NCBI GenBank assembly: GCA_011109175.1 | Contig: RDEW01000004.1 | Coordinates: 1,415,067-1,479,066, forward strand | Source: Dicyema japonicum | Taxonomy: Eukaryota > Animalia > Dicyemida | Length of the DNA: 64,000 bases | Direction of reading: 5' to 3' | In this document: piece by piece, positions 1 to 64,000 of the stretch | Layout: each line of letters opens with the position of its first letter | Numbering within the stretch: position 1 is the first letter of the stretch | Notes under the pieces: generated by a model | The model's database searches: none | Told to the model about the DNA's origin: nothing | Seen by the model: the letters and a program-made list of their open reading frames with translations, nothing else | Program-made: the position numbers and the translations under genes

Positions 1-1236
1 TTAGCTAACATTGTATTGGAACGAATAAAAGGACCCGCCTATGAATACCTACCCGAAAGTCAAAGTGGGTTCAGAGAAGGAAGATCAACAGCTGATGCAG
101 TCTGGAGTCACAGATGGAGATGTGCAACACATCAAAGATATTGCAATGCCATCCACATTCTGGGAATAGATCTATCAAAAGCCTTTGACTCGGTTAACAG
201 GAAAAAATTGATGACAGTGCTGGAAGGGTTTATTGACGAATCGAGTCTAAGAATAATCCTTCTATCTAACACAGAGCTCCTTGTGAGAGTTGAAAAAACC
301 TACTCAAGAAAATTTGAAACAAACATAGGCACTCCTCAAGGAGACTCCCTCTCTCCCCTACTATTCACAATATACTTGGAGGCCGCTATGAGGTAACTGA
401 GACCATTATATCAAGGAAAAATAGAAGTGATTTATGCTGATGATGTCGACCTAATTTCTGAAGACAAAGAACTTTCGGAGCATGTACTAGAAAGAGTACC
501 AGATATACTTAAGAAATAGTTTCTCACCGTGAACAGGGAAAAAAACAAAACGGACAGAGATAAGAAGAATGAACAACTCACTCGAAGAAAAATGGAGACA
601 CATAAAGAAACTTGGCTCACTACTAGGAGATAGCGAAGACATCATACGGAGAAAAACATTGGCAAATGCGGCATTACAAAGGCTTAAAAATCTTTGGCTA
701 AAACGGAAAGGATATAACATAAAACAAAGGATTATGTTATACGACACTTTCATCAAACCAATTCTACTATACAACTCTGGGACCTGGGCCACCTCTAAAG
801 AGGAATTGGAGAGGCTAGACTCATTTCACAGGAATCATCTAAGAAACATAACTGGAATGTCCTGGCCATCCAAGATCTCGCGGAATGGACTGTACAATAA
901 GTGTGACTGTATACCATTAAGCCACGAGATCATTAGCTCTCGTTGGAGACTTTTTGGACACGTCCTGAGGTTGGACCCGATATCCTCTCCGAACATCGCA
1001 ATGGAAGATTACTACTCCTCCAATGTAAAACGCTTTCGTGGAAGACCGAGAACTACCCTCGTTCTACAAGCCGTGAAGAAAACATTGGCATCTGGTGACG
1101 ATCTGGACTCACTGAGGGACCTAGCAAAGAACAGAAGAGCTTGGAGCAACCTAACTAATTCTTTTATACTTTTTTGCTGCGCATGCGGGGCTATAAATAT
1201 TATGGCTCTCGTGAAAGTGCTAATAATAATAATAAT
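1..1236 (+). mobile_element. RTE-clade LINE, 3' part (RT domain, C-terminal region, 3' UTR with (TAA)n tail), disrupted
   Basis: ORFs 16-396 and 569-1276 give QSGFREGRST, IDLSKAFD, GTPQGDSLSPLLF, YADD and RWRLFGHVLR..GRPRTT. The tail GTGAAAGTGC(TAA)n ends at 1236. Confidence 0.9.
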
Positions 1237-1262
1237 CTCTGACTGTCTACCCATAACCGATT

Positions 1263-1495
1263 GGCCTTCTGGCTGAACATAACGTCTGATGACATATGAT
1301 CTGAAGGTAGTGTGGTCGAATCCGAAAGATGGAGTTTTCAGCTAAGGTCTTTTAAACAGATCCCACCCGTGCGGTGACGAGTCATTCTTGCACGACACAG
1401 AATACGATCAAATCCCTCAACACCCCCACTACACAAAAACTTGACTGTTCATCCTATCACCCTTGATTAATTATTAGCTTCAGTCTTGCACAAAG
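1263..1495 (+). mobile_element. tRNA-derived SINE family 2 (Arg-like head), degenerate copy
   Basis: Head GGCCTTCTGGCTGAA..CGTCTGA..GATCTGAAGG..GTCGAATCC, with the body shared with copies at 3440-3870 and 15812-16145. Confidence 0.65.
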
Positions 1496-1519
1496 ATTTA
1501 TCCAATCTTCTTGTTTACT

Positions 1520-2740
1520 TGAAGATTCAATCAGAAACCTTCACAGACTGGATCTTATATCCTGGCAGATATCCATCGGAAAATATCTAGGACGCGGAAT
1601 TCTGTAAGAGAGGTCCGGATTCTATCCCTATTATGGAACTCGGGCATCTGGGTCCTCTGGCGTTGGAGATACTAGCTCTAATATTTAATCTGTCGATCGG
1701 TCGATAAATACGAATTGTATCCCGGAAATTTGAAAAAGATCACACATACTACCAGTTAGGAAGGTTGGCAAACCCGCAGAGGAACCATCATCTTACAGAC
1801 CAATATCAATTCTATGCGCGGTTTCAAAAATTCTTTAAAAGAAGGTCCTCGATTGTATTCGAGATGAGATCCCAATGTCTGCCTTTCAACATGAGTTCCG
1901 AGGTAATTATTCAACTTCCACACACTTGACGATCCTCTCCAATTTATTTTAGGATTCAACGACCGAAACCACATTTAAAGATTGTTCTTTCTCTTGATAT
2001 TACTAAAGCATTTTATTTAGTCTCAAGAAAGCCTCTAACGAGAAAGATATTTGAGATGAATATCCACCTAACCTGAAAAGATGGCTCTCTAACTTTCTGA
2101 GCGGNTCGAGATGAGATCCCAATGTCTGCCTTTCAACATGGGTTCCGAGGTAATTATTCAACCTCCACACACTTGACGATCCTCTCCAATTTATTTTAGG
2201 ATTCAACGCACCGAAACCACATTTAAAGATTGTTCTTCTTTTTTTTGATATTACTAAAGCATTTTATTTAGTCTCAAGAAAGCCTCTAACGAGAAAGATA
2301 TTTGAGATGAATATCCACCTAACCTGAAAAGATGGCTCTCTAACTTTCTGAGTGGAAAGAGTAGCAGGTAATTTGCAACAACGTGAAATCATAGAAATGA
2401 TTTCTCTCAAATGGGGAGCCCCAAGGATCCCTACTATAACCATCGCTGTTCAATTTGTATATACATGACATGCCACAGCCTACAGATGAAAACACTCTCC
2501 TCCTTTTATAAACGGACGACATAATTATTGCTCCAAGGGACAGGGACTATGAATGGTTCAGAGAATGCTCAATTCCTCAACCCAATGGTTGGAAGGACTA
2601 GTCCTTGGAATGTCAATTCAAAATCATTTCTGACCCACTTTATATATTGCAGACAACATTATAGAATGAGGCCTAAGACCACAATCAATGATGCGCCCTT
2701 TTACGGCAACACCAACGGTCACTTAGTAAGTTGGGAACTT
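1520..2740 (+). mobile_element. Ingi/Vingi-like (I/Jockey group) LINE RT fragment, decayed
   Basis: Broken frames read SSYRPISILCAVSK, FQHGFRG..ST, LDITKAF and GEPQGSLL..LFNLYIHDMP. A roughly 245-bp segment is duplicated across an N at 2105. Confidence 0.75.
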
Positions 2741-2904
2741 TTTCTCTTTGTTCGCTTCTCAGGAATCGATGATTGTTACTAGTTGGCAGCAACTTAAATC
2801 AATTTATTATCGCAACATTCATTCCTGAAAAGCGAAAAAAAATTTGTATTTAATTAAATTGGACAAAATCGATAATAGCAAATAGGTTTTACCTAGACTT
2901 ATTC

Positions 2905-3320
2905 AGATCTATGTTAAGTCGCGTCCGATTCTTAAGATCTCATGAACGAGTTTCCTCCACTCTTCCCGATTCGTTGCATTTTGGAGTAGCCTTGATATAA
3001 GCATTTCCGTGACGTCTTCCACCGTGGATAGCCACCGAGTCCTTGGTCGACCAGGTCTTCTCTTCCCAGTAATATTGCTCAGCATAATGGTTCTTCCCAG
3101 GGAGTCAGAGCGGACAACATGCCCAAAGAACGGCAATCTGTGTTTTACGATTCTTCCTTCTAGCGAAATGTCCGTCTCCACCCGTTTGAGTACATCGATG
3201 TTTGTTATTTTGGAAGTCCAAGGGATTCTTAGTAACCTCCACCAGTACCACAGTTCAAAAGCATCAATTTTATCCGCCTTATTCAGACAAATTCATATAA
3301 ATTCAATAAAATTACTCAAT
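2905..3320 (-). mobile_element. RTE (BovB-like) LINE 3' fragment
   Basis: ORF with RLPFFGHVVRSDSLGRTIMLSNITGKRRPGRPRTRW; highly similar to 17268-18135. Confidence 0.85.
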
Positions 3321-3439
3321 TTGAAAGTTAATTAAATAATAAGCAGGAAGTATTAATCATTTCTCAAGAGGCTAGGACGTCTGACCAGATGGCTTCTACA
3401 TTTGATCTCTATCACTATCGTAAGAGGTAACATCGCGCT

Positions 3440-3870
3440 ATTATTAACCCCAGGCTTACCATTGTAAGCACAAACAGTCATAACTAATTAATCCAAGGAA
3501 AAAACCAAAGGAAGAACATCTGCTTGTGTCGACCAAATCCATCTTCCAATACTTCATTACAGTCTTCCGCTTCCGAAGAGAGGTGGGGAAGTAGGTCCGC
3601 CCTCTTCCATTTCGTCGCACGTCCTACCGTCGCGGACATCATTTCATTTTTCAGCGAAATAGTTTTTCATAATGTAATCTTCATCAGAGGATTTGGTCAG
3701 GGAGAGGTAGGAAGATCCCTTTCAACTACTGTGTCGTGCCAGAGGGACTCTTCGCCTCATGGGTGGGATCTGTTTGAAAAATATTGACCTTCGCTGAAAA
3801 CTACATCTTTCAGATTCGAACCCACGACCTTCAGATCCGATGTCATCAGACGTTACAATCAGCCTAAAGG
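3440..3870 (-). mobile_element. tRNA-derived SINE family 2, near full length, with Vingi-type 3' tail
   Basis: Head ..CGTCTGATGACATCGGATCTGAAGGTCGTGGGTTCGAATC (B box). It ends GGATTAATTAG..GGGGTTAATAATA, like the Vingi-like LINE tails. Confidence 0.7.
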
Positions 3871-3899
3871 TATAAATATTAAAACCGTGACAATGGAAT

Positions 3900-4345
3900 A
3901 ATAATACAAGTTATGACATTCCTGTTGCTTGTGCCACCCTCCGAATGATCCGGTCTGTTGGACTCCTCCACGGTCTTTTCGAGATTGTGATTATTGGTAG
4001 AAAAGTTGTTTGTGGATTGTTTCTAAAAGCCCCTGAGCAGAGGAAGCCCTAATATCGCAATCAGTAACGCCATGATTCATTTGTAATATGCGCCCAAATA
4101 ATCCCTATCTGGTCGTGGTAATAATTGTATCTAAGTCCTTCGATTTACAGGCTGTGTATAGGTCTTGGTTTTTGATAAGTACGATTTATTTGTAATATGC
4201 GCCCAAATAATCCCTATCTGGTCGTGGTAATAATTGTATCTAAGTCCTTCGATTTACAGGCTGTGTATAGGTCTTGGTTTTTGATAAGTACGATTTCTCC
4301 AGGATGTGTTTTACGTCACCAACTCAATCAAATCACACTGATCAC
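3900..4345 (-). mobile_element. RTE LINE C-terminal remnant with an internal 109-bp tandem duplication (4079-4187, 4188-4296)
   Basis: Minus strand reads KNQDLYTACKSKDLDTIITTTR*GLFGRILQ, matching the RTE LY..C...RW.LFGH.LR region. The duplication is directly visible. Confidence 0.65.
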
Positions 4346-4350
4346 TTGAC

Positions 4351-4676
4351 ATAATAATAATAATAACAGCCTTTTTCACGGATCTGTGGTATTAGCTCCG
4401 CATAGACACACACTTTATTTAAGTAAAGAACAGTTAATTTTAACTAATCGTAGAACCAAGGAATGATCTTCACTTCTTTTTTTTTCTTTTTCTTGTGTGA
4501 GTGTCCTTTCTAGACAATCCAGTTCCGCAGTGAGTATTCACTGATGACGGCGTCACTCGTCAAACCTTTTCTGCATCGTAGATGCGTGGAACCTTCCACC
4601 AGGTGAACAGCAGCGAGATTCAAACCCGTAGCCTAAGCCACTTAAGCCCGACACCTAACCACTAAGCCACCCGGCT
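4351..4676 (-). mobile_element. tRNA-derived SINE family 1, tail type A
   Basis: A box TGGCTTAGTGG and a B-box-like GGTTTGAATC. The body is highly similar to 63290-63558 and 14763-15035; the copy ends in (TTA)n. Confidence 0.85.
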
Positions 4677-4811
4677 ACATTTGGACAATGGAAATAATTT
4701 GGAAATCTTAAAATTACAAAAAAAATTAATATATATTTAAAAAATAATATATTTAAGTAATATATTGAATAATAAATAATCAAATCATATTTAAAAATCT
4801 TCTTGTTGCCC

Positions 4812-6705
4812 ATGAATTTAGAATATATTGGTTATTTTATTAGTAAATTTTATTAGAAAACTTTGTGCATACATTTCCCGATGTAAATTTATATATAAAT
4901 TACTTAGACTCTTGAAGGTACCCTCGACTGTGTGAGCAGAGCCCTTACATTTTCCTTTAATAGACTAGGAACCCTGCTAGCTGTAGGTTGTAGTGACGGA
5001 AGAATCGTTATTTGGGACTTTGTCACAATTTGTATCAACAAAGTCATTACAGCACATGTTTATCCCATTTCTAGTTTGAGGTTTATTTTCAAGCATTTTT
5101 TACTCAAAATGAACATTTTATAATTTTAGCTGGTCAAGAGACGGTTATAAGATTGCCTCTGCTTCTAGCGATAACATGTGTTCTATATGGGATGTTCCCA
5201 CTGGGGACTGCCTTTATACGTTCCGGTATTTGCTGTTCTTATTAAGATTTCGGTCTAGTGTTTACAAAGTTTCCTTCAATCCTCGAAATATGGACGAGAT
5301 TTTAGTTGGAACAGTAAAATCCTCGATTATTCAAATCAAATTGAGCACGTGTGGTTTTTCTCCAATCTCTATGAGCCCAGACGTTTGACGATATCTTTAT
5401 TTTTAGCAAGATGCCAATATATGCTTTTCGTATGACAGAAGAGGAGAGTATATTCTTTTAGGGAATAGTCATGGATTGGTATCATTACTTCGTTAGTTTT
5501 TCAGGTGGATGTTTACAAATCTAAAGATCTTGAAAAAGTCGCTTCATTCCGAGTCCAGACGACTTCGTCGAGCCCAACTTCAGTGAAATCAATCGAGTTT
5601 CCGAGACGCTCAGAGTATGTGTATTTTACTCATAATTATGTAATTGCCAATTTTATCACTATTTTGCTTTCTCTGTGTCATTTTTCCAATTTATTAATTT
5701 TTCTAGTTTTTTTCTCGTTAATTGTGGAGACAAGACAATTCGGATATTTGATATTTATGTTGTCTTGGAATGTGGAATAGAAGGAGAGCCGCAGTCGTTG
5801 CTTAAACTGCAAGATCTTGTTAATCGGTTGCTTTAGCTTGTTAAGTGAAGAAATTATTGGACAAACTGCCGTTTCTCTGGTCATGCAAAGTACATTTGTG
5901 CGGCGTCAGGCAAGCAAAACTTGATATACATATGGGAGATGGCATCCGGTGTTCTTGTCAAAATGCTAGGGGATTCACAGAGTGACGTTTTGCTTGATCT
6001 GGCTGTTTTACTGTTTTAATTAATTAATAGTGGAATCCTCACCGTTCGATAATCTGTTCTATATCGAAAATGGTTGTGAACATTTGGTCTCGAGTCATGC
6101 AGGTTGGAGGATTGTTTATACTTGTGTAGGAAAGTTGGAGTGCCTATGCTCCAGATTTTAAGGAATTGGATGAAAATGTTGAATATGAAGAACGCGAATG
6201 TGAGTTTGACTTTGATGACGAAGATGGGTTGCCATTTGTGAAAAGACGTAGTTATCTTTACTTTATTCTTACATGATATTTTTGATTTTCTTAGCTGAAC
6301 AACCAAATGGATATATTGACGTTCTTAGAATTCAATTTATTAATGAATTCATTAGCAGGTGACTATTATTGAACACACTTATTATCTATTTTAAAGATGA
6401 TCTTTACTTTTAGTGATGAGGACCCGCCTTCAAAAATTGTTAAATCTCTTGAATTCCTTTCTATTTCCCCTGAAATTGACGATCCTGAGGATTACGTTGA
6501 GCCAGATCAAGTTTGTTTGCTGAATAGTTAACTAAAGGATGAACAAATGTCCAATGAAAATACTTTAAAGTCATCGTTGCCAAAAAGAGATAAAATTATT
6601 GACATTTTGTTGACAGACAACACTACTGATGGTTTTTATTATGTGTATTAAAATGAAGAGGAGCTCGAACATGAGAAAGAAGTTGAATATAAGATATCTT
6701 TCTGA
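4812..6705 (+). CDS. RBBP5: Retinoblastoma-binding protein 5 (COMPASS/MLL WD40 subunit, Swd1), multi-exon
   Basis: Spliced translation [67 protein letters not shown] introns include 4831-4856, 4883-4907 and 5226-5246; stop TGA at 6703-6705. Confidence 0.96.
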
Positions 6706-6783
6706 ATGTCATTTGTTCATTTTTAGATTTTTTCATTTACTTTGAATAAATTTTTGTTTTTTATATTTGATTTTTTGTTTATT

Positions 6784-8657
6784 CTAAAAAATATCAAGAA
6801 GACAAGCCTTACACATATCCCCCATATTCGTTTCAATAGTATTTTCACAAACAAAGTAGATAATATCAGATATTCGATTCCGTATTGAAAAAATAAAGAT
6901 AAAAGGTACAGTGAATGGAGCCAATAACTGCTCTAACAGATACATCTAAATATATAGGTAAATCAAGACAACTAGATGAGACTGAAATAACAATTTGAAT
7001 TTAGAATATGTTTTGAGTGGATTTTCATTGTCAGGAATAAAATGATAGATATTCGCAACTATATTTTTCATATGTTTTTCAGGAACAGAGTCGATTCTTT
7101 CATTCTAAAATTTCAATAAAAAAACAACCTCCCAGTTGTTTCCAAAAGCATAAATAGCAGCTTTAAATATAAATGAAATTAAAAACTGGTGATGGCAATC
7201 ATAGTGACGACACCCTTGATTTGGAGGAAAGTATCACGAATTAAAGCGAGGATGAAAAATAACAATAAAATTGCTCCCGAAAAGTATGTAACATGTCTAT
7301 AAGTAAAAATCAAAGGATCAAGAACCTAGCTAGAACGTTAAGTAAAGGGGATGAAAAGCATTTTGCATAGCTATTTGCGAAAGGATAAGCGGTATTCAGA
7401 CGATCTTCAAGCTCGTGGTCAAATTCGGAATAATTTCTCAGAGAATAATATGAAATACGTGACCTATATAGAATTTTATCCCTTTATTATAAACCATCGG
7501 TATTTCAATATGCTAGAAGGAGATTGACGAATCATCTAGAAGTAAACCAAAACTAACATACTTCAGCATATTCAAATATTATATAGAAGAGCTGCAGAAT
7601 GAAAAGAAACGGAGATAAAATAAATCCAAAAAACGAAAACAACACAATTCGGAATCTGATGCTATCGATAAAAAAACATTTATAGACTTTTGCCGTACAT
7701 AATTAGCAAAATTCTCCACTTGGTATAATTCGCTGATTTTAACCCTCGTAGTGAAAACAGTTCCATAAAAAACTAAATTGTGTGACTTTATAAAAACTAC
7801 ATTTAAATGGAAAGAAAAGTCTAAACAAATATATTTCCATCAAATTAGTGAAGCATCCTCTACGAATATCAAAAAAATCTACAGTTTCCCAAATAGAGGA
7901 ATATTTATATAGAATTTTAGAACTTCGGCATTAATGAGCCCAACTATAAAATTTGTGTGTCGAAGAATCATATTGTGGCACACTTTATTGGAAAATACGA
8001 TTTTTACATAATTCATCAAGATGAACGTGAAATTCGTCAGAATCCAGAGATAGTTGAATCATTTTGGCTTGTATTCTTTCCCAACTTGTAACAGGAAGTT
8101 CGCTCTGAAATTAAAAAAAAGTCAAACTGAATTAATTTTTAATTTTTGTATAAAAAATCTTCTTATTTTTAAAAGAAATGGAATTTTTAAAAGAAATATT
8201 GCTACCCTTATTACGGCATAGACGAACGCTATCGTAAGAATGGCTACATGTGCACGATGAGCGCTAAGAATTATAATCCAATTTCACTTTGGAAAACACG
8301 TTCTAATGGGAATAAATACGTCATCTTCAGTTATAGATTTAGTATTATTTAATCTAAAATTACTCCACCAATCGAAATTCACACAAAGAGAGAGATATAC
8401 CACAAAAAACGCAAGGAAAATTACTCGCCTGTTTGATTAACCAAAAAAAACGCTATATTAAGGAATTCATCCAAAATTATGCAAAAGAATCCTTTTTTTC
8501 GATAATAGTCGTAAACAGATACTAGAAAATTGTCAGTATCTTCTAGAGCTGAGGGATCCACACGTTCTTGAATATTGGTTAAATAATAGCCAGTACCTTG
8601 ACTTGCGTGGAGCAAAGGCTTCGATACATTATCATTTGGATCCAATAAGTAGGCCAT
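6784..8657 (-). CDS. ATG9: Autophagy-related protein 9 (lipid scramblase), compact form
   Basis: DTDNFLVSVYDYYRKKGFFCIILDEFL at the N-terminus and PEKHMKNIVANIYHFIP..FKLLFQ..LLEQLLAPFTVPFIFIF..GDMCKACLLDI at the end of the core. The start codon is tentative. Confidence 0.88.
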
Positions 8658-10483
8658 TCTGAGTTAGTATCCAGTTAAATATTTTATATCCCTAGTACTA
8701 TATTGATATGTTATACCTGCAATCCAAAATATACAAAAAATATTCAACTTTCTTGCGAAATATATTATTTAATAATTAACCGATCGGGTCAACATAATAA
8801 AAATAATTTAAATGATAAATAAAATAAGATGAATATAATATTTAAATAGATTAAGAAAATATTTTAATTTTTTATAGAAATCAAATTTTGCAGCAAATTC
8901 TTTCAATATCAATTTTGCAAAACAATTGATGACGAAATACGTGGACTGCATATGCTTTATTTACGTTATTGATGATGATTTAATAGAATATGAAACTAAT
9001 TAGAAACTGAAGCTTATTAAATTATTATCTCGTATTTTTTCTCAGTAATAGTATGCACTGTTGATAAATCAATTCTATTTAGCAATCAAAACCAATAAGC
9101 TTCAATCAATAGTTTAATTATTCATAGAAAACCACAAATAGTTTAATTTTGAGGTTTTTGTAGAATGAATTTTTTTTTCTTTTTATAAAAAATCGTTATC
9201 AAACAAAATCATAAATTAGCGTCTTTAGTGATTTGTTGATGTTGATTTTCCCACTTAATTAAAATTCTTAAGTAATTGCAAGTCAAAGATTTCATTTTAT
9301 TTACATTATTAAAATCAAATTTATTGAAAAAAAGTTAAATAATGTTAATTATTGGTTAATTTATCCCCAGTAAAGCATATTTAAAACTGCCATCCATCCA
9401 AAGTGGACCCCGCCGACATTATCGACGTTGCGTTGCCTCTCACGATTTACATTATTTAATATTCGATTGTTCGATTAATTTTGACTGTATTTCGATAATG
9501 GAAATTATTATTTTCTAATTAACATAGAATTTATTAAAATATTAAATATTATTTTTTTGATGATTGAGCGCAAATTACATCTTACAAATCATATTGAAAT
9601 GCGTTCAATCAGCCATCCATCTTCTCGGTTATCCTTTCCCCTTTTTGCTATCAACAATTCGATGGTGCGTAAGAAAGGCAACAATTTGGATTCAAGAATA
9701 TTCGAAGTTTCGACTGTGATGAGTTTGGAGATTAATTGTCCTTCGAGTGTCTTTTATTTTTCGCAGACAGTCATTTATGAAAGACAATTATAATCAATGC
9801 TATAAATTGATTTTGACATGAAATGGTTTCTATCGTCTCTAAAAATATTATAATATTTAAACGTTCCTAATTCAAATTTATTGAAAATTGTTGCAATTTT
9901 GATTTATGAGATAAAAACTTAAAACAGATCATTAAAAATAAACTAAATCTGTTACAGTCTATTTATGTAAATTTTACATTTATTATGTATGTAAATAAGA
10001 AATTTATTTTTGATTTTTTCAATATTCTAAGAGTGTTAAATAAATCGAAATGGTGCACTTTCTATACATTTTCTGTTGGTTTAATGAAAAATTTTCCATC
10101 ACGTGAAAGCCACGCGCACTAAAAAATGTCGCTCTCTGTTTCTATCATAAAAAATCATGTTATATGAAAAACACATAAAAATACTGAATGGTTATTATAG
10201 TCTTATTGAATTATTAAGAAAAATCAATAATTCTCTTATTTTTGTAAAGGTAGAGGAACAAGTAGCCACGTGGCATCAATCAAGTAGAAATCTTCAATCA
10301 CAAACAGAAATCTTCAATCAAGTAGCCACGCGGTATTACGCTAACGTTAGCACCGCTCGAGGCAAATTCCAACAGATAAATTTCGAAACTGTTTTCTTAA
10401 CATTTATTCGATAAAATTTACTTTAACTTTCGCTTAAGTTTTTGGCTGAAATATTATTAAATATTTTTAAAGTAAATTTACTT

Positions 10484-10496
10484 GTTGCCAGGATAC
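10484..10496. promoter_or_regulatory. RFX X-box candidate upstream of the ENO4-like gene
   Basis: GTTGCCAGGATAC (reverse complement GTATCC-T-GGCAAC) fits the X-box half-site pattern and ends 11 nt before the ATG at 10508. Confidence 0.55.
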
Positions 10497-10507
10497 AAAT
10501 CTTCAAA

Positions 10508-12395
10508 ATGTCTTGTGATGATAGGGAGTTTTTCGAGGACGTTGAAATTTTCTGGGAAAAGCAACAAAATGCATTAAAATATTTAGAAGATCATAATATT
10601 CCAAATCTTGTTGATGACATTCTAAATTTTTTGGCGATAAAACAGCCAAAATATCCAATTACTCATATTGTAAAATAGTTGAATTCATAAATAGAGAGAC
10701 AAATTCGACGAAATTATCCCTAAACCTACAATTAGTAAAATAGAATTAGAAAAAACGTATGATTCCAAATTTTTACCAAATTTTTCAATTAATTTGTATG
10801 GACAATTAAATAATGATACCAAAGTAAACTTCATATTTTAAATTATATTAGATTCTCGAATCAACAAAAAATTGTTTATCTTGTTATTTAGAAAATAGTC
10901 TTGATTCTGATAATCGTTCAAATGAAGAAGAAAATATAAATTATTTGATTGAGAAATTAGAAAATTCTGTAATCCCAATGATTAATGAAAAGTTAATAAA
11001 TTTAAGATTTACACAGCAAATTGAAATTGACGATATTTTAATGTATCTAAATTTTAATAAATATTTTTAGAAATTTTGCTAATTGTAAAATTGATGAAAT
11101 TTGTTGTAAAATTGATGATAGTCATAGTAAGTCTTCGTCATGGTATTCTCAAGAGAGTAAAAGTAAAAAATCGCAAAAGTCAAGAAATCCATCTCCTAAG
11201 CATGAAATAAAAATTTAATTTTTCAGAAAAAAACCTAGAAGTCTTTCAGTTTCTATTTCTTCTAAAAGGAATTATCTTAAATTTTCCAATTCGATAATTT
11301 TGGCAATTTCTCAAGCAATCTGTGATATTGGAGCAAAAATAAGAAAAATGAATACTATCGAATATATTCAACAAACATATAACATTAGTGTTTTTTGTAA
11401 TCTTTGATTTGTAGAAATTGAAAAAATTTCCAATAATAATATTTAGTTTGGTGGAAAACATTCCTAATGGAAAATGCCGATTTGTTGATGAAATTTCGTT
11501 GGTTTTTAAATCTCAGAATATTCACGAGGTAGATTCATAATTCATATAGAATATCGAAAATTTCAAAGAAATCATGAATTATTGCTACAACTCGTTATTT
11601 CAAAAATTTAATGTATGAAATAAGAATTATGTTTATTAGCCACAAACAAAAATATTTGGGAAAAGAGGAGGATTGCTCGTAACCATTGACAAAATTGACC
11701 AAATTACCGATTTAGTAAATGAAGCGAGTTGTAAACAAGAGTTAAGCATAACAGAAGATGTTGATATTTTAATTTCATTTCATTCTAATTCCATATATGA
11801 TGAGGTGTATTTAAGATAATTCTAGATTTCTGAACGCTATGAGCTACAATCTGGAAGTTATAAAACACGAGAAGAATTCATTTCACTACTGCAAGAGCTT
11901 GAAACTAAAAATTATGTTTCATTTTTTGTGGATCCATTAAGTCAGGTTTTATTTGATAAAAACAAAATTTAGGTAGACTATGATGGGTGGACTAAACTAT
12001 TAGAAAATTTAAACGAACAAACGAAGATTATTAAAACTTTTGATTTTACTAAATCTGAAATTTTTGCAATTTACCAAAATGATGAAAATACAGAATCAAA
12101 AAGTCGAAAAATAATGCCTTCATTACATTATAGTGGACCAAACGTTGTTTCCAATTATACAAAAATATTTAATGAATTTGAAGGTTTCGGAATAATTAAT
12201 TTGACAGATGTACCCGTTATGTTTTCCACTCCATACGGAGATAGCTCATCTGTTTTCCCGTTAGAATTGGTATTTTAACAATATAATCTAAAGGCGATGG
12301 CAATTGGATTTGATTACATCAAGGTAAATGTTTCTTCTTCTACTCGGTCAAGTTATGTTGAGTATTTAATGAAATATTTCACTAAAAATTATTAA
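10508..12395 (+). CDS. ENO4: Enolase-4-like protein (N-terminal RIIa-like segment plus degenerate enolase barrel)
   Basis: N-terminal QQNALKYLEDHNIPNLVDDILNFLAIKQP resembles the ENO4 lead segment. FVDPLSQVDYDGWTKL and AMAIGFDYIK match enolase C-terminal motifs. Not every exon was traced. Confidence 0.7.
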
Positions 12396-12550
12396 TGAAG
12401 ATAATCTTAATGATTTTTTTTCAAATTTTGAAATTAAAAAATAATTAATTATGTATGAAAAGTTAGAGGGCTGACGCTTTTAACGCCAGGTTATTCCCTC
12501 TTGGACATAGAAGGATAAAATATGAAATAGCCAGAAAAAAAACTTTGGCC

Positions 12551-12612
12551 TTTCTTAAAATTCGAGAAAAAAGCCTTGACTTTCTTAAAATTCGAGAAAA
12601 AAGCCTTGACTT
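12551..12612 (+). repeat. 30-bp tandem repeat, 2 copies
   Basis: TTTCTTAAAATTCGAGAAAAAAGCCTTGAC occurs twice. Confidence 0.9.
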
Positions 12613-13115
12613 TTAGAGTGACTTCTGTTTTCAGACGCATTGCCTGCTGGTAGAGCTAACTGCTTATATTTGTAGCTAACAAACTTAAATTATCCCCCTG
12701 ACCAAGCAGCTACTTAACAGTTTGCTTGGTGGTTACACCATAATGAACGAGCGCGAAGCCTCTGTTCCATATTTTGTTGTTTTTGATCATGTTCAACTGA
12801 AGGCAGCAAACCTACTAAGGAAATATTCCCGAGTGGAAATCCTGCCTAGAAACCTAGAAAATATGGTAGAAGCGATTGGAACAGTGCCCCTGCGAAGGAC
12901 TTGAGTATTCGGACCCCGTCCATATCGGAAATGTGCAGGAACGCAGTCGGAACACCGAGAAAAGATGCGGAGACTGTTGAGGGAGGCTGGGATCACTTTA
13001 ATTTTGATTATTTTATATATGACGGTAGTTTTTTGGTTCAATAAAATAAATAAATATATTTTGCTAATCAATTACATTAAGTTTAACTGATTTCGTTGTT
13101 ATTCTGCCCGCTTCA

Positions 13116-13280
13116 CTCCACTGGAGGGGTTTCCACAACTGCATGTAATGGACGTCTTACCTTTTGTGCTGATTCCGGATGGACTCTGTTTATTTAAAAG
13201 TGGAAACTGGATACACTTAATTAGTTGTTTACTTTAACTTCTTTCTCGGTGTATCCGTGGTTAATAAATAAAATAAAAAT
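13116..13280 (+). mobile_element. 165-bp 5'-truncated Vingi-type retroposon 3' end with 15-bp TSD
   Basis: Perfect TSD ATTCTGCCCGCTTCA at 13101-13115 and 13281-13295, with an A-rich tail; nearly identical to 57976-58165. Confidence 0.88.
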
Positions 13281-13897
13281 ATTCTGCCCGCTTCAGAGTT
13301 CAAGATTTCATTAATTGGCTGGAATGTTTAAATCAAACCTTTAAAGATATAACATGGTGGGAAAATTGTAATAAAATATAGAAGATAAAATTTATAAAAA
13401 TAGCTAACAAAGATAATCATAATAAATTTGCGGAAATTTTAATTCAAAAAAATAATCACTTAAAGGGATACACCCAATACTGCATGATTATTCTTTTTGG
13501 ACGCTGGAGGAAATACGTTAGAATAATCAGTAATGCTATGAAAGTCACCTAAAGAGCTGAGGTTATACTTCTTAGATGTCCCTAGAAGAAGGAAGGAAAT
13601 CAAAGAGTTTTTTTTGTTTTTGTTTATGAAAATTTTTTTTTTCAACTTGTTAATTTAACAGAATAACAAATTGTTTTGCATTTTTGATATAGCTGTTTCT
13701 GTTTGCAAACATTGTGTACTCTGTTTTCTGATGGGTCCTAATTTCACTCTTTCGTTTCCAATGACTTCAGTAATTATATGATACGCTAAATTAGTTTTAT
13801 TGAATTTAAATGTGCTAATAATTAAATTGTGGCAAATGGCGATATAAAAGATCATTATATTCATTAGCAATTAGAAATAGGTTAGATTGAAACGACA

Positions 13898-14337
13898 ATG
13901 CAGAAAAATCGAACTAGGTTGAACAAATTAAAAGAGGATGAAATTAAGATCGCGAAGGATAAAACTCAATTAGAACAAGCAATTAATAAAATTGACGAGG
14001 ATAGAAATAACATCATGTCGAAATATGTTAAACAAATTAGAAGAATACAACTCGAATTGGAAAACAACAAATTCCAAAATATAGTTGAAAGTCGTAAAAT
14101 GTTTAGTTATTTTGATATTATAGATGTTCAGTTCAAAATGACCCTGAGTTCTATTTGAACCATAAATATTATATTGATATGAAATTTAAGCAAATATTAA
14201 AGAATTCGGGGAATAAAAATTTTGATAAAAATGTGCATATTTATCCAAATATTTTAAAGGATCTTGAGCATGATAAAACGAAAAGTTCAGTTCATATTGC
14301 TAGGTCAATGATGTCGAAACATCGAAACAAAAATTAA
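13898..14337 (+). CDS. Orphan small coiled-coil protein, paralog A (2 exons, intron 14101-14123)
   Basis: Two ORFs join through a 23-nt phase-2 GT-AG intron; the product is similar to the gene at 19506-19961. Confidence 0.6.
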
Positions 14338-14479
14338 ATACATCAAAATAGCTTTTTAATTACTTATAACCAAAAATCAACCAAAATTAAGTAATTGATA
14401 CATTCGCTAATGATTATTAAGTACATAATTCTTTTTTTCTCAATGATTATTTGTTTTAGTTGTCTTACTTTTTACTTTA

Positions 14480-15250
14480 TAATTCAAAGAAATAGTTATA
14501 TTCGTAGATATTTTTCAGGATAGGGCGATTTCCAATTTTCCATTACCCAGAGAGATATTTTCGTACTTTGTTATCACATCTTCAACTAGAGGTGCGAAGA
14601 AATCTGCATGTCAAAAATTACTCCAAAAATCTTGAGATATTCTGAAAAGAATTATGTCGTTGTTTGATTTTAATACAAATGTCTCTTTTCCAGTTTCTAT
14701 AATATTTAAGCACTACCGCGTTGCCATAAGCACGTAAGATGGCTAGGGTTTCGCTCAGGCAGAACACACACTTTATTTAAGTAAAGAACAGTTATTATAA
14801 ATAATCGCAGAGGGAGAACCAAGGAATGCTCTTCACTTTTTTGTTTTTTTTCTTGTGTGTATGTCCTTTTGACTATCCAGTTCCGCAGTGAAACTCCACT
14901 GATGACGGCGTCACTCGTCAATCCCTTTCCGCATCGTAGATGCGTGGAATCTTTCCACCAGGTGAACAACAGCGAGAATCGAACCCGTGACCAAAGCCAC
15001 TTTAGCCCGACACCTAACCACTATGCCACCCGGCTTTCCAGTCTCCTGTCTGATTTAAAGAGTTGTGGCGGACTTTCGATTACTGGTCTGCAAGCACTTC
15101 TTCAATAACCATTTTGTTAAGAACGTTCAGTTTTCGTTGCAATCTTAAAGTTGCAGTCCGGACGTCCCTATCGCATGAGGCTATTGACAATGTCTTCACG
15201 TTAGTGAGAAGAATATCATTTTCTGTTTCTGGTTACGAGGTCGGCTATGA
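14480..15250 (-). mobile_element. Vingi-like LINE RT remnant split by a SINE1 insertion
   Basis: LFIADL..SIASCDRDVRTATLRLQRKLNVL on one side and IFGVIFDMQ..VEDVITK on the other; TTCCAGT flanks the SINE on both sides. Confidence 0.55.
14707..15035 (-). mobile_element. tRNA-derived SINE family 1, tail type B (RTE-B 3' end)
   Basis: A box TGGCATAGTGG and B box GGTTCGATTC. The tail GCGAAACCCTAGCCATCTTACGTGCTTATGGCAACGCGGTAGTGCT matches the LINE end at 46370-46415. Confidence 0.9.
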
Positions 15251-15811
15251 ATAGATTCAATAAAAAGATAAAATTTTAAATATTAATCATTTTTTTCAAC
15301 CCCACTTAATCCAGTATGACTAAAACAATCTCTCAGATCACAGGACTACCAATAAGGGCAACCCATTTGAGGTCCTTGTGAGGAGGTCGGGCGGCATATT
15401 CACCCAAAATGGAAAACTGTCAGAAGAAAGGGGTTATCGAAAATGTATCGGTTCCCGAGAGCAACACTGGGAGAAGATGATGATATTACTGAGAGAAGCA
15501 TAGATAACCTGATGGCCTTTTTTCACTAATTAGAGTGTTACCTGATGATTTTTAGCTTATTAATAATAATAATTAATCATCTTATTGAATGTTAATTTGA
15601 TTCATCTTATCAAAGCTAACGATTATTTAATTACATTATATTTAGGTGAATAATTCTGATAAAGACACAATAAGGAACATGTACAAAGATTGTTGATCAG
15701 AAGATCCATTTTATCAAAAACTTAAACTTCTACATATTTATATCCCCATTATCTTTAAGTGAAAGAAACTGATGGCTAACAAAAAATAATTCCCAAAAGT
15801 AAATCATTGAC

Positions 15812-16145
15812 ATTCTTGACAGAATGAAACGTCTGATGACATCGGATCTGACAGTCGTAGGTTCGAATCCGAAAGGTGGACTTTTTAGTGAAAGTGAATC
15901 CTTGTCAAACAGATCTCGCCCGTGAGGAGACGAGTCTTTCTGGCACGAAACAGCTGTTGAAAGGGATTTTCCTGAGTGGTGTCCGCGAAGGTAAGACATC
16001 CAATGGAAATAGAAGAGTGTTGACCTACTTCTCTACCTCTCTTGGGAAGCGGAAATCTGTAATGGACTATTGGAGGATGGATTTTGTCGTCACAGAAAGA
16101 TGTTCTCCCTTGGATGACTTCTTTGGATTAAGTAGTTATAACAAC
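15812..16145 (+). mobile_element. tRNA-derived SINE family 2
   Basis: CGTCTGATGACATCGGATCTGA..GGTTCGAATCC head, with a body collinear with 3440-3870. Confidence 0.7.
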
Positions 16146-17095
16146 TAATTAAGTATATCCAGTTTCCACTGTAACAGAAACGGAGTCCTTCCAACGTCAA
16201 ACAAGTCCGTCTAGAACCAGCATAAATTTGACACCACATGGCTTCGATTATTGTTTTAGAATATCTGGTTGGGTTGCTACTTAGATGGATATTCGAAGTT
16301 GATATGAAAAAAAAATATAATAAAAATGTTTTAAATATAATAAATTTTTAAATCGGTTAGCTAAATTGTGGAAGATTGATCAATGGTTTCAGGAGGAGAT
16401 CAAAGATCCAGGACACGTATTTAAAGCTGGGGGAAAAGTCCTGAAAAAATTTTAAAAGGAGCAAGGTGTGGAGTCCAGGTCTTATAGAAGGACTCAGATG
16501 TAATACCTCCAGAAAACTTCTTAACTCTTTTGTTAAATAATCGTTATTATTCGAAATTAAAAAAATACGGGAAAATAATTTAAATATTCTATATCGATCA
16601 AATGTGACATTTGTCAGATTACAAATGACAGGTGATGGTAACCAGTCCAGCATGTCACATTTCTATTAGGTAATCCTGGGATCTTTCAGTAACTTCCTGA
16701 TATTCGTTTAGTGTTTCTTTCGGATCCCATGGATTTAATTTCATTTCATTAATCTTATCAAAAATCATGGTAAATTTATTCATGTCTGTCCCGAATAAAT
16801 TGTGTCTGCAATTGGTATGTATGAGACTTTAATAAAAGGTAATAGTTTGCGTATAGCCTTTGAGATATCGGTATTTTGAAATGTATGTTCTTTAAAAATT
16901 AAAAAGGGGTTCGTTTTATATGTCTGATTTGATGTTGATTCTGATGTCAAAGAAATAAGCATTTTAATTGATGTTAATTTGCTGGTATTACTTCACTTTG
17001 AATGGATTTTGTACTCAATCGTCATCAAATTTATCCCGAAAATATTTTGCAATGTCATCCAAGATTACCAAATGATCTTTAATTTTCGTTGACCC

Positions 17096-17111
17096 AGGTT
17101 GGGAACCACTG
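17096..17111. mobile_element. Solitary hAT terminal inverted repeat
   Basis: AGGTTGGGAACCACTG is the reverse complement of the CAGTGGTTCCCAACCT TIR at 32315; no partner end was found. Confidence 0.55.
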
Positions 17112-17267
17112 CTTTAGTGGTTAATTGATCGGAAATTGAGGTGGTGACGTGTTTCTATTGCACGTTTATGACTGATTAATATTTTTATTTTTTTCCTCAA
17201 GCATGACGAAGTTTTTAAACGATTTTTTTCGTCTTTCAAGATCTTTATATTTTTACTTGTTGATAAT

Positions 17268-18135
17268 ATGTTATGTTATGTTATCCAATTAAGTCGTGTC
17301 CGACCCTTGGAGATCTCATGAACGAGATTCCTCCACTCTCCCCGATCCGTTGCAGTTTGGAGTAGCCTTGATATAAGCATTCCCGTGACGTCTTTCATCG
17401 TGGATACCCACCGAGTCTTCGGTCGACCAGGTCTTCTCTTCCCAGTAATATTGCTCAGCATAATGGTTCTTTCCAGGGAGTCAGAGCGGACAACATGCCC
17501 AAAGAACGCCAATCTGTGTTTTACGATTTTTCCTTCTAGCGAAATGTCCGTCTCCACCCGTTTGAGTACATCGGTGTTTGTTATTTTGGAAGTCCAAGGG
17601 ATTCTTAGTAACCTCCTCCAGCACTAAAGTTCAAAAACATCAATTTTTCGTCTATCCGCCTTTTTCAGTATCCATGATTCTGCGCCGTATAGAAAAACCG
17701 GGAACACGATTGCATTAACCAGTCTGCATTTGGTCCTTAAGCAAATATCTTTGCTTTTCCAAATTCTATTCATTCTCTGGAAGGCGTCTCGTCCCCATGG
17801 CAATTCGCCTCTTGATTTCCAAGCCTCCGTCACAATTCCGATTAATTAGACATCCCAGAAAGACAACATTATCGCAACTCTCTTTTTTCTCATTTCCAAT
17901 TTTTAGTTCCATTATTCCACTATTAGCAGTCGTCATAATTTTGGTCTTCTTGATATTTAGCAATAAACCAAAGACGGCGCTCTCTTATCTAAATCTTAGA
18001 ATCAACTCCCTGAGGCCATCCTCTGTTCCAGCCAGTAAGGTTGTATCGTCAGCATAGCGCAAATTATTGATGTTCCTGCCTCCAATTCTAATCAAGTTAT
18101 TCGATGCAGTATCCAATTTAGTCATGATCATTTCG
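17268..18135 (-). mobile_element. RTE (BovB-like) LINE, 5'-truncated
   Basis: NNLRYADDTTLLA, NIKKTKIM, FPVFLYGAESW and RLAFFGHVVR..GRPKTRW; (ATAAC)n tail near 17270. Confidence 0.9.
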
Positions 18136-18294
18136 GCATAGGAGATACTAAAAAAAACTTGCTGACAAAAAAAACCTAAAAGATATTTTAAAAATCCTCT
18201 CATATAAGCCGACAAAGTTTTCGAAAATCATATAAAACTATAACATAAAAACAATTAGATATTTGAAAACGTTAAGAGAAAAACAATGACAATC

Positions 18295-18385
18295 AAGGAC
18301 ACACACCCAAGAAAAAAAACAAGTGTGTGTTCTGCACGAGCGAACCTAGGCATCTTACGTGCTTATGGCAACGGTAGTGCATAAA
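18295..18385 (+). mobile_element. Internally deleted SINE1 3' remnant with tail type B
   Basis: AAGGACACACACCCAAG..AAGTGTGTGTTCTGC..GCGAACCTAGGCATCTTACGTGCTTATGGCAACGGTAGTGC. Confidence 0.75.
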
Positions 18386-19505
18386 AAATCAACTTTCAAC
18401 TTTTAACTTTAACAACTTTATTAGCAAGGAAAAGTTAAAGAGGGAGTTATTTGGCCTCATGCCGTAAGTCCTGCAAACTCTTGGACTCTTCTCTGCGCTC
18501 TCAGACCCCTCTTATCATTTATTCTGTGCTGCAACATACGAGTCAATGATGGCATCTCTTTTTAGGAGTTTTCCATCAGGCTGTGTGGTCGATTAGTCTA
18601 ATATAAAAAAGTGCTTGTTGGGTATGGAAACAAAAAAATAAATAAAAAATCAACTAGTTGCTTCACAATACTATGTATGAAGCAACTATTATTTGATCTC
18701 AAAATTTCTAATTATTTTATATCGCCTATTTGATTTTAAGTCATATTATAATATTAACATATAAACCACCACGAAAGTCTGAGGAATTCGATCAGAGCAT
18801 CTATCTTTAAACCAATAATTATTACTTAACGAGCTCATCAACTGTGGTTCGGAGTCATCTTGTACTTTTCCGTGATATAATCTTCGAGCTTGATAGAGTG
18901 GACGGGAAGAGATCAAATGGAATAACAATTTTCACATCGAAGATCTTTCATATGCGATGTGACTTGGAGAAAATTAAAGAAATGTTGGAGATGATTTTCA
19001 TTTCGTTTTAATTTCCTTCGAAACCCCTGAATAATTGTAAAGGAGTCATCAACAAAATTGGAAACGAAATTCAGCTCGGCTCAGAGATCCACGTGAATGG
19101 ATTTCACAGCGCCTGATAATGCCCATCGTCCACGTCAATGCCTGCTGTCTCCTGATTTGTTACTAAAATTTTTGTTTAGGGTTTGAAATATTAATGATAA
19201 TAAAGAATAGTGATATTAAGACGCGTATTACTGTACTGATTGGCACCTTAATATGCAATAATTTATCAAATCGTGGTCTACAATCGGTCATAATTAGAAT
19301 TTTCAAAAAAGGGAATCTCGAAATTAGGCTAGACTAGAAATTCACTTAACTCAGATAAATCAATACCAACAACATAAATAGTTCCGCCAATATAGAAATC
19401 TAAATGCATGAGATTAGAAATAGACATATTGCGGTAAATTGCGTTTTCTATTTGAATAAATATAATTGAAAGTTAATCGCAATAAATTAATTTTTGACAG
19501 CAAGA

Positions 19506-19961
19506 ATGTTTCAGAGTCGAATGAAATCATATAAATTAAGAGAAGATGAAAATCAAATAAGAAAAAATTCAAAACAATTGCAAAATGCATTGGATAAACT
19601 TTACGAAGAAAAAAATAAGAAAAAAGAAACATTAAACAAAGAAATCCGTCAATTAAGGTTTGAAATAGCGCAATATAAATTGAATACAAAATATCAGGAC
19701 AGAAGCAAGTCTACGTTTTATTGTTATTAATATTATAGAGAAGTTACTCCAAGAGATTATTTATTTCATCCAAATAATAAGAAATTTATTGATATTAAAT
19801 GTCAGCAAATATTGAATAATTCCAATACTTATGGGGATTATAGAAAGACGAGTGCTCCAATTTTAATTTTTCCGAAATTAGAGAAAGTTACCAAAACCAA
19901 GACAAAGCAAACACATCACAAAATCTCAAATAACTCACTATATTTACATGATTCTAAATAA
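19506..19961 (+). CDS. Orphan small coiled-coil protein, paralog B (2 exons, intron 19709-19738)
   Basis: A 30-nt phase-2 GT-AG intron joins two open frames. KLREDENQIRKNSKQLQNALDKL..FIDIKCQQILNNS aligns with paralog A KLKEDEIKIAKDKTQLEQAINKI..YIDMKFKQILKNS. Confidence 0.6.
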
Positions 19962-20905
19962 CTGACAAATCTTTATGATTTTGTTTTTTGATTAAAATTT
20001 TAAGAAATAAAATATATTTTAATTGTGATAGTTTTGTCAACTTTACTATATCACGGGACAGTTTGCTTACAAATTAGTTATTCTGACGATAGTTGCCTGG
20101 TGACACAATATCATGCATTGATATTTTTATCCTTTTATTTATGACCTAAATTTTATACCCCGTCTATTCAGTGTGAACAATAAATGACTAACTTTTTTGA
20201 TAAATGATTCTAAATAATTTCTATAATAAAATCTATAAGTCAGTTAAATACACTCCCGCATTACCCATAAACATATGATTACATAAAGTTTCACTTGCCC
20301 ATGCTTTTACTATCCGTTCTAGCAGTTTTTTCCTCTTCGCATAAATCTATAAAATTAGTCATTGAATTTAACTAAATCAGTTAATTGATCTTTCTTCGTA
20401 AAAAATTAATAATTGATTAAATTTTATTTTAAACTTAAAACTTCTTAATATAATCAATTTCCAGACTGTAAAGTCGTCGCAGCTCTTTTACATCGAAAAG
20501 ATAGACGAACAGTCGAGTTAAAAATAAACAACGCCATTTTGGGTCTATTTCCTCCGCTGGCTACTTGGTGTAATGGTTTCTCGTCCTTTGCTCAGTTATT
20601 CACTTTTTGTTTCCTCGTTAGCGCATCGTCATATAAACCACCTGTCTCAGAAAGTGGCGACTAAATAAAAAAGAATCATATGATTTCTCCCCACTTCATG
20701 GATCATTTCTCAAAGGGGTTCCTAAAAATGCTTTTTAATATACTTTTGTGTGCTTGGAAGGACTCAACTCTGCGACAGTAGGATTATTAGGTAAAATCAA
20801 CTGTAAGAATTGGATGCACTTAATTAGTTAACTTCTTTTTCGATGTATCTGAAAAAAATAATTCTAGCAAAATGACTGGAATACAAACATCTTTACAAGA
20901 AAAGG

Positions 20906-22570
20906 TCAAAACAAACTAATATATTTTATTCGGTGGTCAGCTGGAAAATACAAAAGTGCTTTATGAGTGTCAGTAAAAGACGGAATCGCTATTAAATCAA
21001 CAGATAACTCATTTTCGGGATCTAAAAGTAAAATATCTGAAAAATACAATAAATATGTTTTAGTCCGAATTGATGAACTGCATTCCCAGTAAACAAAACA
21101 TGAGGTAATTCATCAATTATGAACGGATCAGAGTCCTCAAAAGGAAACGTTGCTGCATAATTAAATTTAAACAAACTCAATGTATCCGGGGTTGTGGGCG
21201 CCAAATGGCCACATTTTAGCGACATTTCAAGACAGTCAAGTTCACCGATAGAGTCGTCCACATTTTTAATCATATCTTGAACAATCTGTCCGGAACTTCC
21301 AACAAAACTACAATAAGTAATACAAAACTGAATATTATTCAAACAGAAATCTGAAGGATTCGACAAAAGGTGAAAATTTGGAGATCGTGTACTTTTGGGG
21401 AAAAAATACGGCTTTATTGGAGCTTGGGGCAACATGATATTGGAAATGTCGTTGATTCCAGGCATTACTATAACAGGAAATGTGATCTACAATGATCAGA
21501 ATAAAAAAATACTGAAATTTCGGCAAACCAACAATCAAGAGATTCGATAACATTATGGGCTTCTAAATTCCGTTTGTTCAACTTAGAATCCTTAAAATCA
21601 AATTTAAAAAAGCTACAATCATAGCTGTTTTATTGTATGTGTTGCCCAAAATAAATTCGTTTCTTTGAAAAAATTCCTCACTTAATGAGTTTCCGACGAC
21701 AACAACCGCTTCGATCATAGAAACAAATGAATCTTGAGTAGCTTTTCCTCCGAGGAAGCCGCTCAGAATATCAAAAAGATTTCTAATGGGACCAGTAACC
21801 CCATTTTCTCCAAGAGCCAGATTTGACAAAAATAAAATGCATCTAAGATATTTAAAATAATTAACTTTTTATTTTCAGGTAGTTGAAATCTCGTTCGAAA
21901 TTTGCTCAAATTGGGGGATATAAACTGATGATCTATTACATTGAAGATTCCTTTATTATTTTCTATTCCACGGACGGCAATACAGACTCCTTAATTTTTA
22001 CATATAATAAAATCAAAAGACAGTAAAAAATTACTGACCTATGAATTTTAGAATCAAATATGATAATTATTAAATTATTTTTATATTAAAAATATATTGA
22101 AAATATTTTTTAATTTTTAAAAATTAAACGTTGATTACCTGTGGGCAAAAAGTTGGGATTAATTCCATCGAGTAAAATGCGTTGAGATTCATCCTCTAAT
22201 ATCAGTTTATCGCTAGGACTGCACAGACTCTTCCGTTCATTCGTGTTAGTGTCAACTTTAATTAAACTCATCTAATATATAAATCGGAAATATACAGATT
22301 TTGTCAGCTCATTAATTATGTTGCTTTTTAGCTCCATTTCTTTATAAACACATCCTAATATTACACACTCTTGTTCAGGAACAACGCTGCATAGATTCCT
22401 TACTGGAACTCCTTTGTAAGACGCTAACGGGTTTTAGTAATAAAAATACGATTTTTCATGTAACGGATTTTTGCTTCTTTAAGTCTTTGATTGCAAAAAT
22501 GAAAGTATTGTGCTTCATATGTTTTTTCATTCGGCTTAAACCGATCACAATTATTTACAAATTTAACCAT
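20906..22570 (-). CDS. POLD2: DNA polymerase delta subunit 2
   Basis: QYFHFCNQRL..ECVILGCVYKEM..DKLILEDESQRI, AVVVVGNSL, MLPQAPI, SSGQIVQD..LAPTTPDTL..FPFEDSDPFIIDELPHVLFTGN and IAIPSFTDT; short GT-AG introns throughout. Confidence 0.95.
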
Positions 22571-22764
22571 AACAGTTAAAGACAAACAATTTTTTTAATT
22601 TGAATTTTATTTTAAAATAATTAAATAATTTAAAAAAAAAGTTACTAGACTGTAAGCCAGGAGGCGCAGTGTCATATATGTCCGACAAAATCCAGCATTT
22701 AGATTCTATTTATTAGCCCACATATACGGGAAAAAGGTCCAATTGCGTCTTCAATGCAGCAGGT

Positions 22765-22880
22765 CCAACCTCAGGACGTGTCCAAAAAGTCTCCAACGAG
22801 AGCTAATGATCTCGAGACTTATTGGTGTACAGTCACACATATTGTACAGTCCATTCTGCAAGATCTTGGAAGAGCCCTTT
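22765..22880 (-). mobile_element. Short RTE LINE fragment
   Basis: Close match to roughly 870-975 (..GATCATTAGCTCTCGTTGGAGACTTTTTGGACACGTCCTGAGGTTGGACC). Confidence 0.8.
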
Positions 22881-25800
22881 GAGTTTCATTTATATTATCA
22901 TTTAATATTAATTGTAAGTTTTATGATTCTAAAATTAAGGCATTAAAAATGTAAATGCGATATAAATCTAAAAATATACATATAAAAACAATATACCGTT
23001 AAAGATTCTGGTGTATGGTTCTTGTTTAATTATCAATTTCATTATCTTTTTGCCTTTGTATATTTTTCTGCCTCAGTTGGATTTTTTACTAATTTTTTTA
23101 GCTTTTTGTATGCTCTGTGAATATTTTTTGAGTCTTTAAATAACTAATCCAGAATAGTTATTTCGACAAGGACTCCAGATATGATCTGACTTATGGCCAA
23201 GAAGATGATGATCTGGAGACTTGTCTATCTTAAGAAATCTCGCTGGTATTCCTTCAGGAGATTCATGATTTGCGTGGGGAGTTTAGCGTTTTTGTCCGAT
23301 TATGGCATCGTAATAAAACTTGTACTATCGACTCGGTATCACCTCAAAATTGCTGTCATGATAGCGAAAGTTGTGGTTCCACATCGCAGAACCGTATTCG
23401 ATACTCAGTAAAACGTATTGTTCGTATAGAAGTTTCCAGAAAATTTTTGGGAGACTAAATCAAATACTCTATATTTAATAAGACCAAAAAAGTTATTTCG
23501 TGTTGGTTTAGAAAAATTAAGGCTGTCATGTACAAAAAGAATTTTTCTAACGTAATAATAATAACAATAATAATGGAGTAGGTGTTTTAGAACGGTTTTT
23601 TTGATTTTTTTGTTTTGGCTTGAAACTTTCTGCAGATTTTTTTAATTTAATTCTAATTTTTTTCACTGATATAAACTGACTGTCTAAGTCTTTTAATTTA
23701 TTTCTCATCTGTATAAAGTCTGTGTTTCTGCGTTAATAGGATGTGAAGGACGTTGGGGTCGACCCATCGAATTAATTTTTTGAGTGCTCGGGTATTATCT
23801 CTTTGAGGTGCCTAAGAAAAATTTATGTTTGTAGGTCTTCCGGAAAATATGTTGTTCAAATTGTTAGTTAGTTGCCTCAGTAACCCTTGCCTCATTAAGT
23901 TGTAGGAAATCAGTGGCTATTAAGTATGACTCAGCAAATGCCGGTCGCTCTCATAGATCGATCAACTTTGGCATTGCAGACGAACAGCGTACAAGTTCAG
24001 GAAATTTAAAAAAAGTGATTGGCTGTCAACTCGGCGATGTTGAAAAAGAATAAAGGATATTTTTTACATCAATGTTTCTTAACCTTTTTTTCTGTTTTGC
24101 CTCCTATAAAAACTATAGATAGTAATTCTATAATTAATTATTATTTTTTTATGAAAAATTTGTTATTGAGACCCTTTACTTTGGTGAAGGTTCACCAGAT
24201 GCTCTATATTTGGGATTCTTTTACTAAGAGCAACTCTGATGTCCCTTTTTTCGCAGATACTAAAATTATTCCGCTTCTCACTTATTATATTGTTAATTAG
24301 ACTAAATCCTTTCTCGATGCAACACGATGCTGGAAACATAACAATATATATTAAAAAACTACAACAACCCTGTCACCAAGTAAGAGTAATGTTTCCATTA
24401 GTTAACTTCAGTTGAGGCAAAACTCTCGCTTTATTTGAGAAACATTTCCTTTCAAATCGTCAGGGGAAATTCGTTCTCAATTATGAGACAGGCAGTAGTT
24501 GTTAATTGTTAGCTATTAAATTTATTTTTTAAGAAGTAATAACAGTCATGCTAATTAATCCAAGGAAATTAACCCAAGGCATAGAAAATGTTCTTGGCTT
24601 ATTGTTCTTTTCTTTTTTGCTTACGTGAGTCTCACTATTTCTGGAGCCGTAGTTTGATAATATTAGACGCCCAAAAGTGAGAAATTGATTCTTTTTTTAA
24701 ATTGAATTTCAAACTCTTCGTCATTTTTTCAGTTGCTGTATTTCCTTTTCCGTATCAAACCAGGATGATAACGAGGAATTTGTCATCTATCTGCAATATT
24801 CCAATTAATTAATGTTGTATTATTTGTACCTCACATATGCTATGAAAACTGGTTGATTATCAAATACGACTGATTAATTAATTTGTAGTTGGAATTTTGT
24901 TTTTCTAAAAGAAATAATTAAGGAATGTTCGAGATTTTCAGACATCTCGTCAGTTCTTTTTCGCATTATATCGTTACTAAATGGAATATTTATAATAATT
25001 CAAGATTCCCTTTCAGAATATGTTTTATAAACTATTCTATACAGGGAAGTATAACTATCTCAGAAATCAAATGAGGATTACCTATATATATTAAAATAAA
25101 AAAACCATATTTATATGAATACATAATACATAAGCCCTTAATGAATTATTTTTATCAATTTGTTATAGTTTCGCTTTAGACATCTAAAAAATTCAATATC
25201 GTTTACTAGTGAGATTCCATCAAAATGTTGCATGCTTTATTATTTAAATTATTTAAAATATTTTTTTTGTAAATATATCATAATTAAAAAATCCGTAATT
25301 AAAAATTCGTCCCTCTTTGAGAAACAATGTTTTACATCATCCGTTTACGTACGTATGTCTGTAGAGAGGGAAAGTACCCACATCGTAGACGAGACAGGTT
25401 TACCCGGATGTCTTTCGGAAGAAGGGGTCCTGATTAACTGATTGGAGGAAGGGCAAGTTGGAGTATTTTAATATAATCGAGTCTTTGGATGTTTCTTGTT
25501 GAAACAAAATCATTTATCTGTTTCTCTGGTTGTTCAAAAAGATTTGAAGATTTGCCAGATGCTAGTGAGAGGTTAATAATGGTCTTCGTGTAGGAATTAA
25601 CTTTCGTTTTTTGGAATTCTCAGGATAATTGAAAATCAATTAAGTTAACTAAATTTAAATTCCCAACATTTTTTGATAAAAAAGTACTTGAGTTTTGATT
25701 TAAATTTATTTTTTGTAATTGAGGAATAAGCGGGAAATCGTTTCATTTCCATAAGAAGCTGTGTCGTCTGACTACGCTTAAAAGCCACGACGTACGTGAG

Positions 25801-26052
25801 ACCCAGTAGTATCTCAAGTTGATCTCCGCCATCGTAAGATAACGCTACGTCAATTATGTTTGAGGTACTATTTCATTAGTTTTGGTTAACAAAATAAATT
25901 GTATTTTTTCATAATTCGGTCATATTGATTTATTAACAGACGCGTCTTTTAATCAATGAAGCATCGATTTTAATGCGGTTTGTACGCCTAATTATTATAA
26001 TCGCCGCTTTGGAACACTTTTGTTTATTGACTCATATCTTCATTTTGAGAGA

Positions 26053-29000
26053 ATGAAGAAATTCTTTAAAAAATTTGCCAACAAACAATTTGATGAGGAT
26101 AACTCTACTTTGCCACCATTTGAACTTGACCGAGTATTAATGTTCATTTTTCTTTACTAGTCCATCGAAATTGGATACCCTCCTGATATTTGTGCATACT
26201 CATACGATCCTCTACTAAAACTATTTGCGCTTGCAACTGAAAACGGAATCTTACGCCTGTTAGTAGATAATTTGTAATAATTTAGTTATGGACACGAGTC
26301 ATTTCAGTTATCATGTTCAATACCACTTGGATGCAATTGGATTGGTTTCATTGCTGGAAAAGTTTTATTTATTGTAAGTTTATAGGGCAAAATAGCAGTA
26401 ATAAACCAGAATGTTGATATTTTAATTTATAAGATTACAGCCACTAAATTACAGCTTCTAAGCGAAAATTTATCATTTTTGTACTTCTTTTGATTTAATT
26501 AAACCAGCAACAATTCAATAATAACAGCGTTTAGCATTTCGACCAATTTTCAATTATGGATCGCCTTTGAAGACCAATCTAATGTTCATATGCAGATAAT
26601 AGAGATCGAGAATATGTGTATCCTGCCAAGTGTCAGTTATCGTGAACACATTTTTCCGAAGTTATAATTCAATAAATATTTTTGTAGTTTAAAGGATTTT
26701 AAATTTTATCCTATGAGTATAGAAGCAATAGTGGAGTCTCCCACGCTACTAGATTCTTTTTTGATTGGATTTAGAAGGGGCTTAGTGATTTATTGGAATT
26801 CTTCAAAACGTGAAGTCATACAAAGCTTTATTTTGCAAAATGTTGTTATAATTTACTTAATTTGAGGAAATTGAAAGCCTTTGTTGGAATTTCGACGGTT
26901 CTGTATTTCTTTGTGGTCAGGCAGATGGTACGATAACAAAACAGAATGTTCTAAATGCCGATGAATCATGCCAATGTATATATTACCTGTATTAAATAAT
27001 AGTAAAACTTTCTCAGAAATCCTACAATAATCCAATAAGCAACATTTGTTGGTTGAATGACGAGAAAAGTCATTGATCATTTTTACCGGTGGAGAGCCAG
27101 CAATGTACTTTCTGGAAAACACAATCACGATATATGATGAGGTAAAAAAGATAAAGTTGTGATAAACTCTACATCTAAAATTATCAATTTATTTTTGGTT
27201 TCTGATGGTTTTATTGACTTTATTATTTAGAAAAGTGTAAAATTAATTGTTTGATTGTGATCGCCTTGGAAGAAATGTTTGCAGTTGACCTTGAAAACTT
27301 TAAAAATATGAAAATCCCATATTTGCATTGTATTCATTCATCAGAAATAACTACATACAGTGTGTATGAGCAACTTCCTGTTGATTATTTTTCCCATATA
27401 AAACAAATTTTATCGTCATTTAAAAGCGAAAATTATTCTTCAAAGGTAGACTGTTGTGGTTTTGATGTCTAATGTAGAAATGGCCTATAAATGGATACCA
27501 AATAAAATTTTCAGAAAATAATTCATTTGGTGATCTAATAATAGTGGGGTATTGCTTTTAAATTCAACTTCTTAGCCATGAAGACGGATCAATTAAATTT
27601 TGGTCTTTAATTGAGAAAACTGTTGAATTTTTGGGGTTTATTTCAACGACAAACTGTTTTGAGACTTCTCTACGAAATTTAGAGTCAAATGAAAATGAAT
27701 TTAAAAGATTAAATGTTTTTGCATAAATTATCATATTTTAGTCGAGTTTTTATGATCCCTATTCTGACGATTCAAGGCTGGCAATTGTTAAATTAGCATT
27801 TCTTCCCGAACTGATGATTTTAGCAGCTGGTGGTGCTGCTGGACAAGTCTTTATCATAGAATTGAATAATTTAGAAAATTCAAAGGTATATGAAGACTTT
27901 CAAACATTTTAGTTTTCTAAACAGTTTAATGCTGTGACTTTTAATATATTGTTTGAAGATAGTATTTTTAAATGGCGGGGACATCAACCATTAAAAATAA
28001 AGGAAAATAGCAACAATTTAGAACACTTTGTTTCTAAAATATACCAAGTATTTCCCCCTGGTTCGGTGACCACCTTGTCCTTAAAAATAGACGACGAGCT
28101 TGGAATGTTAAGAATCATTTTATTAATAGATTGGGGCTCGGAACATTGCAGGGATTTTTGGTAGTTAATATTAATACTGATCAGTCCTTAAATATACACT
28201 CCACTCTAAATATTCATGGTTTTATGGTATTTTAACATTTCAGAGATGCACAAATCTTCATCATATAAAAGACATCTTAGTATGTGTAAATCAGTTAGAG
28301 AGTCGCTAAAAAAGTTTAGATTAACTTTGAAAGTGAATCCTAATAATATAAAAAAGTAAATATTTCAATATTTTGAGTATTTCTTCGCAAAACTCGAAAT
28401 AAAGTTTTACAATCATTGCCAGAGTGTCAATTAGAAATGGCGGAAAAATCGACTAAGAAAAAGGAAAAACGTAAAATCTACGTAACATTCATTTATTTTT
28501 CCGAATATCGTCTGATTCTTCAAGGTTCATTTAGATTAAATTATCAAAGATCCGATGAAGAAGCAGATTACTTAACATTTGGGTTGGAACGAGTAGGGGG
28601 AAAATATACATCTATCAAATTGGAGATGAAATTAGCTCAAATTCCGTCATTTTATGTAATTATTGGTTTAATTTTAAAGGGAAAACGATCCAGTTACGAC
28701 ATATATCTCCAATTCTGGAAATAGCTGTAATTCCCATAGAAAAGTTATGCGATGTTACTGCTGGACTTGATTCTAAATTTTGTGTATACATTTGCTCTTC
28801 ACAGCAGATTAGGGTGATTGTTTAAACTAATTTAGCTATTTTCTTGGCCAAAATTAAAACTTTTGACAAAAAAGAGATTTTAGCCATTGAAGGTGCCAAA
28901 TACAAAATTCAACTCAACTGATTACTAAAGTATCCAAGTAACTTTGATAGTTCAGATAATCGTCAATTCTTTGGTTTAGTGAGTTTAACGGGAAACTTAT

Positions 29001-29151
29001 GTCTATTCTGGTATAAATCTCAGTAAAGTTTACAAATTTGAATGCATCAATCGAATATATTGTATGTTATAGTTTAATTCATAGAGGACTCCATTATTGT
29101 TCAATGTTCAAGTTTGGAGTAATAGTTTTCCTTGAATCTTCTCATTTATGA
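26053..29151 (+). CDS. lgl: Lethal(2) giant larvae family polarity protein (WD40), multi-exon, with at least 2 apparent 1-nt deletions
   Basis: EIGYPPDICAYSYDPLLKLFALATENG, WPING, GHEDGSIKFW, FYDPYSDDSRLAIVKL..AGGAAGQVFIIEL, WRGHQPL and the KSVRESLKK phospho-loop-like segment. Frame breaks occur at 27065-27068 and 28868-28883. Confidence 0.88.
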
Positions 29152-29981
29152 AATATTTTCGCTTAAAAATTAATAAATAAATGTAAGTAGATTCAATCTT
29201 GATATATTATTTTAACGTTTTTAAAGTTTTTATTGTTATTTTTATTTTATAAAGTTTGAAGGCTGAGAAGTTGGTAGGCCATCCTTCCTAAGGACGTAGA
29301 GGGTGAAGTTCAAACGGTTCTCTTTAGTGCATAACTTGCACCGGGCGCCACCACAACAACAGGTGAACGCATGCCGCAGCGCTATATATAAGCACAGCCA
29401 TAATACAAATACATAATGAATTAGAACCCGAACCATCTTGATTTTGTACGGTTTTTATGAAACTGTGTCATTGTCAGCATAGAGGTAGAAAAAATAGTCA
29501 GTTATCAATTCTTGAATGTTAGCCCACAACTTTGGAATAGAAAATAATAGTGCTTTTGTTAAGGAGTATTAATGTTTTAATACTAAAACGCCACTTAGAC
29601 AGAACACACATTTTATTTAATAGGGAAAGGAACAGTTATGCTACTTAACCGTAATAAAGTTTTTTATTGTTACACACTTTATTGATGTAATTTTTGTACT
29701 TAATTTTTAACCTTAAAAAGGGAAAACCTAGAAAGAGGAAGATAAATCAACTAATTAAGTGATCTCATAATGCTCAAGGCGCGCGCAAAGTTTTATCAGT
29801 GCTCCTCCAAAGTTCTCACTGCTTTTTTTTACCCAGAACGCTCCTCTTTCAGCAGAAGGCGTTGGTTTCTTTCGGTGTAAAATTTTGTATGATTTAGTTT
29901 TATTTAAAATGATTTATCATATAAAATTATTTATTATTAAATTAAAAAAATGTTTAAAAAATTATCTAACACACTTACTTC

Positions 29982-32157
29982 ATGTCGGGTATCATAATGT
30001 GGGTTTTTAAACTAATAGATAAATTGTTTGGAATTAACTTAAATTGCGAAAACGAATTTTGTAGAAAATTATACAGAATTTTTGAATACAAAGTATTTTT
30101 ATTAACTTTTTATTGATTCCTATATTTACTAACGCCTCTTGTATGGGATTTGGAAAATGAGATCTACAATATTAATGACATCGAAATGTCGAAAAATGAT
30201 TTATTCAATAGTTTTTTGCTTTTAATTTTTAAGATTGGCAAGAGAAAGTCTGCATTAATAAAAATGTGAGCGAAATTTGCAATATCGAAGATCTTCACGA
30301 TTTTGAGTATAATCAAAGAATTTTTATTAATCATTTTTCGTATTGTGAATATTTGGGCGTTAAAATGATTTATCTGTCAGGCCTATCGGAAAGTTTTTCG
30401 ATAAATTTTATTCAAACAATTTTATCGGCACTAGATTTTTTTAACGGAACAGTAACTTTAATTTCTTTATTTCAGATATGCTTGGAGTTGGGTGGATTGG
30501 AATCTAGTTGGTGGAACTGCTGGAACAAAATAAGGACCTATTGTCGCTATCATCCACGCCTTGTGCTTTCCTTAGTAATTCCATTGATCTTCCTGATTTT
30601 TGTGAAATCCAAAGATGGTTCGGAGAACCAATAAAATATATAATTTTCCGACCAGAAGTGTTTATAACGCATGACTCTGGGAGATCCGTTTTATCTAAAG
30701 CACATTGCCAACTTTTGATGTCATTTTTGAAAGTTTTTGAAATGGTATTTATTCTAGCTGCAATGCGATGTAATTCTGAGTGGTTCTGAAAATAATGAAA
30801 GGTCACGTCAGATTCAGCATTATTTGAAGTATGTGAAGATGAAAGGGGAGGAGAAAACATCACTCTTTGATGAATTTTCAGCAAATTTCATAAATGTACT
30901 GCAATATCCGATGCAGGTATTCATATTATTCGTAAAAATAGCCATTGCAATCAAATTTAGATTCTGAAGCTTACAAGGTTTTTGAACTTGACAGTTTGAA
31001 ATATGAAAAATACAGACAAGTTCAAGTTTTATAATAACACAAAGGCGGTCTACACAGCTTTGCTGGATTTGGTCTCATTTGAAGAAAAATACGATCGAGT
31101 TGTGTAAGTTTTTTGTTTTAAAGATATCTAGTAACATTTTTGTTGTTGGTGCTGGAAGAGGTCCGTTAGTTACAGCTTCTTTAATGGCTGGAAAATCCGC
31201 CGATAGAAAAATAAAAGTTTACGCTGTTGAGAAAAATCCTAATGCCGTTTCAGCGTGAGTATTTAAGTTATTTTAGATTACGATATTTGAATCAATTCGA
31301 ATGGAATTCACAAGTAGAAATAGTTCCTGTTGATGTCCGTAAATGGACGTTTCCAGTCAAGGCTGATATTATTTTAAGTGAGTTACTCGGTTCATTTGGC
31401 GATAATGAACTGTCACCAGAGTGTTTGTGCGGTTTAGAACATTATTTATCAGGTTTAGTAAATTTATTTCATTTTTAGAAAATGGGGTAATGATTCCTCA
31501 GTCATATACCTCATATCTCACGCCAATAATGTCACATAAATTTCATTCAGATTTGTTGCAGAATTCTGATAAGGTTTTTTTTTATTTTTCATATTTAATC
31601 TGTTAAATTTTTAATTATTAATCAATTGAATATTTTATCCAAAAAAATTTAAATTTTAGAATGTCTTCCACATGATGTATGTGGTAAGAATGATTAACTT
31701 ATATTGTATTGATAGTCCACAGGCAGTATGGAAGTTTGAGCATCCGGCTCAAACACGTTTTGATCTTTATCAAGTTTAGCTTTGACGTCACGAATGAATT
31801 CATTGACTTTTGATGTTCGTTATTCAGCAGTTCTTCATGGGTTTCAATGTAATTTTGCAGCAAATTTATACAAAGATGTGGATTTAAGTATTTTAAATTT
31901 TAATTTTAAAGGCATTGTCCTGAAACTTATACGTCAGGACTCTATAGTTGGTTTTCTGGTTTATTTCCTTTGGAGGTTCATAGCTGTTTTCAATTTAATA
32001 GACTCCAGTTGAAGTTAAATCGGGACAAAAAATAAAATTGACAATGTGGAGGAAGATAACAGATATAAAAGTCTGGTATGAATGGTTGCTAAATGAACCT
32101 ACAAACTCGGCTATTCATAATCGTAATGGTTTTGCTGATTCAATGAGTCTGATTTGA
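29982..32157 (+). CDS. PRMT5: Protein arginine N-methyltransferase 5, multi-exon, with 2 apparent 1-nt deletions
   Basis: [49 protein letters not shown] and [12 protein letters not shown]. Frame breaks occur at 30579-30580 and 31919-31920. Confidence 0.96.
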
Positions 32158-32314
32158 TTTACTAAATTTTACGTTATTTGTTAATAAAGGTTTTTTTAAT
32201 AATAATGTACTTTTGTTGAGTGGCTGACTCCCCTCTCTAGTAATGTCCTTCTCTTAGATGGGGGAAACTGGTAGAAAGGGTAGTAGAGAGCACGGCACAA
32301 TCGAAGCCCTAATT

Positions 32315-34022
32315 CAGTGGTTCCCAACCTTTTTGAGAATACGGAACCCTATCGACATTTTTCATTTTAAACTGAACCCTTTAATAGTTTTTAACAATTA
32401 TCAGTATTTTACTAATATAAAAAATAAAATACTAGTTAGTGAGATGGTTGAGGCTGATGTCTTTTTCATAGCTCTGTAATATTTGGCCTTGACAGGGATA
32501 AACGTAGGTCTTCTTCCACATACAGTAGGTTCGCGCGTTTTTATGCTTTATATTTGTTAATGCAGAAAATCTACTTTCACAGAGATAAGTCGTTGAAAAC
32601 TTGACCAAGACTCTTAAAGTTTTGTTTGTCAGAATAGGATATTTTTTTTTACAATCAGCCAAAAAAATCAATATCAAGCTGTAAATATTCCATTTTTAAC
32701 GTTCTGTAACTTGAAACAAACGCAAGTTTTTCTCTTTTAATGATAGCTCGTTTCCTGTTATTTCGTACTCAGCAAAAGGAGTTCAACTGATATGGGTGGA
32801 AAATAACTATTCGTACATGTAAATAGTGACTCCAAATGGTCTACAATTTTGTTGAACAATTTCTTTAAAATTTCTTTCTTGCACATGAGGGAACATTTCT
32901 AAGATTCCATTTGTGATGTCATTTCCATATTTGTAGTTTTTTTCAGAAAAGCAGCTATTTTGTCAGCGCAACACAATAGATTTTCATTTTTTTGCATGCT
33001 GCTATTGAGAACATTGAGTTCATTAAAAATATCGGTCAGGTATGCTAATTTGCAACACCAACATTCATCTTTGAGACATTCAATAAAGTCATCCAACTTG
33101 TCTTATATACCCACAATTCGTGTCTCTTAGTTCATAGAAACGAATTAACATGTTTCCCTTTGAGAGCATTTCCTGAATGTTCTGCATTTTTACAAAGTTT
33201 CGAGAACTGTCGCAATTTCAACGATTTTGATGTAATTAATTATTTTTACAATCATGTCCTAAGCACATTTAAGTTCATGCCCGATAGTTTTTGCGATCAA
33301 TGTCTTACGATGAAAAAAACAATGCGTGTGAATAATGTTCGGATTCTTATTTTTCGCAATGGAAACAAACCCTTTAAATTGCCCAGTCATTGCTGGAGCA
33401 CCATCAGTGCAGATACCCACATATACATTCCAATCCAACTTTATATCCTCAAAAAAATGAATTTATAAGATTGAAAATGTCATATCCCTTTGTTGTTCCG
33501 AGCAACTCTCTGAGCAAAAAAATTTTCAACAATGGATTCATCTAAAACAAAGAGTTGCATTTTCCCTGTAATATCTGAGATTTCATCCACTTGAAGCGCA
33601 AAAAACATAGATTTTTTATTCGCTGAACCAAAGTGGTTTCAAGTTCATCAGATATATCCTTGATGCGTTTGCTCACAAATTATTAGAAATAGGAATTAAG
33701 TCAAGCTCAGCGGCAACAATTTCTCCGAACATTATCTTCACTACTTTGCATGCAGGCAAAATAACAGTTTCGGAGAGAGTATGCGATTTCATATTTTTAG
33801 CGGTAATCTCAGCAACAGCAGTGCTTTTTCGTTTATTTTGATTTTTTTGTAAAATGAGATGCTTTAACTTTATTCTTTTCTGTAAAATGTATTAACTTTG
33901 AAAAATAATTAAAAAAAAATTTGTAAAATGGGATGTTTTAACTATTGAAAAAAAATTAATAAAATTTTGAAACTTCGCGGAACCCCTAGATTATTTCGCG
34001 GAACCCAGGTTGGGAACCTCTG
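32315..34022 (-). mobile_element. hAT (Buster/Charlie, ZBED5/SCAND3-like) DNA transposon with decayed transposase
   Basis: TIRs CAGTGGTTCCCAACCT and AGGTTGGGAACCTCTG; 8-bp TSD CCCTAATT/CCCTAATA; KLAYLTDIFNELNVLN and FSTTYLCESRFSAL. It is inserted into an RTE 3' tail. Confidence 0.92.
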
Positions 34023-34109
34023 CCCTAATATTTCATTATGTGAAAAGCAGAAATGTTGGAACAAACTTAACTAACTAATGCATTTTAATTTTTTTTAATC
34101 ATTTAACAA

Positions 34110-34500
34110 AGAAACAAATGTTAACTAGACACCTGCGTAGGGCCTGTCGCGAACTTTCTGCTGATTCGTCAGTCCGCATTGGTTGTGCACGTGTCCTCAA
34201 TTCGGTTAACTGACTGCTATGCTGTTCTGCTGATTATTGCATTTGTAATTTTCGTTTTGCCGGTTGTATCCACCACGACTTTTACCTAAAATAAAACATA
34301 ATTAATGTATCTTACATTCTCTAAATTTTGCCCTGCTCATAGCATCGTAGAGTTGTCCATGTTGAAACACAGGTCTTTCCAAAAGTAACAATACCTTGTT
34401 CATGGTCTGTCTGGGCTTTGTGTATAGTAACAGCGAAACATATCTTTGCTGGAAATTGAGTTCTTTCAATCGGTATGTTATCTTCCTCTTAAAACATTTT
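34110..34500 (-). mobile_element. Helitron PIF1-like helicase C-terminal remnant
   Basis: Across frames: IERTQFPAKICFAVTIHKAQ..LERPVFQHGQLYDAMSRAK. It ends in CTAG|T near 34124. Confidence 0.7.
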
Positions 34501-34774
34501 AATTCTTGGAATCATTACTACCTCGCCTTTAAATTTTATCGCGAGTTATGGTGCCACATAAAAAAACATTGAGCTCTAATTAGTATAGACACTTGACAGC
34601 ATGATATTGATCGATATTTTCAGAAACTCAAATTCTTTATATCTGGTTCACTCACTTTTTCGACAATGTTTTTATTTGCTCAAAACTTTTTTTTAATTAA
34701 AATCCGTCCATTTATCCGCGAGTTATGATGCCACAAACATACATACGACATTGAGCTTTAATAAGAATATAGAT

Positions 34775-34960
34775 TGAGGAGTATGGCCATTCCAATCTTT
34801 TGTCTCAGCCAGAATCTTTCTTGTTGATCCCTTTTTTCTGGCAATCATTTCTCCGAGTTCGCGTAGGGACTCAGCCGTCATTGGACCAACGGCTCCTGAT
34901 GACTCGACCGCAATAGGAGTAAATCGGTACCGGTCATTTTAGTTGAAAAAGAATTTAGCA
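34775..34960 (-). mobile_element. CRE-like LINE 3' fragment
   Basis: DRYRFTPIAVESSGAVGPMTAE..; close to the copy at 56300-56460. Confidence 0.75.
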
Positions 34961-35049
34961 TCGCTATTTGAATATGTGCTGAAACGGAATATTTATTTAT
35001 ATTGACTTAAGAAACATATGGTACAACTTTAGTAGTAGTGGCTGGCTCG

Positions 35050-36975
35050 ACGGAATGAGACCTGGTTATCTGAAAGATCTAACCTCTTTGACGTAGGAGA
35101 CAAAGACTTCGTCATACGAATTCAATTACATCACTTATGAACCTGATCCTGTCTGGAGTTTTCGAAGTTATCCGTCATGTCCTGTTCTCCGCCAATTTGA
35201 TAGCCTTCGATAATAAGGCGGCGGAGTACGATCGTTTACAATCGGGTTTGTCTTCAGAAGACTCGCTGCGAAAATTGCCTCCAAAAATTCTATTCTTGAA
35301 CCCTCCTCAAGTAAGCGTCGGTATTCACTTTGGATGCGAGGCAGCTAAAAATTTAGTGAGGACAGTTCTAAACCGCAGTATAGAAAATTCCCGGGACATG
35401 TCCTGGTCAAACTGGACGTCAAGAACACCTTCAATAGTCTAAGAAGGGACAATATCCTGGAGGCGTGTATTGAGAAATGTATTGAGATATTTTCGAATTT
35501 GTGAATAAGTCATACAGCCTACCTTCATCCTTACTTTTCTGGGACTACCTAATCCATCCGTATTCAGGTGTACAAAATAGAGAGATCCTTTTGGACCCTT
35601 ATTGTTTTGTCTTGCAATAGAGAAAATCACCAAGCTTCCGGCTCGCAGGTCAACCTATTGTATCTGGATGATGCGGTCCTCGGAGAACCCCAGATACTGT
35701 TTCCGGGATTTGGAAGTGATAATTCCAGCACTGTTGGAAGTTGGATATTCCTCGGATCCCTAATCACCATAAATGCAATGGGAAGAGCTATACGTGAAAG
35801 CGACTGTTACTCGGAGAGACTCTGGACCGCTTGTGTCTACTTGACATGCATACGTAATTATTCCTTCTGAAAGACGATCTGAAAGTACAGAGGCTTGCAT
35901 ACTGAGGACTGCTGCCTATTTCACCCAGTGTGACTAACTCGAACAGCTTAACGGGATCTTCCATACGACAGCGGAGCGTATCTTCAACGTTCGGTTCGAG
36001 GATTACTCATGGAAGCAAGCCACGCTGACAGTGAGACTTGGAGGGCTTGGGATTCGTAACCCGTTAGACCTTTCTGTCCCCGCTAATGGCCTGTAACACC
36101 TTTGTCAAGAGGACGCAAGCCCCTCACTGAATTCTCTATTGACATGGACGCCGCCCATGCTTGTGAGGCCTGTAGCCGTACTTATCAGCTTTCCCTGCCT
36201 TCCTCGTTCTCTCAGCGGAGTCTGGACGATGCTATATGCTGGAATTCTTTCGAAGATTTGCTAGTGTCTTCTAGCCACATTGCCGAGCTTGATTGTTGTC
36301 GGAGGCGTCTTCCAAGAGCGGTGCCTGGCTCAACGCTATTACCAATAGAGTTTTGGGTACTTTCCTGGATGATGAATGGGTCCATATTGGGATCTCATTA
36401 CGACTGGGATTAAAAGTCTGTGTTCTACATCCGTGCCGTTGCGGAAACCAGTTTGGCCTACACCCTCTCTCCTGAAAGAGTGCAGGTGATATCCTGGACA
36501 TATGGTCAGACATATGGTCTTGAACGAAGTGGTTAGGCGAGCTATGGACGCCGCCGAACACTTCTCCATGCTCGAATTAGTCGGTCTTGGCAGGCGAGAG
36601 AGGAAACTACTAGATGGGATGACAATCTTCCCTTTTGAAGCCGGGAAACCTCTTGGCCTTGTCTTGGACATCACCTGCCCCTGACACGTTTGCCTCTTGC
36701 AACCCACTCCAGAGTGCCTTTGGGGCCTGTTCTGCCGCTGAGAAGGCCGAGAAGTTGAAACGGCAAAAGTACGTGGTCCTACCCAAGGATTTTTTGTTTG
36801 TTCCACTCCCCGTTGAGACGTCTGGTTCCTTTGCGTCTGTGACGTGGAATTCTTGAATCGTCTAGGGAATCAGATAGCTACACGATCAGGAGACTCTTGT
36901 GAGCGCTGCTGGTTATTTGAGCGAATATCGCTCACCATCCTGAGAGGGAATAGCCACGCAGGGCAGCCGCTATTT
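35050..36975 (+). mobile_element. CRE-like non-LTR retrotransposon (RT plus C-terminal restriction-like endonuclease), disrupted
   Basis: LFSANLIAFD..FRRLAAKIA, QVSVGIHFGCEAA, LYLDDAVLG, CRCG zinc motif and DGMTIFPFEAGKPL..VETSG..LRGNSHA. Confidence 0.85.
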
Positions 36976-39950
36976 ATTTATTATATATTTATTAACCCCG
37001 AGATCACCGAGAAAGAAAGACAAAGTTAAGTCAACTAGTTAGGTGATCCCAGTTCCCACAACCAAACGTGTCATCCTAAGCCTGTGCGTCTCCATTGATC
37101 CCACTGTCGAACGGAAATGCCTTCTTTGATCCTTGCAGAGGAAGCCGATTGGAGAAGAAAATTTCATAGCCAACCGATTTTCTTTAACGTGGAACAGTGA
37201 GAGGCTTAGTGGGTGTCCATCTTCCTCGCAACTGCGTAGACAGTCGCTATTTATTTTTTTAACTCCAAGACCACCAAGAAAGATAGGTCAAAACTAACTA
37301 ATTGGGTGATCCCAGCCTCCAATAACATCAGAACTCACTTCATCTGGTCTTCTGATGACCCATCTGCATTCCGGAAACGCCTTCTCTTCCTTCTGTAAAG
37401 CGATTCAATCGGCGTGCACTTTTTTTACAAACGACCGAAATTCCTCTGCATGGGCCATTTTTTCCTTGAATGGGTTTTCCAGTTCCTTGCAGAAACGTAG
37501 GAAACCCTGGTCATTCTTTAACGTCGATGACTTGTTGGTAGACCTTGTTGACGCAAGCATCAGGGGGGAAAAGGCTTTTCTTTATGATCGCTTTTAAAAT
37601 GTTCCATTTCCGAAGACCCTTGGCAAGCACTCCTCCACGTGACTCGAGAACGTCATCAGAGAGTTGAAAACTACCCCATGGATCTTTTTGGTCCGCGTAG
37701 AAGAGATAGAAGTATCTCCAAAAAACAGTTTGAGTCCATCTTTAAATCTTTTATCAGTAGTGAATATGATGAACTGGGATTTAGATGCTGACAAACATAA
37801 CATATTTGCAGATAGCCAGTCACATATTCGGTTTAGGTGTGACTGAACAGTTGCTACACGGAAGGAGATTTATCTCTTGCAGCGATAATTAGGTCGTCCG
37901 CATATGATAAAAACATAGTGTCCTGGTCATTGGTAGTAGGTAGGTCATGTAGAAATAGGTTGAAAAGGAGAGGAAATAAAGGGGAGCCTTGCGGGACCCC
38001 ATTGGGGAGTAATCTTGATTTTGAAGTGGTTTTGTCAATCCGGACCCTTCCGCGTCGTCCAGTTAAAAAATTTTCCAGCTATAGCTTGATGTTCGGATGT
38101 AAGTTCGAATTAAAAATCTTATGCGTTAGGAGTTACCTCGTAACAGAATCAAAGGCCTTCTGTATGTCGATGGATACTAAGGCCGTCCGTAAGTGTGTTC
38201 TCATGTTGAAGCCGTCAGTAATAAACTGAGAGATAGAACCCAAATAAGTCGTTGTAGAACGGTCTGCCCTGAAACCATGTTGAAACTCTGATAGATTTAG
38301 AACAGGAGAGATGTGCATTAATACAAGCTTTTCCAGTACTTTTGATAAAACACAAGTTATTGAGATTGGGCGATTAGAAGAGGGAACGTCTTTTGGTTTT
38401 CTAGGCTTTAGAATTGGCGTAATCAGGGAGTTTTTCCACATATTAGGTAGCGTATGGTATTTGATAGAGTCGCTGTACAGACTCGATAGTATGGCCCGTG
38501 CCTGAGGTCCAAGGTGTTTGAGGTGAAAATGGTGCAAATACCGTCGGGACCAAAAGCACGAGTGGGACGTAGCAATTTAATAGCCTTTTCTACATCATCG
38601 GGGGTGAAGAAGGTGGAATATGGTTCTTGTTGTGGCCGGCGCCGTTTAACAAATGTAGAACAAGAAAGTTTTATGACTGATCGACACGTAGTACTTCATA
38701 ATTTTGTTTGCAAATTTGCGTGCAGGTTCTGAAGCGTTGCGAGTAACGGTTTTCCAAAATGTGGCACAAAAGTTTTTATGACATAGTCATCCAACTAGGC
38801 GGCTCCATTTGAGTCTGTTGTTATTTCGGATAAGCTCAGATAACTTGGTATTCAGTGAACATATAGAATAAAAGGAGTTATTGGACTGCGTTCTTTTCCT
38901 CTACAGCGCATCTCGTTTCTTGATGAGTAACACAATTTGCGATGATAATATTGGATTGAACTTCTTGTAAAAGGCGACAGGTATAAATAATTAATCAGCT
39001 TTCAAAATGATAGCAGACAGAATCTTGGCCGTCTTCTCTACTATACAATTAACTATAGTGAGGTCAAAGAGACTATTGTCCACATGCGCCCTGAAACCTT
39101 GCCAGTCAGCTTTCGAGTAATTTTTGAACTTTGTAGAGCAACACAGTGAACAAATAGGCCTTCTAAGTCTCAGCACAATGGGGTTATGGTCCCTTGAGAA
39201 ACCATAACGAACATTCCATGAAATACATCCAGCCATAGAAGGATAGCAGAGGGACAGGTCCGGGGATGTTGGACTGTCCCTTCTGCGGGACGGGGTCCTT
39301 GTGTGAGCGTCCGGGTCATTGAGGATAGTCAAATCATTAAGTAAGGAAAGGATGTACTCGCCGCGACTATCGGCTGATTGTGTCCGGAGCTAGAGTGGAT
39401 GTTTGGCATCTAGGTCTCCGCATAGTAGCAGATCCTTTAGTCCACACAGTCTCAATAGGTTGGGATGTAGGAAGTAGTGCATGATCCCTGAGGCGGGATA
39501 TATAATTACACAGTGTAAAACATCTCGTCGGAGAAAGGAAACTTCAATAGAAATCTGTTTCAGAATAAGATCCCCTTCGCAGAGAGAAGATACAGAAGGG
39601 GTGACATCCGTAAATTAAAGTCCATCCTTAACGATAGTCAATAATCCTCCTCCGAGACTTCTCGTTCGGTCCCTGCGAAGTACACAATATCCAGGAAAAC
39701 AAGGTGTTGGGGACTTTATAGAGAGCTTCAATTCTTGAATGAGGGGAATGTCCACTCTCAAATGGGATAAAAGGGATCGTAATTCCAACACTTTATTACG
39801 GATTCCATTTACATTTAATTGTAGAATAGTCAGTTGGGTCCAGGATTAGGTTCTACATCACCAGACAGAAGTAGTAAAGAGAAAACGGGGGAGTTGATAG
39901 GCCACCCTTCTGAAGATTGCAAAAAGGTAGGGAAAGTCGAAGGCAGCCGC
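36976..39950 (-). mobile_element. Ingi/Vingi-like LINE, near full length: N-terminal 2A-like peptide, APE, RT and 3' hairpin tail
   Basis: LLLLSGDVEPNPGP, then LTILQLNVNGIRNK, LCGDLDAKH, SPDLSL, DHNPI, RPISITCVLSKVLEK, FQHGFR and DIQKAFD; the 3' UTR ends GGGGTTAATAAATA. Confidence 0.9.
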
Positions 39951-40063
39951 TATATGACCATTTACTCTCTTTTCTTTCCTAAATAAAATATACGAATATT
40001 AATTTTAAATATATATTTCAAATAAATAAAAAAAGAATATATTAACTGTAATAACGTTGCTCC

Positions 40064-40508
40064 ATGCTGTTGACTAGACTTTGTTTCAGAAAAAATTCAT
40101 TGATGTATGTCTTAATTTAAATTCTTGAAGGCGTATTATTCTCAATACAAGATGTTTTCAAAGTGATGAAGGTGGGAGATCTGTAGTTAATTCTTTTACA
40201 GGAGATATATTTTCTGGGGATTATTTGAGAGTTTTATTTTCAATTTAAAATTCTCAGTTATCAAATAATCTTTTTGTCTCGTTCAGAGATTATGAAGGCA
40301 AACGGTACATTAATATCAGAAGATATTCTATAGTAGATAACGATATTCGTCCGACTAGTAGGGGTATTTGATCATATTAAAGTTTTTTGTAGGAGTTTAC
40401 ATTAATTGTGATAATTGGAAAAAGTTGAAGTCATTCATGGAAAAGATTGGTGATGACTTTAATCTACCGGAGTCAAACTCGGAAAGCGACGAAGCAACCG
40501 AAAATTAA
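40064..40508 (+). CDS. PC4 (SUB1)-fold ssDNA-binding protein with putative mitochondrial presequence, copy 1 (120 aa, 4 exons)
   Basis: Introns 40105-40130, 40231-40257 and 40364-40392 give an open frame. The domain LRLSNNLFVSFRDYEGKRYINIRRY..RPTSRGVYINCDNWKKLK matches the PC4 pattern. Confidence 0.8.
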
Positions 40509-40584
40509 ACCTTTATTTGTGGATGTTTTGGTTTATTTAAACTTTCTTTCTTTAAAATTACTGCTATGCTTTTTGAGGTAGGTT

Positions 40585-42560
40585 TTTCAACAATTAGTTA
40601 ATTTATCCCAGTTTCACTAGCCAGTAAGAGGCTGGTGGCCTTGCTTGGTGCTTCCATAACTTTCTGAAATGAGTAGGGGGAAAAACCAGTGAGAATCTTT
40701 ATTAAGAGGGAAGTAAATAGGTTAACATGGGTGGACTAAAAATAAAAATTAATACACTTTGAAAAACCCAGAGCTTATCACAAGAAAGAGGACAGGAGTT
40801 ATCGTACATATCATGCTTTCTCCTGCGGTTAGTTCGGAATCCTAGATTAAGCTCCACAAGGGGAATGTTTCTTCTCGTATTTCGGGCAGGTGTTCGGATA
40901 TAGTTTGATTTCCGGTTTGATGGGACGTTCGGTGCCGTTCCGTAAGGTATTCTATGATTGAGGAGACGTTTAGTGTTCTCCGTAGTAACGACGTGGACGT
41001 CATTTTTGACGATCTCAATAATATTCTGTGACATCCCTGTTTTAACACTTCCAGTTTACTATGTGCTGATAGCGGGTCAATGTAGCACAAACGAAGTTGG
41101 CCCACACGATCGTTGATGAAGTTAGCCAACCATAACTTAAATTTAGGGGGATCGACGTCATGAAAATTTTTGCGGTAAGGATCTTCCGGAATACTGAATC
41201 AAAATCCACTGAGACCAGCTTAGTTCTCTTATGTGGATTTGGAGTATTGAGGCCGTCGGAAATGAATTTTAAAAGTTTTGTTGAGTTGCTGTTTTGATTC
41301 CTTCGCGGAATACATGTAAATTATATGTAACTGTTACGAAAGGATGGATCTTGAGAAGGACCAGTTTTTCCAACACGTGACAACGCACAGATGATGGATA
41401 CCGGTGGTAGGAGGATGGGAAGTTAGGTGGTTTGTTTTATTCAGGATAGGATGTATCAGTGATTTCTTCCATATTAACGGAATCTTGTTCTCGTTTATTG
41501 AGAGATTGAAATTCTGTTATTACCATTGTCGCAAAAGGATCCAAGTGCTTCAGTTCGGGAACGGAGATATTGGCTGAACCGCGGGACAACAAGTTATTCA
41601 TTTTTCTGAATTTTTAAATGCACAATAGACGGGTCGAAGAAATTTATGTTGGAACATTTATTCTTTCAAACATGGCCTGAACGAAGATACGGGACTTTTG
41701 AATGTGGTTTATTATTGATATTCACGTAGTATTTCATAAAGTTATTTGGATTTGGACATAACTCTCGATGTCCAAATAAATATGTAGAGCATTTCTTAAG
41801 CCTCCTGATTGATTTCCATAATACAATTAAAGAAGTATTATTCGTAGTTTTTCTCAGCACTGCTTCACAGCGTTCTTTGTTGTGTTTTATGTTGTTCCGC
41901 ATTATTTCCTTAGTTTTGATATCCTTTCAGTGACGTCCACTGATTGTCTTTTGACTTTCTGTAGATTATTTCTCGTTTGGATGAGATCTTGTGTTTCAGA
42001 ATCAATTGAATGTGAGGGACGTAGATGGCTACCCGTCGAATGAATCCTTTGCGAGCTCAATAATTTAATGTGAGGGACGTAGATGGCTACCCGTCGGAAT
42101 GAAATCCTCTATCCAAAAACAGTAAGGGCGTTGTTCAATAAAGTATGTGAATGCGAACCACACTGCACGTGAAAAGTGATAATTGTTCTTGGAGTATGCA
42201 TTAACTTTTGTTTTTGTGCAATTCTCATAATGATTGGGTTATGGTCAGTGTGTAACATTCCAAGAAATGACAGCCGCAAAATAATGAGCAGCTAAAGAAA
42301 TTTCAGCTGAAGTAGGTGGGTCAACCCAACGAGACGGGGTCCTTGTGTGTTACTTGGATCATTGAGAATGATCAAGTCGCCAAAAATGCTTGATATGAGA
42401 GCTCCCTGTAGATCCAGTCGTTGGTTAGCATACCACGAAAACCCTGCGGTTACGTCATCTCTAATTAATCGCTTGAGCCGTTGGGACATGACAATGAAGG
42501 AAGAATGTACATATTGACGATTGTCAATCGGAGTGAAAGTAGACGAATTCTCAGAGTTAT
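40585..42560 (-). mobile_element. Vingi-like LINE, decayed, tail-to-tail with PC4 copy 1
   Basis: APE remnant (LIILNDPSNT) and RT-adjacent remnants; 3' end ..CTTACTGGC..ATAAATTAACTAATTG; internal duplication at roughly 42010-42105. Confidence 0.6.
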
Positions 42561-43019
42561 TTGATCCATTATGTCATCCTGGAGAAGGAGTCTGAAATGT
42601 TATCCGAATTAATTTCTAATTGAATTATATAAAATTCCATAGACGAAGTAAGAAAATTTATTTTAATTTTAGTTATTATAAAGTGCCATTATCAGATTTT
42701 ATTAATTTTCATCTTGGAGTCTTTAAAAATTAGATTTTTCTCGATAAAATTCGGAACACTTCCAGCTATAACTTTTCTCTTAGTCACCTGTTTTCTTCAC
42801 TTGAAGGAGCCAGAGTGAATAATTCAAAAAATCAAATTTAAAGAAACCAACGTGAAATTATATAACAATGAGCTATTAATGAACTACGACAAATGGATTA
42901 AAAATAGATTTTTTCTATTTGAATAATACCATAATGAAATTTTTTAAATGTTATATTGTGTTAAATATTGATTAAATCGATAATTTACCTTATTTCCCCA
43001 CCCTTTCTTTTAATGGGTT

Positions 43020-43465
43020 TCATAGGTCTCTCAACAAGACATGGAACAACTCGAATCGTTTTACAGAGGCCAACTAAGAAAACTCCGTAGATATTCTTAG
43101 CAAAGAAAATCTCAATAATAAATTATACAGACTGACTGGTTGTGGACCAATAAGTCTGAACATACTTGAAGCCCGGCTGGCGCCTTCATGCAATACCTCC
43201 ATGATGAATTTTTCGGCCATACTGAATCTTCTACATTCATAGGACGTCCAAGAAGTTCTTTCCAGGACACTTGCGGAGGATTATGCTGTGATCGGGGGCC
43301 GACTGATGGATGCAGATGATCTGGACGAAATCAGGAGGCGAGCAAAACGACGAAAAGGATGGAGAAGGCTAACGGCAAGAATAGTCGAAAAACATGACAC
43401 AAGCGAAACCATAAACAGAGTTTACTGGTAACGCGGATGTGCTTTAACTTAACAAGGTCTCTCAG
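43020..43465 (+). mobile_element. RTE LINE 3' fragment
   Basis: LESFYRGQLRK..NNKLYRLT..GRP..DDLDEIRRRAKRRKGWRR, then a GCGAAACC..GTGCT(TTAAC) tail. Confidence 0.7.
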
Positions 43466-43989
43466 TGTCGCCTCCTCAGAAAGGAGAGTGGGGATGGATG
43501 AGTTATCATCTTGCATGTGTCGTGTGGTTTTACGCCTGAGAGAGTTTATACTCTCTACCTCAAAGAGGGAAGGGAAAATCTCCAGGTAACAAGCATATTA
43601 AATTATCGGCACAATAAATTGAGGATAGAGTTTACTGATATAATCTGCTGATGGGAGAAGGTTTTTCTTTATGAAAACCTTTAGAACGTTCCACTTTCGA
43701 ACCCCGTTGGTTAACACTTCCTCCGCGTGACTTTAAACGTCATTGGAGAGTCGAAAGTTACTCAAAGGATAATTGAAATTAAGAATATAAATTCAAATAT
43801 ATACCTTATATTTAGGCTTACCACTTTATTATTATAGAAATCCTGGACATTTATTGATTTTGATAATTAAAATCCGGGACTTTCCGGGACAAAAAAAATT
43901 CACAGAAAACAAGAAAATTTAATAGTCAGAAAATTGCCTTTAAATACTACGAACCATTAAGTTTCCTATTAGTCACAAAACCTCTTTTT

Positions 43990-46435
43990 TTCTTTTTTAT
44001 AGGGAGAGACTGGAATTCAAAGGCAGGAATTAAACGCAGAGGTGAACGTTGCATTGGTAATCTCGGAAGAGGATATTGAAATTCTGGAAATTTTATGATT
44101 AACTTTTGTAATACCTACGATTTGTTTCTATGCAACACGGCCTTTCTGCACGTCGCCCGACACAAGACCACCTGGGTAGGTTGTAGAAACAAACAAAAAT
44201 GGAGAGGAACAAAAAATATTCAATCATTGATTATATTTTGTGCAAGCAGTCGCACAAGAGATTATTAATGGACTTCCGTTCGTATGAAGGAGCATTGACA
44301 AATAGCAATCACAAGATCGTAGTCTGTCGGTTGAATCTGAGCAGGCTTTATGGAATGTTATATGCGAATCATGCACGTCCCAAAAAAACACAGATGATAG
44401 CGGGAGAAGAATTAGTAAATAATCCTGCACTCCTCACGAGATACCAGCAGCAAGTATCTATCCAATATTTCTATTGATGGCCTACCCCACATCGTGTGGA
44501 AAAGAATCTCTGAAGCCAATATGATGACTGCCTAAGAAACAGTTGGGATTCGCGAAAATACTATGAAAGAAAGATATAAAGGAGCATATAACTCGACAGT
44601 CAATGAATTGTCTATCCGTCAACAAGATAAATATTTCAAATTGAAACTTGTGATCCTGAACAAAAATCCGAATTAAAAAAATTGCGGAATACAATCCAAC
44701 ACGAAATTAAGAAGTATGGCTGTGCGTTTACTCAAGCGAGGGTCAGCTAAAACCAATTAAAAAATTCAAGATGAGTTCGCTCACTTTGTATTGGACGCTA
44801 ACCGTTCTGCTAGACTTATAGCCAACACTTTAGCAAGCAGTTCAATCGGGAGATACTATACTTCTCATACAATTTGAAGGACAGCCTCGTTCACTTAATA
44901 GTGCGTTTACGGATTCTGAGATTCGCGGAGCACTCCTTCGCCTGAATAACAACAGAGCAGCTGGCTATGACAATATTTGTGGGGGTTGTTAAAATACGCA
45001 CCAACCCAGCTAGCAGAAAAGATAACTTTCATATTCAACGAGATATTCAGGATTCATTGTTCAATTGACATCGCGATGGGAGTTCTACTTTTTACAAAAA
45101 CCTGGCAAACCTGCAGGTCCAATTGAAAATCGCAGGCCGATCGTGCTTTTGACTACTTTGCAAAAAAACATTGTCGATTACAACATTGAATCGAATATCA
45201 AATTCAGTTGACCAATACTTGTCACCAAGTCAAAGCGGATTCAGACCAGGAAGATCAACCGCTGATATTGTATGGAGTCATCGGTGGCTTACGGCAATAT
45301 GTCAGAAGTACAGAAAAACAATGTGTATTCTGGGAGTCGACATATCGAAAGCACTTCCGAGATAAACTATTGTAAATTCTCAAAGACATAATTGATGAAG
45401 ACTGTTTGAGGATTGTGCGTTTTTTGCTGACTGACACGAGCCTCATGGTGAAAGTAGGGAAGGGCTATTCGGAAAAATTCATGACCGGGATTGGTATTCC
45501 GCAAGGGACTCACTTTCGTCAGTTCTCTTTGCAATCTATTTGGAAGCTGCGTTGAGGGACGTTAGAAAAGAATTGGGTCACTTAAATAATCATTTTGTGG
45601 AATAAATATATTCTGATGACATCGATTTTGTGTCTAAGGATGTGGAGGTACTAAGAACTGTAGTAGATAAAGCCACAACAGTTCTGGAGAGATGGTCTTT
45701 GAAGATCAATTCAAAAAACGGAGTTAACTTCGATTCAGCGATTACCGACGGATTGATGAGAAATGGAGTTTTACTAAAAGGCTCGACTCGTTTTCGGGTA
45801 ATGCTGAGGACATTGCTCGCAGAAAGATGTTGGCATCGTGTGCACTGAAAAAGATGTGGAGTATGTGGATTCGCAGAAAACTTATCTCTTTAAATCTTCG
45901 GATGCGCTTATATAACGCGTTCATACAACTAATCCTATTATACGACTCGGGAACATGGGGAACATCAAAACGGACCTTGACAGACTAGACACATTTTATA
46001 GAAATCAATTGAGAAAAATTGCGGGAATCAAATGGCCACAGATTATCAAAAACGGCACTTTCTACAATTATGTAAATGCAAATCGATAAGCAGAGAATTA
46101 ATTACCTCACACTGGCGACTTTTCGGACATGTTCTGAGAATGGACAAAGTGATTCCTTGCAATCAAATCATGGAAGATTACTATTCAAATCACGGAATTG
46201 GATTTCGGGGTCGGCCAAGATGTACGCTTCCCTCTGCCTGAATAACGATTACGCATGAATTGGCTGTCAACTCAAAACTGGAAACCATCTTGAGGATATT
46301 TTGTAAACGCGCGAGAAACAGAGCTAGATGGAGAGGGCTGACTAGAAGGATAGTCAAGTGTACGGCACAAGCGAAACCCTAGCATTTTACGTACTTATGG
46401 CAACGCGGGAGTGCTATTAACTAACTAACTAACTG
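43990..46435 (+). mobile_element. RTE LINE (family B), APE remnant plus RT and 3' end, disrupted
   Basis: GDWNSK, NTAF..HKTTW, IDYIL, QSGFRPGRSTAD, GIPQG and YSDDIDF; (TAAC)n tail at 46418-46434. Confidence 0.9.
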
Positions 46436-46799
46436 GCTATATCATTCATAAGTCTCATATTCGCGACAAAGCGGATTCACTGTTACAATATAATCTTATT
46501 TAGTAATGGATAAAACAAGGAAATTTTTTATAATCTTAAAATTAAAGTCAGAATAATGTTATAAGCTAAAAATAAAATTCAACAAATTACAGTTAAATAT
46601 TTCAAATCCGATACAAAATTCTCAAATCCTTCACAATTGCGTCAGATTAAAAAAGCATCAAGTTCAAAATATACTCATAATATTTTATTCGTAAGTTTCT
46701 TGGGCAACCGATGGGTATATGGCTATAATCGGAAAATATTGTGGAATTAGAGTAACATTAAAAGAATAGAAAAATTGAATTTTTATTAATACAAAATAA

Positions 46800-47125
46800 C
46801 AAATAGGTCATACAGCGGCAGGCCCGACTGCATGGCTATTCCCTCTAAGAGTGGCAATGGCAAATGTGATTCGTTCAAATAACCAGCAGCACTCACGGGG
46901 ATCTCCCGTGAGTGTAGAAATCCGATTCTCCAGAGGACTCAGAGGGGAACCAGACGTTTAAACGCGAGCGAAATAAACAAAAAATCATCAGGTAAGAACA
47001 CGTACTTTGCTCGTTTTGACCTCTCAGCCTTCTAAGCCGCAGATCAGGCTCTATAAGCACTCCTATGTAGAATCCCAAATATAGAGCATATTGTTGATCT
47101 TCACTAAAGTCAAAGGTCACATTAA
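46800..47125 (-). mobile_element. CRE-like LINE 3' fragment
   Basis: AKYVFLPDDF..ECCWLFERITFAI..LRGNSHA. Confidence 0.75.
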
Positions 47126-47424
47126 CAAGCTCTTAATAAAAAATACTATCATTTATAACGTTATTACGAGGGAGATAAATTATTGTTAGGAACGGGGGCG
47201 ATACGAAAAAAAAGTATAGATTAACACTTATCTAAATAATGAAAAAAAGATAAGATTCTAATGGTTTACATCAGATTAAATTCGGTCTTACTCATGAATC
47301 GGCCACTTTTTCTAAAATCAAAAAATGTTGAATTTGAAAGATTTTACTGCATATTTAATAATAAAAGTTAAAATAATAAATAATAAACCCGCACGTATAC
47401 CAATAAATATCAATTAGGTATATA

Positions 47425-48703
47425 TCAGACGAATTCAAAGACAAATCTGATAGTTTTGGAATTCCAAAATGAATAGGAATTGTCGAAAACAAATAAATAG
47501 TTGGATTTCGGGAATCCTTTAGTAATTTTGTGTTGTCCACAAATTATAAATTCATTTGATCGACATCTTTTGTTTTGGAGAATTTCAAAAATCATCTTTC
47601 CATCAGCCAAATTGTGAATGTCTAAAAATAGGTTGCACAAAAACCATCATCTGCAATTTCAGAGAGTTCTTTAGTCACAAATAAAACTCCGAAATTAATG
47701 TCGTGTTTCACAGTAGCAAAACTCCATTTTATAAAATTCGCATTTTCAGGGACAAAAAATCTTATCTAAAAATAATTCCAAAGCCAAACCGTAACACGAG
47801 TGCCTGCCAAAATTGTTAGCATTTTTGGTTCAGAAGATTTAACAAATTCTCCAACATTTTCCCTAAGCCAGGTTTCTGTCTTTTCCAGATTGACTTCAGA
47901 GAGTAATTCTAAACCTATAAAATATCAAATTCGTAGACAAACTGCTATTTGTCGGATTTTCAGGAATTTTTTTATTTTGTCTGGCTTCAATTTTTTCTTT
48001 GAATTTAATGTCCATTATTTGCTTAAAGTGTTGCGCTTGCAATTTTTCAATCAAGGCGGTTTGCTAGAGTAATGGAATGAGGTACCATTGCATCATCGTT
48101 TGGAAAGACTTGAGCTGCATATTCTTTATACTGATTAATCGTAGCAATTTTCAAATTGTCCCGAATTTCATTCCTAAGTTTATTAAGGTTAAAATACAGT
48201 TCATTTTGCGTGAATTCTTTATATAGAAGATCATTACTGAGAACATTCTCACGGATTTTTGAACTATGCACGTAAAATTAAAGCAGACTTTGATTCTTTT
48301 ATAATTTTTGAAAATTCTTCTGACTTTTTCATTACGAATTGAACGTATTTACTTTTGGCTTCTTGTAAGCTTATTTCTCCCAAAGTGATCCACTGAGATC
48401 TGAAATTATTTTTTAAACGTACTTGATATCATGACCCAAATAATCGAAAAATCCAATTTTATCGGCATTATCAACAGAATACACTCCACAGTGGATTCGT
48501 TTGTTTAATCCCAGGATGTATACTTTCTCAGTATAACTCGCTTTCAAGGTTTTCCCATTGTCATCTAATAACATTTATCAAGCACTGTTTTTAGTTGGAT
48601 ATATATAGTTTACTTGCTTCTAACCTTTTACGAAGTTATAAGCTAGGTCATAATAGGAATCTAAATCTTGATCGCAAATATCATTTTCGGGTGACACTGC
48701 CAT
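47425..48703 (-). CDS. ACBD3: Golgi resident protein GCP60 / acyl-CoA-binding domain protein 3 (ACB, Q-rich and GOLD domains)
   Basis: YDLAYNFVK..SYTEKVYILGLNK..IGFFDYLGHDIKSQWITLG, QYKEYAAQVFP..QTALIEKLQAQH and WSFATVKHDINFG..YLFVFDNSYSFWNSK. All exons were traced in frame. Confidence 0.92.
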
Positions 48704-48879
48704 ACTAAATTAGTAATGATTATTTTTTTATTCAAATTAATGAATTTATTTTATTTTGAATATTAATAATAAAAATATTCTTAATTTTTTAATCAACCGT
48801 AAACGATTGTCAAAATATCATGAATAAATAATAAGCATTCCAAAAATATATGCACCTACATCTCCAAAAGTCTCTAAAA

Positions 48880-50330
48880 ACCCAACGGAACTGGATGACT
48901 TTTACAGTTCACTATCCACAACCCTTATAGAAATATCCACGAGCTATCTACTTTACATAAGTGGAGATTGGAACGCGAAGGTCGGAAAAAGGGCCCGAGA
49001 ACTGAGCTTCATGGGTACCCATGGGAGAGGTCGGAGGAACATGTCTGGAGCAACTATGGCCAACTTCGCGATTAATAAACAATTATTCAATTGCAACACA
49101 GTATTCCAGCACGCTGCAAGGCATATCACGACCTGGACTGGAGAACGCCGAGACTCAGATGGACATCTAATCAAAATATATAACCAAATTGACTACATTC
49201 TGTGTCGACAATCACAGAAAGTCCTACTCTCAGATGCCCAAACATATGGAAAAACGCTAACATCGAGAAACCATAAACTATTGGTAATCAAACTTCTCCT
49301 AAAGAAAAGATTTTGGATAAACAGGGTCAAAAACACACAGAGAAGTTAGATACGCAGTTGAACTCTTAAGAAACAACCCTGTCCACCGAAATAACTATTC
49401 AGCTAAAATATCACAAACCATAGAACCGATCAATCTCAATATACCTGCTGGAGGTTTATGGAATAAACTCGTAACAAAATAAAATCAGTGGCTAATCACA
49501 CTATTGGGACAATTCCCAAAACCTTCAAAGGAATACACGACTCACATATAGATCACCTCTTCTATTTACAAAAAGATCTACGTATAAAATGCATGAACAC
49601 CCACAACCAAGTGAAAGTAACTGAGTTCAAAATCCAAAGAAACAAAATTATGCGAGAAATCAATAAAAAAAGTCAGATAAACCACGAAACAGAGCTACAA
49701 AACCTTACAAATAAAGTAGGAAAGTACAAACACGAAGTACAAATGTATGCATCTGTAAAGATGCTAGTGCGAAAGAAGAAATCTGAAAATCTAAATGTTC
49801 ATGATAAACTAGGAAGAACCATTTATAACAACCAGGAACGCACGTACACCATAGCTGATCACTTCGAAAAATATTTCAATTTTGAAAACGAAGAAACGCT
49901 TTATCCGATTGATGGAGTCCCCAGAAAACTATCACCAGAAATAACTTTAACAGATGTTAAAAGGCTGTGACCAGACTAAACAACTCAAAAGACCCAGGCC
50001 CAGTTAATGTTAATGCAGAGTTCATAAATACGCTCTGAAGAGTTTCTAAAACTCATTACTCAAATCCTGAACAAAACTTTTGAGGAACACTCCAGAATTA
50101 ACATCGGAATCGGAAAATTAATCCCCTTACATAAAACGGGGAAGGAAAAAGGAAAGTTAAACAACTTAAAACCAATCATACTACTCAACTCTGCGCAAAA
50201 TTTTATCGATAATTGCTCTGGACAGAATAAAAGCCCCACTACGTAGATTCATCGGAGCTAGCCAAAATGGATTTGTCTCTGGAAGATCAACTTCTGATGC
50301 CGTTTGGAGCCACAAATAGATAATCCTTCC
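48880..50330 (+). mobile_element. RTE LINE 5'/central fragment (APE to start of RT)
   Basis: NTVFQHAARHITTWTG..NQIDYIL..RNHKLL and LKPIILLNSARKILS..QNGFVSGRST. Confidence 0.85.
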
Positions 50331-50499
50331 CTCGTAGCATTGAGTTGCTAGAATTTCAAACACGCCAGGTAACATAGTGATTACTTTGTTACTAGAGCTG
50401 CATTTAGCTATGGGTTCAATTTCCACACCTCTACTTACGTGGTCGAAGTATTTCCTTTAATTGCTAGAAACGTTATTGAATTTACTTAACAAAAAAGAC

Positions 50500-51900
50500 G
50501 TCACTTAAAAAAAGGACACTATCTTCTCTTCCCTACTCGAGTGGAGAGGTTTTCATAATTTCGGATACATGGAAGAACGTGATGCTGGGAAGGGATACAA
50601 AAATTCGATTCATTAAAGATGTACAGGTCAAGTTAGCCGACTATGGTCTCTCTAATTGTGTAGAATTTAATAAAGACTGGCTTACCAAAGACTTCAACCG
50701 TCAAAACAATGATTCAACGGCTCAATAATATAAAATAGTCATCTTCCAATGTCTAAAATTATCAGACCTCGCAGGACTCACCATTCAAACGGACCAAGAA
50801 CATATACAAGTCTATAGTTCTCTCATCTAAGACGTAATCAAAAATGCTCTAAATTCTCCTATAGGCCTTGATGGACTATGTATCCTTCGTTTGAAACATC
50901 TTCCCCGACAAACTTGATGCACTCAAAGACATCTTTTCCATAAATACATGCTACATTAATAATGCGGAATAATTCGATCATCATACCTATCTTCAAAGCG
51001 AGAAAAAAATACTTCTGAGCTTTTGTCTTTACACAAATATGCCTTGAGATTTATAATGGGATTTTTAAAATTTATTCATGTCGATCACTTATACTAGAAG
51101 ACCTGTTGGGCGACCACTTTGGAATGCGAAGCTTACAATATCTTCAATAATCACTTGACCCTAACCACACAGCATATCTGTATAATCCTCACTGATTTTC
51201 AAAAAACATTGGAAAAAATACGGCCTTTGATGACAATAAAATACTGGAATGTAGATTTCTTGAGATCAGCGCTTCAGAATTGCTGTATTATACACGGCTT
51301 AGTCATATTTATACACAGAGATAGAATTAAAGTTCGAGATATCTTGGCGTTCCATGGATCACTAGGACTTGATGTGAAAGTGGAAGATCTTAGGGAGCGA
51401 ATGAACTTAACCAAATATCATCACGAAGGAATGTTTTGCATCATCTTGACGTTCACGTACGACGTTTCCTGGAATTTTTTAATTGTGGTCTGATGCTGGT
51501 AAAGAAAGTACATAAGTTCGGCAAAGATATTAATGATCTGAGGGTCTCTCCACCAACCACCGCTAAATTATATAGCCAATAGTGCTAAAGTGATCGTAGT
51601 CAATAACTTTTATCCGTTCTTCACTGCAAAAAGTTATCCACAATTCATGAAGTCGACAACAGTCATAAATCCTAATTTCGAGTAGATGCCTTCTACTCGA
51701 ACGACAATAAATTTTCTAAAGGCGGTCAAATTTCCATTCCTTCTCAAAAAACTCCTTCCGATATTTTGAAAATTCCTCGAAATATGAACTAAGCCCCATG
51801 CATAAAAAAGAGAGGTATGTGATGGCCTTCCTAGCAGGTACCTCCCCTTGTCGGTCTGGGGTTTTTCTTTAACTCAGTGATCCTGGGTAATAAAATAATT
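50500..51900 (+). mobile_element. Highly decayed Vingi-like LINE
   Basis: SPIGLDGLCILRLKHL remnant; the 3' end TTGTCGGTCTGGG..CAGTGATCCT..GTAATAA is shared with 63800-63895. Confidence 0.5.
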
Positions 51901-52669
51901 AACATTGAGCTCAGTCATATGTATACACGGCTTAGTCATATTTATACACGAATCAATTACAATATTTACTTGTCAGTATATCAAAGTTCATATTTTGGGC
52001 GATCCATACATTTAAATCCATTTAGGTCAACATCAAGAAGATCTATTTTATCATTCTTAATTATACATCCCTCCTATCTCTTGTCAGAATAATTACGTGC
52101 TAAACTCCCATTCCTTTTTTGTAATTGAACCAGTTATTCCTTACCGAAACGTAAATGCCAACCATCCAGCCTGGATAGTTTTCAGAAAGTTGAGTCAACC
52201 AGGATTTGAGTTTTTACCGAAGAGAAGATATACTGTGTCTCATAAATTAATCCCGTAGTCTTACTTTAAAGTCAATATTGGTTCATTACCTTTGGGTTTT
52301 CTTAACTTTAAGTAGTGTTTTGAGTTTAATGGTTAATAAAAATTCTCTAAGATTTCACAAAATATTAAAGATTTGATAATTCTGAACGAGTTTGATGTGT
52401 ACGCATCAAGACATTAAATAAGCAAGAAGATTTTCGGAACGGAGATTTAATTTATGATAACGACCTTGCTATTCATCTTTCTCACTTTGAGCGCTAACAA
52501 TTATGTCTACCTACTAACGTTACAGATATTTATTTAATGGCGTTCCCCTTCTGACAACCCTGTCCCCAATTTTTGAAAACTGTTACATCATTTTTCCACA
52601 ACCGCTTTCTTAACATTTTTTCCTCTGCAGATTGGAAACTCTGACAGATGTCGCTCCTCCAAGGCAGGA

Positions 52670-52930
52670 CCACACTTATTTTTTAATCAAAGAACAGTTA
52701 TGCAAACTAATCGTAGAGGAGAACTAAGGAATGCTCTTTATTTCTTTTTTTGGTGAGTCCATTAGACGATCAATTCTGCAGAGAGATGTTCACTGTGACA
52801 ACGTCATTCGTCAAAACAAAGCATCTCGGATGCGTGGACCTTCAGTCGAAATGTACAGCAGGGAGATTTGAACTAGGGGCCATCAGGCCTTTTGTTTGGC
52901 ACTTGTTACACAGCACTACCCGGCCAAGTT
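52670..52930 (-). mobile_element. Divergent SINE1 copy
   Basis: Collinear with the SINE1 body (AAAGAACAGTTA..CTAATCGTAGA..AAGGAATGCTCT..GATGCGTGG). Confidence 0.65.
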
Positions 52931-53041
52931 ATATATCCAACTATCAAGCAACTAAAAATTAATATTTTTTATATAGAATATTAATTATAATATTTATTTC
53001 AAATTAATAATATAGGAATAAATTATCCGTATCGTTGTATC

Positions 53042-53488
53042 ATGTTTTTGACTCGACTTTGTCTCAGAAAAAATTCATTGATGTATATCTTAATTTAAAT
53101 TCTTGAAGGCGTATTATTCACAATACAAGATGTTTTCAAAGTGAAGACGGTGGGAGATCTGCATTTGATTTTTTTGCAAGAGAATTATTTTCTGGGGATT
53201 ATTTGAGAGTTTTATTTTCAATTTAAAATTTTCAGTTATCAAATAATCTTTTTGTCTCGTGAGAGACCATGAAGGCAAACGGTACATTAATATTAGAAGA
53301 TATGCTATAGTAGATAACGATATTCGTCCGACTAATAGGGGTATTTGATTATATTAAAGTTTTTTATTGTAGGAGTTTACATTAGTTGTGATAATTGGAA
53401 AAGGTTGAAGTCATTCATGGAAAAGATTGGTGATGACTTTGATCTACCGGAGTCAAACTCGGAAAGCGACGAAACAACCGAAAATTAA
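53042..53488 (+). CDS. PC4-fold protein copy 2; a 1-nt deletion near 53260 creates TGA (pseudogene or assembly error)
   Basis: Same four-exon structure and splice sites as copy 1; TCG-T-GAGAGAC here versus TCG-TTC-AGAGAT in copy 1. Confidence 0.7.
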
Positions 53489-54356
53489 ACCCTTAGTTGT
53501 GGATGTTTGGTTTATTTAAACTTTCTTTCTTTAAAATTACTGCTATGCTTTTTGAGTAAGGTTTTTCAACAATTAGTTAATTTATGCCAGTAAGAAGCTG
53601 GCGGTCTTCTTGTGCATAGTCATATAACTCCCTGAAAGTGAGTGATGAGAGGGGCAAATAAAATTGAGATTTTAAAGGGAAGCAGCTATTAACCAGAGTG
53701 GGTGGACAAAGAATCCGAATTAGTCGCGAGCTTAAATATTCAGAGCTAATCTGAGACTGGAACAGCGTAGTTACTTTCCAATGGGAGCTTTAGATGGATT
53801 AACGGAGGAATGGAGTCAAGTATCGGATTACGGTCCAGAAAACGGATCTCATAAATATCGATATTATTTTTGATAACTTTCGATCTTTTGATGCCGTGGT
53901 TAGGAGTCTGGAGTTAGTTCCGTTGATTAAATCTCACGAAGTTTACTATAATTGATCATAGAATAGCATGGATGAGATACAGGAATCGCGGAAATCACAT
54001 CTTCAGATGATTGGAGTTAGCCAGGACTATCGATTACCAATTTAGGTGATCGACTAGAGCAGTGGTTCTCAACCTTTTTGGTCTGTGAGCAAAATCAATA
54101 ATTAACACTTGGTTCGCGGGCCGCAAAAAATTTTTAAAGAAATTAAACTTTATTAAATAAAAATAATGTGAGAATCTGTTTTCCTTCTACTAATCTTTCA
54201 AAACAAAGACTCATTTTTGATGACGACGTACGTAAGAGTCGCATAAGATGTTCATCAGTTAATTGGTTGAGAAATTTAATTTCAATCGGTGCTAGTCTGC
54301 TGAACAGAGCTTCTCAAATATAGGTTGATCCAAATACAGACGCGTAGCCATATTTG

Positions 54357-55526
54357 CGTGTCCATTCAAAATGGCCTCTTTCAAAATGGCCTCCATTCAA
54401 AATGACCTCCATTCAAAACGGCCTCCATTCAAAATGGCCTCCAATTAATTTTTTCAGGTTTTGGATAAGTTCATCAATAAACATCACGAGATTTTAGCGA
54501 AACGACATCTTTAGGTAAAAAAGTCATCTTTTTTAAATCTTATAAAAATTGATTTTAGCAAGGTCCTCGACATCTTTAGGTAAAAAAGTCATCTTTTTTA
54601 AATCTTATAAAAATTGATTTTAGCAAGGTCCTCGACATCTTTAGGTAAAAAAGTCATCTTTTTTAAATCTTATAAAAATTGATTTTAGCAAGGTCCTCGA
54701 CATCTTTAGGTAAAAAAGTCATCTTTTTTAAATCTTATAAAAATTGATTTTGCCAAGGTCCTCGACATCTTTAGGTAAAAAAGTCATCTTTTTTAAATCT
54801 TATAAAAATTGATTTTAGCAAGGTCCTCGACATCTTTAGGTAAAAAATCATCTTTTTTAAATCTTATAAAAATTGATTTTACCAAGGTCCTCGACATCTT
54901 TAGGTAAAAAATCATCTTTTTTAAATCTTATAAAAATTGATTTTACCAAGGTCCTCGACATCTTTAGGTAAAAATCATCTTTTTTAAATCTTATAAAAAT
55001 TGATTTTACCAAGGTCCTCGACATCTTTAGGTAAAAAAGTCATCTTTTTTAAATCTTATAAAAATTGATTTTAACGGGTCCTATGGGTAAGTGGAACATT
55101 TTACCAAGGTCCATATCTCAATTGGAGGCTGGCACAACGTTTTTAGAAGTACATTTGGACACTAAACAAGATTCCAAGAAATTTTGTTAAGAAATTGATA
55201 AAAGAAGAAAGCATAATGATAAAATTCTTAAGATTACGAAATGGAGAAAAAATTCTTAGAAAAACTAAATTTATCGCTTTATCTGAGAATACATTGAGAT
55301 TTGTTTAAGAACAAATGTTACTTAACTTGGATCCGATAGAATATATATTCAATTTAGTTGAATATTTGAAAATAAATCTTTCATTTTAAATTTAAATAAA
55401 AATATTTAAAAAAAATAAATGTTTACCTAAAGATGTCGAGGACCTTGGTAAAATATCTCGTGATGTCTATTGATGAACGTATCCAAAACCTGAGAAATTT
55501 TATTGGAGGCCATTTTGAATGGGAAC
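54357..55526 (+). mobile_element. MULE-like non-autonomous element with long TIRs and an internal tandem array
   Basis: 9-bp TSD CCATATTTG (54348-54356 and 55527-55535); roughly 100-bp inverted termini; transposase C-terminal remnant GWHNVFRSTFGH near 55130. Confidence 0.8.
54503..55073 (+). repeat. Tandem array of 9 units of 63-65 bp
   Basis: Units start at 54503, 54568, 54633, 54698, 54763, 54828, 54892, 54956 and 55019 (CGACATCTTTAGGTAAAAAAGTCATC..AAGGTCCT). Confidence 0.95.
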
Positions 55527-55869
55527 CCATATTTGGGTATTTTAAAATTGAACATGGACTGTTCGAACAAATAATTTGTTGCTTGAGATTTGATTTCGTT
55601 GATAGAAATTTGATTTTTCTTGATTCACCTAGAAAAGAATCATATTCTAAAGAATGATTCTTATAATGCCTCTCGACATTATATGACTTAAGACATCGTA
55701 TAATAAAATGACAAATCAGGCAATGAATGTTGCCCTTGTCTTCAAAAACGAAGAATTTTTCCTCCTATCGGGGTTAAATGTACGAATTTTCTTGAATAAT
55801 CTTTCTACTACTTTTAACACGTTTTTCCGACATCTCAATGAATATTAATGATTTTAATTAATTAAAATT

Positions 55870-56545
55870 TAAGCGGGCCTCGGGACCTTTTTGGACGACG
55901 ATTCTTTGAGGATTGGAATCGGACAAAGGCTGGGACTAGACGTTTGCCAGGAGCACCGATGCCGATGCGGGAAAACAGTCGATGTGAAAGGATTGCACCC
56001 GCTGTCCTGCAGAAGAAGCGCCGGAAGGGGACCACGTCATGCTGCTCTGAATGATGTGATCGTCAGAGCTCTGAAGGCTTCAGCTTCCCAGCACAGCTTG
56101 AACCAGTGGGTCTTGATCGAGGAGATGGGAAGAGACCTGACGGGATGACCCTTTTCCCTTCACGTCTGGAAGATCTTTGGTCTGGACGCAACTTGCACGG
56201 ACACGTTCTCAAGCACGAACATTTTTAAATCTGTTCAGACACCTGGAGCAGCTGCTTCGACCGCGGAAAACCTAAAAATCAAGAAATATTCTTGCCTCGG
56301 GGATCGCTACCGATTTACTCCTGTTGCGACCGAATCATCGGGAGCCGTTGGTCCAATGACGGCTGAATTCTTGCAAGAACTCGGAGGATTGCTTGGCAGA
56401 AAGAAAAGGGATCAACGAGAAGGGCTATGGCTAAGACAAAAGATTGGAATAGCCATACTCCGAGGGAACTCGTTCGCAATCCACTCAGCAGGCTTCTCAA
56501 CTGACATTTGTTTAATTGTTAAAAAATTTTATATCTTAAAAAAAA
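55870..56545 (+). mobile_element. CRE-like LINE 3' fragment
   Basis: LRIGIGQRLGLDVCQEHRCRCG..HAALNDVI..RPDGMT..ATESSG..IAILRGNS, with an A-rich tail. Confidence 0.85.
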
Positions 56546-56577
56546 ATTAAAATTTAATGAAAAAAATATTTAATATA

Positions 56578-57973
56578 GGGTTTTCCTATCACTAACGACA
56601 ATAGTCAATCACTAACTACAATAGTCAGTCAATAACGACAATAGTCAATAATATCGACACGTGGTCAATCATTAACGACAATTTGTCAATCAATACGATA
56701 CTGGAGCAGAGTAAAAACGAATTTTTTTTTATTTAATCGAATTTCCACTCTAATGACCGCATTAAACAACTAAGAAAATGGAATAAACAATTGCAAGTAA
56801 AATCTCAAATGATTCAGAAAACTCGTTATTAACCACGCTAAGAATAATCTTGGCAATACTGAGATCTCCTGAGTTTTAGGGTCTTCCACGTACTGTATGT
56901 ACAATTGTTTCTTCATATCTGAAGGATGGAAAGACCAATTGTTGCAAGTGTGGCGGGGATCATAGAACAATCTCGACTGCTGATCAGAAAAATTTAATAC
57001 GGCAGTGGGTTGAGAAGATGCAACAATGACCTTGGGGCGTTGAAAATAAAACTGTATGAGGAGATGGAGATATCCGTAGGTACAAGCATCATTAACCGCT
57101 GTTTAAATGAATTTCACTACACAGTAAAAACTCTCAGCATTGTTCATGAGAGAAGAAACTGTGAAAGAACCATTGAGACACGATTGAAATATGGGAAAAA
57201 TTTCCAAGAAATTTTATTTGACGTTGGGGATAGCCGAATAGTCTTTATAGACGAGGTAGGTTACAATGTCTCCCAGCGCGTTCACTTTGGGAGATCCGAA
57301 AGAAGTATTTCTACGGGTATTAACGTGCCACAGGTACGTAGTAGGAATATTTCAGTAATGGTTGCAGTGACTGCACATGGTATGGTCTATTATTCTATTG
57401 TTGAGGGTGCTGTTAATGGGGAAATCTTTAAAAATTTCTTGATTCAACATAAGGGAGTTTGTGAAAGTAAAGGAATTGTGGATCTCTACTTCATCATGGA
57501 CAATGCTAGGATTCACCATTATAATGAACTCGACGAAGTAGTCCAATCCCACAAACTCAAGATACTATATCTTCCTCCATACTCACCATTCCTTAATCCA
57601 ATTGAGAATGTGTTATAAAAATAAAAGAATTCTGTGAAGAGAGGGGCTTCTATTGATGATTTACAGCTAAGACATCTTATATCATCTTCTTTCGAATTAA
57701 TTACCCCTAAAGACTGAGGAGGATACTTCAGAAGGAAGAAAGGATACATTATGAGAGCAGTTAATGGTGAAATTATCAATGCATAAATAATTTTTTTAAC
57801 TAGTATTGTTGTAAAAATTAATTTTTCTGGCGTAATTAATTGACTATTGTCGATATTGATTAACGAAATGTCGTTGTTTATTGACTATTTTCGATAGTGA
57901 TTAACGAAATGTCGTTGTTTATTGACTATTTTCGTTAGTGATTGACGAAGTGTCGTCAGTGATAGGAAAACCT
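56578..57973 (+). mobile_element. IS630/Tc1-superfamily DNA transposon (DD34E), disrupted transposase
   Basis: TA TSDs; TIRs GGGTTTTCCTATCACT and AGTGATAGGAAAACCT with repetitive subterminal arms; IVFIDE..DNARIHH..LPPYSPFLNPIE; premature TAA at 57616. Confidence 0.92.
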
Positions 57974-57975
57974 TA

Positions 57976-58165
57976 TTTATTTTATTTTATTTATTAACCC
58001 CGGATACACCGAGAAAGAAGTTAAAGTAAACAACTAATTAAGTGTATCCAATTTCTACTTCTACAGAAACAGAGTCCATCCGGAATCAGCATAAAAGGTA
58101 AGACGTCCATTACATGCAGTTGTGGAAACCTCTCCAGTGGAGTGGGGAAGAGCAAATGAGGAAAA
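57976..58165 (-). mobile_element. Short Vingi-type retroposon 3' end
   Basis: Nearly identical to 13116-13280. Confidence 0.85.
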
Positions 58166-59039
58166 CCTTATAAAAATAATAGTTAAAATAAGTAATATTT
58201 TTATAATTTTAAACGTGGGCCGTGGTTAAGAACCACTGGATTAAAGTGTGAAATAGTCCTTATTACTCATGGTAACAGAAAGATATTGATCAAAAATAAC
58301 TTTGAAAAATTTGTGAGTCTTTTAAAAAAGGAAAATTATCATTAAGAATACCCAGAACGAGTCAAGCACAAAATTGTTTATGTTCTAAACTCTAATGTGA
58401 TGACTGATGCGGGTGACTTTGAGGATTAAGGTGTTGGACGATTGCTGATAAACCAGATGGTTAAGGTTTCTAGATGCTTCTGGAATTTCATGGCGGTTTC
58501 GGGAATGAGTTTATGCGTGAAGCAACTATCACCTCTTCAAAATACATCAAAACGAGTGTATCTCAGAATTAGCTAGAATAGGTGAGTGGACAGTACCTAA
58601 GCTACCATTAAAGACATCAATTATTTAAGAACAGACAGAGAACTAAACCCATCTGGGTAAGAAAATGATTAAATTTGCTGTTGTCCAGTTTTTTAACATT
58701 GTTCTTTTTAAATTCAGCTGTGCCCAAATGCGTTGATGAATGAATGAACCTTTCCTTCAATGACGATGAATTACATGGAAAAGGTAAGTTAGACCATCTA
58801 GTCAAGTTAGGTTGTTCGTGCTTGGCCCCAACATAGCAAAGTTTATCAGGTTGATGTGGCTGCTTGCAGGAGTGAGGATGAGTGAGTCTAGAATGACACA
58901 GTCGCTCTTCCAAAACATTAGACTAGCGATCATATGGGGTAACTCCCATCGGGTGTTTAATGCCTGCAGGCTATAATGGAAACCATTGTCCTAAAAATTG
59001 ACTTTTAACTAGTTTATTTTTGGAATTTGAAATATTTTT

Positions 59040-59530
59040 TATTAGAGTTAAGAAAAGGCGAGCTATGGATGCTGCTGGATACTCGGCCATTCTTGAACCG
59101 GTCGGGTTATGCAGAAGTGACGGGAAACGACCGGACGGGATGACCATATTTCCATTTGAGGCCGGGAAACCACTGGTTTGGGATGTGACATGTACAGACA
59201 CGTTCGCCCAGAAAAATCTTCACGAGAGTGCTACAAGGGCCTGTTTAGCATCCGTAAAGGCGGAGAAGGCCAAACTTGTTAAATACGTCGACCTTCCCGA
59301 TGATGTCAAATTTGTTCCCCTTGCTATGGAGACTTCCGGATCCTACTCTCCTCTACACTCGAGTTTTTCGGACGTCTTGGAAACCGGATCACCTCATGCA
59401 CTGGAGATCTCCGTGAACGCCGCTGGCTATTTGAGCGAATTTCGCTCGCAATTTTGAGAGGGAACAGCCACGCAGTGAGGGCGGCAACTACCTGACTTCT
59501 ATTGTTTAAAAAGTTTATATTAAAAAAAAA
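59040..59530 (+). mobile_element. CRE-like LINE 3' fragment (restriction-like endonuclease domain)
   Basis: RSDGKRPDGMTIFPFEAGKPLVWDVTCTDTFA..KYVDL..PLAMETSG. Confidence 0.88.
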
Positions 59531-59853
59531 GTTAAGAAAAGTAACGCTAACTAATCGTTGAAAAAGAGTCAGGGAATTATTCTTAACTTCTTTTTTATGT
59601 GCTCGAGTCCTTGTAGACGATCCGCATCGTTTTATAACTTTTAAAGACGATCAACAACCAATAAAGAATAGTGTGAAGTTGATGAAATTTAAATAAATTT
59701 ATTTAGGAAAAAAAGTGAGCAAATAATCATATAGAGGCAGCTCTCACTGGGTGGCTATTCCTTCTCAGGATGATGAGGGAGATTCGCTGAAATAACCAGA
59801 GTTGATGAAATAAAAATCAAGTTTGTAACTATATTATAAGAAATAAATTCCCC

Positions 59854-59925
59854 ATCCCCGTCCGGGAATCGAACCCGGGCCGTCAATGTGAGAGACTGAC
59901 ATCCTAACCACTGGACCAACGAGGA
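59854..59925 (-). tRNA. tRNA-Glu (CTC)
   Basis: Cloverleaf: acceptor TCCTCGT/ACGGGGA, anticodon arm TCAGT-CT[CTC]AC-ATTGA and T arm CCGGG-TTCGATT-CCCGG. The discriminator T and weak downstream T-run leave its function uncertain. Confidence 0.85.
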
Positions 59926-60849
59926 GTCATTTGTCATAACCTCTAACAATTAATATTCATGCATATCCTATCTGCGGAGCGTATATAAGGGTGAGCGTGT
60001 GATATCCCACGATCTTATTTATGATGAAATCAAAACTTGAAACTGATATGTTTTTATTTATTTTTTTCACATTCTATCATTTCGTCGATCATTTATGAAC
60101 TTGAGGAATTGTATTTCACTGCATACAACGAGCTTATTATCTCTTCTCTTGAAACTTCAAGATTTGTAGGGATCAAGAATCTCCTGCATAATCCCCTCAA
60201 TGACGCTTTGGATGATGATAAAGAGCGGCTATTAATGTTGATCATTAACGTAACAGCGAAATGGATGGCAAACTTACTGAAAAGATATGCGAGATCCTTG
60301 ACTAACTATCGCAGTACCAAATGAACCATCAGAGGGATCAGTAGTAGAGTCCAATCTGTGGCATGAATTTTGTCACAAGATCCAAAAAAATACCCTCTTT
60401 ACTTTCCTTTTATAATAAAGTTTGTTGATCATATGAATGGAAATAAATTTTTTTCGGTTCGATGCTGTTTCATGTTATCTTTCAAACAATGATATTAACT
60501 TCACCTAGCTACTTATTCTCAATTCAATTCCTACATTTATCTACAAGATATACCGTTTCATTAGATGTTATTACAAACATTCCGCCTCTATGGATGAAAT
60601 TTCGACTATCAAAAACATACGTTAGGTACATATCAACTTCAACTTTCCAACTGAAAAAAAGAAATACTCAAAAAGTTGAGAAATAGAAGTCTCACCTGGT
60701 TATTATATAAAAATATTTTTGAGAACTTTGTCTCTGATGAAAAATCTTGTCATACATACCAACACGTATCTTCGAGGTGTTACTAATTTTTCTTATTTAT
60801 GTGAATTCTTTTTTGTCTCTGTTTACAGTAAGAAACGATTTCCCAAGTA

Positions 60850-61290
60850 TATCCGGAGCATTTTTCTAATAGATGTTCCAAGATCGTTCTGTTTTCGAAG
60901 ATGTCGTCTTCTCTTCTATTCTTTCTTGATATAGCGGTCTGATTTCCCTCATAGCTGCTTCCAAATATATCGTGAACATTAGAAGGGAGAAAGAATCGCC
61001 TTTAGAGGTGGCTGTATTTGTGTTAAATATTCTTGAGTAAGTATTTCCTACTTTTACAAAGTACTCAGTATTAAAGAGTATAATTATGATCATTCTTGTG
61101 CATGAATCATCGAGAAATTGTTCCAATCCTTCCATTAGTTTATGCCTATTTACCACGGTCAAAGGCTCTAATAATTCTATCCCCATAATGTTAGTGGCAT
61201 TATTGTATCTTTGATACGTTGCACACCTCCATCTGTGGCTTCAAACCGTATCTGCTGTTGATCTCCCATTTCAAAATCCACTATGGCTTT
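60850..61290 (-). mobile_element. RTE LINE RT fragment (same family as 1-1236)
   Basis: KGDSFSLLMFTIYLEAAMREIRPLYQ. Confidence 0.8.
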
Positions 61291-61469
61291 CTAGTAAATA
61301 TCTGTAAGCGTGTCCTTTTATTCATTTCAGCATTAATTTTATTAAATCAAAGCAGATGAGATAATTTTTATATGTTATATTTCATTTGAGGTTAATTTTA
61401 AATATGCATTGTAATAATTTCCGTTCAACAACTATTTTAACTTAAATTTTCTAAATGAACCCGGACGCA

Positions 61470-62047
61470 CCCGCTAACAAAGCGATGGAAGATTACTTTG
61501 ACAGTTGCGAAAACCCTTCCGCGGACGACCTAGATCGACACTTCCGACAGCCCTAAACAAAGACTTAAATCGTGTGAGGAAAAATCTAAAGACGGGAGAC
61601 GATCTGGACGAATTGAGGTCACTCGCATTCGATAGAGAAAGATGGAAAAGACTAACTATAAATATTGTGTCTTTGAGTGTTACACATGCGAAGCTATAAT
61701 CATTATGGCTTTCGTGAAAGTGCCTTAATAATCATAAATCAATCTTAGATAAAAAAACCACTTTATTTGATTGTTAACTTTAGCTTCATTTACTCATGAA
61801 ATAATCGTAAAATTTGATTTGAATAAAATATATTATATTTCTTTTATATTATTTTTAAGGAGCAGTATAATAAAGTAGAGAGTTGAAAACAATGGATGAC
61901 CTCGATGAACTAAGAGATCTTGCGAAACGGAGAGGCCTTTGGATGCGATTGGTGCAAAGGGTGGCCGGCGCGGCACAAGGGAACCTTAATTGACTTTTGT
62001 TTTTTTATGTGTTCTCGGCAGTGCTGATAATAATAATAATAAGTATA
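61470..62047 (+). mobile_element. Two RTE LINE 3' ends (61470-61735 and 61860-62047)
   Basis: GRPRSTLPTALNKDL..DDLDELRSLAFDRERW and DDLDELRDLAKRRGLW, each followed by a GTGC(T) stem and a TAA-rich tail. Confidence 0.75.
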
Positions 62048-62689
62048 ATAAAGTGTTTTACCAGTTAATTTTAGAATGTGACAGACCGCACCTAGTTTTT
62101 TCCAGTAAATATAACAAATATTTTAGCTGTTTCATGTTGACTAGACATAAAAAAATATTTTATATTAATATTCTTGCAATTTACCTCAAGACTGATATTT
62201 TTTCCAAGTCTTTTAGCGCAGTCAGGGCAGCCACTGTATGAACTTTTTGTATATTTTTAATAACAAATTGACAGTCCTTTCATTGTACATTTTCTTTGGT
62301 GTTGAATTTTGAAATTAAACTTGCAAATGAAATTCAAATCATCAAATATTTGTTAAATTCTTCATTTAGTTCAAGTAGGTTAGAAAAACTGAAAATAACG
62401 AAATATAGATAAATACTCGGCCATTGAAGACCGATTCAAACCTGTGGCTATAGATAGGTCGGGAGCCGTAGGACCCCTCACTGCGACCTTTCTGAAAAGA
62501 ATAGAGGGAAACTAGCAAGCCAAAAAAAAACCCCGAGAAAAAAGAATCCCGGCCTATTAGCAATGAATTTATTTAAAATAATAAAAAACAATTATTTTTA
62601 AGTCTTGACATTAAGACCGATCTTCTTCCATCAGAAAATTAACCTATAAATAAATTCGAAAAATGAACGTTCCACTATTCCATAAAAAT

Positions 62690-63240
62690 TATTTTGTATA
62701 ATAACTTGAGATCTAGGATAGTTTGGTGTTCCATGGATAGACGTTTTCTGAATTTTTCACATAAAGCTTGAATGTTGGCATTTTAAAATTCAGTCCCGTT
62801 GTCCGACTGTAAAATTTGACAAGGTCCATATAAATGGAAAAGGGACTTCAAATGCCGATTTATTTAACAACGGCCTTGCAAAAGCGAAACTAACGTGGTT
62901 ATATATAATTTTATATCCTTTGTTGACACTGAAAATTTTTCAGATCGATTAGGTCAATCTGAAAACGCTCATTTGGAGCAGACGCAAAAACATGATCGTT
63001 CTCGTTAACAGTCTAAGCAGTTATTTAAAAAAGATAACCTTAAGAGGAAGCGAAAACTTACAAACCTCACAATCATTAATAACTTTTCTTATTATGGAAC
63101 TCTTTACTACAAAATAGTTCGGACGGCAGAGAAATTCGATTTTATTGATCCCACTGTGTGTGATCAGATGTAGGGACTTGGCATGGGTTTTATCTCAGAC
63201 TCACAGTCAAGAGGAATAGTCAATTTTTCTGTGTTTCCGT
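62690..63240 (-). mobile_element. rve-type integrase remnant (Ginger/GIN/KRBA2-like)
   Basis: IRKVINDCEVC, ASAPNERFQIDLIDL and ILQSDNGTEFKNANIQALCEK..HGTPNYPRSQ. Confidence 0.8.
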
Positions 63241-63289
63241 TCAAGAAAAGTCTAAATTAAATCAGAATTAAACTTATCGTTTATAAGCG

Positions 63290-63558
63290 AGCCGGTGGCA
63301 TAGTGGTTAAGTGTCGGGCTTAAGTGGCTTAGGTTGCGGGTTCGAATCTCGCTGCTGTTCACCTGGTGGAAAGTTTCACGCATCTACGATGCAGAAAAGG
63401 TTTGACAAGTGACGCCGTCATCAGTGGATACTCACTGCGGAACTGGATTGTCTAGAAAGGACCCACACACAAGAAAAAGAAGAAAAAAAATGAAGATCAT
63501 TTCTTGGTTCTACGATTAGTTAAAATTAACTGTTCTTTACTTAAATAAAGTGTGTGTC
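63290..63558 (+). mobile_element. tRNA-derived SINE family 1, lacking the LINE-derived tail
   Basis: A box TGGCATAGTGG and B box GGTTCGAATC; it ends abruptly after AAGTGTGTGT. Confidence 0.88.
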
Positions 63559-63899
63559 CCTCCATTTTATTTGAGTACTTATATCTTTAGGATTGATTCC
63601 ACATAAGATCTGTTAAATTTTTTCATATTCGACAAGATCTCTGATATACACCCTAAATTGAGACATAAAAATAACTATGCCATGCTGTTAAAATTAAAAG
63701 AAATCAGGTTAGCCATTTAATAAATACAGTTTGAATTAATTTTTTTTAGAATTGATGAATTAGTTAAATATTGTTCTTATAATAGTTACACTTAGGACTC
63801 GTCCTCTCTCTTGTCGGTCTGGGATCACTTAGTTAGTTGAGAACCTATTATTTCTTTTCTTTGACCCAGTGATCCTAGAGGTAATAATAATAATAGTTA

Positions 63900-64000
63900 C
63901 AACCGTTTCCATGTACAGCCAGTGGTCGTCGAGACGAGCGGAGTCTTTGGCCCCAAGACGGTCTCTTTCCTTAGAGCACTTGGGTGTCTATTGACCAAAG
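63900..64000 (+). mobile_element. CRE-like LINE fragment running off the window
   Basis: FHVQPVVVETSGVFGPKTVSFLRALG. Confidence 0.65.

Follow-up and report, generated by a model that had tools for sequence, protein, structure and literature searches.

A predicted, heavily remodelled PC4/SUB1 relative in Dicyema japonicum and its possible mitochondrial leader

Introduction

The N-terminal region of canonical PC4, which is Ser/acidic and Lys-rich, carries the coactivator, dsDNA-binding and nuclear features of the protein. Here we describe a gene of the dicyemid Dicyema japonicum, which we compared with animal PC4 as represented by human PC4/SUB1 (p15) and by the proteins of Brachionus plicatilis (RNA25207.1), Cichlidogyrus (KAL3319026.1) and Intoshia linei (OAF69750.1). 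The product of the gene is assigned to the same family, PF02229, and is predicted to share the four-strand-plus-helix fold of these proteins, but it lacks the SEAC/Lys-rich N-terminus and has a 23-aa leader followed by a Gly/Ser/acidic linker. The Ser/acidic stretch, which is N-terminal in animal PC4, is C-terminal in the dicyemid protein.

PC4-like folds that act on single-stranded nucleic acids in organelles are known from the Whirly proteins, such as mitochondrial WHY2, and from trypanosome MRP1/MRP2, and these proteins carry N-terminal targeting peptides (PMC7549692). They serve here as a functional analogy for the role proposed for the dicyemid gene, and membership in either group is not claimed. 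Whirly proteins and MRP1/MRP2 differ from it in having type I PC4-like folds, which are intramolecular dimers that assemble as tetramers, and they form separate families that are absent from animals and undetectable by sequence from the dicyemid protein. The likeness to mtSSB (SSBP1) is limited to the proposed job, the coating of ssDNA in mitochondria; mtSSB is a tetramer with an OB fold and is unrelated in both sequence and structure. A fourth group, the PC4-like proteins of phage T5 and of bacteria (YdbC, SP_0782, BPSL1147), comprises little beyond the PC4 domain and functions in replication, recombination or ssDNA handling, not in Pol II coactivation. Structures of this group (4bg7, 5a4n/5a4o) were among the Foldseek matches of the dicyemid protein, but the phage and bacterial proteins are far weaker matches than human PC4 and lack both a leader and introns.

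The mitochondrial genes of Dicyema sit on circles of 344–1605 bp (PMC6543705). In lice, loss of mtSSB correlates with fragmented mtDNA (PMC3199782, PMC12797587), and the replacement of mtSSB by other proteins was posed as an explicit question by a 2025 study (PMC12797587). An earlier note on the DNA analysed here, which proposed a PC4-fold protein with a mitochondrial-type presequence, had brought up both the minicircular mtDNA of dicyemids and the loss of mtSSB that goes with minicircular mtDNA in the louse, and both statements are found in this literature.

Results

A predicted PC4/SUB1 relative with three micro-introns

The gene lies on the + strand of the window, by which we mean the whole 64,000-nt stretch of D. 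japonicum DNA that was analysed. Excision of three GT..AG micro-introns from 40064–40508 yields an ORF of 363 nt (120 aa plus stop), and each of the three introns, when left unspliced, carries a stop or disrupts the reading frame (Table 1). The spliced peptide begins MLLTRLCFRKNSLMRIILNTRCF-QSDEGG, which agrees with the gene model given in the earlier note. A second copy of the gene (copy B) is located further downstream on the same strand, and intron 1 is kept there with one difference. The 15-aa Ser/acidic tail at the C-terminus is encoded by 40461–40505 in exon 4, and the TAA stop overlaps an ATTAAA. Contigs of four public runs were found to be DNA-like, as they traversed all three introns unspliced and contained no splice joints. 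The splicing and the 5' end were deduced from sequence logic, and we infer that the gene is expressed and that the ATG at 40064 is the one used.

Table 1. Positions in the window of the predicted gene (copy A), its flanks and its second copy (copy B).
Feature	Position	Strand	Description
Shared 5' stretch of duplicated unit (putative core promoter and 5' UTR)	39988-40063	+	Copy-B homology starts at 39988
Exon 1	40064-40104	+	aa 1-13 and 2 nt of codon 14; first part of leader
Intron 1	40105-40130	+	26 nt, GTATGT..AAG; interrupts the Met14 codon (AT/G)
Exon 2	40131-40230	+	Remainder of leader to F23 (through 40158), then linker aa 24-47
Intron 2	40231-40257	+	27 nt, GT..CAG, TAA inside
Exon 3	40258-40363	+	Predicted PC4-domain beta-strands, aa 48-82 and first base of Gly83
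Intron 3	40364-40392	+	29 nt, phase 1, in conserved Gly of the K-K-G/I-S-L motif
Exon 4	40393-40508	+	Predicted PC4 C-terminal helix to about aa 105 (nt 40460), then tail and stop
Shared 3' stretch of duplicated unit (putative 3' UTR)	40509-40612	+	Copy-B homology
Copy B, whole unit	52971-53591	+	Counterpart of 39988-40612; 628 aligned nt, 91% identity
Copy B CDS	53042-53488	+	Exons 53042-53082, 53109-53208, 53236-53340, 53373-53488; introns of 26, 27 and 32 nt

The PC4 domain claimed for this peptide was recovered by both profile and structure searches. The full protein matched PF02229 with E=3.1e-10 and 39.8 bits, against a cut-off of 25 bits, with aa 47–96 aligned to profile positions 2–51 of 52. 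Exon 3 by itself reached the same family (E=1e-5, 25.4 bits), and phmmer against PDB sequences found the human PC4 C-terminal domain (E=5e-6). An AlphaFold2 model based on a 31-sequence alignment placed strands at 46–49, 52–59, 62–73 and 76–87 and a helix at 88–105, with pLDDT 83–96 over aa 45–105, and left aa 1–44 without secondary structure (pLDDT ~50). When this model was searched with Foldseek, the best PDB matches were human PC4 (TM 0.78–0.85 to 1pcf and 6ycs, rmsd 1.6–2.3 Å), with MoSub1 next, and the top 12 matches were made up of these two proteins.

An exhaustive phmmer search against 1.84 billion representative proteins (threshold E<=1e-3) found 123 relatives, all of which were aligned on the PC4 domain, mostly over query aa 37–118. 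No relative exceeded 39% identity. The top-scoring relatives were green-algal proteins with four PC4 domains, which rank high only because the four domain scores add up. Single-domain relatives included those of a filasterean, the rotifer Brachionus, the flatworm Cichlidogyrus and the orthonectid Intoshia. The first three of these begin with the canonical MPK.../Ser-acidic/Lys-rich region; the N-terminus of the Intoshia protein is probably mis-annotated, and this protein probably begins just before the domain. Domain-only PC4 proteins also occur among the relatives (P0075, 65 aa; P0056, 69 aa). The canonical Ser/acidic and Lys-rich N-terminal architecture is absent from both dicyemid copies, as the earlier note had implied.

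The position and phase of intron 3, after the first base of a Gly codon, are identical in the PC4 genes of Brachionus and Intoshia. This shared position argues for vertical descent from an animal SUB1 gene, and it places the dicyemid gene among those of animals and not among the PC4-like genes of phages and bacteria. Judging from these comparisons, the gene is a vertically inherited, very divergent and heavily remodelled PC4/SUB1 relative that is present as two young paralogues. The canonical N-terminus is, by the same reading of the sequence, replaced by a 23-residue basic, hydrophobic and acid-free leader, and a short Ser/acidic tail is gained at the C-terminus.

Remodelling is also seen among the residues that contact DNA. 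The equivalents of human F77 (Tyr59), K80 (Lys62), R86 (Arg68), P98 (Pro79) and K101 (Arg82) are kept, those of G102 and W110 are conserved, and the core of the PC4 domain remains net basic by residue count. In the PC4-ssDNA structure W89 stacks on a base, and roles for W89, F77 and P98 have been given (PMC7145681). The equivalent of W89 is Ser71 in the dicyemid protein and Ala in copy B, at a position where 66 of 73 related domains have an aromatic residue; the equivalents of R70 and K78 are Leu52 and Glu60, respectively. The ssDNA contacts thus appear eroded, and we counted this against a mitochondrial ssDNA-binding role.

A basic, acid-free leader in place of the canonical N-terminus

The 23-aa leader has a net charge of +5, contributed by four Arg and one Lys, and contains 13 hydrophobic residues and three Ser/Thr. 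The first acidic residue is D26, and no Asp or Glu is found in the first 25 residues, for which the earlier counts (four Arg, one Lys, no acidic residue) were correct. Downstream of the leader the composition changes abruptly to a Gly/Ser/acidic segment, and the remaining protein is net −4. A hydrophobic, net-positive, acid-free leader that gives way suddenly to acidic sequence is what import receptors recognise. Two motifs of presequences were found in addition, both of them short patterns and therefore weak evidence. The R-x-F motif reported earlier is present as R21-C22-F23 and forms an MPP-type pattern (R-2/R-3), R21-C22-F23/Q24-S25, and a TOM20-type phi-x-x-phi-phi element is formed by L13-M14-R15-I16-I17. 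A signal peptide was considered and rejected, because the longest uncharged run in the leader is 4 residues.

Two readings of this leader carry most of the weight. We tentatively favour the one in which the leader is a mitochondrial presequence and the cleaved product may be a dimeric ssDNA-binding factor on small circular mtDNAs. The other, which is a serious if still doubtful possibility, is that of a minimal nuclear or nucleo-cytoplasmic PC4, whose first exon or exons would have been lost in genome reduction and whose new ATG would have arisen in A/T-rich DNA that did not code for protein before. The leader would then be a compositional by-product without a targeting role, and the 14-kDa protein (28 kDa as a dimer) would diffuse into the nucleus and perform ordinary transcription or repair work there.

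The composition of the leader, net +5 and acid-free, upholds the proposal of a mitochondrial-type presequence, but its amphipathicity does not. The maximum hydrophobic moment was 0.45 in an 11-residue window and 0.375 in an 18-residue window, and 85% and 49% of shuffles of the leader's own residues, respectively, reached at least as much (p 0.85 and 0.49); no helix was predicted by AlphaFold2 either. A leader that is no more amphipathic than its shuffles is in line with a by-product of A/T-rich DNA, and so is the frequency of its charge pattern, since 5% of 181 random ATG ORFs in the window likewise lack acidic residues, and have five basic residues or more, over their first 23 aa. The bias of Arg over Lys in the leader (4:1) did not stand out significantly from the background (p=0.2).

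None of the 123 relatives aligned to leader aa 1–14, and no genuine case of a leader both hydrophobic and basic was found among the animal relatives. The only relative that aligned far into the leader, from query residue 15, was P0062, with the N-terminus MFLCLTRL.... Homology of this N-terminus to the leader was rejected, as it is an A/T-rich intron, in the PC4 gene of a different animal, that an ORF caller read through, and the true gene begins MPKNKK..., one exon further upstream. The pseudo-leader of P0062 indicates that A/T-rich non-coding DNA easily yields presequence-like peptides, as a minimal nuclear PC4 would require. The characterised PF02229 members that we found in the literature are all nuclear, and proteins reduced to the domain have precedents in P0075 and P0056 and probably in Intoshia, all of which fit the nuclear reading as well.

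The differences between the two copies sit less well with it. Changed residues number 3 of 23 in the leader, 10 of 23 in the linker (aa 24–46), 6 of 57 in the domain and 2 of 17 in the tail. The linker is hypervariable, with 8 of 9 residues changed at aa 32–40, and is a hot spot of change relative to all other parts of the protein (p=0.0009). The leader changed less than the adjoining linker (p=0.047), which is unexpected for a neutral appendix. The presence of the leader in both copies in itself says little, because neutral-site divergence is only 6–10%. Likewise, all five basic residues and the acid-free state of the leader are kept in copy B, but this is not evidence, since the charge pattern is expected to survive three random replacements 59% of the time. 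A nuclear role is further opposed by the pattern that import receptors recognise, described above, and by the lack of an NLS-type Lys/Arg cluster anywhere in the protein.

Two young copies with open reading frames

The duplicated unit consists of the gene together with 76 nt upstream and ~100 nt downstream. Copy B begins MFLTRLCLRKNSLMRIIHNTRCF, so that the earlier claim of a leader kept in the second copy holds. In the window sequence, copy B has one T missing after 53259, which results in a TGA in exon 3. We therefore consulted the read contigs of the four public runs, which were placed on copy A at 88% likeness and fell into two types of equal depth. The B-type contigs, which came from three of the runs, covered 40223–40357 with 135 letters, 0 gaps and 6–7 substitutions, as expected, and near the deletion site they differed only at 40284 (C>G), 40290 (T>C) and 40291 (T>C). 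As the deletion is absent from the reads, the frameshift is a probable assembly error and copy B is most likely intact. The read-supported base was used for copy B in all between-copy substitution figures, and with this base each copy retains an intact ORF, with all six splice-site pairs likewise intact.

Between them, the copies show 21 nonsynonymous and 4 synonymous changes (dN 0.077, dS 0.058, dN/dS ~1.3). With the read-contradicted indel set aside, all six indels between the copies are located in non-coding sequence (p ~0.009), which suggests that both ORFs were kept open. Divergence is 6.9% in coding and 10.3% in non-coding sequence. The differences between the copies are too few to demonstrate purifying selection on the protein.

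The surroundings of the unit resemble what has been described for the genome at large. The window has 34.7% G+C, many repeats and transposon relics, and introns of 26–29 nt in copy A; the D. japonicum genome has 36.7% G+C, 49% repeats and tiny introns (PMC6736024). Introns shorter than 30 nt are also known from myxobolid myxozoans, one of which is without mtDNA (PMC13644364), but the G+C content of the window speaks against such a source, as that of Henneguya is 29%. Near the unit we found an RT fragment and a DDE_3 transposase, and a high-copy repeat ends at 39988–39990, abutting the unit.

Given such surroundings, the two copies could be decaying, functionless duplicates that drift in transposon-rich DNA, with a meaningless leader and with the working PC4, if there is one, located elsewhere. 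The dN/dS of ~1.3, the loss of three conserved DNA-contact residues, the repeats and transposon relics all around and the frameshift of copy B in the window sequence are what such decay would leave. The gene also has no protein or transcript record in the collections searched, although these collections lack the window's own ORFs too. We nevertheless regard decay as unlikely. The frameshift is contradicted by the reads, both ORFs and every splice-site pair are intact, and the placement of the six remaining indels outside the coding sequence is hard to reconcile with drift. Moreover, coding divergence does not exceed non-coding divergence, and the domain still scores 39.8 bits in Pfam and is predicted to fold with pLDDT >90.

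The 5' end of the gene

The shared 5' stretch is A/T-rich, with TATATAT at 40010–40016 and an in-frame TAA at 40052–40054, 12 nt 5' of the ATG at 40064, and no other ATG is present in the 76 nt upstream that are common to both copies. A sequence resembling an acceptor site, TTTGTTTCAG at 40080–40089, raises a third alternative, namely that the 5' gene model is wrong and that an upstream exon not seen here, or a spliced leader, is joined at this site, or that translation starts at Met14. The site persists in copy B in the form TTTGTCTCAG, as a functional acceptor might. We consider this alternative improbable, however, because the unit common to both copies begins just 76 nt upstream and has neither an ATG nor an open frame there, and because no Ser/acidic or Lys-rich coding window was found in the 4 kb preceding either copy, where tblastn was also blank. 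One in-frame micro-intron alone would be compatible with this acceptor, a 21-nt intron within the leader (40069–40089), and it was rejected, as copy B has no GT donor at this place. A start at Met14 would still leave a basic, acid-free N-terminus.

A transposon-borne, viral or horizontally acquired, bacterial-like PC4 was rejected on account of the intron shared with animal genes and of a read depth that corresponds to only two copies.

Discussion

In the mitochondrial reading, which we hold to be possible and favour with caution, the leader would be recognised via its positive charge and the phi-x-x-phi-phi element L13–I17 and would be cleaved near R21-C22-F23. The product of ~97 aa would then, in the manner of the Whirly proteins, bind the ssDNA of the small circular mtDNAs of dicyemids as a dimer. 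That the protein is imported and cleaved, binds DNA and has some link with mtSSB is presumed here from its predicted features. The presequence-like composition, the logic of the first AUG, a leader that has no counterpart among the relatives and changed less than the linker, indels confined to non-coding sequence and the lack of an upstream canonical exon within 4 kb argue for this reading. It is opposed by the unexceptional hydrophobic moment, the 5% of random ORFs with the same charge pattern, the pseudo-leader of P0062, the dN/dS of ~1.3, the lost equivalents of W89, R70 and K78 and the want of a precedent, as text searches of the literature found no report of a mitochondrial PF02229 protein.

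The more specific proposal, that a retargeted PC4/SUB1 paralogue is a Whirly-like factor for mtDNA minicircles of less than 2 kb, possibly in place of a lost or reduced mtSSB, is somewhat unlikely on the present evidence. The replacement of mtSSB by a PC4-fold protein, taken as a claim of its own, we regard as distinctly unlikely. The supplements of the two dicyemid genome papers contain no mention of PC4, SUB1, SSB, POLG or Twinkle. To our knowledge, no nuclear factor that replicates or protects the mitochondrial circles of dicyemids has been described.

If the leader is meaningless, the gene would be an example of a conserved transcription cofactor that was stripped down in a reduced parasite genome, which is of modest interest. 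If the mitochondrial reading is true, the protein would be the first PF02229 member assigned to an animal organelle, and it would be a candidate for the factor that takes the place of mtSSB in lineages whose mtDNA is fragmented. If imported, it would also represent a convergent parallel to the Whirly proteins of plants.

A retroposon 3' end adjoins the duplicated PC4 unit

The sequences next to copy A of the duplicated PC4/SUB1 gene were found to be rich in repeats (see table). Positions 39988-39990, where the copy A unit begins, were the end point of many genomic repeat copies in the read contigs, beyond which A/T-rich tails were located, and this indicates that the duplicated PC4 unit starts directly next to a retroposon 3' end. 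The sequence immediately upstream of the unit (39943-39987) also has an inverted counterpart of 45 nt at 59698-59741, about 110 nt from tRNA-Glu(CTC), with 84% identity between the two, and this may be a tRNA-linked SINE.

The CACGTG motif showed no strong excess in the repeat-rich 64-kb window: it occurred 9 times against 6.2 expected, and 0 times within the PC4 unit.

Repeats, mobile-element relics and other genes in the window
Feature	Position	Strand	Remarks
DNA polymerase alpha/epsilon subunit B gene, one exon	21025-21465	-	E=3e-21
RT fragment	38136-38537	-	
High-copy repeats	39300-39990 and 40900-41040		read-contig depth ~50x that of PC4 unit
Tandem array, 65-nt unit	54438-55103		9 or more overlapping 150-nt register copies; central copies 99-100% identical
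DDE_3 transposase ORF	57010-57615	+	E=6e-24
tRNA-Glu(CTC)	59854-59925	-	

Relatives of the PC4 protein

The relative search with the copy A protein was led, through summed score, by green-algal proteins (P0001-P0012, such as GAB4820297.1 of Parachlorella kessleri) of 330-460 aa, in which a DEK-C-like N-terminus is followed by four tandem PC4 domains. In the annotated PC4 protein of the orthonectid Intoshia linei (OAF69750.1; LWCA01000235.1, 1501-2987), residues 1-48 have a hydrophobic, aromatic character, and a proteasome gene on the opposite strand overlaps the range of the PC4 gene. The true start of this protein is probably the Met directly before the domain.

Divergence between the two PC4 copies

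At 53254-53262, copy B reads GTCTCG-TGAGAG in the window and is short by one T, and the homologous stretch was crossed gap-free by contigs with copy-B variants from three public DNA-like sequencing runs (X2-X4). The missing T is probably a 1-nt assembly error, and the stop codon that it makes is probably false.

Comparison of the two copies further showed that 8 of 9 consecutive residues are unlike at aa 32-40 of the linker (40155-40185 in copy A, 53133-53163 in copy B), while far fewer changes were observed in the leader and the domain that flank the linker. Across the whole linker (aa 24-46), the changes were nonsynonymous in ten cases and synonymous in none. Positive selection could account for the divergence at aa 32-40, and so could a complex mutation or a conversion tract.
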